This document shows, piece after piece, positions 1-64,000 of a stretch of 64,000 nt of DNA. Position numbers and translations under genes: made by a program. The DNA comes from an uncultured Verrucomicrobiae bacterium (GTDB taxonomy: Bacteria > Verrucomicrobiota > Verrucomicrobiia > Chthoniobacterales > UBA10450). The notes beneath the pieces were generated by a model. That model ran no database searches. It was given only the letters and a program-made list of their open reading frames with translations, and was not told the DNA's origin. Position 1 is the stretch's first letter. Each line of letters opens with the position of its first letter. The stretch covers positions 640,001-704,000 of the forward strand of contig CAWFGO010000002.1 of assembly GCA_963815455.1 (NCBI GenBank), written 5' to 3'.

Positions 1-584
1 GAGGTGACACCGCGTTTGATTCCGGTGGTGACGATACCGGTTCCAAGCGGTTTGGTCAGAACCAGCAAATCGCCTCGTCGCGCGTTGGCATTGGTCAACA
101 TTTTGCGAAGATCGACAATTCCAGTGACGGCGAGGCCATAGATCGGTTCCGGGTTTCTGATGGAATGTCCGCCGATAATCGCGCAGCCGGCTTCGGCCGC
201 TTTTTTCAAGCCGCCGCGCAAGATCGAGACAATTGTCTTCTGCGAGACCAGATTGGCTGGGAATCCCATAATGTTGAGCGCGGTGACGGGGCGCCCACCC
301 ATTGCGAAAACGTCCGAGAGCGCATTGGCGGCGGCGATCTGTCCGTAAGCAAACGGGTCGTCCACTATCGGCGTAAAAAAATCCACGGTCTGCACGAGTG
401 CGCGGTGTCGATCCAGACGATAAACGCCGGCATCGTCGGCCGTATTCGAATTCACGACGACGTTCCGGTTGGCGGGAAGCGGTAGCTGACGCAAAACTTG
501 CATCAGGGCCGGTTGGCTCAGCTTGGAAGCTCACCCGGCGCAGGATGAAAGCGCAGTGAGTTTACGGATTTGTTCGCGCGACAT
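1..584 (-). CDS. selD: Selenide, water dikinase (selenophosphate synthetase), selenocysteine-containing; 3' end outside window
   Basis: Manual translation: ATG at 584, MSREQIRKLTALSSCAG-UGA(533-531)-ASKLSQPALMQVL...GDLLVLTKPLGTGIVTTGIKRG; SD AAAGGAGGTG at 600-591. Absent from the ORF track because of the in-frame TGA and window truncation. Confidence 0.95.
489..509 (-). promoter_or_regulatory. Candidate bacterial SECIS hairpin of selD
   Basis: CTGATGCAA-GTT-TTGCGTCAG stem-loop; loop G about 33 nt 3' of the UGA. Confidence 0.65.
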
Positions 585-620
585 CGCGTTCACCTCCTTT
601 CAATTGCTCGAGGCGTTTCC

Positions 621-651
621 GCGGGATCCTTCGACTTCGCTCAGGATGACA
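621..651 (-). repeat. TGTC/CGTC-type REP element (single)
   Basis: TGTCATCCTGAGCGAAGTCGAAGGATCCCGC; related copies at 18065 and 26056. Confidence 0.8.
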
Positions 652-661
652 AAGCATTTCG

Positions 662-758
662 CGGAGAGGATAGGAATCGAACCTACCTCGCTCTCGCCGT
701 GGCGGGATCGACAACGGTTTTGAAGACCGCGAGGGCCACCAGGCACCCCTCACTCTCC
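662..758 (-). tRNA. selC: tRNA-Sec (anticodon UCA)
   Basis: Cloverleaf with TGGT D-loop, GCGGT-CTTCAAA-ACCGT anticodon arm, long variable arm, GTAGG-TTCGATT-CCTAT T arm, G discriminator; full CCA not encoded; adjacent to selD. Confidence 0.95.
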
Positions 759-769
759 CGAGAAAAGAA

Positions 770-810
770 AACGTCCAAACCTCAACGTCCAACGCCCAAC
801 GCCCAATCCC
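770..810. repeat. Heptamer tandem repeat (AACGTCC/AACGCCC)
   Basis: About 5-6 degenerate 7-nt units between the SelW-like gene and selC. Confidence 0.75.
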
Positions 811-826
811 AGAGAAAGCAAAACGA

Positions 827-1063
827 TTACTTAAGCTTTTTAATCGCGCTGACGACCTGATCGAAATCGGGCCAGTCGCCGGAATCGAGTTTGGAATGGA
901 GGAGCTTGCCATTGGCGCGGACTTCAAAGGCGCCGCCGCTCGAGGGAATAAGCGTAAGCGATTTGATGCGCTCGCCGAGTTCGAGAATTTGGGTCGCCAA
1001 ACTGACGGCCTTCGGCGTGTAGTTTCAAACCACGCAGTATTCGATCGATACTTCGGTTTTCAC
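827..1063 (-). CDS. SelW/SelT/SelH (Rdx family) selenoprotein, 78 aa, CxxU motif
   Basis: GTG at 1063 after AAAGGAG; MKTEVSIEYCVV-UGA(1027-1025)-NYTPKAVSLATQILELGERIKSLTLIPSSGGAFEVRANGKLLHSKLDSGDWPDFDQVVSAIKKLK*; Rdx hallmarks IEYCxxU, GxFEV, HSK. Confidence 0.93.
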
Positions 1064-1138
1064 ATTGGGCTCCTTTCCGGAGCAAACGGTATCGATGCGA
1101 CCAAAAGCGGTCAAGAAATGTAACTGCGTTTGTCGATC

Positions 1139-1912
1139 CTAGAAGGCAAAGTTAATGCCGCTGCGAAAACCTCCGAAGTTGTTTTGGTTTCCGTCGACGA
1201 CGTTCCAACTGTAATCGGTCATCCAGCTAATGTGTGGAGTGATCCGAACTTCAAGGCCGCCGCCGAATTGACCGACGGCTTCGGTGTGCTCGCCCCGGTG
1301 TTTAGTGTGAAAGACATCCCCCTTTTGATCAGGCACATCCTGCGGCTCGACTTCGAACCCGATTTTGTCCTGTTCGCCGCCACCGAAAATTGCGCCACCG
1401 CCGGCCCAAACATATGGGGCAAACCGGGTACAGGGAACCGGATAACGAAGTGTCAATGTGCCGAGGACTTCGCCGATGGCGCGGTGACGAGTAAATCGCT
1501 CGTGAATGAAAATGTCCTCGCCATCTGATTCGAGGTTGAAGGCTCCTTTTCGCGCACTGAGGACAAATCCCTCGACCCCAATCCCGAAGTAACGATGGAA
1601 AAAGTATTTGATGTCCGCTCCTCCGCCCCAGGCGTGGTCGTCGCCGATGTACTTGTCGAATACTCCGTAAACGGGATGACCCTCGGAGGCACTCTCAACA
1701 ATATCACCGAGGTCGGGATTGGGGGCGTATTCAGTGCCGGTGAAGACGTAGGTGCCCCACAAGCTGACGTTCCATTCGTTATCGGCATACCATTGCGGAC
1801 AGGGCGAAGGCACTATCTGCTTCATTTCCTTTCCCGAATACGAACCGGCCAGAGCGAGACTGGCGGGAAATGAGAAAATTGTCAGAGCCAAAATCAGTCG
1901 TTTCATAATCAA
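1139..1912 (-). CDS. Exported outer-membrane beta-barrel protein
   Basis: Signal peptide, amphipathic strands, C-terminal GINFAF. Confidence 0.7.
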   Translation of the reverse strand: MIMKRLILALTIFSFPASLALAGSYSGKEMKQIVPSPCPQWYADNEWNVSLWGTYVFTGTEYAPNPDLGDIVESASEGHPVYGVFDKYIGDDHAWGGGADIKYFFHRYFGIGVEGFVLSARKGAFNLESDGEDIFIHERFTRHRAIGEVLGTLTLRYPVPCTRFAPYVWAGGGAIFGGGEQDKIGFEVEPQDVPDQKGDVFHTKHRGEHTEAVGQFGGGLEVRITPHISWMTDYSWNVVDGNQNNFGGFRSGINFAF

Positions 1913-1930
1913 AAAGATTGTGTTCGTCGG

Positions 1931-2870
1931 TTAACGGTTGCGGGTGGAAACAGGCGCCTCGACTTCCTGCTCGCCGCCGGGGCCAAGCAGCCACGAGAAA
2001 ACGGCAAAGACTTGCACGCGCGGAGAATCATCCGTGCACCCGATCAAGGTCGAGACATCGAAGCGCGTGTTCTTTGTCGTGCGAAACGCGACCGTGGGTC
2101 CGATGACAAAAGTGTGCATCGGATCTCCGCGGGTGTCTTTAACAGTGAAATTTTTGTACTCCATCTCGACACCGACTTTTAGTTGCTCGCGCGGAAGCGC
2201 CACTGGTGTGACGACGCTTTGAGCGAATCCCCATTCGCGACCGCGGTCACCGGTATTTTCTTTTTCAAAAAATCCGTTCAAGGCCCATTCAAAGCGATGA
2301 CAGAATTCATCGGATAAGAGCAGCCGCAGTTCGTAGGCATCCGGAACCTTGGGCGGACCGCTTTCTTCTTCCTCTTTTTCGCCGGCGGGCGGAGGCGGAC
2401 CTTCCTCGTGCCGAATTGTTCCGACACCGAACTTGTATTCGGCAAAGATGGTCGGATTGAGCGGAATCTTGCCCCAATTAGCGAACGCATAGCGGCCTTC
2501 GAGACTCACCGTGGAAGGGCCACCGCCGCCATTGAATCGCTCGAAGTTCGCCTCGGCCGCAACGCCAAACCGGTAGGGCAAGCCCATTTCGGCTTCCTGA
2601 GTGAAAAGATGATCGGGCGGACCGTGCCGCAACGCGTCGCCTTCGTAAATCTCGCCAAAATAAAAGGTCCATGGCGGCAATACATACGCCGTCGTAAGCG
2701 GGGCAAAGCGGGTGCGCGAAAATCCACCCGGCGCACCGTAAGCACTTCCAATATCGTCCCCCGTTACGACGACATCTTCGACGGCCGTCTGTGCGCGGCA
2801 AAGCGTGCGGGACCACCAGGAGCGAAAGGAAAGCGAAGGCTGCGACTGGTAAAAACCGCGGTCTGGTCAT
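1931..2870 (-). CDS. Exported hypothetical protein, probable beta-barrel (frameshifted)
   Basis: ATG 2870 with GAGGAG SD and signal peptide MTRPRFLPVAAFAFLSLL; continues into ORF 1931..2680 after frameshift(s). Confidence 0.6.
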
Positions 2871-2909
2871 AAAAATCTCCTCGAGCGTTGGCAAACGAAA
2901 CCCGCGAAT

Positions 2910-2927
2910 CATTACAGATGTGTAATG
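2910..2927. promoter_or_regulatory. CusR/HprR-like operator box
   Basis: CATTACA-GATG-TGTAATG inverted repeat, 40 nt upstream of ATG 2870. Confidence 0.75.
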
Positions 2928-3134
2928 TTTGGGCAAGCCCTTTTCACTGGACAATCCCGCCCTATTTTTGAAGCCTTGCGCATAATAGAAATGGGAACGG
3001 CGGCTGCCCGCTTCGACTTCCTCAGCTGCGACAATCCGCCAAGATCGCGAAAGCTGCGGGATTGAAGGGTCAGCCGCCGTTTTTTGGCACCACCCATGAA
3101 GGGCGCCTCTGAAATCATTTCATTTTTAGTCTCC

Positions 3135-5590
3135 TTAAAATTCTACCGAGATGCCCGCATAACCGGTGCGACGCGGCGCAGGCTCGATGCCGTTGCCAAA
3201 GATGCGATTGTAATATTTTAGATCGGCTAGATTAGAGATGCCCCCGATCAAACGGACATTCTTCGTGATGTACCAGAAACCGGAGAGATTGAAGACCTTA
3301 TAAGGCGGGACCTTCGGCGGAATGTTGGTTCGTATTGTCGTCTGACTAAAAGCAGATCGAGCACCGACATTTGTATCCGACCAGAATTGCGAAGAAACAT
3401 ACACTGCCGAGAAAGTCAGATTGAAACACTTTTCCTTTTGGAAGGAGATTCCGCCCTTCCATAAAAACTCCGGCGCGAAGTTCGGCGTGTTGCCGACAAT
3501 CGTTTTGCCATGTGGCGGCGGCAGGAGATTTGCCTGAGGCTGGGGCAGGTCGCTTTCGATAAATTCGGCATCGAGATACTGGGCGTTACTGAAAACGATC
3601 AGCTTAAACGGATGATAATCCGCCAGGGAGACGCCGGGAACAGCCGTGGATTTTGAATCGACAACGCCCTTGCCGGGCTCCGGCAACGGTTCGGGCACGG
3701 GCGGGTGTTGAAAGCGGGACAGAAAATCGTAGGAGATTTCGCCTTCGAAACCGCGGTGACGCGAACTGCCCGAGTTCAGGATGATGAAATCAGTGTTGCT
3801 AATGTTGAAGCTCTCGGTGCGATTATCGAATAACATCCAGAACGCGCCCACATCGTACCAAAAACCCTTAAATGGAGTGCCGTGGACGCCGAGTTCGAAA
3901 TCGAGAGAATGAAATGGATCAGGAATGTCCTCACCGGGCGCGATGGTTCGAGTCGTTCCGGCGATATCGAAGAATCGTGTCGGTCGCCAACCGGTTGTGG
4001 CACTGAAGTAGGTTTCATTCCTGTCCCCGAAATCATTGCCCAAGCCAACTCCCCAGAGCGGAACCCAGTGATCGGCACTGATGTGATCGGGACTGATCAA
4101 GGGGGAGCCGGGAGCAAGCGGAGGACTCAGCCACGGCGCGTGGGCCGAATCGACTTCCACGGTTTCGTGATCCAACCGGAAGGAAGCAACCAGGTGAAAT
4201 TTTCCGAGCCGGACAAGGTCCTCAAAGAAAAGCGCCTGGTAATCGGCAGTGCGATCCTGGTCGAGAGTCGGTCCGATGTCCGTGTCAACCCCAGCGATCC
4301 GCAGGATGGTATTGGCTGAGGATCCGCGGGGCGCGTAGAGAAAACCCGGGCCAAAATTGGCGATGGTCAGACCATTTGAGGTGTTGATGTTCGTCGCTTG
4401 GAGGGTATAACGTTGGAACGGCGCTTCGCCGTGGTAAACGAGTCCGCCAAACGTCAGAGCGTACTGCCCTTAAACATGGTGCCATCGCCCCAGTCTTTGC
4501 GGACGCGAATATCCGCGCCACCGTTATAGAACGTCTCATATCCGAAAGTTGTGCTTGTCGGAAATCCGCCGAGCCTGGTGATGTTCCCGCCGGCGCGGGC
4601 GTCTAGCTCCTGATGGGTAAACCAGCCCTTTGCTTGTAACAGCCAGCCGTCACCAAATGTATGTTCGTGACGTAGCACCGCGGTGTAACGATCCACCCAA
4701 TCCTCGATTGTACGGCGTGAGCGTTTGATTTTGGTCGGACTGAAACCGATAACGACTTGGAAGGCGTCCCGGAGTCGCCGCCTTCAAATCGACTGGCATA
4801 AAAATCAAGCGCCCACAGTTGATTCTCATCCGGCCGGTAACCGAGGTAACCATCCGCCTGCCACAAATCGTACCAGCTATTATCGCGCTGGCCGTCGGAA
4901 TGGACGTAGCCCGAAGCAACCGCAGCTCGACCGGGCCGGAGGCATCCTGGACGGAGCCATAGGTCGAATAGAATCCGTAGGCGCCGCCTAGAGCTTCCAG
5001 ATATGTGCTCCATGGCGTGCCAGGATGCGGGATGTTTCGTTACGAAATTAATTGCCGGGGCCGGCTCAGGACCGTAAAGCAAACTGCTCCCGCCGCGGAT
5101 CACTTGAACTTCGCTGACACTCTGCGGCAGCGGAAGATAGTAAAGCGTCGGGAACCCGATCCAATCGCTCATCAGCGGAACACCGTCCCGCATCACAAGG
5201 GTGTATTCGGATTCCTGCGGATTGCCCAAACCCCGATAACTGAAATTGAATTGCCCCGGCGTGTGCTGTTGCTCGGAAATCAGCAACCCCGGCGCTTTGG
5301 TGAAAAGCTCCTGGAGATTGTTATTTTCGACTGGCGGCTGTTGATCGAGTTTGATGACCGTTGCCTTTTTCGTGACGGTGATCTGCGTACCCGAGACTTC
5401 CGGCATCAGGTGATCGCGCTTTATCTTCCAATTGTCGTACGGTGTCGGGGTAGGCAACGGTTCTCCCGTCACTGTCACTCCTTCGGTTTGCATTGTTTGC
5501 CCGTGAATCAGCTGCTGGTTGCAAAGCAAACAACGAAGCCGGAGCAAGAATCGGAGGAGCGATTCGAAGCGTTAGAAAACCCAGAGACAA
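3135..5590 (-). CDS. TonB-dependent receptor, FecA-like (several frameshifts; start uncertain)
   Basis: Plug motifs (RDGVP, VQVIRGGSSLLYGP), barrel strands, ISNLADLKYY and terminal GISVEF; split over ORFs 4603..5547, 4454..4696, 3135..4175. Confidence 0.88.
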
Positions 5591-5623
5591 ACGAAATTTT
5601 TGTCGAGAAATGAAGAAATCATT

Positions 5624-7100
5624 TCAGAACATTACAGTATTGTAATGTTTCGACTGCAAGCTCTTTTTTGCCGACTTTAAACGGCTGCCTGGATTCCGCG
5701 ATCCGGCCGTGCCCGGGAAAATGAGAGTAATGGACGTGCCACGACCGATCTGACTCTCGATCCTGGTCGAGCCGCCGTGAAGATCGACAATCGATTTTAC
5801 CAGGGCCAGCCCCAGCCCGGCGCCGTGGGAACTCCGCGACGAATCGGCCCGGTAAAACCGATCAAACACTCGCGGCAAATGTTCCGGCGCAATCCCGGCG
5901 CCATTATCGGTGACCGTGACTTCGGAACGCGCCGCGCCGACCGCGAATGCTATTTGGATTGCGCCGCCATCAGGCGTGAAACGCAATGCGTTATCGACCA
6001 GATTACTGACGGCGCGCTCAAATAAAACCGGATCGGCATAGAGCTCGCCGTCGCCGGTGCAATTGATGGTGACATGTCGATCCTCGGCCACGGTTCGATA
6101 AAACGTTGCAATTTTTTCCGCCGCAACCCGGCCATCGAACAATTTCCGCTCAATCGGTTCGCGCGCCGCGTCGGCCCGGGCAACAAAAAGCAAATTATCG
6201 ACGATCCCGGAGAGCCGCTCGCATTCGGCAATCGCAGATTCAAGGGTTTCGCGATATTGCTCCGGCGCACGGTCGCGGGTTAATGTGACCTGCGCCTCAC
6301 CCAGAATGTTGGCGATCGGCGTGCGTAGTTCATGGGCAAGATCGGCGGAAAATTGGGAAAGCCGGGTAAATGAATCCTCCGAGCGGGCGAGCATCGCATC
6401 GAAAGCGATCGCGAGAGGCTGGAGTCTCGCGCGGCCAACCGGCCGGAGCGATCCGCTCGTTCAGATGGGTCGGGCTGGTTCGCTCAACTGACCGGATCCA
6501 TTTCTCCAAGCGGCCGCAAACTGCGCCTGGTCACGGTGATGGCGATCGCAGTCGAGGCCAGAACGCTGCCAGCCAGAACGAGGAGGAGCAAAGTACCGAA
6601 TTTTCTCTCGACTTGTTCGTCGCTGGTCCGGTCTTGTGCGACCTGAATTGTGTAGGATTGGCCACCGGACTCCTCGCGAATCGTAACGAGCGAAAACAGT
6701 TTGTTGTCTCCTTGGAAATCCTGCGGGCTTTGAATGGACGTTGTCGATGCTTGCGGCGGCGGAAAAATATCTGGTGGCAACGACGCGATTCATTCCGGGG
6801 GTCTCGCATTAACGTGCGACCTTCCGCATCCAGGATCCGGATCCAATAAGGCGCATGCTCGCCGGCATGATGGCCTTTCAATTCCGCGCCGAAAATTTGC
6901 GGCCCGCCCCCAGTTTTGAAGTCGGCGCTCAAAGCTGAGATCTTATCGGCCAGGACGGCATTATCCTCGGCGAATGCGTGTCGAACCACGATCCAGTAAA
7001 AGACGCCGAGGCCGCAGGAAAGGAGCAGCGTCGCGGCCAGCGTAAAGAACAGCACGAGCTGCGACGCGATTGAGCGCGGGCTAGTGCGCTTTGAGAACAT
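5624..7100 (-). CDS. Heavy-metal-type sensor histidine kinase, CusS-like (frameshifted)
   Basis: Two TM segments, HAMP, FSADLAHELRTP H-box, NLVDNA, DNGAGI, GAGLGL. Confidence 0.9.
5630..5647. promoter_or_regulatory. CusR/HprR-like operator box
   Basis: CATTACA-GTAT-TGTAATG upstream of the TonB receptor; arms identical to the box at 2910. Confidence 0.75.
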
Positions 7101-7752
7101 AACCTATGCCGCGGATAGTATGGATAAGTTTGGTCTTGAACGGATCGTCCACCTTCGCCCGCAGCCGGCGAACCACGACATCGACAACATTGGTATCGGT
7201 CTTAAATCCGATTTCCCAAACCTGCTCGGCAATGTCCGCTCGCGAGACCACTTCGCCGGCCAAACGGACAAGATGCGCAAGCAGAAGAAATTCCTTGGGA
7301 GTGAGATTAAGTGGAACGCCGGAGCGAACCGCCTTGTGCCGCTGAGTATCGATCTCCAAGTCGCCTATTCGCAGATGTTCTTCCGGGTGCGCCGGCGCGC
7401 GGCGCAGCAGCGAGTGGACCCGGGCGAGCAATTCCGAAAAGGCGAACGGCTTTACCAGATAATCGTCCGCGCCGAGTTCGAGTCCTTTCACCCGGTCGCG
7501 CACACTATCGCGCGCGGTGAGAAAAAGAATGGGCGTGCGGAGCCCGTCGCGGCGCAGCTCGGCTACCACTTCCCAGCCATCTTTGTTGGGCAGCATGACA
7601 TCGACAATGAGCAGATCGAACTTGGTCGCGCGGGCCATTTCCAAACCAGTCTCGCCGTCCTGGGCAAGATCGACATCGAATTCGGCTTCACGAAGGCCCT
7701 TGGCCAGAAAAGCGGCTGTTTTCTTTTCGTCTTCGATTACCAGGATTCGCAT
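7081..7752 (-). CDS. OmpR-family response regulator, CusR-like
   Basis: REC (ED, DVMLP, GADDYLVKPF) plus wHTH (TNVVDVVVRRLRAKVD, IHTIRGIGY). Confidence 0.93.
   Translation of the reverse strand: MRILVIEDEKKTAAFLAKGLREAEFDVDLAQDGETGLEMARATKFDLLIVDVMLPNKDGWEVVAELRRDGLRTPILFLTARDSVRDRVKGLELGADDYLVKPFAFSELLARVHSLLRRAPAHPEEHLRIGDLEIDTQRHKAVRSGVPLNLTPKEFLLLAHLVRLAGEVVSRADIAEQVWEIGFKTDTNVVDVVVRRLRAKVDDPFKTKLIHTIRGIGYVLKAH
7612..7752 (-). repeat. Direct repeat copy A (first 47 codons of the regulator)
   Basis: 141 nt; 9 mismatches to 11348..11488 by manual alignment. Confidence 0.92.
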
Positions 7753-7840
7753 TGTCCGACCTTATTATGCCATCGGTGCTTCGTGAAACGCAAAAAGGCC
7801 GGTTTTTGTAAAGCGACCTTTCTGAAGCGTTCCTGGAATC

Positions 7841-10159
7841 TTATTGTTTCGACCTTCCCGGGCTGTTCGCTGCCGGCAAAGCCGTTCCGGACTTGGACTT
7901 GATCAACGCGATGTCCGAAGCGTTGATCGAACCATCTACGGTAACATCCGCCCGGAAATTAGTCCCGGTCACCGGAGTGCCTGATTGTGACTTACCCTGA
8001 CTAACGTCGGAGGAATTGACGACGCCGTTGGCCGTGGTGTCGCCGATGACAATGCTCATCGGGATCGCGAAATTAGTCGAACCATTCACGCCATTGAGCG
8101 TGATCTGAATGGTCTGGGCATTTGCTACATTTGTTAGCGGGATCGTCACAACGTTTCCGGCAATCGTGACCGTTCCGCCATCGCTGACGCCGCCGGTTCC
8201 GATTGAGCCGATGCCCGAAGTCACTGCGGCTTGCGGATTTCCGTTAACCGATACGTTGGCCATGAAAGTCAGGACGATTGTGTAATCACCGGTAGCGCCA
8301 CCGCTACGGCATTCTACTCCTGGTGTCCCACTCAACGGCAGGTTGATGTCGAAACTGCCCGCGCTCGCGTGCGTTTTTCGAGACACGACGCTCTGCGCAA
8401 TCGGCGTTGACGGTTGCGCACAGTAGTGTCCCCCGGTGTTCATTTCACCGCTGTCCGTTACGCCGCCCCAAACGATCATCTCAATGCCAGTCCAGATTGC
8501 TGTGGGAATGTTTCGGCCGCCAGGGGCGTTCACCGTCGTAGTTGGTATCCAACTGTCGCTGTCAGGACGGTATCGCCCACCGGTGTTGAAAAAATTGGTG
8601 GTGTCCTCGCCTCCCCAGATAATCATCTCGCTTCCAGACCATGCCGACACGTGACCGCTCCGCGGGGAGGGCGCGTTGTTTAGACTGGTAGCGGCCCAGC
8701 TGTCATTGACGGGGCTATATCTGCCCCCGGTGTTCGTGTCATTAAAGTTCTCGTCTACTCCACCCCAGACAAACATTTCATTCCCCGTCCACACCGCGCC
8801 GTGACCGACCCGTCCGAGCGGTGCGTTCGCCAGCGCCGTGGGTGTCCAGCTGTCGTTAGTGGGATTGTATCTGCCTCCGGTACACAAAAGATTCATTTGG
8901 TCGCTCCCACTCCAAACAATCATCTCTCCCCGGTCCCACACCGCACTGTGGCGGAAGCGTGCGACAGGTGCGTTGTTGATACTCGTGGGCGTCCAACTGT
9001 CGGTACCGGGATTGTATCGCCCGCCAGTGTTTAGCCTGCAGTTACCGTTGCACCCCAATCCACCCCATATGATCATCTGGCTTCCAGTCCAAACCGCAGT
9101 GTGATACTCCCGCGCCGCAGGGGCGTTGACCGCGCTGGTAGGGATCCAAGTGTCATTAGCTGGGTTGTATCTGCCACCCGTGTTTAACAACATGTTGTGG
9201 CTAAATCCCCCCCAAACAATCATTTCACTACCATTCCACGCCGCGCTTTGATTCGATCGGTCGCTGGGCACGTTAGTAAGACTCGTCGGTGTCCAGCTAT
9301 CCGTGCTCGGATAGTATCTGGCGCCGGTGTTCAAAGTCACGGGATTCGAAGAAAAATTCCACCCTCCCCATATGATCATTTCGGTTCCGGTCCATACAGC
9401 TGTGTGAAATTGTCTTGCTTCCGGCGCATTCATTGTAGAAGTAGCAGTCCAAATATCGTCGCAGTCGGGCGGAGTTGCGATTTCCGGTAGCCTATAGGCG
9501 GCAACGCCCAAATTTGTCGCTGAGGGAATGCGGTTCTCTGTGGACGCAGCTGTGCCGGCTGCAAACAGTTTCTTCGACGCAGGCCACACGCCTGCCGCTA
9601 CAGGATTGCTATCATTTGTCAGATCGGCGACCAACCGCTCCGCCAAGATCGGCATGGCCAGGCATTCCGCAATCACGAAGGGATCGTTACCGAACGCCGC
9701 AAAGAGTTCGCGCAAGACTTCGGGCTGCCTCGTGTGAGTCGCGATTCGATCCATCTCGGCTTGAAGCTCGCCTGCAGTAATTGGCTGTCCTCGTTGATCT
9801 GCGACCTGCTGTGATTTTCTAAGATAGTCCTCAACTTTTTTTTCGATTTCGCGTCGGGACACAACTGCGTCCAATGAAGGCTTTGCCACTGCATTCTCCT
9901 CTGGCCAAATCCGGTGCCGCCAACACACTTCTTCGATCGCATATTGGTAGGCCACTCGCTCGGCAAGAGTCAGCGCCGTATCGAACCTCTCTGCGGTTTG
10001 GCTGCGTGAGACAGCGTCTAGCGTTCCTAGTCCGGCGAGGTAACCGATGCCCACGACCAGACGAAAAAGAGTCACAACGCGCCTAGCGGAATAGGGGCGC
10101 TGTGAGCTGTTTGGAAATCTCCTCATCGCTTGTACCACTAAAGCGAGTTTTACCCTCAA
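7841..10159 (-). CDS. Kelch-like beta-propeller protein with C-terminal Ig-like plus dockerin-like module
   Basis: Seven repeats of R.xHxAVWTGxEMIxWGG...NTGGRYNP; twin GDxxxNGxVNxSD / ADVxxDGxINxSD loops. Confidence 0.8.
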   Translation of the reverse strand: MRVKLALVVQAMRRFPNSSQRPYSARRVVTLFRLVVGIGYLAGLGTLDAVSRSQTAERFDTALTLAERVAYQYAIEEVCWRHRIWPEENAVAKPSLDAVVSRREIEKKVEDYLRKSQQVADQRGQPITAGELQAEMDRIATHTRQPEVLRELFAAFGNDPFVIAECLAMPILAERLVADLTNDSNPVAAGVWPASKKLFAAGTAASTENRIPSATNLGVAAYRLPEIATPPDCDDIWTATSTMNAPEARQFHTAVWTGTEMIIWGGWNFSSNPVTLNTGARYYPSTDSWTPTSLTNVPSDRSNQSAAWNGSEMIVWGGFSHNMLLNTGGRYNPANDTWIPTSAVNAPAAREYHTAVWTGSQMIIWGGLGCNGNCRLNTGGRYNPGTDSWTPTSINNAPVARFRHSAVWDRGEMIVWSGSDQMNLLCTGGRYNPTNDSWTPTALANAPLGRVGHGAVWTGNEMFVWGGVDENFNDTNTGGRYSPVNDSWAATSLNNAPSPRSGHVSAWSGSEMIIWGGEDTTNFFNTGGRYRPDSDSWIPTTTVNAPGGRNIPTAIWTGIEMIVWGGVTDSGEMNTGGHYCAQPSTPIAQSVVSRKTHASAGSFDINLPLSGTPGVECRSGGATGDYTIVLTFMANVSVNGNPQAAVTSGIGSIGTGGVSDGGTVTIAGNVVTIPLTNVANAQTIQITLNGVNGSTNFAIPMSIVIGDTTANGVVNSSDVSQGKSQSGTPVTGTNFRADVTVDGSINASDIALIKSKSGTALPAANSPGRSKQ
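9538..9603. repeat. GTGG/GTAG REP doublet translated inside the Kelch protein
   Basis: CTGTGGACGCAGCTGTGCCGGCTGC...GCAGGCCACACGCCTGCCGCTACAG; peptide PVAAGVWPASKKLFAAGTAASTE. Confidence 0.75.
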
Positions 10160-10171
10160 TTCATCCCGACG

Positions 10172-11272
10172 TTAGGGGTCGACGTTGGCATCATATATGC
10201 GATCGAGGTAAATGTTATTATCATCATGCGTGATTTCCGGATGCCAGCCCTCATCTGTTGGGTACTTAAATGAAATACTAAAAAACCCGGGATTCAGGGT
10301 GCCGCCGACGTGTACTAGAGTGTAACGCGATGGAGCCGCTCTAAAGTCGCCGGTCATAATAACGGACAGACGGCCGTCAAGAATCGCATTGCCCCCAACT
10401 TCGATGTTATCAGCGGACTCCGGAGTAACATTACAGATCGTGTTGGCCTGTAGCGTCAACTCCAAGTTATGAGTGAAAGTGAGCGTTCCTGCCGACGGTA
10501 TAAGCGTGCCTTGGATATAGGTGAGGCCAGTGCCTAGCCCGAGCGGCGTCGTTGTAACAGTTCCATTACCGGTGATTGTCCCCGAGGCATGCACGGTAAT
10601 AGCCCTTGTGAAGGTGTGATCGTTCAGGACAACAACGCTTCCTCCATCCGTAACATTCAACAGAGCAGTACCCCCCGGGTTAACACCGTCTCCCCCGATG
10701 AAAAGCCGGGCACCTATATAACCGATCCCTGGAAAGTAGTGACTAATGAACCAACGGGAACCTTCGCCAATCACAGTTACCGAGCCAAACGAGTTCGCTG
10801 CCGCACCGATGTACGAGCCAATGTTGTTCACATGAGCCCCACCTTTGATGATGAGATCGCCTTTGCCGTAATATCCGACGATAACTGTGCCCGGAACGTC
10901 CGGATTAATGATATCGGGATTTACCTCTTGGACGCCAGGGTCACCGACCGTCAAGGTCGTGTTCGAACCAGAGACCACGGTAGAACCCGACTCTCCAGCA
11001 CTGTTCCCGAGAACTAGACTATTAGCGCAAGTCGCAGACGTGGCAATGCTCGGCCTGCCACCGTTATTGACGTAAGCGGCCACCGGAGGCGAACAACTTG
11101 GAAGCCCCATGTCCCATTTCCCAGCCTCAAACCAGTCGGCATCGCCATCAAGCCAATGTGTGGCTGGTGTTGGCGTGGGGCCTTGGGCACGCGCAGACGC
11201 GCCGAAGAACGTGAAGGTTAAGCTGCAAATGCAGCTGATGAAAATTAATTGCGCTAAGGGAGTTGTCTTCAT
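10172..11272 (-). CDS. Secreted autotransporter-passenger-like beta-helix protein
   Basis: Likely start MKTTPLAQLIFISC (signal peptide), PTPTP linker, GxLxIxGGxxV / GSVTVxGxGSRW repeats; no barrel domain. Confidence 0.6.
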   Translation of the reverse strand: MKTTPLAQLIFISCICSLTFTFFGASARAQGPTPTPATHWLDGDADWFEAGKWDMGLPSCSPPVAAYVNNGGRPSIATSATCANSLVLGNSAGESGSTVVSGSNTTLTVGDPGVQEVNPDIINPDVPGTVIVGYYGKGDLIIKGGAHVNNIGSYIGAAANSFGSVTVIGEGSRWFISHYFPGIGYIGARLFIGGDGVNPGGTALLNVTDGGSVVVLNDHTFTRAITVHASGTITGNGTVTTTPLGLGTGLTYIQGTLIPSAGTLTFTHNLELTLQANTICNVTPESADNIEVGGNAILDGRLSVIMTGDFRAAPSRYTLVHVGGTLNPGFFSISFKYPTDEGWHPEITHDDNNIYLDRIYDANVDP

Positions 11273-11347
11273 GCCTCGGCTTTTAGCCGCAAGAAGAAAT
11301 GGCTTCGAGATATTTAGTGTGACAATTGTGCGACTGGAAATCGCGGC

Positions 11348-11488
11348 CAGATCGAACTTGGTCGCCCGCGCCATTTCCAAACCGGTCTCGCCATCCTGGG
11401 CAAGATCGACATCGAACTCGGCTTCACGGAGGCCCTTGGCCAGAAAAGCGGCCGTTTTCTTTTCGTCCTCGATGACCAGGATTCGCAT
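11348..11488 (-). pseudogene. Truncated 5' copy (B) of the response regulator, in frame with the passenger-like ORF
   Basis: Same 47 aa MRILVIEDEKK...RATKFDL; ends before the phosphoacceptor Asp. Confidence 0.85.
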
Positions 11489-11521
11489 TTCGGGCGACGA
11501 GTCCCGCGGGACCCATCCGAC

Positions 11522-11953
11522 TCATGTTTCGTCCGCAGGCGGAAGGGCAATGATAAGTCCAGCCAACAGAAACGTGACTGCCGCCGAAAATAAACAGAAG
11601 CGGCAGTAGGCGTGCAGCACGAAAGCTTGCAGATACAAAAACCAAAGTGTGGCGAGAAACATCCCGCCGATGGTCAGAGCAAGAAATTTTTGGGCGCGTT
11701 TGGACCCGAACGCCGCGAAGGTCGCGAAACTAAACGCGCTGAAGTAGGCGAGCAGGCCGAATGCCGCCACCGGTATCCCACCTATGCGGGCGTAGGGGCT
11801 GCCCAAAACCCGGAAGCAATCGGGCGAGCCGCCGCAAATCAACGTTTCGCCGGTCAATCCCTGCACCGTGAGATAAGTCGCGTCGGCGAGTCCGGCCAGG
11901 GCTACAACCGCGGCCACCGCGCAAAGCGTGATTCGGAATCCTGAGATGGTCAT
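11522..11953 (-). CDS. Vitamin K epoxide reductase (VKOR) family protein
   Basis: CGGSPDCFRVLGSPYA loop, CRFC motif, four TM helices. Confidence 0.93.
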   Translation of the reverse strand: MTISGFRITLCAVAAVVALAGLADATYLTVQGLTGETLICGGSPDCFRVLGSPYARIGGIPVAAFGLLAYFSAFSFATFAAFGSKRAQKFLALTIGGMFLATLWFLYLQAFVLHAYCRFCLFSAAVTFLLAGLIIALPPADET

Positions 11954-12630
11954 TTTTTCTCCGTTTTTGAATCGCTTGCTTTGAGCGCCGCTTCAATCGC
12001 CGCACGAACCCCTTCGGGTGTTCGTTCGGTCGGACCGATCTCACGATTATTAACAAAAACCGTTGGCGTGCTTTTTACTCCCAGCGAGGCGCCTCGCTCC
12101 TGATCCGAATCGACCCGTTCCTTCACTTTGTCCGACTCCATGTCCTTTTTAAACTGCGCCAGATTCAGGCCCAGCATGCCCGCGGAAGCGTCAAACAACT
12201 CGTCGGCACGCTCGCTCTTGCTCCAGGTGTCTTGCTCGCGATAAAGCAAGTCGTGCATTTCCCAGAACCGGCCTTGAAGCCCGGCGGCTTCGGCAGCCAT
12301 CGCAGCCTGGCGAGCGTGCTTGTGTTGGGCCAGCGGGAAATTGCGAAAAATGATTCGCAAACGCGGGTTAAACTCGGTCGCGAGTTCGTCCAGAAAAGTT
12401 GAGATGTTGCGGCAGGGCGGGCATTCAAAGTCGCCGAATTCTTCGAGAGTGACCGGCGCATCCGGATTACCGCGGATGTGCATCAACGCGGTGTCGCCCT
12501 TGCCCGGCACTACTTTATCCTGGGGGATGGTCAGCAGATGCGGCCGCTTGGCCCGATAGAGCATCGCCCCGCTGCCCAATGTGGCCAACCCAACGACGGC
12601 AACAATAATAAATGGCAAATAGCGTTTCAT
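11950..12630 (-). CDS. DsbA/thioredoxin-fold disulfide oxidoreductase
   Basis: N-terminal anchor, DFECPPC, GVKSTPT; coupled to VKOR by a 4-nt overlap. Confidence 0.9.
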   Translation of the reverse strand: MKRYLPFIIVAVVGLATLGSGAMLYRAKRPHLLTIPQDKVVPGKGDTALMHIRGNPDAPVTLEEFGDFECPPCRNISTFLDELATEFNPRLRIIFRNFPLAQHKHARQAAMAAEAAGLQGRFWEMHDLLYREQDTWSKSERADELFDASAGMLGLNLAQFKKDMESDKVKERVDSDQERGASLGVKSTPTVFVNNREIGPTERTPEGVRAAIEAALKASDSKTEKK

Positions 12631-12702
12631 AACCGGCTGGAGAGCGGAAAGGTTCAGCGCAAGCGAAGAATGGTCAAATGCGACATATCCGGCGCGATCC
12701 GA

Positions 12703-15086
12703 TTACGGCAATCCGTGCCCGATCATGGACTTGGTCAATGCGATGTCCGAACTGCTCATCGATCCATCGGCGCTGATGTCTTCGCGGAAATTTGCGTTTG
12801 TCACGGGCTGGCCGCCCTGCCCTTTCACGATCGCAACATCCGTTGCGTTAACCACCTTGTTTCCTGTGGCGTCGCCCTTCAACATATTCACACTCACCGC
12901 CGTGTCGGGCAGAACCTGCGAGAAGCCGTCGATCACGTTGCTCAAAGTAACAGCGATCTTCTGCACATCTGTCACTCCAGTTAAATGAATCGTCATCGTG
13001 TTGCCGTTGAAGGTGGGACTTCCCGCGACGCTGCCGATGCCGTTCGTCACGCTCGCGTTGCCACTCGCCGGCGGGTTACTAAATGTCACAGCAATGGTGT
13101 GATTCCCGTTGCCGTTCCGGCATTCCAGGCCGGGTTCGCCAGCCAACGGCAAATCGATATCGAAGTCGCCCGCACCTCCATGCGTCATCCGCGAGACCGC
13201 CGACATGAGTTGCAGCGGGTTACAAGGTGCCGGGCCCTGAATTCCAACGGTGATCGGGCTCCCGGTCTTGAAGAAGCCGATCGTCGCGTTCGTGCGCCTG
13301 CGGCGGACTGTTGGAATCGAAACGGAAATTGTACGTCGTGCCAAAACGAATCGCGTTCGCGTTCTGGTTCTGGGCAAAGGTCTCCGTGCTCCAGCTCAGG
13401 GCGTTGGAAGTTTGATTCGAGATCCAGGCCGCATTGCTAAAGCCGGCGTTTCCGAGCGTTCCATCGTTTGGGAATCCGGGATGATTCGGCGGCGCGTGAA
13501 AGCCGAGGTTGCTGACCGTAATTCCGCATCCCAACGGCAGACTGAAAGATTGGATCGAGCGATCAAGATTCTGATTATGAATCGCGTATTCATAATGCCA
13601 TACGCCGGCAGATGGGTTTGTTACCTTATAGACAACGAAAGCCCGGCCATCGATTCCCGGCTGCGGGTTCAATCGTCGCGCTGGTCGCCCCGGTCCAGGC
13701 ATCCGTCGCGGGCATCATTCGCACGGTGGCTCCGACTTGCGCGAAGGTGAAACTAGTCGTGCCGGTAACACTGTAGCGGCGATAGGACGCGTTGTTATAC
13801 ATGTTGCATTGCCCGGGATGGGCCTGGCACCAGGCATACTCATGCGGTGTGTCGTATTGGACCTCGGCGTAATAGGTCGCGCCCGGATTTAGCGTGGTAT
13901 TCAGGTCGCTCATTTCCACCAAAATCCTGTGCGACGTACCGGTGTGAGTGTGGCCCGCGTGGCTCTCTGGCCTGGGACTCGCCCCTGGAAATGCGCCGGT
14001 AAACGGATTGACCCATGCCCGCGAACCCATGGCGCCCACGTGATCCGTCTGGCTCGCGTTTTGACTCGCGGAGTAAGGATCGGAGCATCCCACTCCCAGA
14101 GTCGTTGAGTTTACTGCGGGAGTACACCCCAAGCTGCAGTCGTCATCCTGGTTTGCCCCAAACGTATGCTTCACCCACGACTGGCCAATTTGTTCGAAGC
14201 GATCATTGTTGCTCGGTCCGCCGCTCATTCGATAGAGATTTTGGCAAAAAACGGAATGGTCAGTGTTCGGCAGCTGAAAAAAATGCAATTCCTGGTCACC
14301 GTTGTTGCAGGAGGTCGTTCCAGTCCCCAGGCCGACCTGGGTTCCACTGCTGCCAAATTGCGCCAAACCCGACATGTCTCCCACGATAACATCAGGCCCT
14401 TGCACAAAGGCCGGCGCATTCGGCGAGCCGCCGCGTCTCGGGGGCATGATCGACGATCGGGCCGCACCGTTAACGAATGTGACGATCTCGATCGGATACA
14501 CTGTCGCATCGACAGATATTTCCCCGACGACCGCTCTTGCGTCCGCCGGACGTCCCATTTTGTTGGCCAGCTCTTCTGAAATCAGAAGTCGTCCGCCCTT
14601 GATCCTAAAAAAATGCGCGGCCGGATCGTAATCGTAGAGGTGTCCTTCAATGTTGAAATAGACGAAACCCGTTTTCCCGTCGCGGATAATCAGCTCGAAT
14701 GGCTCGCCCGGAGCGGTTTTTTCGATCACGAGCTGGTTCGAAGACGCAGTTAACGGCTCGGGAAGAATCGTGGAATTTCGCAACGCTATCGAGCCTGGAT
14801 CGGGGTCGCGAAAAACATGGTTGAAGACACGGATCGTGAAAAACGAATTCGGACCAATCTCAAAACGGACGGTGTTCCGTTTCGATTCTCCGGCCGCGGC
14901 CTCGCTCCCATTTAATCGACTCAAATCGAGATCGAGCGCGACGTGCCCGTCTCCAACGATCATTCTTTCCAGAGTTCCGGTCTGGCTTTCCGGGCTCGTC
15001 TCTGGCGATTGCCGCGCGGAATTTCCAGAGCTATCGCTCAATAGAAAAAGCAACGCGAACGTAAAAAAACAGAGTATTTTTTTCAT
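12703..15086 (-). CDS. Large secreted Cys/His-rich protein with C-terminal Ig-like plus dockerin-like module (frameshifted)
   Basis: Signal peptide MKKILCFF; joins ORFs 13626..15251, 13220..13702, 12703..13377. Confidence 0.7.
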
Positions 15087-15249
15087 GATGATCGCGGCTT
15101 CCCGACGTCTTGGATACGCCGAAGGATTGTATACAGATTGGGCCGAAAGTAGACTGTTTTTTTCATGGGCTAAAAGCGTTTCAATCGCGCTCGCCTCGAT
15201 CCGTCCACGTTGATTTGTCGAGCCACGGATGCTAGGTAGCCGCGCCGCC

Positions 15250-18063
15250 ATGGGCCAGAACTACAAGGACACGCTCAATCTGCCGCGCACGGATTTCCCG
15301 ATGAAGGCGAACCTTGCTTCGCGGGAGCCGGAATTGCTCAAAGCGTGGGAGGAAACAGGCCTCTATCGGCAAATTCAAGAGTCACGACAGGATCGAGAAC
15401 TGTTCGTTTTGCATGACGGCCCGCCCTTTGCCAACGGCGACGTCCACATGGGCACCGCGCTCAACAAGATTCTCAAGGATTTCGTGGTGAAATCGCAAAC
15501 CATGCTCGGCAAACGCGCGCCGTATGTGCCCGGCTGGGATTGTCACGGACTGCCCATCGAATTCAAAGTGGTCAAGGAATCACGCGACCTTTCGCCGCTC
15601 GAAGTCCGCAAAAAATCCGAGGCGTTTGCCCGCAAATATGTCGATATCCAGCGCGAGCAGTTCAAACGGCTCGGCGTTCTCGGCGATTGGGAGCACCCCT
15701 ACCTCACTCTCGATCCGAAATACGAAGCTGAGATTTTGCGCGCGTTCGCCGTGTTCGTCGAAAAGGACCTGGTTTATCAATCGCAGAAACCGGTGTTCTG
15801 GAGCACCGGCGCGCAGACCGCGCTGGCCGAGGCCGAGGTGGAATATCAAGAGCGCGATGACACGACTGTTTATGTGAAGTTTCCGATCGCCAGCAATTCT
15901 GTAAGGGAAGCTGACAGCTTCCCAGCCGGAACCAGCATCGCCATCTGGACAACAACGCCGTGGACGTTGCCGGCCAACCTCGCCATCGCTGTCGATCCTA
16001 AGGAAACCTATGTAATCCAAAAGTTTTCGCGCGATGGCGCTTCTGAGACGCTCCTGCTGGCCGAAAAACTCATCCCGCAATTCTGCGCCAATACCGGATT
16101 CGCGCCTCTCGGCAAACCGCTCGCATCGTTTCCCGGAGCGAAGATCGACAAGATCAAAGCGCGCCATCCTTTCTTGGATCGCGAAGCAATCGTGCTCACG
16201 GCGGATTTTGTCACGATGGATACTGGTACCGGCGCCGTGCACATCGCGCCCGGCCACGGCGAGGACGATTACAAACTCGGCCGCGCAAACAATCTGCCAA
16301 TCTTGTCTCCGGTGGACGATCACGGCCTGCTCACGGACGAAGCCGGTCTGCCGAATCTTACGGGCAAGTACGTGTTCGACGCCAACATCGACATCGTCAA
16401 TTTGTTGCGCGAACGCGGGATGCTGCTGGCCGCGCAAAAATTCCATCACTCTTATCCGTACTGCTGGCGCTCGAAGACGCCGATCATTTTTCGCAACGTC
16501 GAACAATTCTTCATCCGCATCGACGCGCTCCGCGAAAAAGCGCTCCAGGCCATTCATAAAGATGTGAAATGGATTCCGGCCTGGGGCGAGAACCGCATCG
16601 CCGGCACCGTCGAATCGCGGCCCGACTGGGTCATCTCGCGTCAGCGCAGTTGGGGCGTGCCCCTGCCGGTTTTCTATTCAGCCGAAGGCAAACCGATTCT
16701 CGACGCGAAAATCATTCGCAAACTGGCCGATCTCGTTGCCGAGAAAGGTTCAAACATCTGGTTCGAATTGAACGATGTCGATCTTGCTAAAAAGCTCGGG
16801 CTTCCCGACGGCACAACGAAACGCAACGACACCATCGACGTTTGGATCGATAGCGGCGTGTCGCATAAAGCGGTTTGCGCCCTTCATCCCGAACTGCGCG
16901 ATCCCGCCGATATGTATCTGGAAGCGACCGATCAACATCGCGGCTGGTTTCAATCCTCGCTCATGACCAGCATCGCGCTGAACAATCGCGCGCCTTACAA
17001 AACCTGCGTCACCCACGGGTTCGTTGTCGATGTGGATGGCAAGAAAATTTCCAAGTCGGGCACTTACGATAAACCGATGGATGCCGGTCATTTCGTGAAC
17101 AAACACGGCGCCGATCTGGTCCGGCTTTGGGCGAGCAGCATCAATTACACGGATGACGTCCCTTTCTCGGAAGAAATGTTCACCCGTCTCGGCGATACCT
17201 ATCGCCGGATTCGCAACACGCTGCGGATTTTGCTGGGCAATCTTTTTGATTTCCCTGTAGCCGCGGTCGCTGACCGCGGCCCGGGGTCAACGACCCCGGC
17301 TACAACATTAGTCGATCGCTGGATCCTGGAGCGGCTCGATGAAGTGATCCGCGATTGTCGAACCGCCTACGAGTCGTTCGAGTTTCACAAGGTTTATCAC
17401 ACGCTCAATCAATTTTGCGCAGTCGATTTGAGCAGCCTCTACATCGACATCACCAAGGACCGGATGTATTGCGATGCGCCGGATTCTCCCCGTCGCCGGG
17501 CCACGCAGGCGGTCATGCGCGAAGTTTTCGACGCGCTTTGCAAATTGCTTGCCCCCGTTGTGGCCTTCACCGCCGAGGAAGCCTGGCGACATTTCGCTGT
17601 AGCCGCGGTCGCTGACCGCGGTCCGGCGTCAACGACCCCGGCTACAACATCGATCCACCTCGAAGAATTTCCGGGGCAAAGTGGCATGGGCTTCCAGCCC
17701 ATGTCCCCTCGGCAGGATGCCGATGCCACCAGTCAAGTCGGCGAACTGTTGAAGCTGCGCGGCGTAATCGGCCAGGCGATCGAGAAAGCGCGCCAGGAAA
17801 AACTCATTGGGAACGCGCTGGAGGCCGCTGTTACTTTGAATTCAAACTCCGATGTAACAGCAAAAATCGACAAGGCCGAGCTGGAAGAATTTTTTATCCT
17901 CAGCGATCTCACGATTGAGCAGGCGACGGAAGCGAGCGCATCCGTCACAAAAACAGCGCACAAGAAATGCGCCCGTTGCTGGCGTCACCGCGAATACGTC
18001 GGCAAAAGCAAGGCGCATCCGGAATTGTGCGACCGGTGCGAACAAGTAGTGAACGCGCGTTAG
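15250..18063 (+). CDS. ileS: Isoleucine--tRNA ligase (type 1)
   Basis: HDGPPFANG, HMGT (HIGH), WTTTPWT, KISKS, C-terminal CARC...CDRC zinc finger; followed by lspA. Confidence 0.98.
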   Translation: MGQNYKDTLNLPRTDFPMKANLASREPELLKAWEETGLYRQIQESRQDRELFVLHDGPPFANGDVHMGTALNKILKDFVVKSQTMLGKRAPYVPGWDCHGLPIEFKVVKESRDLSPLEVRKKSEAFARKYVDIQREQFKRLGVLGDWEHPYLTLDPKYEAEILRAFAVFVEKDLVYQSQKPVFWSTGAQTALAEAEVEYQERDDTTVYVKFPIASNSVREADSFPAGTSIAIWTTTPWTLPANLAIAVDPKETYVIQKFSRDGASETLLLAEKLIPQFCANTGFAPLGKPLASFPGAKIDKIKARHPFLDREAIVLTADFVTMDTGTGAVHIAPGHGEDDYKLGRANNLPILSPVDDHGLLTDEAGLPNLTGKYVFDANIDIVNLLRERGMLLAAQKFHHSYPYCWRSKTPIIFRNVEQFFIRIDALREKALQAIHKDVKWIPAWGENRIAGTVESRPDWVISRQRSWGVPLPVFYSAEGKPILDAKIIRKLADLVAEKGSNIWFELNDVDLAKKLGLPDGTTKRNDTIDVWIDSGVSHKAVCALHPELRDPADMYLEATDQHRGWFQSSLMTSIALNNRAPYKTCVTHGFVVDVDGKKISKSGTYDKPMDAGHFVNKHGADLVRLWASSINYTDDVPFSEEMFTRLGDTYRRIRNTLRILLGNLFDFPVAAVADRGPGSTTPATTLVDRWILERLDEVIRDCRTAYESFEFHKVYHTLNQFCAVDLSSLYIDITKDRMYCDAPDSPRRRATQAVMREVFDALCKLLAPVVAFTAEEAWRHFAVAAVADRGPASTTPATTSIHLEEFPGQSGMGFQPMSPRQDADATSQVGELLKLRGVIGQAIEKARQEKLIGNALEAAVTLNSNSDVTAKIDKAELEEFFILSDLTIEQATEASASVTKTAHKKCARCWRHREYVGKSKAHPELCDRCEQVVNAR
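15900..15923 (+). repeat. GTAA-hairpin REP inside ileS
   Basis: TGTAA-GGGAAGCTG-A-CAGCTTCCC; peptide SVREADSFP. Confidence 0.7.
17255..17307 (+). repeat. GTAG REP doublet inside ileS, copy 1
   Basis: CTGTAGCCGCGGTCGCTGACCGCGGCCCGGGGTCAACGACCCCGGCTACAACA; peptide VAAVADRGPGSTTPATT. Confidence 0.9.
17597..17649 (+). repeat. GTAG REP doublet inside ileS, copy 2
   Basis: 51/53 nt identical to copy 1; peptide VAAVADRGPASTTPATT. Confidence 0.9.
17681..17729 (+). repeat. GTGG REP doublet inside ileS
   Basis: GTGGCATGGGCTTCCAGCCCATG...GGCAGGATGCCGATGCCAC; peptide SGMGFQPMSPRQDADAT. Confidence 0.8.
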
Positions 18064-18064
18064 C

Positions 18065-18148
18065 CGTCATGTCGAGCGAAGTCGAGACATCCCGCGGCGC
18101 TACCATTCAGTGTTGCAACGGGATTCCTCGGCTTCGCTCGGAATGACA
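18065..18148. repeat. Inverted pair of CGTC/TGTC-type REPs between ileS and lspA
   Basis: CGTCATGTCGAGCGAAGTCGAGACATCCC...GGGATTCCTCGGCTTCGCTCGGAATGACA. Confidence 0.85.
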
Positions 18149-18153
18149 AGATT

Positions 18154-18660
18154 ATGAAATTCATCTTCTGCCTTTCTCTGCCGCTCTACCTGCTGGATCA
18201 ATGGACGAAACAGCTCGTTCTACGACACATCACCGAGCCATACGATGTCGGAGAGCAATTGATTCATTTGAAGAATTTTTTTCATTTGGTGAATGTGACC
18301 AACACCGGCGCGGCGTTCGGCTCGTTTAAGGATAACAACGCGTTCTTCGTGGCGATCTCCTGCATCGCGATGCTCTTTGTCTTGATTCTCCTCCTCCGGC
18401 GCGGGACGCCCGACACCTGGCGCGACGTCTCGCTGGCCCTGCTCCTGGCCGGGATCCTGGGCAATCTGACCGATCGCCTTCTTTACGGACACGTAATCGA
18501 CTTTCTCCTTTTCGATTTCGGTCCAAACGCGCCGAAACTGTTTGCTCCCTGGCCGGCATTTAACGTGGCCGATTCCTGCATCACCATCGCCGTGATTTGC
18601 TTCATCATTCATTCCTTCTGGGAGGGCAAGAGAAGAGAGCAGCCGGCGCAGCAGCCGTAG
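18154..18660 (+). CDS. lspA: Lipoprotein signal peptidase II
   Basis: DQWTK, NTGAAFG, GNLTDR, VIDF, FNVAD. Confidence 0.97.
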   Translation: MKFIFCLSLPLYLLDQWTKQLVLRHITEPYDVGEQLIHLKNFFHLVNVTNTGAAFGSFKDNNAFFVAISCIAMLFVLILLLRRGTPDTWRDVSLALLLAGILGNLTDRLLYGHVIDFLLFDFGPNAPKLFAPWPAFNVADSCITIAVICFIIHSFWEGKRREQPAQQP

Positions 18661-18720
18661 CCGCAGTTCGAACGCCTCTAACAGGTCGCGCGTTGCGCTT
18701 CGCACAGCGAAGCGGCTACA
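18657..18720. repeat. GTAG...CTAC inverted REP-like element overlapping the lspA stop
   Basis: GTAGCCGC...GCGGCTAC termini. Confidence 0.6.
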
Positions 18721-18813
18721 GTGGCTTCCGGAAGTCCTTCGGGTTTTGATCCTTTGCCCACTGTCCGTCAAATCGATGCAACCCTAGATAGACTCCTTCT
18801 ATCCCAAAGGTCC

Positions 18814-19239
18814 CTATTCAGCTGGGCAAACCAACAACACGGAATTACTTCGCAAATGAGGCGGTGGTCCAATTTGGACGTAAACCTCAAGGAGATCGCC
18901 TGGTTGCGCGTAAATGTCGGGCGTAATCCTCTTCCATTCCACGCTGTTCGGTGTCAGAAAGTGGTTTGCAGGCGCACTGGTGCTTGTTTTGCCCTGAATC
19001 TCTACCGGAGCGGGCGAATTTTTGCCGGAGAGTTTTTTCGAAGACGAAATCGTGGAGATGAACTCCAGCGAGGGCACCTTTGCCCTTCGAGGACCAATGT
19101 TACAAACGTAAACATCAAAGCTGATCTTGGAATGCGGCTTTACTGTGGTCTCGACTGGAATTAAGAGCAGACGGGGCTCTTGCGCTTGGACTGCCGCCAA
19201 GATAAGGATTTGCGAGAGTATGATTAGGACAATCTTCAT
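18814..19239 (-). CDS. Small exported protein, putative Rhs immunity protein
   Basis: Signal peptide, lower GC, 37 nt downstream of the Rhs toxin ORF. Confidence 0.55.
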   Translation of the reverse strand: MKIVLIILSQILILAAVQAQEPRLLLIPVETTVKPHSKISFDVYVCNIGPRRAKVPSLEFISTISSSKKLSGKNSPAPVEIQGKTSTSAPANHFLTPNSVEWKRITPDIYAQPGDLLEVYVQIGPPPHLRSNSVLLVCPAE

Positions 19240-19276
19240 CGATTAGATCATTAATAGTTTTTTTAGAAATGTATGA

Positions 19277-20234
19277 TTAGTGAATAATTTGAATGAAAAA
19301 GCGCGTACCTGGTGACTCGAACCTTGACGGCCGCTCATTGGAGCTAAACCTATGATGGGTATTCCCGTCATCCTCTCTTTTTCTGATGTCGCTCCACTCT
19401 TTCTTTGGTTCATGGGATTGGATCTTAGTGTCGAACTGATCGGCCAATCGCTTGGCCATGCGTTCCGCAGCTTTGTCTGGGTTTTGCCCTAGTTCGAAAT
19501 GACCCACCGCCTTCCCAATCAAGTTATGATATTGCCCCTCAAGCACCTTCGCATCGGCCACGTGTTTATCTTCGTGTTGCTTGGTAGCTTCGATCGCTTT
19601 TTGGTTTCGTAGTCCCCACTGGTCTGTTTTGGTTGCAATATCTCTCTTACCGACGGTGACATCATATTTTGTCAGTCTTAGTTCTCCGTTTGTATAAGGC
19701 GTGACCCCAATTTTGCGGTCTATATGAGTCTCTCCATATCGATCTCCTCCTGGATTCTTTATTACGTCGACCGGATTGAAACGATTGGGAGACCCCTCAT
19801 AGGGGTCGCTGTAGTCTAATCCCATTGGGTCGGTTCGATCCAACGGATCGTTGCCGCAATAGCGATAGAGATTAGTCGGATCGGCGTCGAAGCTCTTGGG
19901 ATCGCTCTGGAGAAAACGGCCGAACTCAGGTGAATACGCGCGGTTCCGATAATCGTAGAGCTCGAGATCGACCATCCATTCGCGGCCGGTGAAGAGGAAG
20001 CGATTACCAAACAGTGACGAGGGACGAGGGACGAGGGACGAGTGACGGGTCAAGAATGGTCGGCTTGCCGAAGATGTCGTATTTGTAGCGCTCGATCACA
20101 TTGCCGTTCGTGTCAGTCAGCGCGACCACGCTGCCTTCGGCATCGGTGTGATAATAGACCGTGCCGTAGCTGTCGATCTTGGCGATCATTTCGTCCTGCC
20201 GCATCGTAAACGAAAACAATCCAGCCGAATCCAT
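19277..20234 (-). CDS. Orphan Rhs core-associated domain plus C-terminal toxin; frame broken at a heptamer array
   Basis: YYHTDAEGSVVALTD...YKYDIFG (20004..20234) and GNRFLFTGRE...LYDYRNRAYSPEFGRFLQSDP...NLYRYCGNDPLDRTDPMGL (19277..20053). Confidence 0.88.
20015..20049 (-). repeat. Heptamer array CCGTCAC-(TCGTCCC)3-TCGTCAC
   Basis: Five consecutive 7-nt units inside the Rhs gene. Confidence 0.9.
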
Positions 20235-20271
20235 GCTTTGGAGGATGGCAGACCATTGCTAGAATGAACAA

Positions 20272-21609
20272 ATGAAAGGCAACGATCTGTCGCCCATGGA
20301 AAAGACGGCGCGCGAAATCGCTGCGCAGTTGCGCAAGGCCGGTCATATCGCCCATTTCGCCGGCGGTTGCGTGCGCGATATGATCCGCGGATTGACGCCG
20401 AAGGACTACGATATTGCTACTGATGCGCGACCAGAAGCGGTGCAGAAGCTTTTTCCACGGACCTACGCGGTCGGCGCGCATTTCGGAGTAGTGGTCGTCG
20501 TAGAAGGCGAGATGAATTTCGAAGTTGCGACTTTTCGCTCCGACGACGCGTACATCGACGGCAGGCGCCCGGTCTCAGTGCATTTTTCTTCACCGGAGGA
20601 GGACGCCAAGCGGCGCGATTTCACCATCAACGGAATGTTCTTCGATCCCGAGAAAAACGAAGTGATCGATTTTGTCGGTGGCCGGGCCGATCTGGAGGCG
20701 AAACTTGTGCGCGCGATCGGCGACCCGGCCCAGCGTTTCGCCGAAGATCGTTTGCGGATGCTGCGGGCGGTGCGCTTTGGCACGGTGCTCGATTACAAGA
20801 TCGACAATCAAACCTGGGACGCTCTCCTGGCCGATGCGTCGTCAATCACCCAAATCAGCGCCGAGCGAATCCGCGACGAGCTGGTGCGTATTTTTCTTTC
20901 GCCCAATCGGGTGCGGGGCTGGGACCTGCTCGACCAAAGCGGACTGATGCGCACGATCTTGCCCGAGATTGAGCCGATGAAAGGTTGCGAACAGCCCGAG
21001 CAATTCCATCCCGAAGGCGATGTCTTCACCCACACGCGCCTGATGTTACAGATGCTTCCCGGAAAAGTTTCGGTGCCGCTGGTATTCAGCGTGATCCTGC
21101 ACGATGTGGCCAAGCCGGTCACGGCGACTGTCGATCCAACCGGCCGAATTCGTTTTAACGAGCACGATCGAATCGGCGCGGCCATGACCGAGCAAATCAT
21201 GGAACGCCTGCGATTTTCGCGCGCGGAGATCGACGCCACGGTCGAGATGGTCCGGCAGCACATGGTTTTTAAGGATGTGCCGAAAATGCGGGTGGCGAAA
21301 TTGAAACGCTTCATGGCGCGGCCCACTTTCGACGAAGAACTGGAGCTGCACCGGGTCGATTGCCAGAGCAGCCATCGGATGCTCGATAATTACGAATTTC
21401 TCATGCGCAAACGCGAAGAGTTTGCCAACGAGCCGATCATCCCGCCGCCGTTTGTTCGCGGCGACGATCTCATCGCGCTTGGTTTAAAGCCGAGCCCGAA
21501 GTTCGGCGAAATTCTCGAAGCGGTGGAGACGCGTCAGCTTGAAGGAACATTGCGCACGCGCGAAGAAGCGCTCGACTGGGTGAAAAAAGAGTATTCGTTA
21601 AATGGTTAA
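20272..21609 (+). CDS. CCA-adding tRNA nucleotidyltransferase / poly(A) polymerase family, with HD domain
   Basis: GGCVRD...DYDIAT, RRDFTING, EDRLRMLRAVRF, HPEGDVFTH, LHDVAK. Confidence 0.93.
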   Translation: MKGNDLSPMEKTAREIAAQLRKAGHIAHFAGGCVRDMIRGLTPKDYDIATDARPEAVQKLFPRTYAVGAHFGVVVVVEGEMNFEVATFRSDDAYIDGRRPVSVHFSSPEEDAKRRDFTINGMFFDPEKNEVIDFVGGRADLEAKLVRAIGDPAQRFAEDRLRMLRAVRFGTVLDYKIDNQTWDALLADASSITQISAERIRDELVRIFLSPNRVRGWDLLDQSGLMRTILPEIEPMKGCEQPEQFHPEGDVFTHTRLMLQMLPGKVSVPLVFSVILHDVAKPVTATVDPTGRIRFNEHDRIGAAMTEQIMERLRFSRAEIDATVEMVRQHMVFKDVPKMRVAKLKRFMARPTFDEELELHRVDCQSSHRMLDNYEFLMRKREEFANEPIIPPPFVRGDDLIALGLKPSPKFGEILEAVETRQLEGTLRTREEALDWVKKEYSLNG

Positions 21610-21629
21610 ACGGCTAAATCGCTAAGTTG

Positions 21630-23081
21630 ATGAGAATTCTAATGATCAGCGCGGAAGGACCGCCCTTGCAACGCGCCGGAGCGCTGATCGATGTGATGGA
21701 TGCTTTGCCGCACGAGCTGCGCGACCGAGGCCATGATGTTAGTGTGGCCCTGCCATTCTATCGCGAGATCCGGGAAAATTCCGCGTTCAAGGAAAAGGAC
21801 ACGGGAGTGACTGTCGATGTTCGCGTCGGCGAGAAAACATACGTCGCCGAGTATCTCGAGGGACGCAGCCCAGAGGGCGTCCAGTTGTTTCTCGTCCGGT
21901 GCGATGAATTTTTCGATCGCCCGGAAATTTACGGCGAGCACGGCGAGCCCTACGAAGATAACGCGGCCCGCTTCGTCTTTTTCTGCAAAGCGACCCTGGA
22001 ACTGGCGCGCCGGTTGACGCCGGCGGTGCAGATTCTGCACGCGCACGATTGGGCGGCGGCGCTCGTGCCCGTTTTTGTGCATGCCCATCGGTTGCCGTTC
22101 AAAACCGTGCTCACGATTCATCATCTGGCCGAGCAAGGCAGTTTCTGGGGACTCGATTTCGCGCTAACGAATTTACCGGAGCGCTTTTTTACGCTGAACG
22201 GCCTCGAATATTTCGGGCGAATGAATTTTCTCAAAGGCGGAATCCTCTACGCCGATAAAATCACAACGGTGAGCGAGCATTATCTGCGCGAAATTCAGAC
22301 GGTGTCGGGCGGTTGCGATCTCGATGTCGTGCTCCGGGAAAATGCTCATCGCCTTTCCGGAATTCTGCACGGCGCCGATTACGAGCGATGGGACCCCGAA
22401 ACGGACAAGCTTCTTCTCGCAAATTACAGTGGCCATTCGCTGGCCGGCAAAAAATTTTGCCGGGAGACGCTCTTGAGCGGTTCACATCTGGCGCCGGAAC
22501 CGAGCGGCCCCGTTTTTGGAATGGTCACCCGCGTGGTCCAGGAAAAAGGATTCGAGATTCTGGTGCCGCTTCTCGACCGGCTTCTCTCGGCCGACGTGCG
22601 CCTTATTATTCTGGGCGAAGGCGATCCGGCCTACGAAACGGCGCTGGCCATCATCGCGCGGAAGTTTCCTTCCAAGTTCGCTTATCGCAAAACCTACGAT
22701 GAAAAAGTCGCGCACGTAATCGAGGCCGGAATGGATATCAGCCTGATCCCGTCGCGAATCGAACCGGCCGGGCTAAGCGCGATGTACAATCTCAAATACG
22801 GCGCTTTGCCGGTGGCGCGTGCCACCGGCGGCATCCACGACATCATTGAGGATTACGATCCGACGATGGACAGCGGTTACGGCTTTCTTTGTTACGAACA
22901 TTCCACCGAGGCGTTCTGGGATGCGATCAAGCGAGCTCGCGACGTTTTTCAAGATCGCGATCTCTGGACCAAATTGATGAAACGCGCGATGGCGAGAGAT
23001 TTTTCGTGGGATGAATCGGCAGCGCGATACGAAGAGCTTTATCGCGAGCTCGTCGGCCAAGAAGACGAAGCGGCGGCCTAG
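21630..23081 (+). CDS. glgA: Glycogen synthase-like GT5 protein, divergent
   Basis: HAHDW, NFLKGGILYAD, PSRIEP, ATGG; KTGGL replaced by RAGAL. Confidence 0.85.
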   Translation: MRILMISAEGPPLQRAGALIDVMDALPHELRDRGHDVSVALPFYREIRENSAFKEKDTGVTVDVRVGEKTYVAEYLEGRSPEGVQLFLVRCDEFFDRPEIYGEHGEPYEDNAARFVFFCKATLELARRLTPAVQILHAHDWAAALVPVFVHAHRLPFKTVLTIHHLAEQGSFWGLDFALTNLPERFFTLNGLEYFGRMNFLKGGILYADKITTVSEHYLREIQTVSGGCDLDVVLRENAHRLSGILHGADYERWDPETDKLLLANYSGHSLAGKKFCRETLLSGSHLAPEPSGPVFGMVTRVVQEKGFEILVPLLDRLLSADVRLIILGEGDPAYETALAIIARKFPSKFAYRKTYDEKVAHVIEAGMDISLIPSRIEPAGLSAMYNLKYGALPVARATGGIHDIIEDYDPTMDSGYGFLCYEHSTEAFWDAIKRARDVFQDRDLWTKLMKRAMARDFSWDESAARYEELYRELVGQEDEAAA

Positions 23082-23262
23082 CCTTGCCGGTCAACGCTGC
23101 CGAATAAACACGCGGGCGGATCGTCAAAACTCCTGCCGCGGAAAGCGGCATTTTGGTGACTTCGTTCAATTGCGATCCATGACCGCGCTCTCTCTGGGAC
23201 CGACAAGTTCTTGCAATAGAAATGCCTTTGGTATCTGCTCGGCGATTCCTACCAATGGCGTT

Positions 23263-24489
23263 ATGACTCGCTCGCAATCGCCGTTTAAGCCGATGCTGGC
23301 GGGTTTATTCCTTGCCTTGGCCCAGATCGCCCTGGCGGTGTTTCTCCTCGCTCCGGAGGGACCGTTTTCCTATCGATATTCCTCTCTTATTCAGCACGAC
23401 AGTCTCTGGTTCATGAACATCGTCGACCGCGGCTATGGGACCACGGTGCCGCCGATCGATCATAAAGTGATGGAAGTTTCCAACGTCGCGTTTTTTCCAG
23501 CCTACCCGGCGATTGCCGCCGTCCTTCGTTACGCTTTGCACTTCGATTCCGGTAATGCGCTGCTGATCACGGCGCAGACCGCGGCCTGGGGCTTCTGGAC
23601 CTACTTCTTCCTGTTTTGCGAACGCTGGAATCTTTCGCCCACGCTCCAATTTTTCGGCGCGATGTCGATCTTCGCCCATCCGGCGGCTTTCTTCCTGATC
23701 GCGGCATATTCGGAATCGCTTTTCCTGATGGCGTTGCTCGGTTTTATGTATTGGAGCAGCGCGGAAGGGCGATCGGCCAAAATCCTGGCCGCAATTCACG
23801 GCATCGTGATGTCGGCGACACGAATTGTTGGAATCCCGTGCGCCGCTTTTCCAGTTGTGCGCTCCGTTATTGCAAAAGGTCGGGCCGGTTTGCGCGACCC
23901 ACGGGCGTGGCTCCGCCAGCACACGCAGGCGATTGCTTTGATGCTGGTGGCGACGCTGGGCGCACTCCTGTTCTTTGCCTATTGCCAACTGCGCTGGGGC
24001 CACTGGGATATTTACATGCTCACGCAAGGAGCTGGTTGGGGAATCGCTCCGGATTATCTCGCGCTGTTCAAGCCTTCGAGTTATCGCTGGTTCGTTCCAG
24101 CAATGGATGATCCGATCGAAGCGAGCCAGATGTCAGTCACACTCGGCGCCCTGCTCTTTCTTGCGATTGCCATCTGCGAATTCTTCCCCCCGATTCGCAG
24201 GCTCACGAACTGGCCCACTCGCGCCGGAATCTACTTTTGCGCAGCCGTGATCTTTTACGTCTCGTTGAGCGGGGTCGCGGGCGTCTCGATGCAAAGCATG
24301 CTTCGCTACGAGCTTTGCGTCCACGCGCTGATCGTGCTCGCGCTCGTGAATTTTCTGCACCAATTTCATACCCCGCCCGTCTTCGCACGCGCGCTTGGAA
24401 TGGCCGGAGTCGCTTTGACTTGCGCAGCCGGGCTCAGTCTGCAGGGATGGTACATTTGGAATTTCACGCGCGGACATTGGGTGGCCTAA
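23263..24489 (+). CDS. Multi-TM GT-C mannosyltransferase-like protein
   Basis: HDSLWF...GY, AFFPAYP, YSESLF motifs. Confidence 0.7.
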
Positions 24490-24496
24490 CATCGAA

Positions 24497-26017
24497 ATGA
24501 AAACAACTGTTGCCATAATCGGCGCCGGACCGGCGGGACTCACCGCCGCCTATCTCCTGGCCAAAAACGATGTCGATGTTGTCGTTTTGGAAGCCGACCC
24601 AGTTTACGTCGGCGGCATTTCCCGCACCGCCACCTACAAAGGCTTCCATTTCGACATCGGCGGACATCGCTTCTTCTCAAAATCGAAAGCAGTGGAGGAT
24701 TTTTGGACCGAGATTTTGCCTAACGATATGCTGGTGCGGCCACGCTCCTCGCGCATTTTCTACGATGGCACATTTTTCTCGTATCCACTCAAGCCCTTCG
24801 AAGCTCTTTTCAAGCTCGGCATTCTCAGGTCTGTCCTGTGCATTTTCTCGTGGTTGAGGTCGCGCTTCAATCCGGTGCGAAACCCACGCAACTTCGAAGA
24901 CTGGGTCAGCAACCAATTCGGCAAACGGCTATTCAATATCTTCTTTAAAAGTTACACCGAAAAAGTCTGGGGAATGAGTTGCCGGGAAATCTCCGCAGAT
25001 TGGGCGGCCCAACGCATTAAAGGTCTTTCGCTTGGAAGCGCGATCAAGAACGCTCTCGTGCCGCAGCGCTATAACGGCGATCGCGCAAAGGTGATTAAGA
25101 CACTGATCAATTCATTCCGTTATCCGCGCCGCGGACCCGGGATGATGTGGGAAACCTGCGCTGAAAAGACCAGGGCGCTGGGTGGCCGGATCGAAATGGG
25201 CTGCAAAGTCACTCGCTGTTCCTACGATGAAATTTCCCGAGCATGGGCGCTCGAGTACCAGGATCGGCAAGGCGCGGCGGCTACGATTGAAGCCGAGCAC
25301 GTCGTTTCTTCCGCGCCAATGCGTTCGCTGATTTGCGGATTAACTCCACCCGTGAGCGATCAAGCCAAACGCGCCGCGGAAAGTTTGAAGTATCGCGACT
25401 TCTTAACGGTCATGCTCATTTTGAAGGAACGAAATCTGTTTGCCGATAATTGGATTTACATCCACGACCCGAGTGTAAAGGTCGGCCGGATCCAAAACTT
25501 TCGTTCCTGGTCGCCGGAGATGGTGCCCGATCCGGACAAGGCCTGTTACGGTCTCGAATATTTTTGCTTCGAGCACGACGGCCTGTGGAATTCGACCGAT
25601 GCCGATTTGATCGAACTAGCCAGGCGCGAATTGATCCAGATCGGGCTCGCCGAGGAGAGCGATGTTGTCGATGGAACGGTGGTGCGCCAGAAAAAGGCCT
25701 ATCCGGTTTACGACGATGATTACGCGCGCAACGTGGCGACAATTCGCCAGGAACTCGAAAATCGTTATCCGAATCTTCATCTCGTCGGCCGGAACGGGAT
25801 GCACAAATACAACAACCAGGACCACGCTATGATGACCGCGATGCTTTGCGTGGAAAATATTCTGTCCGACACCAAGCTCTACGATCTCTGGCAGGTGAAC
25901 AGCGACGCCGAGTATCACGAATCCGGCCCGGCTGCACGTGAAGAAACCACAGGCACCGCGTTGCGCCTCGTCCCGAGTCGCGTCGTCGCCACTCCCGAGC
26001 TCGCGCCGGAAAGCTAA
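24497..26017 (+). CDS. FAD-dependent oxidoreductase (protoporphyrinogen oxidase / UDP-galactopyranose mutase-like)
   Basis: [33 protein letters not shown]. Confidence 0.85.
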
Positions 26018-26055
26018 TCCAGCCAGCGCCGGATTTTGCTCGCGCCTCTTTAGTC

Positions 26056-26220
26056 TGTCATCCTGAGCCGCGCAGACGGCGAAGGATCTCACGAAACGTC
26101 CTGCGCTTGCGTATCTCAAAGGCACCACAACACGAGTGCCTCGCACGTTGATTCTTCAAAGCACGAAAGCATCTCACGCGCACGGGAGATCCCTCGTCGT
26201 CTTCGCGACTCGGGATGACA
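26056..26220. repeat. Inverted pair of TGTC-type REPs with ~95-nt spacer
   Basis: TGTCATCCTGAGCCGCGCAGACGGCGAAGGATCTC...GAGATCCCTCGTCGTCTTCGCGACTCGGGATGACA. Confidence 0.85.
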
Positions 26221-26313
26221 ACAGCGGAATACGCTCCCGAACTCGCACCCGAAGCCAAAGAGATTCCAGTTTTTTCCTTGCTCTACCAAATATTCTGAGG
26301 CGTTTATTCCCTC

Positions 26314-26932
26314 ATGCCAACGCGGCGCAACCGGCCGAAAGCGGAAAAATTCAACCGTGATGCCGAACTGCCATTTCAATTGCGACTCAAGGATTTCGAG
26401 CTCGCGATGCAGGACGTTTACGACTTATTCTTCGACGTAAACACGAGCTTGCTCGAAAAGGGTTTAGAACGTCTGGATGATTTCTTGCGGCCGGCGATCA
26501 TGTCCGGTCTGCTTTCGGATCTGCTGACTGCAAGTGTCGCCAAGCATTCCCGTACGCTAACGCAAAACAACTACTTTAATGGCCACCCTGACTTGGTGGT
26601 GAAAGGAGTTTATCCGAACGACTCAATCAAGGCTGGAACGAAAGGCGTCGAAATCAAGACGACGCGCAAGGCTGGCGGTGCGGTGGATACACATGGCGCC
26701 CGGGATCAATGGATGGCGGTTTTTGTCTACGACATCGACAATGTCACTGAGCCCGCGCGCGAAAGAGGCCCTATGAGATTCACCGAGATCTACCTCGCGC
26801 ACGTTTCAGTCGAAGACTTTCGAAAAAATCCCGCGCGGCGAACTCGGCACCCGCACCGCAACGTTGCATCGCGAAGGAATTCAAAAGCTCCGCGAGAATT
26901 GGATTTATCGGGATGTCCTAGTCAAATCTTGA
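26314..26932 (+). CDS. Putative type II restriction endonuclease, PD-(D/E)xK (probable frameshift near 26830)
   Basis: GHPDL...GVEIK; alternative frame ends RGELGTRTATLHREGIQKLRENWIYRDVLVKS*; convergent with an MTase. Confidence 0.6.
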
Positions 26933-27793
26933 GCGCACAAAGTTTCGGTATGGCGGCGCGCGCTATCTCGAAGTAGCGCGGGTCTTTCTCGATGCCGATG
27001 CTCTTGTAACTGAGCGCTTCAGCGGCGGCTAACGTCGATCCTGCGCCAGTGAACGGATCGAGACCGTTCCTTCGCCCATGGGCAAGACCGCGCGCACGAT
27101 TTTTCGGACAAAGGCCTGCGGCTTTAAACTCGGATGCGGCGCGAGAGCGCGCTCTGTCTTACGCGTAGGCGCCGAGGAGATGACATCGCCAAATGGTTGA
27201 TCCCTTGATGGGCGGCGAAAGCCGCCAGTTCTCCATCGTCGCAAATTGTCCTGCACGCGCCCCTCAATCGGTTTGCGGAAAATCAACCACGGCTCCCACA
27301 TCGAGCGCGGCATGACGCTGATCTCCGCGAATTCCGTGTGCGCTGCTTTTGGTCGATCACCACCGCGCATGGTCATCGTCAGGCGAATAACTTCGCCGCG
27401 GCGTTCAAATCCCGCGCGCGTCACTGCGCCCGCAACAACGAACGACAGAAGCGGATTCGATGCGATCAAAACGTGCGCGCCTGGAACGAGGATCGGAAAC
27501 AGCAAACGCGCCCACGCAGAAAAAAATCGTTCCAACTCGCCGATATCGTCGCGCGACAAGACTGTAAAACGTGGGAGCGGTGCGCGCTTGTTCCCGTCGA
27601 ACGAAGGCGGGATTCGCCAAACTCCACCGCGGCCGGCTCGCAATTTCGCCTGTTCTTCATCGCTATATTCCACCAAGCCGTATGGCGGATCAGTCACAAC
27701 CGCTTCGATGCTGTTCGTCTGGGCGTGCGCCAACCAATCGAAGCAATCGCCATGAATCAAAGTCGCTTTACCGAACCGAAACGCCCCGCGCAA
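26922..27793 (-). CDS. Site-specific amino-DNA methyltransferase, beta class (frameshift near 27062)
   Basis: GDC, VTDPPY, HPSLKP, then LDPFTGAGST...GIEKD in the shifted frame. Confidence 0.92.
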
Positions 27794-28079
27794 AATTGGA
27801 GTATGTCGATCTTCGCTGGCCGTTTTGCTCCACGAGGGCCAATGAGGTTTGTGCTTCCTCCCGCACCACGTAATGCCCGCGATCCATTTTCTTAAAGAGT
27901 TTGGGCGTATTCAGCCGCAAGTAAGATCGAATCGACGAGGCTGGTGTCGTCCCGATCCGCTGACTGACTCCCTCCGTGATCTCCGCGACCGTCGCGCCGC
28001 TCGTTCGATAGGCCAGCGTCTCCATGATCGCATCACGCACGGCCCCAGGTTTACGCTTCGTTGGTTTCGAATATTTCAA
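27768..28079 (-). CDS. Winged-HTH protein, probably the N-terminal domain of the MTase
   Basis: DAIMETL...ATVAEITEGV...SSIRSYLRLN...FKKMDRGHY; overlaps the MTase ORF by 26 nt. Confidence 0.6.
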   Translation of the reverse strand: MKYSKPTKRKPGAVRDAIMETLAYRTSGATVAEITEGVSQRIGTTPASSIRSYLRLNTPKLFKKMDRGHYVVREEAQTSLALVEQNGQRRSTYSNFARGVSVR

Positions 28080-28133
28080 TATTCAAAATTAAACGTTTGA
28101 AGCGTCTTTCGGCAATAAATTATTCGGGCTACG

Positions 28134-30978
28134 TCAAATTTCAACCGCCGGACACGAACAAAACAAATTCCGGTCGCCGTAGACATTGTCGATCCTCGCC
28201 ACCGCGGGCCAGAACTTGTGGTCGCGTGTCCAGGGCGCGGGAAACGCGGCTTGCTCGCGCGAATAGGGCCGGTCCCATTTGTCGGACGCGATTTGTCGCG
28301 CGGTGTGCGGCGCGTTCTTGAGCAAATTGTTTTCTCGATCCTGTTTGCCGCTGGCGATTGCTTCCATCTCGGCGTGGATCGACATCATCGCTTCGCAAAA
28401 ACGGTCGAGCTCGTGTTTCGGTTCGCTCTCGGTCGGCTCGATCATCATCGTGCCCGCGACCGGGAACGAAATTGTCGGCGCGTGAAAACCATAATCCATC
28501 AGGCGTTTGGCCACGTCTTCCACTTCGATTCCTGCGGTCTTCCACTGGCGAAGATCGACAATGCATTCGTGCGCCACGAGGCCGTGTTTTCCTTTAAAAA
28601 GAATCGGGAAATGACGATCGAGTCGCTTCGCGATGTAATTGGCATTTAGAATTGCGACCTCGCTGGCGCGCTTCAATCCCTCCGCGCCCATCATGCGGAT
28701 GTACATCCAGGTGATTGTCAGAATGCTCGCGCTGCCGTAAGGCGCAGCGGACACAGGACCGGGAGTATTTCCGATTTTCGATTTTCGATTTTCGATGGTG
28801 GGGACGCCTGGCAAAAACGGCGCGAGATGTTTCGCTACGCCGATTGGGCCCATGCCGGGACCGCCGCCGCCGTGCGGGATGCAAAACGTCTTGTGCAGAT
28901 TCAAATGGCAAACATCGGCCCCGAAATCGCCGGGGCGACATAGCCCGACCTGCGCGTTCATGTTCGCGCCGTCCATGTAAACCTGGCCGCCATGAGAATG
29001 AACGATGTCGCAAATCTCGCGAATGGTCGGCTCAAAAACGCCGTGCGTGCTCGGATACGTCACCATAAGCGCAGCCAAATCTTTTGCGTGCTCGTCCGCT
29101 TTGGCGCGGAGATCGGCCAGATCGACATCGCCATCTTTCAAGCAGGCCACGGCAACAACTTTGAAGCCGGCCATGACCGCGCTGGCCGGATTGGTTCCAT
29201 GCGCCGAAGTCGGGATCAGGCAGACGTTACGATGCGCTTCGTTGCGCGAGGCGTGATACTCACGGATTGCCAGCAGCCCGGAGTATTCGCCCTGCGATCC
29301 GGCATTCGGTTGCAGCGAGACCGCGGCGAATCCGGTGATTTCAGCGAGCCAGTCTTCCAGTTGCTTGCACATGTCGATGTACCCGGGCGTTTGATCGGCC
29401 GGCGCGAACGGATGCAGCTTGGCAAATTCCGGCCACGAGATCGGGAACATCTCCGCGGTCGCGTTGAGTTTCATCGTGCAGGAGCCGAGCGGAATCATCG
29501 AATGACAAAGCGACAAATCGCGCGACTCGAGCCGGCGCATATAACGCAGCATTTCCGTCTCGGTGTCGTGCGTGTTGAAGATCGGGTGAGAAAGAAATGA
29601 CGAATGACGAATGACGAATGACGAATCCGAGGATGAATGCGAGCTGTCGGCAAGCTTCGTCCCGAAAATTTCGCAGAGATCCGCCAGATCTTCTTTCTGT
29701 GGTCGTTTCGTCGAGTGAAATGCCGACGGCGTGATCGCCGAGTTTTCGCAAATTGATTCCGGCTTTTGCCGCGCGTCCCAAAATGTCATCAGCGCTCGTG
29801 CTGCCAAGATCGACATGAAGGGTGTCGAAGAAACCCTGGTGAACGATCTTCAAACCGGAATCCGTCAGGCACGGCGGGTCAGGTTGTGCACGCGTTCGGC
29901 GATTGCGCGCAGGCCGCGCGGTCCGTGATAAACGGCGTACATCGCAGCGATCACTGCGAGAAGGACCTGGGCCGTGCAAATGTTGCTGGTCGCTTTATCG
30001 CGCCGGATGTGTTGTTCGCGCGTTTGCAACGCGAGCCGATACGCGGGGCGGCCTTCGGCATCGTGCGAAACGCCGACCAGCCGTCCCGGCATGTGGCGCT
30101 TGTATTGATCGCGCGTGGCAAAATACGCCGCGTGCGGTCCGCCGAACCCGAGCGGTACGCCAAATCGTTGCGTGTTACCCACGGCAACATCGGCGCCGAA
30201 TTCGCCCGGCGGTTTCAACAATGTCAGCGCGAGAATATCGGCGGCCACGACGACCAGCGCGCCGGCATCATGCGCCTGCTTAACGAATTTGGCGTAATCG
30301 TAAATCGCGCCGTCGGTGGCGGGATATTGAACTAGCGCGCCAAAAATCGTGTCGTCGAATTTGAATCGCGAAAAATTGTCGATCTTGATTTCGATGCCGA
30401 GCGGTTTCGCCCGGGTCTGGGTCACTTCGATCGTTTGCGGATGACAATTGTCGGCCACGAAGAAAGTTTTTCGATCTGAGGCGACGGCATGACAAAGCGT
30501 CATCGCTTCGGCGGCGGCGGTCGCTTCGTCGAGCAGCGACGCATTGGCGATGTCCAGCGCCGTCAAATCCATGATCATCTGCTGGAAATTCAGAAGCGCC
30601 TCGAGCCGGCCTTGAGCAATTTCCGCCTGGTACGGCGTGTAAGCGGTGTACCAGCCGGGATTTTCGAGAATGTTCCGCTGAATTACCGGCGGCGTGACGC
30701 AATCGGAATAGCCGGCGCCAATGAACGAGCGCGCAAGTTTGTTCTTCTTCGAAATCGCGCGCAGCTCAGCCAGCGCTTCCATTTCCGATTTCGCTTCCGG
30801 CAAATTCAGTTCCCGATCCAACCGGATATTTTTCGGGACCGCGGCGTCGATCAGGCCATCCAGATCGTCGAACCCGACTTCGCGCAGCATCTGGCGCACT
30901 TCCTCGTCATTCGGCCCAATATGCCGGCGCGCAAAGTCCGAGTCGGACTGGCATTGCCGATGCTATTTTCGCGCGCAT
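28134..30978 (-). CDS. gcvP: Glycine dehydrogenase (decarboxylating), P protein (frameshifted; start approximate)
   Basis: [59 protein letters not shown]. Confidence 0.96.
28772..28796 (-). repeat. Heptamer array (AAAATCG)n translated in gcvP
   Basis: Peptide [10 protein letters not shown]. Confidence 0.85.
29596..29626 (-). repeat. Heptamer array (TCGTCAT)4 translated in gcvP
   Basis: Peptide [10 protein letters not shown]. Confidence 0.85.
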
Positions 30979-31047
30979 GCATGGCAAGAGATATACGAAG
31001 CGCAATCCGCATTCAAGCGTTCGTGCGTGATCAAGGCGTAAATGCTC

Positions 31048-32259
31048 CTATTTCACGTCGCGCGTTTCTACGCCGTGAGTTTTCAGTTGAGCCAGCAAAA
31101 GGGCCAGATGGTCGCGGTCGCGTGTTTCAACAGTGCAAAGGACGCGCACGGCGGAAACGTCACTGCTGGCAAAGGCCCGGTCGTGGACGACTTGTTTAAT
31201 ACTGGCGCCGGCCTCCGCGATCTGGCCGGAGAGATCGGCCAGGCCGCCGGGGCGATCGCTGATAATTGCGGTGAATCGGCAGAGGCGGCCATCCGCGACG
31301 AGGGCGCGCTCGATCACCCGGCTCAGGACATTCGGATCGATGTTGCCGCCGCAGAGCGCAAGCACGACGCGTTTGCCGGCAAACTCTTTCAATTTGCCAG
31401 ACATGCAGGCAGCAAGCGGCGTTGCCGCCGCGCCTTCGACGACGCTTTTCTCCAGCTCAACCAGACGCAGAATCGCCAGCGCGATCTCTTCCTCAGTCAC
31501 GGTGACCGTAAGATCGACATTCGACTTCGCGATCTTGAACGCGTTCGTGCCGACCTGGGGAATGGCGAGGCCGTCGGCCAGCGTGGGGTGCATGTCGATC
31601 TTTACCGGCTTGTCCGCGCTGAGCGCAGCGGAAAAACTGGCGACGTTCTCCGCTTCCACGGCAATGATTTTCGCGTTTGGTCGCAGGGTCTTTATGGCCA
31701 GCGAAACGCCGGCAATTAATCCGGCGCCCCCGACCGGTACAACCACAGCATCGAGATCGGGAACTTGCTCGACAATTTCCAGCCCCATCGTTCCCTGTCC
31801 CGCGATGATCGCGGGATCGTCGTAGCCGTCGATGTAAGCCAGACTTATCTCATTCGCGATCTCGTGCGCGCGCGTCTTGGCGGCGGCGAAATCTTTTCCC
31901 CCCAGCACGACCGTCGCGCCGAGTTTCTGGCAATTATTTACTTTGATCAGCGGCGCAAATTTCGGCATCACCACCGTCGCCGGGATGCCGAGCAGCTTCC
32001 CCTGATAAGCGAGCGCCTGGGCGTGATTGCCGGCGGAAGCGGCGATGACTCCGCGCTTTTTCTGTTCGGGCGAAAGCTGGACGAGCGCATTGCGCGCCCC
32101 GCGCTCCTTGAAACTTCCGGTCCTCTGCAGGTTGTCGAGCTTGCAGAAAATTTCCATGCCGGTGATTTCGCTCAGGGGAATGGACGACGCGCAGGGCGAA
32201 AAATAAACCGCATCGGCAATGCGCTGGCGCGCTTCTTCGATGTCCTCGAACGTGATCAC
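31048..32259 (-). CDS. ilvA: Threonine ammonia-lyase with C-terminal ACT domain
   Basis: TGSFKERGA, SAGNHAQ, VPVGGAGL, GGNID, DRPGGL. Confidence 0.9.
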   Translation of the reverse strand: MITFEDIEEARQRIADAVYFSPCASSIPLSEITGMEIFCKLDNLQRTGSFKERGARNALVQLSPEQKKRGVIAASAGNHAQALAYQGKLLGIPATVVMPKFAPLIKVNNCQKLGATVVLGGKDFAAAKTRAHEIANEISLAYIDGYDDPAIIAGQGTMGLEIVEQVPDLDAVVVPVGGAGLIAGVSLAIKTLRPNAKIIAVEAENVASFSAALSADKPVKIDMHPTLADGLAIPQVGTNAFKIAKSNVDLTVTVTEEEIALAILRLVELEKSVVEGAAATPLAACMSGKLKEFAGKRVVLALCGGNIDPNVLSRVIERALVADGRLCRFTAIISDRPGGLADLSGQIAEAGASIKQVVHDRAFASSDVSAVRVLCTVETRDRDHLALLLAQLKTHGVETRDVK

Positions 32260-32322
32260 GCGCTGCAATCTTGGCGCAAGATCGCCAATCGACAACTCCG
32301 GCCGTCGGTGCGGTGTCGGTTT

Positions 32323-33978
32323 CTACGAATCCAGCGCCTGCCGAATGGTGTTGGCAAGTTGCTCCGGGTCGAACGGCTTGGGGAGGAAGAACATTCCGTT
32401 GTCGATCCTGTCTCCGGGATTGAGCGAATCAGCCAGATAACCGGAGACGAAAACGACTTTGGTATTTGGACTGATCTTGCGCAACCAGTCGGCGAAATAA
32501 CGGCCACTCATTTGCGGCATTACGACGTCGGTAAGCAGGAGATGGATGTTGCGCCCGGCGACCTCGGAAATCATGCGCTGGGCATCGTCGCCAGTGGCGG
32601 CCTCGATGACCTGATAGCCCAGTTTGCGAAGGACCCGCACGGAAATGTGTCGCACACTGACGTCGTCCTCGAGAACGAGAATCGTTTCCGTGCCGGTGGG
32701 AAGTTTTTTTAGATTCGGCTTTTTATAAGAGGGCAACGGCGGAGCGGCAACCCGTGGGAAGTAAATCTGCGCGGTCGTGCCCTTGCCTTCTTCGCTTTCA
32801 ACGCGGATGTGCCCGCCGCTTTGATGCACGATGCCGTAACAAGTGGCGAGGCCCAGGCCGCTTCGATCGTCTTTGGTGGTAAAAAACGGTTCAAACAGAT
32901 GCGACTTTGCTTCCTCGCTCATGCCTGTGCCGGTGTCGGCCACGCTGATGACGACATATTCGCCGGGAACAAAATGCCCGCAGAGAAAAGCCGGATCGGT
33001 TTCGCCAGTTAACTCGACAATTGCTGTTTCCAGGGTGAGCCGGCCGCCTTTCGGCATCGCGTCGCGAGCGTTCACAGCAAGGTTGAGAATGATCTGTGAG
33101 ATCTGGCTGGGATCGACTCGGACGTGAGCGTCTTCTTTAAAAGGATGCAAATGACAAACGATGTCTTCGCCGAGCAACCGCAGCAACGACCGCTCCAGAT
33201 TGACAATGAGCGAATTGACCTCGATGACTCGCGGTTCGAGAGCCTGCTTGCGACTGAACGCGAGCAATTGGCCGGCCAGATCGGACGCGCGACCGGCGGC
33301 TTTTCGAATCTCGGAGATGTGGTTTGCCACGATGCCTTTCGCGCCGGGCTCGGCCAGGGCGAGATCGCCGTAGCCCAGGATGGTCGTGAGAAAATTATTG
33401 AAGTCGTGCGCCAGACCACCGGCGAGCTGGCCAAAGGCTTCCATCTTTTGTGAACGGCAAAGCTGATCTTGAAGTTGTTTGCGCGCGGTAATGTCCATGA
33501 GCGATCCGATAAATCGCACAGCCCGCCCATCGCTACCGCGCTCGATCAGAGCGCGCTCGAGCAGGTGAACATAAGTTCCATCGGCGCGGCGGAAACGGTA
33601 CTCGCCACTCCAATGTGGCTCCGCTCCAGCCAGCGCGTCGCGAATGCCGGTTGCGACGCGGGTGCGATCGCCGGGATGGAGCCGTGCCTGCCAGAAACCG
33701 ATCGTGCTGCTATTAGAGGCGGCCGGATCGAAGCCGAGCAGGCTTTCGAACCCTTGCGGCCAGGACAGGGCTCCCGTTGCTACATTCCAATCCCGAACTG
33801 CATCGTTTGTAGCCCGGGCAACAATCTCAAAATGGTCCGAAGCCTGGGGCGAGCGATTCTCAGATAATATGCAATTTTCGTCTTCATTGGTGGGTTGTCC
33901 GTTGTAGGGGTTCGCGTCATAAACGCCCGGCAATTGCGCTAGACTGTTTTCCTTCTGATTCCCCGTAGCCAATTCCAT
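32323..33978 (-). CDS. PAS hybrid sensor histidine kinase / receiver (CckA-like architecture)
   Basis: PAS/PAC, AHDFNN, NARDAM, GLGLAT, TDVVMP. Confidence 0.92.
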   Translation of the reverse strand: MELATGNQKENSLAQLPGVYDANPYNGQPTNEDENCILSENRSPQASDHFEIVARATNDAVRDWNVATGALSWPQGFESLLGFDPAASNSSTIGFWQARLHPGDRTRVATGIRDALAGAEPHWSGEYRFRRADGTYVHLLERALIERGSDGRAVRFIGSLMDITARKQLQDQLCRSQKMEAFGQLAGGLAHDFNNFLTTILGYGDLALAEPGAKGIVANHISEIRKAAGRASDLAGQLLAFSRKQALEPRVIEVNSLIVNLERSLLRLLGEDIVCHLHPFKEDAHVRVDPSQISQIILNLAVNARDAMPKGGRLTLETAIVELTGETDPAFLCGHFVPGEYVVISVADTGTGMSEEAKSHLFEPFFTTKDDRSGLGLATCYGIVHQSGGHIRVESEEGKGTTAQIYFPRVAAPPLPSYKKPNLKKLPTGTETILVLEDDVSVRHISVRVLRKLGYQVIEAATGDDAQRMISEVAGRNIHLLLTDVVMPQMSGRYFADWLRKISPNTKVVFVSGYLADSLNPGDRIDNGMFFLPKPFDPEQLANTIRQALDS

Positions 33979-34012
33979 GCGTCACGACATCTCGAATCCC
34001 GCAGGGAAAAAT

Positions 34013-34029
34013 AGCTAGTTCCATGCCTA
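34013..34029 (-). promoter_or_regulatory. Candidate sigma-54 promoter of the hybrid kinase
   Basis: TAGGCATGGAACTAGCT (GG-N10-GC). Confidence 0.4.
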
Positions 34030-34233
34030 GAGTTGAAGATGCGCAGAGCGAAGAAAAGTGTGGATTCATTTCGCAAAAATCGCTGCCACAGACTTCGTTT
34101 TTGGCGCGATCGAGCAGCAGTTGAGCATGGTTTGATTTTTCAAATCGTGATTTCGTGAAATTGTGTTGCCGGTGCGTGATCAAGGAATCTCGGGGCAAGA
34201 ACTCCTGTCACTAACTCGATCAAAAAATTCGAC

Positions 34234-34857
34234 CTAATCGCGCGCAGCGCGCAGGACAGAAGGCGCCTCGAGACGGACGTAACCGAATCTGAGGGCTGTC
34301 GATGGATTCACGAACCGCACTCGATTTTCCCGATTTGCCGCAGCGGTGGACCCGGCCACGCGAAAGGAGAGTTTCACAAACCGCGCTTCGACGCCGATCA
34401 TGGAGAGATTGAAAAGTCGCTTGCGAGCAAACGGAATCGCGCCATCAACCGCTGTCCAGGCCGGGCTATCCGCCGGGAGAGGAGAATTCGAAACGGCAAT
34501 ATCGAGCTCGCCCTGAGCTGCGGCATTCTCGTTCACGAATGTAAACCGATCGAGCAACGCAATTCTGGCAAAGCTGATAATGAAAATCGTTTTACCCTCA
34601 CGCAATGGGCAGCTGATCGTCTCGTCATCTTTGATCGTCGCCGGCGCGTTTTGCGCCGAACCGTCGGCGTCGGCTACGGGCGAAACACGGCCGTCCGGCG
34701 TGATGCATTGAATCTGGGTGACAGCATGCAGCGGTTTTGAATTAACCCCCGGATTTTCAGCCTCCGCCGCGGTGGCCCGGCCGGCCGGGACGAAACCGGG
34801 CACCAGCAGTCCGGCGGCCAACGCCAGGGACAAAAAGTGAGATTGAGAGCGATTCAT
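34234..34857 (-). CDS. Exported hypothetical protein
   Basis: Signal peptide, SD-like GAGGGG, beta-rich sequence. Confidence 0.65.
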   Translation of the reverse strand: MNRSQSHFLSLALAAGLLVPGFVPAGRATAAEAENPGVNSKPLHAVTQIQCITPDGRVSPVADADGSAQNAPATIKDDETISCPLREGKTIFIISFARIALLDRFTFVNENAAAQGELDIAVSNSPLPADSPAWTAVDGAIPFARKRLFNLSMIGVEARFVKLSFRVAGSTAAANRENRVRFVNPSTALRFGYVRLEAPSVLRAARD

Positions 34858-35276
34858 GACCCCTCATCCAACAGCTTAGATTGGGCCAAACTGGACCGCT
34901 TTCCCAAGTTCGCCTCCCCGGTGGCAGAATCGCCGAACTCTGCCACTGTCTCCCAGTTGAGATTCTTCGCCGTCATCCCTTAGGAAATGCCCGTCGCCGG
35001 GCCCCAAAGAGGCAAAGCCAGACCGGTCCGGCATCGGTCAAAGACCACAAGAATTGGCCCCATCTCCCCTCGGAGGGCGCCCGGTTGCACCGGGCCAAGC
35101 GAAGGCGATTCTTATGGGGGAAAAAATGGGCGTTTTTTTTGGGCTGATTTCGCTTGCTAGCTCCTTGAAGCATTTAGTAGAAGTAGCGGGACAAGGAGAA
35201 ATCTGTAGTCAGCCAGCATTATTATATCCATGGAAGACGTGTCGAAAAAATCCAGCCTTCCCAAACGAAATTTATT

Positions 35277-35293
35277 TTGGTACCACAACTGCT
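35277..35293 (+). promoter_or_regulatory. Candidate sigma-54 promoter of the EPS export operon
   Basis: TTGGTACCACAACTGCT, ending 26 nt before ATG 35320. Confidence 0.5.
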
Positions 35294-35319
35294 ATCGTTC
35301 AAACTCGCCTGACCTGTCT

Positions 35320-36653
35320 ATGAGCCGCCAAACCATCTCTTGCTCGCGTTTTCCAAAGCGGATCGCTTTGGTCTGTTTACTGCCGCTTCTTCTTGTGCCC
35401 TCAGTGGTTCGGTCGCAAGACGCGGTACGTCCGTCGCTGGCAGGCGAAGCAGCCAGCGAAGCGCGCCGGCAGGATGTCGATCGAATTCCCTACAATCTTC
35501 TCGTCGGCCCGGTCCGTCTCCGTGTCGGCGCAAGCGTCGGTGTGGAATACAACGACAACATCAATTACGCCGATGACGGTTTTGCCGAGGAGGACGTCAT
35601 CATCCGGCCGCAAATCAATTTCGACGCCATCTGGCCGCTCACCCAGCTGAATACTCTGCGGCTGGATATCGGGATCAGCTACGCCGCTTATCTCGATCAC
35701 TCGGAGGCGAACACGAACCAGATTCTGGTGGCCCCGAATTCGCAGTTGGCTTTCGATATTTTCGTGGGCGATTTCCGGATCAACTTCCACGATCGCTTTT
35801 CGGTCCAGCAAGACCCGATCGCCGAGGTGGGCCTGAACAATGTGACCGATTATCGGACGCTTCCAGAACTATGCCGGCGTCTCGGTCCTGTGGGATCTGA
35901 ACCAGATTTTGATCACCCTGGGATACGATCATTACAATTATGTTTCCACGACCGATCGGTTTGATTATCTGGACCGTAACGCGGAGCAGCTGTCGGGAAC
36001 GGCCGGCGTGAAGGTCTCGGACGCCATTTTCACCGGCGTGGAAGGAAACGCCGTCTTCACCCGTTATAACAAGAGCGTTTTGAACGATCAGCGAGAATTA
36101 CAGCGGCGGCGGATTCATCGAAGCTCAATTGAGCAATAATATCCGGGCGCGCATCGCGGGCGGCTATCAATGGATCGATTTCGATCACAACTTTGTGACG
36201 TTTGATTTTGGTTTTCCCTTCGGAGTGGTCATGCTTCCCGACAAGAAGGACCAGGCGGATTACTACGCCAACGGTCTCCTGACTCACCAAATCAACGAAT
36301 CTATCAGCCAATCGATCAGCGCGGGTCATGAGAATCAGCTGGGTGTGAACTCAAACTCCATCCGGCTCAATTACGTCCGGCACACGGTGAACTGGAAGGT
36401 CTTGCGCAATACGCTGCTCACCACCGAATTCTTTTACGAAGATGCGAAAGATTCGGGCGGTCTGGCCGCGTTTCCGTTCTCGGCCAAGGGCGAACATCTC
36501 CAGCGTTACGGCGGAGCGCTCACTGTTGGCTATCAATTAACACCCCACGTAACCCTTGGCTTGCGTTACCAGTACACCCGGAAAGATTCCGACGTGCCGC
36601 TGCGTGACTATGAGCAAAACCGTGTTTCATTAGACGGAACCTACAGTTTCTAA
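35320..36653 (+). CDS. Outer-membrane beta-barrel associated with polysaccharide export (frameshifted)
   Basis: Signal peptide, YNDNIN, terminal DYEQNRVSLDGTYSF; precedes wza/wzc. Confidence 0.8.
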
Positions 36654-36662
36654 AGGGATGAA

Positions 36663-37377
36663 GTGGGAATGTTAATGAGAGTTCGTGTCTATGCGTTAAT
36701 CTCCGCTGTTTTTGTCTGGGTTTCGCCGCCAGGGAATGCCCAGCACTCTCAGCAATCGCAGGACGTTGCTACGCCCATTCCGTTAACGACCAGAACGCCC
36801 TCAAACGAAGCTTCTTCGAGGCACGAGCACCGTCATGCTCACCAACTCGATGGATGTCCTGGACGATAAGAAAAAACTTGGCTCGAACGATTTCGTCAGT
36901 TTCCGGGTTGTCGAAGACCGCGATAACGAATCGCAACGGCTCCGGGTAAACGACAATGGGGAATTGGAAGTCCCCTATATTGGCCCGGTGCCGGCCTCGG
37001 GGAAAACTTGCAAACAGCTCGCCCGCGATATCAAAGGCGCCCTGGAGAAAGAATATTATTATCACGCGACGGTGATTCTGGCCCTGGACCGGGTCAGCGA
37101 AAAATCCCGCGGGCGCGTTTACGTTTACGGTTCAGTCAGGGCCCAGGGGCCGCAGGAGATCCCACCGGACGAGGTTTATACCGTCAGCAAGGCGATCATT
37201 CGCGCCGGGGGCTTCGGCGATTTCGCAAACAAGCGCAAGGTCAAGCTCACCCGCCTGGATGGCAAGGATTACACTGTCGATCTTAAACGCGTGATCGAAG
37301 AAGGACACTCCGACGAAGACGTCGCCCTTCAGCCCGACGACACGATCTACGTGCCCCAGAAGTTAATTAACATGTAG
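36663..37377 (+). CDS. wza: Polysaccharide export protein, PES plus SLBB domains (frameshifted)
   Basis: GELEVPYIGPV, VYVYGSV, AIIRAGGF, LQPDDTIYVP. Confidence 0.85.
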
Positions 37378-37379
37378 CC

Positions 37380-39533
37380 ATGCAACTTCCGACCGCTGAA
37401 AAATACACGGCGCCTTCCTGGTCCACCAGTTTCGTTACCCGGCTCCACCGCTACAAGACCCTCCTGCTCAGGCGCTGGTGGATCCCGGTGCTGACCATTT
37501 GTCTCGGGCTGTTTGTCGAAGCGTGGATCACCGTTCAAACGCCGCCTTCATTTCTCTCGACCAGCAAAATGATGATGCCGGGACAACTGCGAATCCCCCA
37601 GGGCGCAATTTACAGCGAGGAATCGCAAAACTTTTTCGGCACCCAAATCCAGCTGATGCAGAGCGCCGAAGTGAAACGTGGCGCGGAAGCGCTCGTCCGC
37701 TCGATCCATCCGGAAATGCAGCCGGTGCCGGTCATACTCACTATTTATCAGCGCCCGCGCACTTCGATTTTTGAGCTCCAGGCCATTGGCCGCTCGCCGG
37801 AGTACACCCAGGCTTATCTCAATGCGGTGATGCAGAAGTATCTCGACTTCAAAAAAGGGGTGCGGGAGGGCCAGGGCCAGACGGTGATCACCGGTATTAC
37901 CGAACAGCTCATCCAGACGGAAAAGGACTTGAGGACGGCCGAAGATGAAATGCTCGAGTTCCAGAAACAGAACAACATCGGTTTTATCCAGGAGGAAGGA
38001 AACAGTGCCGCCGCTTATCTGGTAAAATTGAATCGCGATTATGCCGCGTTCAAAACCGAATACGATTTGCTCGATTTGCTCGACCTCGATCAGACCCTCG
38101 ATCGGGCCAAGAACAGGTCCGAAGGCGGCGCCGCCACGGAAACCGACCAGCAAGTGATGCCGTTTTCCGGCGTCGGTCCGGAAGCGGATTACTTGAAGGC
38201 CAAACAGCAAGTCCAGTTGCTTAAGGCGGAGCGGGACATTCTGGCGAAAAATCTTCGCCCCAACCACCCCAAGATCATCAAGATCGCCGACGAAATCTCG
38301 AAGCAGGAAAAATTGATCGATCTCTACCGCGGCGACGCTTTGGAAAAACTGAAGACTCGCCGCGAATCCATCGGCAAGCAGATGGAAAACCTCCAGACGA
38401 ACATCAAGGAGTGGGAAGCAAAAGCGCTCGACCTCAGCCAGCGCCTGGCCCTGTTCAATCGGGTCAAAGGCAAAGTTGATCGTCTAAAAGTTTTGTATGA
38501 ACGATTGGCCAACAATCTCAAGGAAGTCGATGTCTCACAGGTGGTTGATTCGGCCGATCAAATCGCCATCATGGAAATGGGCACGACGCCAGTCTCGGTG
38601 CATCCCGGGTTGGTTAAAAGTCTCCTGATCGGTTTCGGGTGCGGCCTGTTCGCCGGTATTGCCATTCTCATCCTGCTCGATCGCATCGACGATCGCATGG
38701 CGTCTTTGAGCGAATTTCAGCGGCAGTTCTCCGAAAGCGTGCTGGGCCAAATCCCCAAAGAGAGAACCAAAGGGAAAGTCACGTTGCTCCAGCCCGATGA
38801 TGCCCGCCATGTCTTTGCCGAATCGTACCGGAACGTCCGCTCGTCAATTTTCTTCATGCCTTACGATGGACCGAGGCCGAAAACGCTGCTTATCACCAGC
38901 GCTGTTCCCAACGAAGGGAAATCAACCATCGCAGCCAACCTTTCCATTACCATGGCGCTCTCCGGCGCGCGCACGTTGTTGATCGATGCCGACCTTCGCC
39001 GCGGCGCCGTTCGCGAGACTTTCGGCATTTCATCGAAGATCGGTTTTTCGGAAGTGCTCAAACAGGAAGTAAACTGGCGGGAAGTAGTCGTCCCGACCTC
39101 CTATCCGAATTTGTTTATTCTGCCGCGCGGGCGCACGTTGTCGCAGCCGAGCGAACATCTCCTGCGCGAATCCACCGATGCGTTGCTGCAAGAGATTTAC
39201 AACGAATACGACTACATCGTGATCGACAGCTCGCCGATCCTGGCTGCGGACGATACCACGAGCCTGGCTCCCAAGATCGATGCCACCCTGTTCGTTGTCC
39301 GCCTCGGTTACACCTCCGGACGGCTCACCCGCAAATCCCTCGAATTACTTTACAATCGGCAGGTAAACGTTCCGGGCGTCATTCTCAATTTCGTCGATAC
39401 GACGCTGCCCGAATATTATTACTACCAGTATTCGGAATATTACAACACGCCTGCGCCTGCAGCGACTAATGGTGAAACCATGACGCCGTTGCCGCCGCGT
39501 CGTGGCCAACCCAAGCACGCCCAGACTTCCTAG
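37380..39533 (+). CDS. wzc: Polysaccharide co-polymerase / tyrosine autokinase
   Basis: Coiled coil between TM segments, EGKST, IDADLRR, IDSSP, Tyr cluster EYYYYQYSEYY. Confidence 0.95.
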   Translation: MQLPTAEKYTAPSWSTSFVTRLHRYKTLLLRRWWIPVLTICLGLFVEAWITVQTPPSFLSTSKMMMPGQLRIPQGAIYSEESQNFFGTQIQLMQSAEVKRGAEALVRSIHPEMQPVPVILTIYQRPRTSIFELQAIGRSPEYTQAYLNAVMQKYLDFKKGVREGQGQTVITGITEQLIQTEKDLRTAEDEMLEFQKQNNIGFIQEEGNSAAAYLVKLNRDYAAFKTEYDLLDLLDLDQTLDRAKNRSEGGAATETDQQVMPFSGVGPEADYLKAKQQVQLLKAERDILAKNLRPNHPKIIKIADEISKQEKLIDLYRGDALEKLKTRRESIGKQMENLQTNIKEWEAKALDLSQRLALFNRVKGKVDRLKVLYERLANNLKEVDVSQVVDSADQIAIMEMGTTPVSVHPGLVKSLLIGFGCGLFAGIAILILLDRIDDRMASLSEFQRQFSESVLGQIPKERTKGKVTLLQPDDARHVFAESYRNVRSSIFFMPYDGPRPKTLLITSAVPNEGKSTIAANLSITMALSGARTLLIDADLRRGAVRETFGISSKIGFSEVLKQEVNWREVVVPTSYPNLFILPRGRTLSQPSEHLLRESTDALLQEIYNEYDYIVIDSSPILAADDTTSLAPKIDATLFVVRLGYTSGRLTRKSLELLYNRQVNVPGVILNFVDTTLPEYYYYQYSEYYNTPAPAATNGETMTPLPPRRGQPKHAQTS

Positions 39534-39602
39534 CGCAGGCAGCTTGTCTGTGGCGGGGTGGCGCCGGCAGGCATACTGCCCGTAAAATTCTTGGAATTCA
39601 TC

Positions 39603-39619
39603 TTGGCACTTCGATAGCT
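39603..39619 (+). promoter_or_regulatory. Candidate sigma-54 promoter upstream of the flippase
   Basis: TTGGCACTTCGATAGCT, ending 29 nt before ATG 39649. Confidence 0.5.
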
Positions 39620-39648
39620 CATTGCTCTCTTGAGCAGATGATCACGCC

Positions 39649-40968
39649 ATGAGTTTCTTCGGCCCCATTCCAACGCCGCTCGAGGATGAGACTTCATCCC
39701 CTTTGATCCGGCGCGCGTTATATCGGGCGAAAATCGTCGGTCGTTTCGCAATCGTTCAAGCAATAGTCCAAATCATCGGCTTTGGCAGCGGCATTTTGCT
39801 CGTTCATAAACTGAGCCAGCAGGAATACGCCTACTTCACTATCGCCAATAGCATGCAGGCGACGCTGCAGATTCTTGGCGACCTCGGGATCAGCGTAGGC
39901 TTGATCTCGATTGGCGGTCGCGTTTGGCAGGATCGACATCGATTCGGCCAGCTCATCAATACCGCGCTAAGCCTCCGCAAACGACTGAGCGTGCTGGCCA
40001 TTCTCGTCGTAACGCCGTGTCTCTATTTCCTTTTGGCCAGGAATAACGCGCCGATCTCTTACGCCGCGATCATCATCGCTCTGGTTGTTGGCGGCATACA
40101 AATTCAACTGTCGATCGGCGTCCTGACCGTTGTTCCTCGTCTGCACTCCGATATTCGCAAGATCCAGAAAATCGATCTCACCGGCGCGATCATTCGTCTC
40201 ACTTTGCTGACCGCACTGATGTTTCTGTTTCTCGACGCGGCCGTGGCCATCGCGGTGACGGCGGCAACCTGGCTCATTCAATACTTCATGCTTCGCGGTT
40301 ACGTCAGCGAAACGATCGATCGCAGCGCGCCGCAAAATTCAGAGGATCGACGTGAGATTTTTCGCCTGATCAAACATCTGGCGCCCAATTCGATCTTTTA
40401 TTGTCTGCAAGGACAGATCACGGTTTTTCTCATCAGTCTTTTCGCCCGCCACACCACTTCGATCGCCGAAGTCGGCGCCCTCGGCCGATTGGCCATGATC
40501 TTCACCATCCTCAGCAATCTGCTCGCCAATATTTTTGTCCCCGCGTTTGCCCGATGTCAGGATCCGCGAAAAATGCGATGGTTCTACGCCGCGATTGTCG
40601 GCGGCGTGACGGCATTCAGTTTGGTAGTCCTGGCCGGCGCGCGATTTTTTCCGCGGGAATTCCTGTTCGTGCTCGGAAACAAATACGCCAATCTTGATCA
40701 CGAATTGTTCTTGATGATTGCGCTTGCCATCGGCGCAGCGATCACCGGCACGCTCTGGTCTTTGAATGCGGCAAAGGCCTGGGTCACCGGCTCCTGGCTC
40801 TATATTCCTCTGACCTTGGTTACGCAGATCGCTCTCATTCCCTTCACCAATTTTTCCAGTGTGTCCGGTGTTCTTATTTTCAATCTAATCTCGATCGTGC
40901 CGAATTTGTTTCTCAACGCTGTTCTGACCTACCGCGGCTTTCGATCCTTGCCGCAGCCCGCTGGATGA
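39649..40968 (+). CDS. wzx: Wzx-like flippase
   Basis: About 12 TM segments, LSQQEYAYF, EPS context. Confidence 0.75.
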   Translation: MSFFGPIPTPLEDETSSPLIRRALYRAKIVGRFAIVQAIVQIIGFGSGILLVHKLSQQEYAYFTIANSMQATLQILGDLGISVGLISIGGRVWQDRHRFGQLINTALSLRKRLSVLAILVVTPCLYFLLARNNAPISYAAIIIALVVGGIQIQLSIGVLTVVPRLHSDIRKIQKIDLTGAIIRLTLLTALMFLFLDAAVAIAVTAATWLIQYFMLRGYVSETIDRSAPQNSEDRREIFRLIKHLAPNSIFYCLQGQITVFLISLFARHTTSIAEVGALGRLAMIFTILSNLLANIFVPAFARCQDPRKMRWFYAAIVGGVTAFSLVVLAGARFFPREFLFVLGNKYANLDHELFLMIALAIGAAITGTLWSLNAAKAWVTGSWLYIPLTLVTQIALIPFTNFSSVSGVLIFNLISIVPNLFLNAVLTYRGFRSLPQPAG

Positions 40969-41807
40969 TCAACTTCCCCTACCATCTCGCCCGTGCCGAA
41001 GGCCACGCCAGTCGAGATATCTATCGGGCCGCTCTTCCTTTGATCGTTCGCCGGAAAATCGAGTCGCCTCGCAAGATCGACATCGATGTCTATTCCTATT
41101 CCGGCGAGCGGGCGCTGCCCGAGCAAGTCGCCTCCATTCGTTCCTTTCTGCGATTTGCCGGTCGCCCCGCTCGTTTCACTGTCGTGTCCGACGGAAGCTA
41201 CACGTCACAAAGCAGCGGCCTGTTGCAGCGAATCGATCCCGTTGTTCAGATCCAAGCCGCAACTCCTCCTCCCTCTGTCGATCTTCCCGAAAAACTTCGG
41301 AATTACCTCTCCCGCCATCCGACCGGCAAACAACTTGCGCTGATCATGTCCTTGCCAAAAAACAATCCGGCGTTGTACATCGATTCCGATGTTCTCTTTT
41401 TCGCGGGCGCCACCGATCTGGCAGGTCGTGTGGCCGTTCATGATGCGCCGGCTTATTACCTCAGCGATTGCCAATTCTCAGGCGACTCCCGTCTTCTGCA
41501 CGATGCGCAGGAACAACGAGAACCGGTGAACACGGGCGCATTACTCCTCTTTGAAAAACTCGACTGGTCGCTCAGTATCGATCGATTTCTCAAACTCGAC
41601 GGCGATCCCAGTTTTTTTACCAACCAAACAATGACGCACTTGACGATGCACGCGAACGGAGCGCAGCCGTTCGATCCGGCGAAGTACGTGCTTCAGCTCG
41701 GCGATCAGTTCGGTTACGGCGATCGCTATGCCAACAAGTCGCTCGTCATGCGCCATTATGTAAATCCAGTCCGTCACAAATTCTGGACTCGTCTTGCCCG
41801 TGGATAA
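40965..41807 (+). CDS. Putative GT-A fold glycosyltransferase
   Basis: YIDSDVLF DxD motif, VNTG. Confidence 0.6.
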   Translation: MINFPYHLARAEGHASRDIYRAALPLIVRRKIESPRKIDIDVYSYSGERALPEQVASIRSFLRFAGRPARFTVVSDGSYTSQSSGLLQRIDPVVQIQAATPPPSVDLPEKLRNYLSRHPTGKQLALIMSLPKNNPALYIDSDVLFFAGATDLAGRVAVHDAPAYYLSDCQFSGDSRLLHDAQEQREPVNTGALLLFEKLDWSLSIDRFLKLDGDPSFFTNQTMTHLTMHANGAQPFDPAKYVLQLGDQFGYGDRYANKSLVMRHYVNPVRHKFWTRLARG

Positions 41808-42981
41808 GCCGCTGCGAATTCTGGTCATCGTGAACCTCCCGTGGGACCCGCGCCTGGGCGCCTCTCGCGTTTACATCGAACTCGTCAAACAATGGAAAAC
41901 CGCCGGACATCATGTCGAAGTTTTCTGCCTCACCGATGCCTTCCCGCGAGCGACCAGGTCTTCCGGCCGGGCCGCGGTGCGCCAAATTTTCTTTCGCTCG
42001 CATGCCGCTCGCCATGTTCGCCAGAACGCTTCTCGATTCGATGTCATCGACGCGACGATCGGCGTCCTTCCGTTTCCGAAGAAACGATTGAACTTCTCTG
42101 GACTTCTCGTTGCCCGTTCAATCGGTCTTTATCGCGCGTTCGATGACTTTGTGCGTTTCAGCCGAAAACGCTGGCCCGATGAATCCAGCGGCAAATTTAT
42201 CGGCCGCTACTTTCATCGACTAAAGCGGCGCTGGCTCGCTCGTGAATCTGATCGTGCCCTCCAATATTGCGACGTAATCAATCTGCCTAACGCCGACGAG
42301 CGCGACTTGCTCCCAAAAACGAAAGTCGTTGGAAAAAAAATATTGATCCAGCCTTACGGCCTCAATGAAAACGATAGGACCGCCCTTGCTGCCGCGGCGA
42401 AATCCCCCGAGGCCCGACTTCAAGGCAAAGAAATCTGCTTCGTTGGGATGTGGAGCCTGCGCAAAGGGGCGCGCGATTGGGGCGAGATTGTCGATCGTGT
42501 TCGCAAGATCATTCCGAACGCCCGATTTAAATTTCTCGGCACCACGGCGACCGACCAGAAAGTTCTGAACGATCTCCGTTTGTCGCATAGCGAGTTTATT
42601 TCCTGCATTTCGACTTACGATCCAGACGAACTTCCCAGGCAGCTCGGTTCTTGCGCAGTCGGCCTTTTCCCAAGCTACGTGGAAGGTTTTGGTCTCGCCG
42701 TTCTCGAACAGTTAGCCGCGGGAATTCCCACCGTCGCCTACGATGTCCCTGGCCCGCGTCACATTCTCGAGCCGCTTCGCAGCAAGCTTCTGGTGCCGGT
42801 AGGCGAAGCCAGCGCAATCGCTGGACGCGCCACGGAGATTCTGCGCCTGGCTCCGGACGATTACGACGTTCTTGCGAACCGGTGTCGATCCATCGCAAAC
42901 GAATTTCAGTGGGAACGAATCGCGAGCGATACCGCGCAGCAGTATCAAGCCGCCTTACAAGAACTGCGGCCCCCACAATGA
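41800..42981 (+). CDS. Glycosyltransferase family 4
   Basis: RKG, PSYVEGFGLAVLE. Confidence 0.9.
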   Translation: MDKPLRILVIVNLPWDPRLGASRVYIELVKQWKTAGHHVEVFCLTDAFPRATRSSGRAAVRQIFFRSHAARHVRQNASRFDVIDATIGVLPFPKKRLNFSGLLVARSIGLYRAFDDFVRFSRKRWPDESSGKFIGRYFHRLKRRWLARESDRALQYCDVINLPNADERDLLPKTKVVGKKILIQPYGLNENDRTALAAAAKSPEARLQGKEICFVGMWSLRKGARDWGEIVDRVRKIIPNARFKFLGTTATDQKVLNDLRLSHSEFISCISTYDPDELPRQLGSCAVGLFPSYVEGFGLAVLEQLAAGIPTVAYDVPGPRHILEPLRSKLLVPVGEASAIAGRATEILRLAPDDYDVLANRCRSIANEFQWERIASDTAQQYQAALQELRPPQ

Positions 42982-44108
42982 CGCGATCGTCAAAAATTTT
43001 GCAGATCGTGCCGCGGCCGCCGGGAATGCAGGACGGCGTGGGAGATTATGCTTTGACCGTCTCCCGTAAACTGCGTGATCGTTTCGATTGTCAGACAATC
43101 TTTGCTGCCCCGGCAACGTCTGTAGGGGAACCTGCTTGCCACGCCGAAGCCGAGCGAAGGCGGGACAGCTTCCCCCGCGATTTCGAGATCCTGCCGCTAT
43201 CTGGTTCGCTAGCCGCCAAAGAATTCGATCACGTTATCCTCCATTACGTGAACTACGGCTATCAAAAGCGCGGCGTTCCGTTTGGATTATTGTCGATCCT
43301 GCGGCAATTGCGCCGCCAGTGCTCGGGTCGTTTGCTCACAGTTTTTCATGAGCTCTATGCCTCCGGCCCGCCGTGGCGCAGCGCCTTCTGGTTGCGCCCG
43401 TTTCAAAAGCACATCGCGCGGCGGATCGCTCAAATTTCCGACACAGCAATCGTCAGCAGTGAAACGATGCTGGCACAGCTCCAGAACTCGACGCCGGTCG
43501 CAAACGCACGCGTCCATCCCGTTTTCTCGAATTTTGGCGAACCAACGCTGACTCGCGAGCAACTCGCAGATCGGTCGCCGCATCGCTGGGCGATTTGCGG
43601 CGGCACAACATTAGTCGAACGCTCCCTGCGGTCGTTTCGAACGATCTCGAAGCGAATTCCCGAGCAATCTTTTCCACGCCAATTGTTCGTGCTCGGCGGG
43701 AAGCCCAATCCAGCAATTCGAGCGCTCATTGTCGATCTTCCAAACCTGGAAATCGATTACCGTCCTCAAGTTGCCGCCGCCGAAGCATCGGAGATTCTTT
43801 CATCCTGCGCATTCGCCTGGCTCGATTATTTCCACCGCGCCGATGTGCCGACCGATGCGGTGCTCAAGTCCAGTGCTTTCGCCGCGGCCTGCGCGCATGG
43901 CGTTATCACGATTTTCCCGAATGTCAGTTCAGCGATCGGAATCGATAACGATCGATTACCCGGCCCATATTTTGTCGACTCAACTCGGGTCGAATTGCCA
44001 CGAGACCAATCGAAAGCCGCATCGGAAACTTATGACTGGTACCTGCGCCGCGCGGCGTCATCTCATGTTGTGCGCGGCATTGCCGGCGCGCTCGGCTTAG
44101 GCGCATGA
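42978..44108 (+). CDS. GT-B fold (GT4-like) glycosyltransferase
   Basis: DGVGDYA, FHELY, SNFGEP, KSSAFAA. Confidence 0.7.
   Translation: MTRSSKILQIVPRPPGMQDGVGDYALTVSRKLRDRFDCQTIFAAPATSVGEPACHAEAERRRDSFPRDFEILPLSGSLAAKEFDHVILHYVNYGYQKRGVPFGLLSILRQLRRQCSGRLLTVFHELYASGPPWRSAFWLRPFQKHIARRIAQISDTAIVSSETMLAQLQNSTPVANARVHPVFSNFGEPTLTREQLADRSPHRWAICGGTTLVERSLRSFRTISKRIPEQSFPRQLFVLGGKPNPAIRALIVDLPNLEIDYRPQVAAAEASEILSSCAFAWLDYFHRADVPTDAVLKSSAFAAACAHGVITIFPNVSSAIGIDNDRLPGPYFVDSTRVELPRDQSKAASETYDWYLRRAASSHVVRGIAGALGLGA
43121..43175 (+). repeat. Nested REP-in-REP translated inside a glycosyltransferase
   Basis: TGTAGGGGAA[CCTGCTTGCCACGCCGAAGCCGAGCGAAGGCGG]GACAGCTTCCCC; outer arms match the 15900 element. 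Confidence 0.7.
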
Positions 44109-45091
44109 AACAGAACCGAATCGAATTGGTTGCGGTCATTAATTCTTTCAACCGGAGGGAACTGCTGGAGAAGGCAATCGCCTCGCTCACGTTCGCTTTG
44201 CGAAAGGCGCCTTTCCATTCGGCTATCGTCGTGTTTGAAGCGGGCTCCACCGATGGCAGTGCTGAGTTTCTAAATAATTGGCGTGACCAGAATCCCGAGG
44301 ACAATCTCGCCGTCGTTACGGCTCCGCCGCAGACCTCGTCTTTCGCGGACGGCGCAAATGCCGGATGCGCCACCGCTATTGCGCGCTTCCCCGATTGCCG
44401 CTGGCTGTTCCTTTATGAGACCGACAACTGGCTGGCCGATGTCGATCCTCTCATCAATGCCATTTCGCTTCTCGAAGCGCAGCCACAACTCGCGGCCGCG
44501 GGTTTTACCGTGAGATTGCACAATGGCCAACCGTGCGGCTACGGGATTCGTTTTCCAAGCAGACTGTCGTTAGTGATGGGGCAGAATCTTTCGCTTCACT
44601 GGAATCTCAATTCGCCCAACGATTCGCCCTGGCAAATGACCGATAACATTCGCTGGCGCACGTGCGATGTCGTGTTTACCAGCCCGCTGGTTATCCGCCG
44701 TCTCGTCTGGGAGAAAACCGGCGGATTCGACGCGAAGTCATTCCCATTCTCGGATAGCGACGTCGATTGGGCCTGGCGCTGTGCAGAGGCCGGATGGAAA
44801 ATGGCGGTGCTCGAGACCAACGCGGTGATTCACGATAATTTGCGACAAGCATCCCCCTGGTCGGCGACGCGCGTAATTGATTTTCACCGTGGCCGTCTTC
44901 GGGTCCTCAGGAGTCATCGAAGAAGCCTGTATGTCCTCATTAAGCCGGCGCTCTTTCTCCGGCACTGCGCTGAAACAATAGTCCTCGCATGGAAGACCCG
45001 TTCAGATCCCAGTGCACGGCAGAAACTAGCGAGTCGAAAGCAAATGTTGCAAACCGTCTGGACTGATTATTCCGGGCGCCCTCGCTCATGA
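44105..45091 (+). CDS. Glycosyltransferase family 2
   Basis: INSFNR, AGSTDGS, GGFD, SDVDW. Confidence 0.8.
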   Translation: MKQNRIELVAVINSFNRRELLEKAIASLTFALRKAPFHSAIVVFEAGSTDGSAEFLNNWRDQNPEDNLAVVTAPPQTSSFADGANAGCATAIARFPDCRWLFLYETDNWLADVDPLINAISLLEAQPQLAAAGFTVRLHNGQPCGYGIRFPSRLSLVMGQNLSLHWNLNSPNDSPWQMTDNIRWRTCDVVFTSPLVIRRLVWEKTGGFDAKSFPFSDSDVDWAWRCAEAGWKMAVLETNAVIHDNLRQASPWSATRVIDFHRGRLRVLRSHRRSLYVLIKPALFLRHCAETIVLAWKTRSDPSARQKLASRKQMLQTVWTDYSGRPRS

Positions 45092-45194
45092 TTTTTTCGC
45101 CTTGTCAAAGGGTTGGCTTTCTACTCAAGGCACTCTGGCCATGTGTGGTCGATGATTTTGCGACTCATTTCGGCTGGCGCACCATCTCCGAGAG

Positions 45195-46415
45195 ATGATC
45201 GCTTCCGCGCTACGCGACCTGATCCGCCGCGAAAAGTGGCGGCTACGGTCCCTAAAGACGCTCGTCTTGCCCCTCCGGAAAATGAAGCGCGGGATTGTGA
45301 AGTTTTCTCGCGCGCTACGCGGAAAACCAACACTGCGAATCGAAAGATCGACAATCGCCTATCTCGAGTCGCACCTGTCCGGCTCGGTGACCAAACTCCA
45401 TTCCGCGGAACACGTCATTGCTCTGCCGCCTCCGTTTCCGCAATCCATCTCTGACGCGGAAAGCAATTTAGCGGAGCCCGCCTACCTCTTCGAACTTCGC
45501 GACATTGACTTTTGGGCGCGCTATGGCGGATCCGTTGCGACTCCTGATGGCGCGCTGCTCGCTGACCTTTCACCGGAAGTCTGGGGCGTTGAGAATCATC
45601 CGATCTTCTCCACATTCCGACTCCCGTGGGCGAGGTCGCTTGATGGGCGTACGGCAATTCTGATCACGCCGGAAGCGCGGGGGAATTACTACCACTGGCT
45701 TGTCGACCTTCTGCCGCGTGCGCTTCTCCTGCGAACCGCGTCGGGAGGTTTTCAAGGTTTCGATCGCATCCTCATCAATGGCTCGCATGCTTCTTACGAG
45801 GAGCACTCACTCCGCGCGGCCGGGGTGCCGCTAAATAAATTGGTTTACGTCGATTCAAGAGATCGTTTCCAAATCGCACAGGCCGTGATCCCATCCATGG
45901 ATCATTCGTCCAAAATCGTCGCGCCCTGGAAAATTCGTGATCTCCATTGTGTGGCGGATGCAATCCGAGAGGTTGACCCCGGCCTGCGGCGTTCGGGGCC
46001 CGCAGCTAAAAAGATTTATGTTTCACGCAAACGCGCGGCTGTCCGCCGGTTGTTGAATGAAGAGGCGTTGATTCCCCTCTTTGAGAAAGCCGGTTTTACC
46101 GTGATTGAGTTGGAGTTGCTTCCGTGGGTCGAGCAGATGCGGTTGTTCTCGAATGCAGAGATCATCCTGACTCCCCATGGCGCAGCCCTCGCCAACATCG
46201 CTTTCTGTAGGCCTGGCACCATGGTTGCAGAAATCGGAACCCGGGCAGGTTATCTTGATTTCTACCTGCATCTCGCCGCGTCGGCGCAGCTGCGATACCA
46301 TTTTCTCGAAGCACACCCTCGGAGTCCGGTGCGCAGGGATTCCCTCCGCGCCTACGAAAACGAGGACATGATCATAGACGGAGCTGATCTGAAGAATTTT
46401 CTACGCGAACTGTAA
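45195..46415 (+). CDS. Glycosyltransferase family 61 (DUF563-like)
   Basis: NYYHWLVD, IYVSR, RRLLNE, PHGAALAN. Confidence 0.85.
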   Translation: MIASALRDLIRREKWRLRSLKTLVLPLRKMKRGIVKFSRALRGKPTLRIERSTIAYLESHLSGSVTKLHSAEHVIALPPPFPQSISDAESNLAEPAYLFELRDIDFWARYGGSVATPDGALLADLSPEVWGVENHPIFSTFRLPWARSLDGRTAILITPEARGNYYHWLVDLLPRALLLRTASGGFQGFDRILINGSHASYEEHSLRAAGVPLNKLVYVDSRDRFQIAQAVIPSMDHSSKIVAPWKIRDLHCVADAIREVDPGLRRSGPAAKKIYVSRKRAAVRRLLNEEALIPLFEKAGFTVIELELLPWVEQMRLFSNAEIILTPHGAALANIAFCRPGTMVAEIGTRAGYLDFYLHLAASAQLRYHFLEAHPRSPVRRDSLRAYENEDMIIDGADLKNFLREL

Positions 46416-46417
46416 CG

Positions 46418-47278
46418 ATGAATCCGTGGAAACAATTCGGCCGGAAATCATTGCGCCGGATCTTGAAATCGTTGGTCGAACATGCGCTACCAGCGGGGGA
46501 ACTGCTGACTGGTTTTCAAACTGCGAAGGGCGATTATTTGCCTAATCGGCTGCGCATCCTATTTGGCAGTTATGAAGCAGAAGAAAGGCGTCTGATGCGT
46601 CCGTTCCTCCATCCCGGCCAGACAATTCTGGATGTCGGAGCAAATGTCGGTTACTTGACGCGCTTCCTGGCTGGCACCACGGGACCAAACGGCAGAGTTT
46701 ACGCCTTTGAGCCTAATCCACTCATTTTCCCCATGCTCGAAAGGAACACAGCGTCGTTTCCTCAAGTCAGGGCGATGAATTACGGTCTTTCCATGAAAAG
46801 GACAGAGTCCACGCTTTTTTTTGCTAATGCTCGACATTCGGCCGGCTCTTTCGCCGCAGAATTCCCCGCCTCTCATGTTTTTCATGAGGAGACAACAGTG
46901 CTAACTGCGGTGCAGGCGCAGTTGGTCAATGGCGATCAATTCATGGCCGAGCAGGGAGTGGATAAAATCGATATCCTCAAGATCGACGTGGAAGGCTGGG
47001 AACTGAATGTGCTGCGCGGATTGGAAAAAACAATCGCGGGGTCGCCCCACATCGCGATCTTTTGCGAACTTAACCGGGCCGCACAAAAGTGCGCAGGCTA
47101 TCGACCCGAACAGTTGCCCGCCTGGTTTTGGGACCGGAATTTTACCCTGACCGCTCCGCAACATCATGGCTTACACGAGCTGTCTCGTCACACGATCGCT
47201 CAATGGATTGAGCAATTGCCGGCGCCCGGTTACACGACTCTTTTTGCGTCGCGTGGTCCGGGCCAGTTTCCCAACTGA
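46418..47278 (+). CDS. FkbM family methyltransferase
   Basis: DVGANVG, AFEPNP, KIDVEGWE. Confidence 0.92.
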   Translation: MNPWKQFGRKSLRRILKSLVEHALPAGELLTGFQTAKGDYLPNRLRILFGSYEAEERRLMRPFLHPGQTILDVGANVGYLTRFLAGTTGPNGRVYAFEPNPLIFPMLERNTASFPQVRAMNYGLSMKRTESTLFFANARHSAGSFAAEFPASHVFHEETTVLTAVQAQLVNGDQFMAEQGVDKIDILKIDVEGWELNVLRGLEKTIAGSPHIAIFCELNRAAQKCAGYRPEQLPAWFWDRNFTLTAPQHHGLHELSRHTIAQWIEQLPAPGYTTLFASRGPGQFPN

Positions 47279-48330
47279 TGAAGATTCTTTTTTCATCTTA
47301 CGCCTATCGCGCCTAATGTCGGCGGCATTGAGTCGGTTTCGGCGATCCTGGCCGAGAAATTCGCGGAGGCGGGGCACGACGTAGAACTCATCACTGAGAC
47401 TCATGAAGAAGAAAACGCCCAACGATCCAACACAATGTCCAACGTCGAACTGAAGACGCTGGACAGGAAATATCGCATTATGCGAGAGCCTTCATTATCG
47501 GAAACTGCTCCGGCTTCTTTCCGGGTGCGACATGCTTGTTTCAAAATAACATCAGTCTGCGCAGCTTGATTCCCGCGTTGCTCCTGCGAAAACGCGTCAT
47601 CGTGGTTCATCAGACCTGGTTGCGCGGCCCGACCGGTAAAATCGGGTGGAACAATCGGATCAAGCGCGCTCTGTTGCCGCGCGTCACGAATGTCGCGATT
47701 AGCGAGGCCATTCGCGAGCACATTGGTTTGCCAGCTACTGTTATTGGAAATCCGTACGACGATCGGGTTTTCCGATTGCTTCCCGTCGCCCGAGATAAGA
47801 CGCTCGTGTTTCTCGGACGCCTCGTTTCCGATAAAGGCGCCGATCTCCTTCTGCGGGCGATGAAGATTCTCTCTGACGACGGAATCAGGCCCGATCTGAC
47901 AATCATTGGCCGCGGCCCCGAAGAGCAAAATTTGCGGAACCAGGCGCGCGATCTCGGGTTGAATGGACAGGTGACTTTCGCCGGTCAGAGATCTGGGCAC
48001 GAGCTCGCCGATCTGCTCAATCGGCATCGAATAATGGTCGTCCCGTCGCGCTGGCCTGAGCCATTTGGAATTGTCGCTTTGGAGGGAATTGCCTGCGGCT
48101 GCGCGGTGATTGGATCGAAAGATGGCGGACTCGCGGAAGCGATTGGTCCCTGCGGAATGACTTTTGAAAACGGAAACGAACACGCCCTTGCCGAATGTTT
48201 GAAAGAAGTGGTGCTAGAGCCGGAATGCGCCGGGAGATTTCTTCGGGAAGCTCCGGCCCATCTTGATCGATTCACGGCACAAACGGTGGCGAATGCCTAT
48301 TGCCAACTGCTGAAAAGCGCCGCGTCATGA
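47278..48330 (+). CDS. Glycosyltransferase family 4 (5' frameshifts)
   Basis: MKILFSS...PNVGGIE; GRLVSDKG, EPFGIVALE. Confidence 0.85.
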
Positions 48331-49097
48331 AAATTAAACAAGTCCTGAAGAAATTGGCTCCGCCGATTTTGCTGGAAGGTTACCGGAAATTTCAGCGGCG
48401 ACGGCAGAAGAACCGGAATGCCGGGAAAACCACGGAGCAGATATTTACAGAGATCTATGCCGCCAATCAATGGGCGCCCGACTCCGAAGGCTTCGACTCA
48501 GGGGCTGGCTCGTCGGACCAACGGATTACCGGCGCTTATGTTCGAGCAGTGCGCGACTGGTTGAAGACCATCGATTCAACCAAGCTGACCATTGTCGATC
48601 TTGGCTGCGGAGATTTTCACGTGGGACGGCAGTTGGTCGACTGCTGCGCGCGGTATGTGGGAGTCGACATCGTGAAACCGCTGATCGATTTTAACACTGC
48701 GCAATTTGCTTCGCCCACGGTTGAGTTCCTTCACCTAAATATCTTGAAGGATCCGCTCCCGGACGGAGGCGTCTGTTTCCTGCGCCAGGTATTGCAGCAT
48801 CTCTCCAATGATCAGATTCAAACCGTTCTGAACCGGTTGAATAAATATCGATGGACGCTGATCACGGAACATCAGCCGTCCACGGCGTATTTTCGCCAGG
48901 CAAATCGGGACAAACCTCACGGCGCGGATATTCGCCTGTTCGATCATTCCGGCGTTTTTTTGGATCAGCCGCCGTTTAATGTGCCGCGGGAACGTCTCAA
49001 GCTCTTGCTCGAAGTGAATGGCCACGCCTTTCCCGCCTGGCCCGATCCCGGCGTGATCCGAACCTACGTGCTTACGCAAGATACCGAGACAGCGTGA
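48327..49097 (+). CDS. Class I SAM-dependent methyltransferase
   Basis: SGAGS, VDLGCGD, RQVLQHL. Confidence 0.85.
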   Translation: MKIKQVLKKLAPPILLEGYRKFQRRRQKNRNAGKTTEQIFTEIYAANQWAPDSEGFDSGAGSSDQRITGAYVRAVRDWLKTIDSTKLTIVDLGCGDFHVGRQLVDCCARYVGVDIVKPLIDFNTAQFASPTVEFLHLNILKDPLPDGGVCFLRQVLQHLSNDQIQTVLNRLNKYRWTLITEHQPSTAYFRQANRDKPHGADIRLFDHSGVFLDQPPFNVPRERLKLLLEVNGHAFPAWPDPGVIRTYVLTQDTETA

Positions 49098-50287
49098 TGA
49101 TCCTGCTCTCGCATCCTACCGGAAATGAAAATGTCCGACAGGCCCTGGTGGCTTTCGAGAAGGCCGGATTACTGGGCGAATTCTGGACAACGCTGAATTG
49201 GAATCCAGACGGCGTCATTCATCGGTTTCTTCCTCACGCTCTCCAGCAGCTATTGAGTCGCCGCTCATATCCGGCATCGATCCGGACGCGCATTCACACG
49301 GTTCCGTTGCGTGAAATCGCACGACTGCTCGGCGGCACGTTTAGCATGGATGCCGTCTCAACTTCATTGGACGACAAAGTCGCCGCGCGTCTTCGCAAGA
49401 TCGACCGGATCAAAATGATTTATGCGTACGAAGACGCCGCGCTGCGAAGTTTCCGAGCCGCGGCGGAGCGGGGAATTTCTCGCGTTTACGATTTGCCGAT
49501 CGGTTACTGGCGAGTGGCCCAGCGCATTTTCGCCGAGGAGAAAGAACGCGAGCCGGAATGGGCGTCGTACGTTGACCGGAATCCGCGACAGCGCTGAAAA
49601 GCTCGCGCGCAAAGACGAGGAATTGAGCCTGGCGCAACGGGTAATCGTGGCCAGCACATTTACCAAGACCACCCTTTCCGAAGCACCAGGCCATCCGAAG
49701 ATCGACATCATTCCGTATGGCGCGGCGAAAACGGTCTCCGTCCGAAATCCGAAAACCGGATGGTCCGCTAAAAGTGCTTTTCGTGGGCGCGTTAGGCCAG
49801 CGCAAAGGCGTGTCTTATCTTCTCCGGGCGGTCGCGCTCCTGAAAGACTCTGTCGAGCTGACATTGCTGGGCCGGAAAAGCTGCCCCCGATTGTCGCCCG
49901 CTGGAGGCGGCCACGCGAAAATATCGCTGGATTCCGAGTCTGGATCACGCCGGTGTCTTGCACGAAATGCACAACCACGACCTCCTCGTTTTTCCCTCGC
50001 TGTTCGAGGGTTTCGGACTGGTCGTTCTGGAAGCGATGGCCCAGGGCACGCCCGTTATTACCACCGGGCACACCTGCGGCCCGGATATCATCGAGGACGG
50101 GACCGACGGATTTATCGTCCCGATTCGATCCGCCGAGGCGATTGCCGAGAAGATCGACATCCTGGCCGGGGACCGCGAACGCCTGATGGCGATGAAAATC
50201 GCCGCCCGCCGCAAAGCGGAATCGCATCCATGGGAAATTTATCGTCAACGGCTCGTTAAAATGGCACGAGAAGTGATCGCAGAGTAA
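49094..50287 (+). CDS. Glycosyltransferase family 4 (frameshifted)
   Basis: SHPTGN, FVGALGQRKG, PSLFEGFGLVVLEAM across several frames. Confidence 0.85.
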
Positions 50288-50299
50288 GATGCCCAGTTC

Positions 50300-51808
50300 A
50301 TGAGAGCAGCTTCTACAAATCGCGCCCAAGGACCGTTCCCGTCGTTCCGCGCTCTTACTGTCGATCGCAGCAAGAAGGTCCGCCTCGTGGGCTGGTTAAT
50401 CATGGTTTACATCGTCCTGCTGATGATCGAAGGCGCGTTGCGCAAATGGGTCGCGCCGGGGTTATCAAACCCGCTTCTGGTCATTCGCGATCCGGTTCTG
50501 GTCTTGATCTACTTCATGGCTTTTCGGGCACGCGTGTTCCCGCGCAACAACTACGTGGTTTCCATCGCCATCATCGGCTTTCTCTCCCTGGCCATGAGCC
50601 TTTTTATTCTCTCCGATTACATCATGTCGTTGTCGCTTTGGGTAACGGTGCTTTACGGATTCCGTTCCAATTTTCTTCACATGCCGCTTATCTTCTTAAT
50701 GGCAAACGTTTTTGACGAGGACGACGTGAAGCGAATCGGCTGGTGGATGCTCCTCGGCATGATTCCGATGGCTCTTCTCATGGTGGCGCAGTTCCAGGCG
50801 TCGCCTGATTCGTTCATTAACGGCACCGCCGGCATGGAGGAAGGCGCGGAGCAACTCTCACCGGCCGGAGGCAAAATACGGCCGGCCGGCACATTCTCCT
50901 TTATCTCGGGTCCGATCTTTTATTGCAGCGTAGTCGCTGCGTTTTTGCTCCACGGAATGCTTTCGCGCGGCTCCTACAAAATCTGGCTCGTTGCTTCCGG
51001 CGGGAGTTGCATTGGCGGTTGCCGTTGGCGTTTCCGGCAGTCGGGCCTGCGTGATGTCCGTGCTTTTGGTTGTTGCCGCGATGCTCATTATTTTTGTGCT
51101 TCGGCCACAGGCGGTCAATCAGTTTGGCCGGCTTTTTCTCATCGGCCTCGTTGCCGATGGTCGTTATCTCGAGGCTGCCCGTTTTTAAGGAAGGCATCAA
51201 CGTTCTTTCCGAGCGTTTTACCTTAAGCGCCGAGGTTGAGGAAACCACCGTAGCCAAAGGCATGATCAATCGTGTGCTGGAAGGATTTACCGAATCGCTA
51301 ACCAATCTCGATAAGTTTCCGGCCGGCGGTTACGGACTTGGGATCGGCACGAACGTGGAGCTCATTACCTCATTGGAGGCCCCGCATTTCTTCTCTCCGA
51401 GAAAGAGTGGACGCGAGTGTTATACGAAAGCGGCCCGCTTTTGGGGCTGGCATTCCTTTTCTGGCGTGTCGCGCTAACCGTTCGCCTCGGCTATCTCAGC
51501 ATTGTTGCCCTCCGAGACACGAAATTCCACTCTGCCGCTTCTTTTGTTTAGCTCGGTGTTTTTCATTTTACTGGATGGACAGCTCGGCCAGCCGACGACT
51601 CTTGGTTTTGTCGTTGTTCTAAGCGGTCTTTGTTTGGCCTCGATGCGAAAAGCCGAAAGACAAGACTGAAGAAGCTGGGCTTTCGGCAGACGAATCGCTT
51701 ATTCCCGCGCCCACGCCGAAACCTCTCCCGCGTCGTTCGCCCTACGCCACCCGGCTCCACGGCCCGAACCTGGATCCCGACCCAAACAATGGTTTTGTTG
51801 ATCGGTAA
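50300..51808 (+). CDS. Wzy-like polysaccharide polymerase (frameshifted; end uncertain)
   Basis: Multi-TM, EGALRKW, RPAGTFSF, GYGLGIGTN, GQLGQPT. Confidence 0.6.
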
Positions 51809-52916
51809 TTATTCGCCCGATCAGCAGCAAAGCATGCAGCGCTTCAGTTCCATGATGCTGCATGGTCTGACAACCATCGGCCTCACGGCCGAATTGATCC
51901 AGCCCGAGTCGGTCCTGGGAAATTTCGAATCAGCCGGCCGGTTTATTGGCAAGTGGCTCGGTTACATCGACAAGTTCATTTTGTTCCCGCGCCGGTTGAA
52001 ACAGGCCCTCGCGAAAAATCCGGCGATCGTTCACATCTGCGATCATTCCAACGCAGTATACGTCAGCCGGTGCCACAATGTGCCGGTTGTGGTCACGTGC
52101 CATGATCTCCTGGCCGTGCGCGGCGCTCTTGGCGAAAACACCGATTGCCCGGCATCGCTCACCGGTCGGTTCTTGCAGCGCTGGATTCTTAGCGGTCTGC
52201 GGCACGCGACAGTTGTCGCTTGTGTCTCGCGTGCAACCGCCAGCGATGCCGAGCGTCTGGTCAAGCGCCGAAGCGATCGGCCCCGGATCGACATCGTGTC
52301 TCTGGGTTTAAACTATCCGTATCAAAAACTTTCGCCCGAGCTGGCGCGTGCCCAACTCGCGAAGATCGACCGATTCGATGTCGATCTTCCGTTTGTTCTG
52401 CATGTCGGTTCAAATCAACCCCGCAAAAATCGCGACGCGGTGTTGCGCATTTTTGCGCGGTGCAAGGAGAAATGGAACGGCCGGCTGGTTTTCGCCGGAG
52501 ATCGCCTGAATGCGGAATTAATGTCGCTGGCCCAAACACTGGGCGTAGCCAACCGCGTGACTCAATTGGAAAATCCCGACAGCAGCTTACTCGAAACTCT
52601 GTATAACTGCGCGGCCGCGCTGTTGTATCCGTCGCGCTTTGAAGGATTCGGCTGGCCCATTATCGAAGCGCAAGCCTGTGGTTGTCCGGTGATTTGCAGC
52701 GATTCAGGACCGCTTCCTGAAGCGGCGGGCGAGGCCGGACTTTTTCACGATGTGGCCGATGAAGAAGGATTCGCCGCCGATCTGCTCCGGCTCACCGATC
52801 CCCAAGAACGCGCGCGTTGGCGTGAAAAAAGTTTGCAGAATGCGCAAAGATTCTCGACCAAGAACATGATCGCGCAGTACATCGACATCTACCGAACCCT
52901 GGGAGCGAAGTTGTGA
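51789..52916 (+). CDS. Glycosyltransferase family 4
   Basis: TCHDL, PRKN, EGFGWPIIEAQ. Confidence 0.9.
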   Translation: MVLLIGNYSPDQQQSMQRFSSMMLHGLTTIGLTAELIQPESVLGNFESAGRFIGKWLGYIDKFILFPRRLKQALAKNPAIVHICDHSNAVYVSRCHNVPVVVTCHDLLAVRGALGENTDCPASLTGRFLQRWILSGLRHATVVACVSRATASDAERLVKRRSDRPRIDIVSLGLNYPYQKLSPELARAQLAKIDRFDVDLPFVLHVGSNQPRKNRDAVLRIFARCKEKWNGRLVFAGDRLNAELMSLAQTLGVANRVTQLENPDSSLLETLYNCAAALLYPSRFEGFGWPIIEAQACGCPVICSDSGPLPEAAGEAGLFHDVADEEGFAADLLRLTDPQERARWREKSLQNAQRFSTKNMIAQYIDIYRTLGAKL

Positions 52917-53578
52917 AACAGATCGTGATACTGCTCAGTTTTTTTCTGCCCTGGGCGATGCGCCGCTCGTTTCTGGAAAAGCAATTGGGCTACAGGATTC
53001 ATCCGACTTGCCGGATTGGGTTTTCCTGGGTTCTGCCGACTCGCCTGATCATGGAAGAAGGCAGTGCCATCGGTCATCTGACCATGTGCAAAAATATCGA
53101 CCTGCTCCATTTGCACGCCCATGCAACAATCGGCCGCGGTAATTGGATCACCGGGTTTCCCCTCGGCCCCTCGCGCCATTTCGCCCAGGAAAAGGATCGA
53201 CTGCCACAGCTGATCCTGGGCGAACATTCGGCCATCACCCATCGGCATCTGATTGACTGCACCAACTCGGTCATGATCGGCAAGTTCACCACCTTCGCCG
53301 GATTTCAATCACAGATCGTGACTCATAGCATCGACATCGAAAAGAATTGTCAGGCTTCGGCCCCGGTCCGAATTGGCGACTACTGCTTCGTCGGCACAAA
53401 CTGCGTTTTGCTCGGCGGCAGCGCGCTCCCGGATTTTTCGGTGCTCGGCGCGAAATCCTTGTTAAACAAAAGTTTTACCGAATCGTATCAGCTCTACGGC
53501 GGCGTTCCGGCGCGGCCCATCGAGAAATTGTCGCCGGATTGCGCGTATTTTCGGCGGACGGAAGGTTTCGTTATTTAG
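52913..53578 (+). CDS. Hexapeptide-repeat acyltransferase
   Basis: PVRIGDYCFVG, GGVPAR. Confidence 0.85.
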   Translation: MKQIVILLSFFLPWAMRRSFLEKQLGYRIHPTCRIGFSWVLPTRLIMEEGSAIGHLTMCKNIDLLHLHAHATIGRGNWITGFPLGPSRHFAQEKDRLPQLILGEHSAITHRHLIDCTNSVMIGKFTTFAGFQSQIVTHSIDIEKNCQASAPVRIGDYCFVGTNCVLLGGSALPDFSVLGAKSLLNKSFTESYQLYGGVPARPIEKLSPDCAYFRRTEGFVI

Positions 53579-53582
53579 CGTC

Positions 53583-54756
53583 TTGAAGATTTTACAAATG
53601 GCTCACACGCTCGACCCGAGCGTGGGCGGCGTGGCGCCTGCGATGCTCGCTCTCAGCCGCGGGCTGGCCCGGCGCGGCCATAAGCATCGACATCGTCACG
53701 CTGGATGACGAGCCAACCGACGGGCCGCGGTCGGCGCCCGCGGTTACAACCGGCAATTTAACCATTCACGCGCTCGGCCCCGGCCTAACCAGCTATCGGT
53801 ATTCAAACAAACTCTTGCCCTGGCTGCGGCAACACGGCGAGGAATACGATCGCGTGATCGTCAATGGACTCTGGCAATACTTAAGCTTCGCCGCCTGGCG
53901 CCGCTTCCATGGATCGCCCATCCCATATTATGTTTTTCCGCACGGAATGCTCGACCCCTGGTTCAAACGGACTTTCCCGCTTAAACATTTGAAAAAATGG
54001 CTGTATTGGCCGTGGGCTGATTACCGCGTCTTGCGGGACGCGGCCGCGGTGATTTTTACCTCGGAGGAGGAGCGTGTCCAGGCGCGCAAATCTTTCTGGC
54101 TCTACAAATGCCGCGAGCGGATTTCCCCGCTCGGCATCGAGGCATCTGGTCCGATTTCCGCGACGGCAAAAGAAGCTTTCCTGGCCCGTTACCCGCAATT
54201 GCAAGACAGGCGGATTCTCCTTTTTCTTGGCCGGCTCCATCCGAAAAAGGGATGCGATCTTCTCATTGACGCGTTACCGCGCGATCCGGAGAGCAACATT
54301 TCGCTGGTGCTGGCCGGCCCCGATCAGGTCGGCTGGCGCCGGCAGCTGGAACTGCAGGTGGAACGGATCGGCATGTCACGTCGAATCGTCTTCACCGGCA
54401 TGCTCGAGGGAGAAATGAAACAAGGCGCCCTCGCCGCCGCCGATGCTTTCATTCTCCCATCGCATCAGGAGAATTTCGGGATGTCGGTCGTCGAAGCGCT
54501 GGCGGCCGGATTGCCGGTCCTGATTTCCGATCGGGTTAACATCTGGCGCGAGATTGATGCCGATGAAGCCGGGTATGTCGAAAGCGATGATTTAGCCGGA
54601 ACGACGCGTCTGATCGAACGCTGGATGAAGACATCGCCGGAAAAATGCGAACAGATGCGAGCGAATGCGCGCCAATGTTTTTCCAAACGGTTCGAAATTG
54701 AACATGCGGTCGATTCTTTGCTGAAAATTCTGAACGAAGCTCGCTCCCAGGCATGA
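53583..54756 (+). CDS. Glycosyltransferase family 4 (5' frameshift)
   Basis: MKILQMAHTLDPSVGG; PHGMLD, GRLHPKKG, ENFGMSVVEA. Confidence 0.88.
53724..53750 (-). repeat. Single GTAA-hairpin REP inside a GT4 gene
   Basis: GTTGTAA-CCGCGG-GCGCCGA-CCGCGG; resembles the ileS REP arm. Confidence 0.55.
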
Positions 54757-55896
54757 AGATCACGATTGTGAACGGCGCGTTCCTGCCGGTGCCTCCCGTC
54801 ATGGGCGGCGCCATTGAAAAGGTGAGCCTCGCTCTGGCCAACGAATTTGCCCGGCGTGGCAATGAAGTGACCAGTGTCTCTCGCGCTATCCCGCAATTTC
54901 CGCGAGAGGAAATGCGCGACGGCGTGAAATTCGTGCGCGTTCCCGGTTTCGATACTCCACGTTTCCTGCGTCTGGTTGAAATTTCTAGATCTTATCTACT
55001 CGCTTCGAGTGGTTCGCGTTTTACCTGTGGCCGATATCATCGTTACCCACACGTTTTGGCTGCCGATACTGCTTCGAAACACGAAACACGGGCAGGTCTA
55101 TGTCCACGTCGGTCGTTATCCGAAAGGCCAGATGCGGCTCTACCGGCACGTGGCCCGACTACAAGCGATGACCCACGCCCTGGCCCGCGCCATTGCGAAG
55201 GAAGTCCCCGATCTGCAATCGAAAATCTCCGTCATTCCCAACCCGGCGCCTGAACCACAAATCCCGGGCCTGCCGCCCCCACTGGACGCGCGCGAACGGG
55301 AGATTCTTTTTGTCGGTCGCGTTCATCCAGAAAAGGGTGTTCATCTTTTGATTGAAGCTTTTGCGGGCAAGCCGGCTGCTCTGGAAGGCTGGAAACTTGT
55401 GATTGTAGGCCCGGCAGAAATCAAATTTGGCGGCGGTGGCGAACCGTACCTGGCCGATCTTAAGCGGCAGGCAGGAGATGCGCCGGTGGTCTTTCGCGGC
55501 CCGATCTTTGATTCCCTTGAGCTGGAGAAGGAATTCCACCGGGCCCGGGTTTTTGTTTATCCATCACTGGCCGAGTGGGGTGAAACTTTCGGCCTCGCCG
55601 CCGTTGAAGCGATGGCGCATGGTTGCGCCGTCTTTGTCTCCGACCTCGGCTGTTTTCACGATTTTATTCGCGACGGCGAAACCGGCTTCATTTTCGATCA
55701 TCGCGCCAAAAACCCAGCGGAATTGCTCAACCAAAAAATCGCGAACGCCATTGCCGATCCCGCCCTGCTCGCGCGCGTGGCCGAGTCGGGTTATCGTAAA
55801 TCGGCCGACTTTTCGATTTCCAAGGTTGCCGATCAGTTTCTGAACGACTTCAATTCAATTCTATCCAAATCAGATGCCCGAAACCCAAGTCGTTAA
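54753..55896 (+). CDS. Glycosyltransferase family 4 (frameshifted)
   Basis: PPVMGGAIE, GRVHPEKG, ETFGLAAVEAM. Confidence 0.88.
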
Positions 55897-56428
55897 CCCA
55901 GCCCAAACCTCCGCCTACGAATCGCCCTGGTCGGGCTCCGACCGCTTCATGCGCGTGCTATGGGAATTTTGCTGGTTCGTTTTTTGCGCGTGGACGCCCA
56001 AGCCATTGAACGAATGGCGGCTCTTTTGGCTGCGCGTGTTCGACGCCAAGATCGACGGCAAACCATTCGTGCATCAACGCGCCCGGATCGCCATTCCCTG
56101 GAACCTGACGCTGCACGATCACGCCTGTCTGGGCGATCGTGCGAACGCCTACAGCCTTGGTGAAATCGAAATCGGCGCCCGGGCCACGGTCGCCCAGGAA
56201 GCGTATTTGAGCACAGGCAGCCACAATTTCGAACAACCGGGAATGCCGTTAGTAACCGCCAAAATCACCATCGGCGAAGACGCCTTCGTCGGCGCGCGGG
56301 CGTTCGTTATGCCCGGTGTCACCGTTGGCGCGCGCAGCATTGTCGGCGCCTGCTCGGTGGTGACGCACGACGTGCCGGAAAACGTGATCGTGGCCGGCAA
56401 TCCCTGCAAGGTGCTGCGGACGCGATGA
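55874..56428 (+). CDS. wcaF: WcaF-like acetyltransferase
   Basis: WRLFWLRVF, PWNL, TGSH, AGNP. Confidence 0.85.
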   Translation: MPETQVVNPAQTSAYESPWSGSDRFMRVLWEFCWFVFCAWTPKPLNEWRLFWLRVFDAKIDGKPFVHQRARIAIPWNLTLHDHACLGDRANAYSLGEIEIGARATVAQEAYLSTGSHNFEQPGMPLVTAKITIGEDAFVGARAFVMPGVTVGARSIVGACSVVTHDVPENVIVAGNPCKVLRTR

Positions 56429-57274
56429 CTTCGCGCGTTCCGGTTTCAGTCCTGGTTCCGATCAAAAACGAGGCGGCGAACCTGCCGCGTTGTCTCGACT
56501 CGGTGAAATGGGCTGACGAAATCTTCGTGGTCGATTCGAAGAGCATGGATGGTTCCATCGACATCGCCCGGAAAAATGGCGCGGCCGTTGTTCAATTCGA
56601 GTTCAACGGGACCTGGCCGAAGAAAAAGAATTGGGCGCTCGAAAATCTTCCTTTCAAGAACGAATGGGTTTTCATTCTCGACGCCGATGAGGTTCTGCCT
56701 CCGGAAGCAGAGATCGAATTTGCCAGCGCAATCAAAAATGCCGGGGCCATTGCCGGTTATTGGATTAATCGCCATTTCATCTTCCTCGGCACGAAAATTG
56801 CGGCACGCTTATTATCCAAATTGGAATCTCCGCCTGTTCCGGCATGCGCTCGGCCGCTACGAGAAGCTCACGTCGGCGGAGACAGCGAGCGGTGACAACG
56901 AAGTGCACGAACACGTGATCGTGAACGGTCCGACGGCGAGGTTGCAATGCGAGATGGAACATCACGCCTTTCCGTCAGTCGATGTTTTCATGGAAAAACA
57001 TCAGCGTTACTCGAACTGGGAAGCCCGCGTGGCGGTCGCAGGCGAACCGGCGGAAGACCTCGCCCATGAACATGTCGATCTTAAACGGCGGCTAAAAAGA
57101 ATTTCGCAACGGCTGCCCTTTCGACCCCTGCTGCGGTTCCTCTACATTTACATTTGGCAAAAAGGATTTCTCGACGGGCGCGACGGGTATTACTTCGCCC
57201 GACTCCACGCCGTTTACGAATTTCTTTCCGTCGCCAAAACTTATGAGTTGCGGCGACGCGCCGGACGCGACTGA
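56425..57274 (+). CDS. Glycosyltransferase family 2 (frameshifted)
   Basis: PIKNE, VDSKSMDGS, LDADE; VHEH, GFLDG. Confidence 0.88.
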
Positions 57275-58491
57275 TGCGGATCGTTGTCTGGGGAATTAAT
57301 TACGCGCCCGAGATCACCGGGATCGCGCCGCACAATGTCGCGCTTTGCGAGTTTTTGCGCGGACACGCCGTCGAAGTCGAGATGGTGACGACGTTCGCCT
57401 ACTACCCGGCCTGGCGAAAACGCGACGAAGATCGACATCGGCTTTATCGCACGGATGTAATCAACGGCGTGCCGGTTCACCGTTGCTGGCATTTTGTCCC
57501 GCGAGCGGTTTCTGCCTGGAAACGGATCATACACGAAGGCACATTCATCGTTACATCGACCTTGTGCATCCTGTCGCTCGACCGAGCCGATGTTTATGTT
57601 GTCGCTTCGCCGCCTCTGCTTCTCGGCGCAGCGGCGTGGTTCGTCACCAGATTCAAGCGCGCGCCATTTGTCTTTCATGTCCAGGATTTGCAACCGGACG
57701 CGGCCGTCGGTCTCGGAATGCTTAAAGCGGGCTGGTTCACCCGAGCGCTTTATTGGCTCGAGGCCCTTGCCTACAAAAAAGCGACGCGCGTTTCCGGGAT
57801 CAGCGAAGAGATTGTCGATGCTTTCCGGCGCAAAGGCGTGCCGGAAGAAAAGTTGATCTTGTTTCCAAATGGGGTCGCGATTCCAAAAGAATTTCCACCG
57901 CGAGGCAGATTCCGCGAGAAACAGGGGTTCGCTTCCGATGAGTTTCTCGCGATTTACGCCGGCAATCTTGGAGTCAAACAAGGACTGGAAATTCTACTCG
58001 ATGCCGCCGAACAATTTCAGAACGATCGAATCCGCATTGTGCTGTGTGGCGACGGCGCCGCCCGCCCGGCGCTGGAGAAAAACCTGGAGGATCGACATCT
58101 CACCAATGTGACGATGCTGCCGCTGCACTTTGGCCGGGATTATCAGGAATTGCTCGTGGATGCGGACGTCTCGCTCATCACGCAACAAAGCGGCTCAGGG
58201 AACGCATTTTTTCCCAGCAAACTTCTGGTCACGCTCGCCCATTCGAGTCCGGTTGTTACCGTGGCCGACGAGGAAAGCGCGCTGGCTCGTGCTGTCGAGC
58301 AAGGCGGATTTGGCCGAAATGTCCTTCCCGGTAAGCCCGGAGAGTTGGCGAAAGCCTTAAGCGACCTGGCCCAGGATCGACAACGGTTGCGCGACTGGGG
58401 CCAGGCCGGCCGCGTTTATGTCGAACGGTTCGAGCAAAAGCGATTGCACGAACAGTTCGCGAAAGAGATTGAAGCGCTGGCCCGAGGATGA
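57274..58491 (+). CDS. wcaI: WcaI-like GT4 glycosyltransferase
   Basis: GINYAPEITGI, YYPAW, HVQDLQPDAA, GNLGVKQG, PSKL. Confidence 0.88.
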   Translation: MRIVVWGINYAPEITGIAPHNVALCEFLRGHAVEVEMVTTFAYYPAWRKRDEDRHRLYRTDVINGVPVHRCWHFVPRAVSAWKRIIHEGTFIVTSTLCILSLDRADVYVVASPPLLLGAAAWFVTRFKRAPFVFHVQDLQPDAAVGLGMLKAGWFTRALYWLEALAYKKATRVSGISEEIVDAFRRKGVPEEKLILFPNGVAIPKEFPPRGRFREKQGFASDEFLAIYAGNLGVKQGLEILLDAAEQFQNDRIRIVLCGDGAARPALEKNLEDRHLTNVTMLPLHFGRDYQELLVDADVSLITQQSGSGNAFFPSKLLVTLAHSSPVVTVADEESALARAVEQGGFGRNVLPGKPGELAKALSDLAQDRQRLRDWGQAGRVYVERFEQKRLHEQFAKEIEALARG

Positions 58492-58577
58492 GGTGGATCG
58501 GTCGCTCCGCGAGCGATGGTAAGACGAATTGCGCTTGGCGCCACTATATCATCGCCCGCGGAGCGGCCGATCCACCT
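58491..58577. repeat. Inverted GTGG-REP pair 5' of RAYT
   Basis: AGGTGGATCGGTCGCTCCGCGAGCGATG (58491-58518) and inverted copy (58550-58577). Confidence 0.92.
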
Positions 58578-58610
58578 TGCCATTTTCACGGCACGTTTGC
58601 ACGATCGCGC

Positions 58611-59072
58611 GTGCCATATCGCGGATTTCCAGCCAAGCTGCATCATGAGGTTCCGGGCTGGGTCGAGTCCGGTGCAATATTTCATATTCGCATGGCTCTC
58701 GATCATGAGAAAAAACAGCGATCGCTCGTTGCGCCCTCTCTGGCAGCGGCGTTACTCGATTCCGCGCGATTCTATGAATCGAAGGGACGTTGGTACATCA
58801 CGATCTTCATGCTAATGCCAGATCACATTCACGCACTTCTGTCCTTCAGAAGCGATCAGGCAATGAGTCGCATAATTGGCGATTGGAAGCATTTTCACGC
58901 AGCCAACAACTCAGTGAAATGGCAGGAAGGATATTTCGATCATCGCTTGCGTGATGACGAGCGGGGCGAACAGCTCTCTGCGAAAATCGAATATATTCGC
59001 CAAAATCCGGTAGCCGCCAGATTGTGCGCAAGGACTGACGATTGGCCGTGGAGGATTGACCCGTTCGCATAG
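58611..59072 (+). mobile_element. REP-associated tyrosine transposase (RAYT, HUH/Y1)
   Basis: MPDHIH, WQEGYFDH, YIRQNPV; flanked by four REPs; start estimated at GTG 58611. Confidence 0.93.
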
Positions 59073-59155
59073 GTGGATCGGTCGCTCCGCGGGCGATGAC
59101 AAAAGATCGGCTCCGCCGCCAAAGTAGCATCGAGCGACGGAGCGCTCGATCCACC
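59071..59155. repeat. Inverted GTGG-REP pair 3' of RAYT
   Basis: AGGTGGATCGGTCGCTCCGCGGGCGATG (59071-59098) and degenerate inverted copy (59128-59155). Confidence 0.9.
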
Positions 59156-59167
59156 AGCCATCGCTGG

Positions 59168-60565
59168 CTAGTACGCCGTTCGCGGTGGAAACATTAGTTG
59201 CGCGAATGTGCGCAGGATGATTCCGCACTCGAGAGAGAGATTCCAGTTTTCCAGATATTCGAGGTCGCACGCGACTCGATTCTCGATGTCGGCGCTGTTT
59301 CGCGCTTCGCCGCGAAATCCGCGCACCTGGGCGAGACCGGTGATGCCTGGCTTCACAAAAGCTCGGACGTGATAACTTGCCAGCAGGGTTGAGAATTGGT
59401 TGTTATGTTCGACCAGATGCGGGCGCGGTCCGACAATGCTCATGTCGCCGCGCAGCACGTTCCAAAATTGCGGCACCTCGTCGATGCTCAGTTTGCGGAA
59501 CCATCTCGCAAGCGGGTACACGCGCTCATCGTTATCGCTCGCCTGTCGCGCGACCTCGGAGTGATCGGGCCGCATGGTGCGGAACTTGTAGATCGTAAAT
59601 TGCCGGTTTTGCATGCCGGCCCGGACTTGTTTGTGAAAAAGCGGACCGGGCGATTGGAGCCGTTGAGCAATCCAAACGACGATCGCCAGCACCGGAAAGA
59701 CAAACAGCATCACCGGAAGCGCGATGACGAGATCGATCGCGCGCTTGAAGAAACGGTTGAGCGGATTCTCGAGCGGCTCTTCCCGAAGACCGATGAACCG
59801 AAAACCGTCATCCTCAAAATGGGTGATCGAGTGACGCAGCTTCTCCTCCAGATCGCTGACAATAAGCAGCCGGATGCCGAGCTGGTCGCAGGCGTGAATA
59901 ACATTGCGATCCATTTCGGTAAGGGGAAACTCCAGGAGAATCACCTGGGTGATCCCCCGCTCCCGAACAATTTTCTCGAGATCGTTGGATGCGCCGAGAA
60001 CCGGAATCCCGTCGTGGATCTTTTCGGTTGGCTCATCGCAAATGAGGCCAACGGCATGAAGCCCGATTTTGTTCTTACGGCGGAGCCACTCGCCGAGCTG
60101 AGTCGCCTTTCGAATGGAACCGACAAGGAGCGTTTTTTCTTCTCGCTTAAAAAACGTCCGGGCCAGGATCGACGGAAAATAATGGTGGGAGAAAAGCAAC
60201 CCGACGTAAAGCCACGGAACAAAGTTGAAGAAAAATATTCGAGAGATGAAAGCGTCCTTGGTGGCGATCAGGTACAACACCAGGGTCCCGGTGCTGGCGA
60301 TGGTTTGCCGAAGACTAAGGCGATGCTGCCGGAGCAGTTCGTTTTGCAGAAAATAGTTTTTCGAACCATCGCGGCTGAGCGATTCCAAAAACATGCCGAG
60401 CACGAGCATCGCGCAGTAAATGCTGTAACGGCGCCAGGTCAGTTCCGCACCCGGCGAATAGAAAGTGACCATGATCCAGACGCCGGTCCAGAAGAGCAGA
60501 GCGACCAGGATGATCTGGCAGAACAGGAAAAGGCGGTACAAACCTTCCGTGCGTTGTGTGACCAT
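59168..60565 (-). CDS. wcaJ: Polyprenyl glycosylphosphotransferase, WcaJ-like priming enzyme
   Basis: KRAIDL, KFRTM, SIDEVPQFWNVLRGDMSIVGPRP, KPGITGLAQV. Confidence 0.92.
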   Translation of the reverse strand: MVTQRTEGLYRLFLFCQIILVALLFWTGVWIMVTFYSPGAELTWRRYSIYCAMLVLGMFLESLSRDGSKNYFLQNELLRQHRLSLRQTIASTGTLVLYLIATKDAFISRIFFFNFVPWLYVGLLFSHHYFPSILARTFFKREEKTLLVGSIRKATQLGEWLRRKNKIGLHAVGLICDEPTEKIHDGIPVLGASNDLEKIVRERGITQVILLEFPLTEMDRNVIHACDQLGIRLLIVSDLEEKLRHSITHFEDDGFRFIGLREEPLENPLNRFFKRAIDLVIALPVMLFVFPVLAIVVWIAQRLQSPGPLFHKQVRAGMQNRQFTIYKFRTMRPDHSEVARQASDNDERVYPLARWFRKLSIDEVPQFWNVLRGDMSIVGPRPHLVEHNNQFSTLLASYHVRAFVKPGITGLAQVRGFRGEARNSADIENRVACDLEYLENWNLSLECGIILRTFAQLMFPPRTAY

Positions 60566-60717
60566 GACTATTGCGCTCCGAGCGAACTGAGAGTACGCGA
60601 TGGCTGCGCGGCTTCAACTCGTGCTAAACTGTGAGCGAACATGGGATACGCACCGCAGAAAGCCATGCGCGCCAGTCTAATTAGCTATTCTCATACCATG
60701 GTAATCCACTTCAGCTG

Positions 60718-63090
60718 ATGCGAGACCCGGCGCACTCTTCCCGCCTCCAGCGCAGGCGGGCAATCTCGGCCGGCCAATGGGCCGGGAGCGGCTTGATTGC
60801 TCTCTTGCCAGTCCTGGCTTCTTTCCTCGGCGGTGGGTCGCCAAAATGGGCCGAAGGAATCGTGCTCGGGCTGCTGGGATTATTGTTGCTCGTCCGGCCG
60901 CCGCGAGCATCGCTCGGCCTGTTAACGAATTGTGTGCTGGTCGCGCTCGTTGCTTTGGCAGGCATTGCATTTCTGCCGGCTGATTGGTTCTTTGTGCCAG
61001 CCTGGCGTCACGCGGTGTTGAATGATTTTGACATCCACCTGCCGCCGACCCTTGGTCCGCAACCCTGGCTCACCGCGGGTTGTCTGGTCAGTCTGGTGGC
61101 GGGCGTCGCCTGGCTCTATGTCGTGAGCACGCAGGAAATCGGGCTTCGCTCCGCCCGGTTCCAACTGCGGCTCTTCGTAGTGGGCATCGTGTTCCTGGCG
61201 GCTTTATGCATTGCCATGTACTGGGCGCATGCCGCCTTTCCTTTTTGGAAAAATGAGCGTGGCTTCGGGCCGTTCCCGAATCGAAATCATACGGCCGATC
61301 TTTTCGGCGTCGCTGCGATCATGCTTCTGGCTTGTGGACAGGACGATCTTCGGCACGGCCGGAAAACCTGGCTGCTCTGGCTGGCCGGTCTGGTCATCTT
61401 GATCGGCGCGATCATTCTGGATTATTCGCGGGCCGGGATCGGTATTTTAGTAGGCGGAAGCGCTCTCTGGATCGGCACGGTGGCAGTGCGGCAGCGATCT
61501 CCCGCCCGGCTGGCGCTCGGTCTTTCGTTTCTCCTGATCCTGGCAACGGCGCTCCTGCTTTTCGGCGGACAAACTCTGGAACGTTTTCATCTCCGCGGCC
61601 TCGAGGGGCCCGGCATTTCGACCGATTTTCGCTGGCGGATATTTCACGATGCCTTCCAGCTGATCCGTTCCTCGCCGTGGTGCGGGATTGGATTGGGAAA
61701 TTTCGATTCCGTGTTCGCGATCTTTCGCGCGGCATCGCTCGGCAATACCCGCGCGCTTCATCCGGAGAGCGATTGGATTTGGTTGTGGGCCGAGCTCGGC
61801 TGGCCGGCGGTTGCGTTTGCCATTGTCGGGGCCGTGCTTCTGGTTCGCCGTGTCTTCCCGTTGCGAGAAGGAACCAATCAGCGCTTTCGCCTGGCCGCGA
61901 TCATCGGCGCACTCATCGTGGCGGCTCACGGGCTTGTCGATGTTCCCGGCCACAAGATTGGAACAGCGTTCTCAGGAATTTTCCTGCTCGGCCTGGCCTT
62001 GCATCGGCCGCTCAATTTAAAGGCAAGCCGCCTTGCTCCGGTGGTTTTTCGTCTGATCGGACTCATCCTGCTGGCCAGCGGGATCGCCTGGACGTTTGCG
62101 GGAAATAGAATGCTGCTGCCCGGATCGTCCGGGGTGGATCGGGCTCAACACCTGGCCGAAATTTCGACCCGAGGTCGCAATTTCACCGAGACGATCGCTC
62201 TGACCTCGCGCGCGCTGGAATGGGAGCCTCTCAATTGGCAGCTTTATTTCCTGCGTGCCATCGGAGAAGTGGGATCGAGGCAGCCGGCGAAAGCGCTCGA
62301 AGATTTCCGGCGCGCTCGTTTTCTCGAGCCAAACGCCTATGAGGTTCCGCTGGCTGAGGGCAACGTCTGGATGTCATCGAATCCGATTTTGGCGACAACG
62401 GCGTGGCGAGAAGCGTTGCGTCGGGCCGGCAAAGAAAGGACCAATGTTTACAACGTTATTCTGAGGAACGCGCCCAAGAACAACGAGGTTATCGGGCGTC
62501 TCCTGGAGGAGACCGCGCTGCGTCAGCCCGACCTGACGCTGGCTTACCTGGGCGAAGTTTCCGGCCCGAGCTTTAATCAAACTCTCGCGCGTTTCTTGAA
62601 AGGCGACCCCGATTTGAAGTCGTTGAGCGAGCCGCAAAAAATAGCCCTCTTCGCCATGTGGTCGAGCAAGGGCCATCCGGAAGAGCTGGCCCGCGCGGTC
62701 GAACAGCATCCCGATTGGCTCCAGTACGCCTGGCTCGGCATGGCCAAATATCACGCGAGCAAAAACGAGTTTCGCGCCGCTTACGAATTGACCCAACGCT
62801 ACGGCGAGCCCGTGGCGTTCCCGCGGGTCACCGAAGCCGGCCCCTTCGAAGAACTCAAAAAACGTTTCGCCGTCGCGCCAGACAACTACGGAGTGGGTTA
62901 TGCGCTTTTTCACGAGCAAATGAAACGCGGCCTCGTTACCGACGCGCTCGTGACGATAAGACGCTTTAACGAACGCGGAAACGCCCCGCCGTACTTTCGG
63001 TTCCTGGAAGCGCAGAGTTGGGCTGCCCAGGGAGACTGGGAACACGCCTGGAACGCCTGGCTTGCCTACCGGGAGGCTGCCCGCCGGTAG
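60718..63090 (+). CDS. O-antigen ligase family membrane protein with TPR-like C-terminus
   Basis: GPFPNRNH, SRAG, GIGLGNF, HPESDW. Confidence 0.85.
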   Translation: MRDPAHSSRLQRRRAISAGQWAGSGLIALLPVLASFLGGGSPKWAEGIVLGLLGLLLLVRPPRASLGLLTNCVLVALVALAGIAFLPADWFFVPAWRHAVLNDFDIHLPPTLGPQPWLTAGCLVSLVAGVAWLYVVSTQEIGLRSARFQLRLFVVGIVFLAALCIAMYWAHAAFPFWKNERGFGPFPNRNHTADLFGVAAIMLLACGQDDLRHGRKTWLLWLAGLVILIGAIILDYSRAGIGILVGGSALWIGTVAVRQRSPARLALGLSFLLILATALLLFGGQTLERFHLRGLEGPGISTDFRWRIFHDAFQLIRSSPWCGIGLGNFDSVFAIFRAASLGNTRALHPESDWIWLWAELGWPAVAFAIVGAVLLVRRVFPLREGTNQRFRLAAIIGALIVAAHGLVDVPGHKIGTAFSGIFLLGLALHRPLNLKASRLAPVVFRLIGLILLASGIAWTFAGNRMLLPGSSGVDRAQHLAEISTRGRNFTETIALTSRALEWEPLNWQLYFLRAIGEVGSRQPAKALEDFRRARFLEPNAYEVPLAEGNVWMSSNPILATTAWREALRRAGKERTNVYNVILRNAPKNNEVIGRLLEETALRQPDLTLAYLGEVSGPSFNQTLARFLKGDPDLKSLSEPQKIALFAMWSSKGHPEELARAVEQHPDWLQYAWLGMAKYHASKNEFRAAYELTQRYGEPVAFPRVTEAGPFEELKKRFAVAPDNYGVGYALFHEQMKRGLVTDALVTIRRFNERGNAPPYFRFLEAQSWAAQGDWEHAWNAWLAYREAARR

Positions 63091-63105
63091 GTTTTACGCG
63101 AACGA

Positions 63106-63600
63106 ATGACCGAACATCGCCATCCCGGTCGCCGCCGTTGGCTGGTCTTTACGATTGGTTATTCCCTCGGGGCTCTGTTTCTCGCCGCTTTTATTTTAAT
63201 CGGCGGCCGCGAGCTATGGACGAGCGGCCAGGGAAAATTCATCGCCCCGGGTCGGTCTGCCTCCGTCGATGCTCATCTGCAAACGCTCCTTGGAGTTCAA
63301 AACGCCTCTGAGAAATGCCTCGCGGCAATGACCAAAGTGCGGAGCCCAAAGCCTGTCGTCTTTGTTTGCCCTCGGGACGATGCGGCCGGCGATTTCATCT
63401 ATTACCTGCTCGCCTACTTAACCTGGCCGCAAAAGATAGAAAAAATCGACATCGATGACGCGCAACTGAGTTCGAAAGACTTTGATCGCACCGCAAAATC
63501 GGCGTTCGTATTTTTCAAGGTGTCACCGCCGCCCGGTTTGACCCGGGGTTGGCCGATCGGTTCGAGTCTTTTGATCGTGCCGCTCGAACCCACGCCATGA
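63106..63600 (+). CDS. Hypothetical membrane-anchored protein
   Basis: N-terminal TM helix; overlaps the next gene by 4 nt. Confidence 0.6.
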   Translation: MTEHRHPGRRRWLVFTIGYSLGALFLAAFILIGGRELWTSGQGKFIAPGRSASVDAHLQTLLGVQNASEKCLAAMTKVRSPKPVVFVCPRDDAAGDFIYYLLAYLTWPQKIEKIDIDDAQLSSKDFDRTAKSAFVFFKVSPPPGLTRGWPIGSSLLIVPLEPTP

Positions 63601-64000
63601 TCGCGTTTGTGGCGACGCTGACCGCGTTGCTGATTATTTTTGCCGCCGGCTTTGGTTTTGTCAGTTTGTTGCCGCGCGATAACAGACGCGTGGCCACGAC
63701 GGAGTTGATTGTCCTGTCCTGGCTGCTCGGCGCGGCAACCGTCTCCCTTGCTCTCTGGCTGCTCGGAACTTTCCTGCACGGCATTTCACTGCAGATCGCG
63801 GTAACGATCGTTTCGCTTGCGCTTGCTCTTTGCGGCATTGTGCGGCGGCCGAAAAACGAATTATCGATTCGAATTCCATGGCCCCGAGGCTTCCTTGAGT
63901 GGCTCCTCGCCATTGCGCTCGGCTTGGAAATCGCGCTCGTCGTTGTCGTCACATTCAAACACACGCTTGGCTGGGATGGGATTCTGGTCTGGGAGATGAA
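63597..64000 (+). CDS. Multi-TM protein, possibly GT-C fold; truncated by window end
   Basis: MIAFVATLTALLIIFAAGFG...LGWDGILVWEM, open to the edge. Confidence 0.6.
   Translation, partial: MIAFVATLTALLIIFAAGFGFVSLLPRDNRRVATTELIVLSWLLGAATVSLALWLLGTFLHGISLQIAVTIVSLALALCGIVRRPKNELSIRIPWPRGFLEWLLAIALGLEIALVVVVTFKHTLGWDGILVWEM

Follow-up and report, generated by a model that had tools for sequence, protein, structure and literature searches.

The minus strand at the start of the window (the whole stretch analysed, 64,000 nucleotides, G000:C2:640001-704000, where G000 is the host genome, 90% complete) carries three elements within positions 1-1063: a gene reading YCVV-TGA, a tRNA with the anticodon UCA and a gene reading MSREQIRKLTALSSCAG-TGA-ASK. 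They lie where an earlier note had placed them as parts of a selenocysteine (Sec) cassette. The cluster is bigger than that note had seen and comprises five genes, since selA and selB were found in the same genome directly downstream of selD, just outside the window. The features of the cluster are as follows.

1070-1077, minus strand: strong ribosome-binding site of selW, GAAAGGAG; a similar purine tract is present in nearly all relatives
827-1063, minus strand: selW-like gene (Rdx family), 78 aa, GTG start at 1063, CxxU motif (C10-V-V-U13), stop TAA at 827-829
1025-1027, minus strand: in-frame TGA, predicted Sec13 of the SelW-like protein, at a Cys column
995-1007, minus strand: SECIS-like hairpin of selW, CGUCA-GUU-UGGCG, loop 22 nt after the UGA
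764-807, minus strand: spacer with short, dispersed GGCGTTG-type repeats, outside the Sec machinery; 15 genome matches, depth peak with loose ends
661-758, minus strand: selC, tRNA-Sec(UCA), 7-bp acceptor stem plus one bulged base, 5-bp T stem, G73, CCA not fully encoded
617-652: palindromic (REP-like) element in the selC-selD spacer, dispersed in the genome with 128 blastn hits; metagenome contigs show a depth peak here
591-600, minus strand: strong ribosome-binding site of selD, AAAGGAGGTG
1-584, minus strand: 5' part of selD, selenophosphate synthetase, ATG at 584, 350 aa, U18-x-x-K21; the gene ends at G000:C2:639532, outside the window
531-533, minus strand: in-frame TGA, predicted Sec18 of SelD (CAG-U18-ASK), at a Cys column
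486-506, minus strand: SECIS-like hairpin of selD, 9-bp stem, GUU loop 33 nt after the UGA, with covariation
C2:638186-639547, outside the window: selA, 453 aa, TIGR00474 at 471 bits
C2:636318-638198, outside the window: selB, 626 aa, TIGR00475 at 325 bits, with SelB winged-helix domains

When the TGA codons were read through, both translations scored above the curated cut-offs of the Rdx and SelD profiles. The SelW-like protein gave 57.5 bits with TIGR02174 (SelT/SelW/SelH; cut-off 34.2) and 67.9 bits with PF10262 (cut-off 22.6), and did not reach the cut-off of NF041051, a Campylobacter-specific model (72.6 vs 88). Its U13 aligned to a Cys of solved homologues, in the CTQC motif of 2fa8 and the CEPC motif of 2ljk. 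SelD gave 365.8 bits with TIGR00476 (cut-off 125) over profile positions 1-309 of 311, and in alignments its U18-A-S-K21 stands against CGCK of 3u0o and CAAK of 2yye. The Cys anticipated at the SelD column was found in relatives, codon 18 being TGA in 22 and TGC in 3 of the 25 selD loci (G000 included). Among 102 SelW matches in 151 genomes of the family, 101 have one TGA, the remaining match is a fragment without the N-terminus, and no Cys form was seen; the presence of the same TGA in 101 of 102 matches excludes chance. A thiol/selenol redox role is predicted for the SelW-like protein. SelW-like (Rdx) proteins and Sec-SelD are both catalogued selenoprotein families (Table 1 of PMC13188914), and the proteins described here are like the known ones (PF10262 and TIGR02174; TIGR00476) in their CxxU and UxxK motifs, length and above-cut-off scores, whereas the lineage alone differs.

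The expectation that standard gene callers would truncate or miss both proteins was borne out for SelD, which stands in the public protein collection as a 323-aa product starting after the UGA. For SelW, the sole truncated form looked up had no record, which is compatible with a missed gene and is no proof of one; missed selW genes have already been described (PMC4607533, available part). The annotation is corrected here in both respects, SelD having been recorded without its catalytic residue and selW having apparently been missed.

The absence of selA and selB from the genome had been named beforehand as a result that would speak against recoding. Both genes are present, and G000 thus holds selA, selB, selC and selD, the set by which the bacterial Sec-decoding trait is recognised. 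The selA start lies 16 nt ahead of the selD stop, the last part of selA is overlapped by selB, and the selW-selC and selC-selD spacers measure 68 and 76 nt and both hold dispersed repeats. Judging from the common strand, these short spacers and the overlapping frames, the five genes are probably co-transcribed. A promoter and terminator scan of positions 1-3200 was uninformative: it gave no terminator between the genes and nothing promoter-like.

Several observations were made around the cluster. selB is followed by a four-helix-bundle gene (TIGR02436/TIGR04258; L001:9710-10300, minus strand) and then by a PD-(D/E)XK nuclease and UvrD-type helicase pair (AddAB-like; L001:3494-9678, minus strand). 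Upstream of selW on the same strand are two unannotated barrel-like genes (window 1139-1912 and 1931-2680), with weak, below-cut-off matches to OMP_b-brl and Phenol_MetA_deg; having no in-frame TGA and weak Pfam matches only, they were left out of the cassette. In two assemblies the sel cluster occurs twice (G012:C9 and C10; G109:C3 and C5) with one copy frameshifted, as in a duplicate assembly or a decaying copy.

The selC product scored 58.9 bits with Rfam RF01852 (gathering score 47) and has the UCA anticodon, long variable arm, 4-nt D loop and G73 of a tRNA-Sec. All 27 tRNA-Sec copies compared have seven acceptor pairs with an unpaired base after pair 6 (U; A in L025), a 5-bp T stem and G73. 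The canonical 8/5 (13-bp) bacterial form was therefore rejected in favour of 7+5 pairs, and the same bases could also be read as having pair 7 mismatched and one more base in the linker. A 12-bp (7/5) subtype of bacterial tRNA-Sec is known (Santesmasses et al, 2017, PMC5330540), and in the available part of that paper it shares with the tRNA described here the 7-bp acceptor stem with a bulged base, G73 and the adjacency to selA, selB and selD. The bulge here comes after pair 6, whereas the figure legend of PMC5330540 lists bulges at 3a, 4a, 5a and 7a. By its 7/5 fold the tRNA matches this known subtype, in a lineage, Verrucomicrobia, that the text of PMC5330540, as far as available, does not name. 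Among the 49 tRNAs of G000, selC is the sole one with a UCA anticodon.

A SECIS element is a hairpin shortly 3' of the UGA with a G in its apical loop. Such hairpins follow both TGAs, with loops at +22 (selW) and +33 nt (selD) and an A-GUU-U apex in each, and a generic SECIS-like hairpin was found after just 1.7% of all TGA triplets in the genome. The AGUUU loop is present in 26 of 26 selW segments compared. Across the 22 selD loci with TGA, 96% of the hairpin cells are paired and 12 cells are changed on both sides; no shuffle out of 500 reached this pairing and slid controls gave 18-52%, figures that count as supporting evidence and not as a probability because related genomes are not independent. 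The A-GUU-U apex is lost in all three loci with Cys-SelD. Single-sequence folds of the two regions beat shuffles only modestly (z -2.1 and -1.4), and in the selW region of G000 the minimum free energy fold departs from the family hairpin.

Other meanings of the in-frame TGA codons were considered. A genome-wide change of UGA to Trp, by which both TGAs would be ordinary sense codons, is on record in the phylum for one verrucomicrobial symbiont (PMC13462651, available part). In G000 it is next to impossible and was rejected: UGA works as a stop at the end of 799 of 1916 well-coding frames, the segments after UGA stops are non-coding as they are after TAA and TAG, RF2 is present, the sole UCA tRNA is of the Sec type, and the aligned residue in homologues is Cys and never Trp. 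Nonsense mutations or assembly errors in pseudogenes would be left some room by the public sequencing runs, which contained contigs of relatives only (at most 0.18 of words matched), but this reading was also rejected and is hardly conceivable, as the same TGA is conserved across genera, in 100 other selW matches (51-94% identity) and 21 other selD loci; the frames downstream are intact and the hairpins conserved. These results together supported the Sec-decoding reading, and we hold with high confidence that the window contains the front of a selW-selC-selD-selA-selB cluster, likely one operon, with predicted UGA-to-selenocysteine recoding in the SelW-like protein (U13), in SelD (U18) and in four proteins encoded elsewhere in the genome.

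The distribution of the cluster was monitored in relatives. Among 60 relatives, a true selD was found in 24 of 36 from the same family and in none of the 24 that belong to the order's other families; the gene order selW-selC-selD-selA was seen at all 25 selD loci including G000, one selW being cut by a contig end. In a larger set of 151 family genomes, selA was present in 103 (102 of the 150 relatives) and selW in 100; 96 genomes had both, 11 fragmented assemblies had one only and 44 had neither. Outside the family, selA was found in 15 of 298 genomes of a phylum sample. One of these loci, L202 from another family, has selW-selC-selA-selB with a similar tRNA, and no selW was found within about 1.5 kb at the other 14. 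About two thirds of one Chthoniobacterales family are thereby assigned the Sec trait, compared with 15 of the 298 genomes sampled elsewhere in the phylum. The family is putatively Candidatus Udaeobacter. No relevant paper on Sec use in Chthoniobacterales or Udaeobacter was found in the literature as available (searched without most subscription papers, including PMC5029168 and PMC12013277 with its table of new families). One BSepDB supplement (PMC13326102, about 4.0 million characters), as far as available, gave no match to Chthoniobacter, Spartobacteria or Udaeobacter; the BSepDB web database or supplements of other papers may list these genomes.

In the established pathway selenophosphate is the product of SelD, Ser-tRNA-Sec is turned into Sec-tRNA-Sec by SelA, and Sec is delivered by SelB, which binds the hairpin that lies just downstream of the UGA. 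The production of SelD would need SelD's own product, for the Sec at U18. With the frames of selD and selA overlapping, and those of selA and selB likewise, synthesis of all the machinery would be tied through read-through at U18 to the selenium supply, in a positive loop. The overlap of selD and selA, 4-16 nt in 21 of 25 loci, is absent in 4 of 25 and kept in two of the three Cys-SelD loci, and may therefore lack a regulatory role. Neither SelU nor YqeB was found in G000, which leaves SelD without another known use, and Sec formate dehydrogenase was not found either; as the genome is 90% complete, formate dehydrogenase, SelU or YqeB could be unassembled.

Two PF00384 matches in G000 were considered as Sec FdhA and rejected, as they have no internal stop and resemble, by reading, a YdeP-type protein and NuoG. 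Of the 36 family relatives, 14 gave a match to an FdhA with TGA, all of them selD-positive and four of them with fdhA within about 10 kb of selD, which leaves 11 of 25 Sec-positive genomes (G000 and 10 others) without a match. Bacterial selA-selB-selC(-selD) operons usually adjoin fdhA, and every selenoproteome is held to contain FdhA or Sec-SelD (Zhang et al, 2006, PMC1794560, available part). The cluster described here is like the operons in that part of the paper in the clustering of the four machinery genes, the UxxK of Sec-SelD and the SECIS hairpin just after the UGA, and differs from them in that a selW-like selenoprotein gene leads and FdhA is often not found. One relative (L024 in G008, unpublished, 94% complete) has Cys-SelD and no FdhA match, yet carries selW with TGA, tRNA-Sec, selA and a TGA-containing barrel gene; G008 is a possible exception to the rule as given in the available part of PMC1794560. 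A genome of another family in which no selD was found has a partial FdhA match with TGA (G040:C2:643366-644202), as in a relic or a misbinned piece. The role of bacterial SelW-like proteins could be studied cleanly in this arrangement, which is led by selW and often free of FdhA.

As another reading of the same operon, the SelW-like protein could go beyond the role of a client redox protein and itself take part in selenium handling, as a carrier or reductant that feeds SelD. selW is the first gene of the cluster in all 25 loci and in L202 of another family, has no Cys form in the 151 family genomes, is missing together with selA from 44 of them, and persists both in the 11 of 25 Sec-positive genomes where FdhA was not found and where SelD has Cys; moreover, the in vivo donor for SelD is stated as unresolved in PMC13188914. 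Deletion of the whole operon, however, explains the joint loss equally well, and none of the 14 other selA loci from other families has selW within about 1.5 kb, and we regard a carrier role as the less likely reading. All TGA codons of the genome were scanned for further clients, and four more Sec candidates with hairpins were found.

G000:C5:171431-171850 (L060), minus strand: second SelW/Rdx-like gene, CETU with TGA at C5:171820, PF10262 above cut-off, A-GUU-U hairpin
C3:471956, plus strand: AhpC/TSA peroxiredoxin-like, W-U-P-F-C
C3:493856, minus strand: AhpC/TSA peroxiredoxin-like, W-U-P-F-C
G000:C2:127327-128484 (L059:5328-6485), minus strand: COG4313-like outer-membrane barrel, 385 aa, with signal, Q-G-TGA and a strong SECIS-like hairpin

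The frame of the second Rdx gene continues about 55 codons past the domain. One of the AhpC/TSA proteins has a signal-like N-terminus and the other several hydrophobic segments, and these three candidates belong to catalogued families (PMC13188914 Table 1). About 300 other read-through candidates from the coding-potential scans were set aside by eye, for having no Cys-type motif or the look of a gene junction or frameshift, so that six selenoproteins are a lower bound. The clients of the machinery would then be redox and envelope proteins and not formate dehydrogenase. They would comprise both SelW/Rdx proteins, the pair of peroxiredoxin-like proteins with UxxC, for which export or membrane segments are predicted, and the COG4313-like barrel, in which Sec would be the predicted mature residue 3.

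The barrel gene encodes a signal peptide (predicted by eye), Q-G-TGA-V-C, 345 open codons and a terminal Phe. It gave no Pfam or NCBIfam (June 2026) match at E 0.1 and no match among the 119 prokaryotic selenoprotein families in Table 1 of PMC13188914, and no paper on the family was found in the literature as available (searched without most subscription papers, including the PMC12013277 table of new families). The family has 610 representatives at E 0.001. Homologues are present in 21 of the 151 family genomes, where 25 distinct gene starts have TGA in 22 and Cys in 3. The motif is present in 79 of the best 80 of 203 GTDB loci, with TGA in 29, TGC or TGT in 50 and TGG never. A hairpin with its loop at +23 to +26, a rule set after the TGA forms had been seen, is present in 29 of 29 TGA forms and in 1 of 50 Cys forms; in L064, a recent Cys barrel in the family set, the hairpin is kept. 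Close database homologues mostly begin right after the UGA, so that the gene callers would have stripped the predicted export signal. In 148 distant representatives, QGC is found near the N-terminus in 72, and most of the others start downstream of that position.

The Sec form of the barrel tends to go with the Sec machinery. A TGA barrel is carried by 16 family genomes; selA was found in 15 of these, and the exception is 60% complete and has selW. The two family genomes that have a Cys barrel only gave no match to selA. The GTDB test covered 17 TGA loci (of 29) and 33 Cys loci (of 50), with selA in 12 of the former and 8 of the latter (Fisher p 0.002, overstated by kinship), and the five TGA-barrel genomes without a selA match are assemblies of unstated completeness. 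The sel cluster of G061 has the barrel gene as its immediate neighbour, tail to tail. The closest relatives of the barrel have record titles such as Chthoniobacterales, Spartobacteria and Verrucomicrobiota, and further cases of the Sec form come from other Verrucomicrobiota and from records with the titles Armatimonadota, Thermoanaerobaculia and Gemmatimonadetes.

The AlphaFold model of the barrel (pLDDT 88.8) is a predicted beta-barrel in which an N-terminal segment precedes strand 1. It matched best with 4RL8 (Pput2725; Z 23.2, rmsd 2.8, 255 residues) and also matched FapF (5O65) at E 3e-13, and residues 1-19 have pLDDT below 50, so the Sec residue is not placed. The fold is shared with the COG4313/PF13557 channels 4RL8 and FapF, and the N-terminal segment aligns with the N-terminus that fills the lumen in 4RL8 (PMC4493636, available part). 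Against these channels the barrel has 12-16% identity and no PF13557 match; a precomputed PF13557 match exists in 2 of 63 homologues and the G000 barrel had none at E 0.1. It further differs in a conserved Cys/Sec at the predicted mature residue 3, cysteine not being mentioned in PMC4493636 as far as available. The catalogued barrel selenoproteins (TonB-dependent FCYXU; MtrB/PioB GSU2204) are other families, and the barrel is likely an uncatalogued selenoprotein family. We consider it probable that the operon serves an envelope-redox selenoproteome and not formate dehydrogenase, including uncatalogued COG4313-fold channels in which Sec is the third residue after the signal peptide and would act as a redox- or metal-reactive gate at the N-terminal plug. 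If so, the Sec/Cys pair in a channel points to an unrecognised redox- or metal-dependent step of transport.

A barrel fragment (P0092) reads QGGVCAHL at the Sec column, possibly from a gene call under a UGA=Gly code. In some relatives up to five barrel copies are clustered, and these clusters sit near alaS among genes that, by reading, are Ser/Thr kinase, sigma-factor-like and adenylate-cyclase-like.

Follow-up and report, generated by a model that had tools for sequence, protein, structure and literature searches.

REP-derived segments in predicted surface loops of a verrucomicrobial isoleucyl-tRNA synthetase, and the likely repeated overwriting of one such loop among its relatives

Introduction

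The ileS gene of an uncultured Verrucomicrobiae bacterium of the order Chthoniobacterales carries four REP-derived segments, referred to here as S1 to S4, that belong to three genome-wide repeat families and stand in place of native codons when compared with a sister genome. One of the four sites, S2, is a hot spot of repeat acquisition throughout the bacterial family, and its loop has likely been overwritten again and again. The gene lies in a window of 64,000 nucleotides (contig CAWFGO010000002.1, positions 640,001 to 704,000), whose numbering is used throughout, and the source genome (G000; 3.6 Mb, 90% complete) holds a single full ileS match. A first-pass annotation of the window, made from the sequence alone, had described the four segments as translated insertions by which several REP families generate new peptide loops in core proteins. 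The location and the repeat nature of the segments are borne out by the present analysis, which leads to a different view of how they came to be there.

The ileS gene and its four repeat segments

The ileS gene occupies positions 15250..18063 on the + strand and encodes a type 1 isoleucyl-tRNA synthetase (IleRS) of 937 aa; its open reading frame extends over 15229-18063, the ATG at 15250 being the likely start. The reading frame is intact and matches the TIGR00392 profile at 845 bits, against a cut-off of 621, and the named relatives belong to Chthoniobacterales / Spartobacteria, including Candidatus Udaeobacter. The protein possesses the motifs of a type 1 IleRS, namely HMGT (HIGH-like), KISKS (KMSKS-like), the editing motif WTTTPWT, GTGAVHIAPGHGEDD, and the C-terminal zinc motif CARC...CDRC. 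HMGT is present in 111/111 orthologues and KISKS in 109/111, G000 among them, and the catalytic, editing and zinc motifs of the G000 enzyme are the same as those of the family. An AlphaFold2 model calculated from the alignment of 111 orthologues has a mean pLDDT of 87 and compares with PDB 8c9e at a TM of 0.83; it was kept as the sole model, a prediction from the lone sequence (pLDDT 35) having been discarded.

S1 (15900..15923, + strand) is a single 8-bp REP hairpin tagged GTAA, a variant of a GTAG family, and encodes residues 218-225 (VREADSFP); in G000 this hairpin form exists in 12 exact copies tagged GTAG, vs one tagged GTAA. S2 (17256..17304, + strand; residues 670-685, VAAVADRGPGSTTPAT) and S3 (17598..17646, + strand; residues 784-799, VAAVADRGPASTTPAT) are GTAG...CTAC doublets of one and the same family, and S4 (17681..17729, + strand; residues 811-827, SGMGFQPMSPRQDADAT) is a GTGG...CCAC doublet whose peptide has a near-identical copy in leuS of G000. 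The tags, GTAG in S2 and S3, GTAA in S1 and GTGG in S4, are those of GTAG-type REPs, and the four segments together encode 57 residues, ~6% of IleRS. The first-pass annotation was thus correct in placing four segments in an unbroken ileS frame, and also in recognizing two near-identical doublets, S2 and S3, that are separated by 342 nt and read in the same frame, with mismatches at 2 of 50 nt. Within G000, S2 and S3 are mutual nearest copies (alignment score 46, vs 36 for the runner-up, among 114 candidates); S3 apart, the best full-length matches to S2 are found in other genomes (96-98%) and not in G000. Both differences between the two doublets weaken the hairpins of S3, as would be expected if S3 is the derived copy.

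The segments are presumably translated in the ileS frame, an example of the junction peptide predicted for the repeat-bearing enzyme being LFDFPVAAVADR. In the model, all four are located in loops that are predicted to lie at the surface: S1 between strands 197-213 and 228-234 of the editing domain, ahead of the WTTTPWT motif, S2 between helices 642-664 and 687-708, and S4 ahead of helix 820-849, with S2-S4 predicted as low-confidence loops (pLDDT 56-59, below the model mean) of the C-terminal helical part. A search of Rfam over positions 14500-19000 returned three matches, each under its gathering score and none at S1-S4, and, in comparison with introns and inteins, the coding capacity of each segment is only 8-17 aa.

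Replacement of native codons

The sister genome G001, of the same genus, is 91% identical to G000 in ileS outside the loops. With respect to this genome, S1 has 13 codons in place of 7 (net +6 aa), S2 has 17 codons in place of 11 (net +6 aa), S3 has 53 nt where the sister has 11 native nt (net +14 aa), and S4 has 19 codons in place of 10 (net +9 aa), for a total net gain of 35 residues. Native bases are missing at all four sites by this comparison, and a target-site duplication is absent at S3. The reading of S1-S4 as pure insertions was therefore rejected, and what the first-pass annotation had expected of an orthologue alignment holds in part: the loops are longer than in orthologues, but they are replacements. 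MITEs are defined by clean insertion with a target-site duplication; an identity of the segments as MITEs was likewise rejected, given the native bases lost at all four sites relative to G001 and the lack of a target duplication at S3.

On the + strand, S1, S2 and S3 each have one stop-free frame of three, and S4 has three of three. Genome-wide, all of the S2 family's tag-first coding units (19/19) are read in the lone open frame, and coding units of the stop-free GTGG family are distributed 6/5/6 over the frames. Frame use thus follows stop codons, as would be the pattern left by purifying selection on blind events.

REP families and RAYTs in the genome

A search for repeat units with five short motifs, allowing at most three mismatches, identified 228 units of the S1, S2-S3 and S4 families in the 3.6-Mb genome, which group into 165 elements; the same search of the reversed genome gave 0, and the resemblance of S1-S4 to these elements is therefore not due to chance. 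S1-S4 are REP-derived and come from three genome-wide families rather than four, the GTAA hairpin being a variant of a GTAG family. The segments thus neither align with conserved, palindrome-free IleRS sequence nor lack other genomic copies, the two outcomes that the first-pass annotation had named as contrary to its proposal. The repeats are present in high copy, as singles and as inverted dimers, in the manner of GTAG-type REPs, and compact doublets are frequent elsewhere in G000.

The count of intergenic and coding copies that had been suggested as a check assigns 84 elements to intergenic positions or to overlaps with the end of a gene, 25 to the vicinity of gene ends, and 56 to gene interiors, with genes called by a simple in-house program (3509 genes, 85% coding). 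The gene-internal share is 34%, vs 54% for random positions classified by the same rule, so that coding copies are depleted yet common, with about half of the elements clearly outside genes. The three families also occupy in-frame positions in a further 48 called genes, of which 36 match an NCBIfam profile at E 1e-15; these genes include leuS, argS, alaS, dnaX, tsaD, mnmA, miaA, purL, mfd and ispG. The idea that repeats contribute peptide loops to core proteins is supported in part, with the correction that existing variable loops are probably overwritten rather than new ones generated.

The genome encodes 16 Y1_Tnp matches and 19 RAYT-like places. A RAYT with an open frame (C1:202084-202800) has the S2/S3 family on its flanks, and another (C1:863261-863695), whose frameshift near the end may be a sequencing error, is flanked by the S1 family; both families hence have a cognate RAYT. 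Units of the GTGG family of S4 were found within 400 nt of 0 of the 19 RAYT-like places in this 90% complete genome; the available parts of one survey describe some REP families as occurring without REPtrons (PMC3733652). RAYT domains are also present in frame within alaS, metH, recG and carB of G000, each bordered by repeat-coded peptide, and the ileS families flank 0 of these 4 cassettes. Long fusion proteins were left out of the analysis of Quentin 2018, according to the portion of that work available.

The S2 loop across the family

Of 127 ileS loci, 16 were partial, and the remaining 111 comprise 102 from the bacterial family and 9 at order level; six further loci (L014, L018, L024, L028-L030) lie outside the set. 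S2 loops that match at least three places in G000 amount to 53 of 101 in the family (one locus has no anchor), as compared with 2 of 9 at order level and 5 of 303 control windows. S2 is thus a family-wide repeat hot spot at which about half of the loops are repeat-derived. Loop types were assigned by unsupervised clustering and are consequently approximate: 11 groups cover 77 loops, and the 24 of 101 that stay unclustered include some that resemble decayed repeats. Those with the most members comprise purine-rich tandem repeats (25+4 genomes), the S2 family (19 genomes from 9 genera), a second GTAG family (9 genomes from 7 genera) and hairpins of a long class (4). On a tree built without the loops, the 77 typed rows require 33 changes of type (40-51 in shuffles), or 29 if the two purine groups are merged, and the S2 family alone needs 11. 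Within a single family, the alleles vary in their arms, spacers and junctions, and the loop peptides have no common sequence across genomes, some being non-hairpin purine repeats and some plain loops. It is likely that the S2 loop was rewritten many times over, probably without effect on the enzyme.

The type of loop found at S2 tends to follow the repeat load of each genome, load being the count of first-look candidates, a proxy for which cut-offs were set after viewing the data. Ten unlisted genomes that had no match were assigned a count of 5 and G014 was excluded; genomes with a match numbered 107/141 and 136/141 in the two load tallies, which count three genomes flagged as unpublished (G008, G130 and G150) that enter into none of the other claims. 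Where the S2 site holds the S2 family, the median load is 34 candidates, vs 9 in the other genomes, and a load of at least 19 is reached by 16/18 carriers vs 23/81 others. Carriers of the second family have a median load of 72.5 for that family and of 8.5 for the first, and a high second-family load is seen in 7/8 carriers vs 13/91 others; the two loads are uncorrelated (rho 0.11). Neither link withstands a strict correction for the tree: the S2-family link comprises 9 independent pairs, with 4.2 pointing the same way and 0 the opposite way (median p 0.125), and the second-family link comprises 5 independent pairs, with 0.9 the same way and 0 opposite (p 1).

The other sites and the order of events

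Genome repeats occupy S1 in 7, S3 in 7 and S4 in 11 of the 102 family genomes, and G000 is the only one in which all four sites are filled. S1 is not new to G000, as five others of the 102 (G011, G033, G034, G039 and G073) have the same repeat family at this site. The alleles of these six genomes have in common the repeat and a non-repeat tail, P-x-G/N-T, and the genomes form no clade, which indicates that recombination was probably involved and that the S1 allele was probably moved or removed by it; a non-repeat S1 variant is likewise scattered over genera, and the sister of G000 has a short native S1 loop. The short S3 loop is retained in 85/102 genomes. The S2/S3 family is found at S3 also in G079, G103 and G127, and 66 further ileS loci, 41 of them new, add four more such cases (L207, L247, L249 and L251).

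Soil contigs that are 92-94% like the window (three runs, one study) cover S2 with no gap, and S1 is covered by two contigs. Others, ~90% alike, join 17594/17596 to 17734/17737, one of them with 71 nt where the window has 140, a difference of 23 codons that matches the gain at S3 plus S4; among the listed public contigs, none carries S3 or S4 with ileS flanks. Such contigs are short, possibly come from different relatives, and as DNA attest to presence only. The sequence comparisons suggest that S1 and S2 likely came first and S3 and S4 later, S3 likely being a young local copy of S2.

Explanations for the repeat-filled loops

The reading that we consider probable is that RAYTs pasted REPs of the three families into tolerant surface loops of ileS, with loss of some native codons, and that the products were kept as near neutral. 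TnpA-REP is described, in the parts available of the relevant report, as cutting single-stranded DNA at a CT near the REP, guided by the tag, and as joining strands (PMC8266576); a CT precedes the tag in S1, S2 and S3. A RAYT would, in this scheme, cut single-stranded DNA at CT sites by a REP and rejoin it elsewhere, and two cuts made at different places would give rise to an insertion together with a deletion. Events of this kind would survive in the essential ileS gene only where the frame was kept, the internal stops of the repeat were avoided and the next helix was left intact. S1 and S2 would be the older segments, S3 a recent local copy and S4 a recent arrival, and a loop that already bears a repeat, such as S2, would be overwritten anew by whichever family abounds in that genome. 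A wider proposal, possible but more tentative, is that certain loops of essential proteins in Chthoniobacterales are standing landing pads, rewritten in place by RAYT-type enzymes, with the dominant repeat of each genome replacing the previous one. If this were true, the loop sequence of an essential enzyme would be dictated by the resident mobile repeats rather than by ancestry, and S2, having switched at least 29 times between repeats with and without hairpins, would preserve a dated history of how REPs moved in vivo.

The scattered loop types could also stem from a few old insertions that were spread mainly by homologous recombination of ileS segments, a possibility to which S1 lends support, with its shared repeat and tail in six scattered genomes and the short loop of the G000 sister. 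Mapped onto the ileS tree, the 23 genera require 23 changes of genus label, which leaves little room for transfer of whole genes but some for short swaps. Genomes that share an S2 type, however, do not have flanking silent sites in common (residuals of -0.049 to +0.021 in adjacent 30-codon windows, where sites are near saturation and the positive control is also blank), and among 16 flank tests, of low power, a single one reached p 0.012, in a non-adjacent window. Moreover, S2 alleles of one family are not alike in arms, spacers and junctions, their type follows host load, and allele swapping cannot account for S3 as a copy of S2; recombination as the main source of the pattern is thus judged unlikely. 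We consider it very unlikely that the doublets are the scars of whole REP-RAYT-REP cassettes that were once in frame in ileS and then lost their transposase. The in-frame RAYT domains of alaS, metH, recG and carB lend this idea some substance, as do doublets with the end-to-end geometry of a REPtron, but RAYT-like sequence is found in 0/127 ileS loci and in 0/66 more (the sets partly overlap), repeats of the ileS families border none of those four cassettes, and compact doublets are common elsewhere.

Selection on the inserts, whether because a hairpin in the mRNA sets the speed of translation or shields the transcript, or because the peptide loop interacts with a partner, would agree with a site that is repeat-filled in about half of the family, and with the fact that S2 family alleles end, by eye, in the Ala-Thr frame before the conserved helix in 19/19 cases, vs 14/24 such units genome-wide. 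This preference is equally explained by preservation of the helix cap, however, and a selected role is rendered highly improbable by loop peptides that have no sequence in common, by changes in S3 that weaken its hairpins and by the 85/102 genomes that keep S3 short. As for an assembly artefact that would have created the S2/S3 pair or the entire cluster, the assembly does have errors of the indel type (valS is split over three frames), and among the public contigs listed there is none in which S3 or S4 is connected to the surrounding ileS sequence; the notion is nonetheless scarcely credible, in view of the fact that S3 differs from S2 at 2 nt, replaces exactly 11 nt and retains the frame, that S2 and S1 are found at their sites on independent contigs, that S3 is filled by the same family in other genomes, and that S4 belongs to another family. 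The pasting of REPs by RAYTs into tolerant loops thus remains the preferred reading.

The spread of REPs in living cells is still described as poorly understood (PMC8266576). The ileS gene is essential and single-copy, and its four sites can be aligned in >100 genomes, where some alleles are filled and others empty, so that exact before-and-after junctions are available. The gain of repeats with loss of native bases, the copying of a segment to a place 342 nt away and the renewed rewriting of one loop would represent constraints on any in vivo model. The synthetase would tolerate ~6% of foreign peptide, S2 and S3 being likely permissive sites for tags, and repeat-filled loops can mislead phylogenies. 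Coding REPs as such are known, and no new enzyme function is revealed here.

Comparison with known systems

The palindromic elements of Rickettsia, of which RPE-1 is longer than S1-S4, were named by the first-pass annotation as the best-known case of palindromic inserts in coding sequence. Judging from the available parts of the survey of Di Nocera et al. 2013 (PMC3733652), they are similar to the present segments in being palindromic repeats located in frame in conserved genes, but differ in that they occur in an intracellular alphaproteobacterium, whereas S1-S4 are 24-49 nt long and have cognate RAYTs for two of the three families; identity with RPEs was rejected on the basis of the tag, which is CGTC in RPEs and GTAG, GTAA or GTGG here. 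The GTAG REPs of Opitutus terrae are nearer, and the novelty that the annotation implied does not stand, since coding GTAG REPs have been published for that species in a survey that also includes an IleRS case (PMC3733652). In the portions available, intragenic GTAG REPs are more numerous in O. terrae, a Verrucomicrobium, than in any other species, with 70 rows and double inserts per gene, and REP inserts are reported in tRNA synthetases of other species as well. Its GTAG-17 repeat resembles S2 and S3 in coming from the same phylum and in being present in frame as GTAG singles and dimers, and the peptides, compared by eye, are nearly the same (VAGVADPGPGSTSPA, with Oter_4627 ending in VAAVADRGPGSTSPA); one gene, Oter_3711, has two near-identical dimers, as ileS does here, many core genes are affected, and a GTGG tag variant is reported, as in S4 (PMC3733652).

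The O. terrae report, in its available parts, differs in consisting of single-genome cases, codon replacement, four sites in one gene and family-wide overwriting of a loop being absent from it, and the only shared site to which it draws attention is in Xanthomonas recB (PMC3733652). Its supplements, of which parts 2-3 of supplement 3 were covered by search term, contain no ileS entry for O. terrae, and the sole 'isoleucyl' row is that of Erythrobacter litoralis, whose IleRS (ELI_13550, aa 467-488) carries a CGTC-1 REP dimer in frame; this case is like the present one, but involves a different class of repeat, a single insert and, going by residue numbers, probably another region of IleRS (PMC3733652). 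REPtron/TnpA-REP systems, as presented in the available parts of the report on them, have in common with the G000 repeats a tetranucleotide tag and hairpin, inverted doublets, a repeat-flanked RAYT and a CT by the tag, but the model systems are mainly extragenic, whereas in G000 one third of the elements are inside genes and several RAYT-repeat pairs coexist (PMC8266576). In the literature, mostly that accessible without subscription, we found no account of repeated REP overwriting of one protein loop, of the replacement geometry, or of these repeats in Chthoniobacterales. The phenomenon is thus known, and the repeat family is probably known as well. The ileS gene is an unusually dense case of coding REPs in an essential gene, and what is added is the comparison, across ~100 related genomes, of a loop that was likely rewritten again and again.

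Repeat types in and around ileS

The hot spot for repeats in ileS, the S2 loop (window 17256-17304), also accommodates sequences outside the REP families, and its common form, an SGKQESRK-like peptide found in S2 of approximately 29 relatives, is coded by a purine-rich, non-palindromic short tandem repeat. This repeat occurs at 13 places in the source genome (3.6 Mb), with 12 of the 13 copies being intergenic and none in the control. The most frequent allele at S2 thus probably stems from a repeat as well. A further motif of 14-16 nt, which lacks a REP-like tag, is in strong excess across the genome (many clusters) and is present in the S4 loop (window 17681-17729) of several relatives.

A long hairpin belonging to another very abundant repeat class (179 BLAST pieces) lies between ileS and lspA (window 18066-18147); it is skipped by one contig of a relative, and its class also occupies S2 or S3 (window 17598-17646), in frame, in several relatives. 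Directly 3' of lspA, a GTAG doublet (window 18657-18721) provides this gene with its stop codon. Elsewhere in the window, five degenerate repeats spaced by approximately 147 nt (8518-9331) probably represent a repeat-domain protein.

RAYT genes and in-frame RAYT domains

The RAYT (REP-associated transposase) cognate to the S2/S3 family of GTAG...CTAC doublets (contig C1, 202084-202800) carries two in-frame arms of that same family, and its stop codon is provided by a REP. The window also contains a stand-alone RAYT (58473-59099) with inverted repeats of its own on either side; this repeat family was not found in ileS. In addition, RAYT (Y1_Tnp) domains flanked by repeat-coded peptide lie in frame within alaS (C2, 122846-126199), whose identity was confirmed, and within three genes named by sequence: metH (C3, 169636-174156), recG (C5, 89932-92697) and carB (C1, 1469339-1473118). 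Gene calls in this assembly should be treated with caution, since valS is broken across three reading frames (C3, 456000-459200) and two RAYT genes harbor a single frameshift each, all of which are likely to be sequencing indels.

The HIGH motif of IleRS

All 111 IleRS orthologues examined display HMGT in place of HIGH (window 15445-15456); the titles of PDB entries 8c8w and 8c9f associate altered HIGH motifs with resistance to mupirocin.
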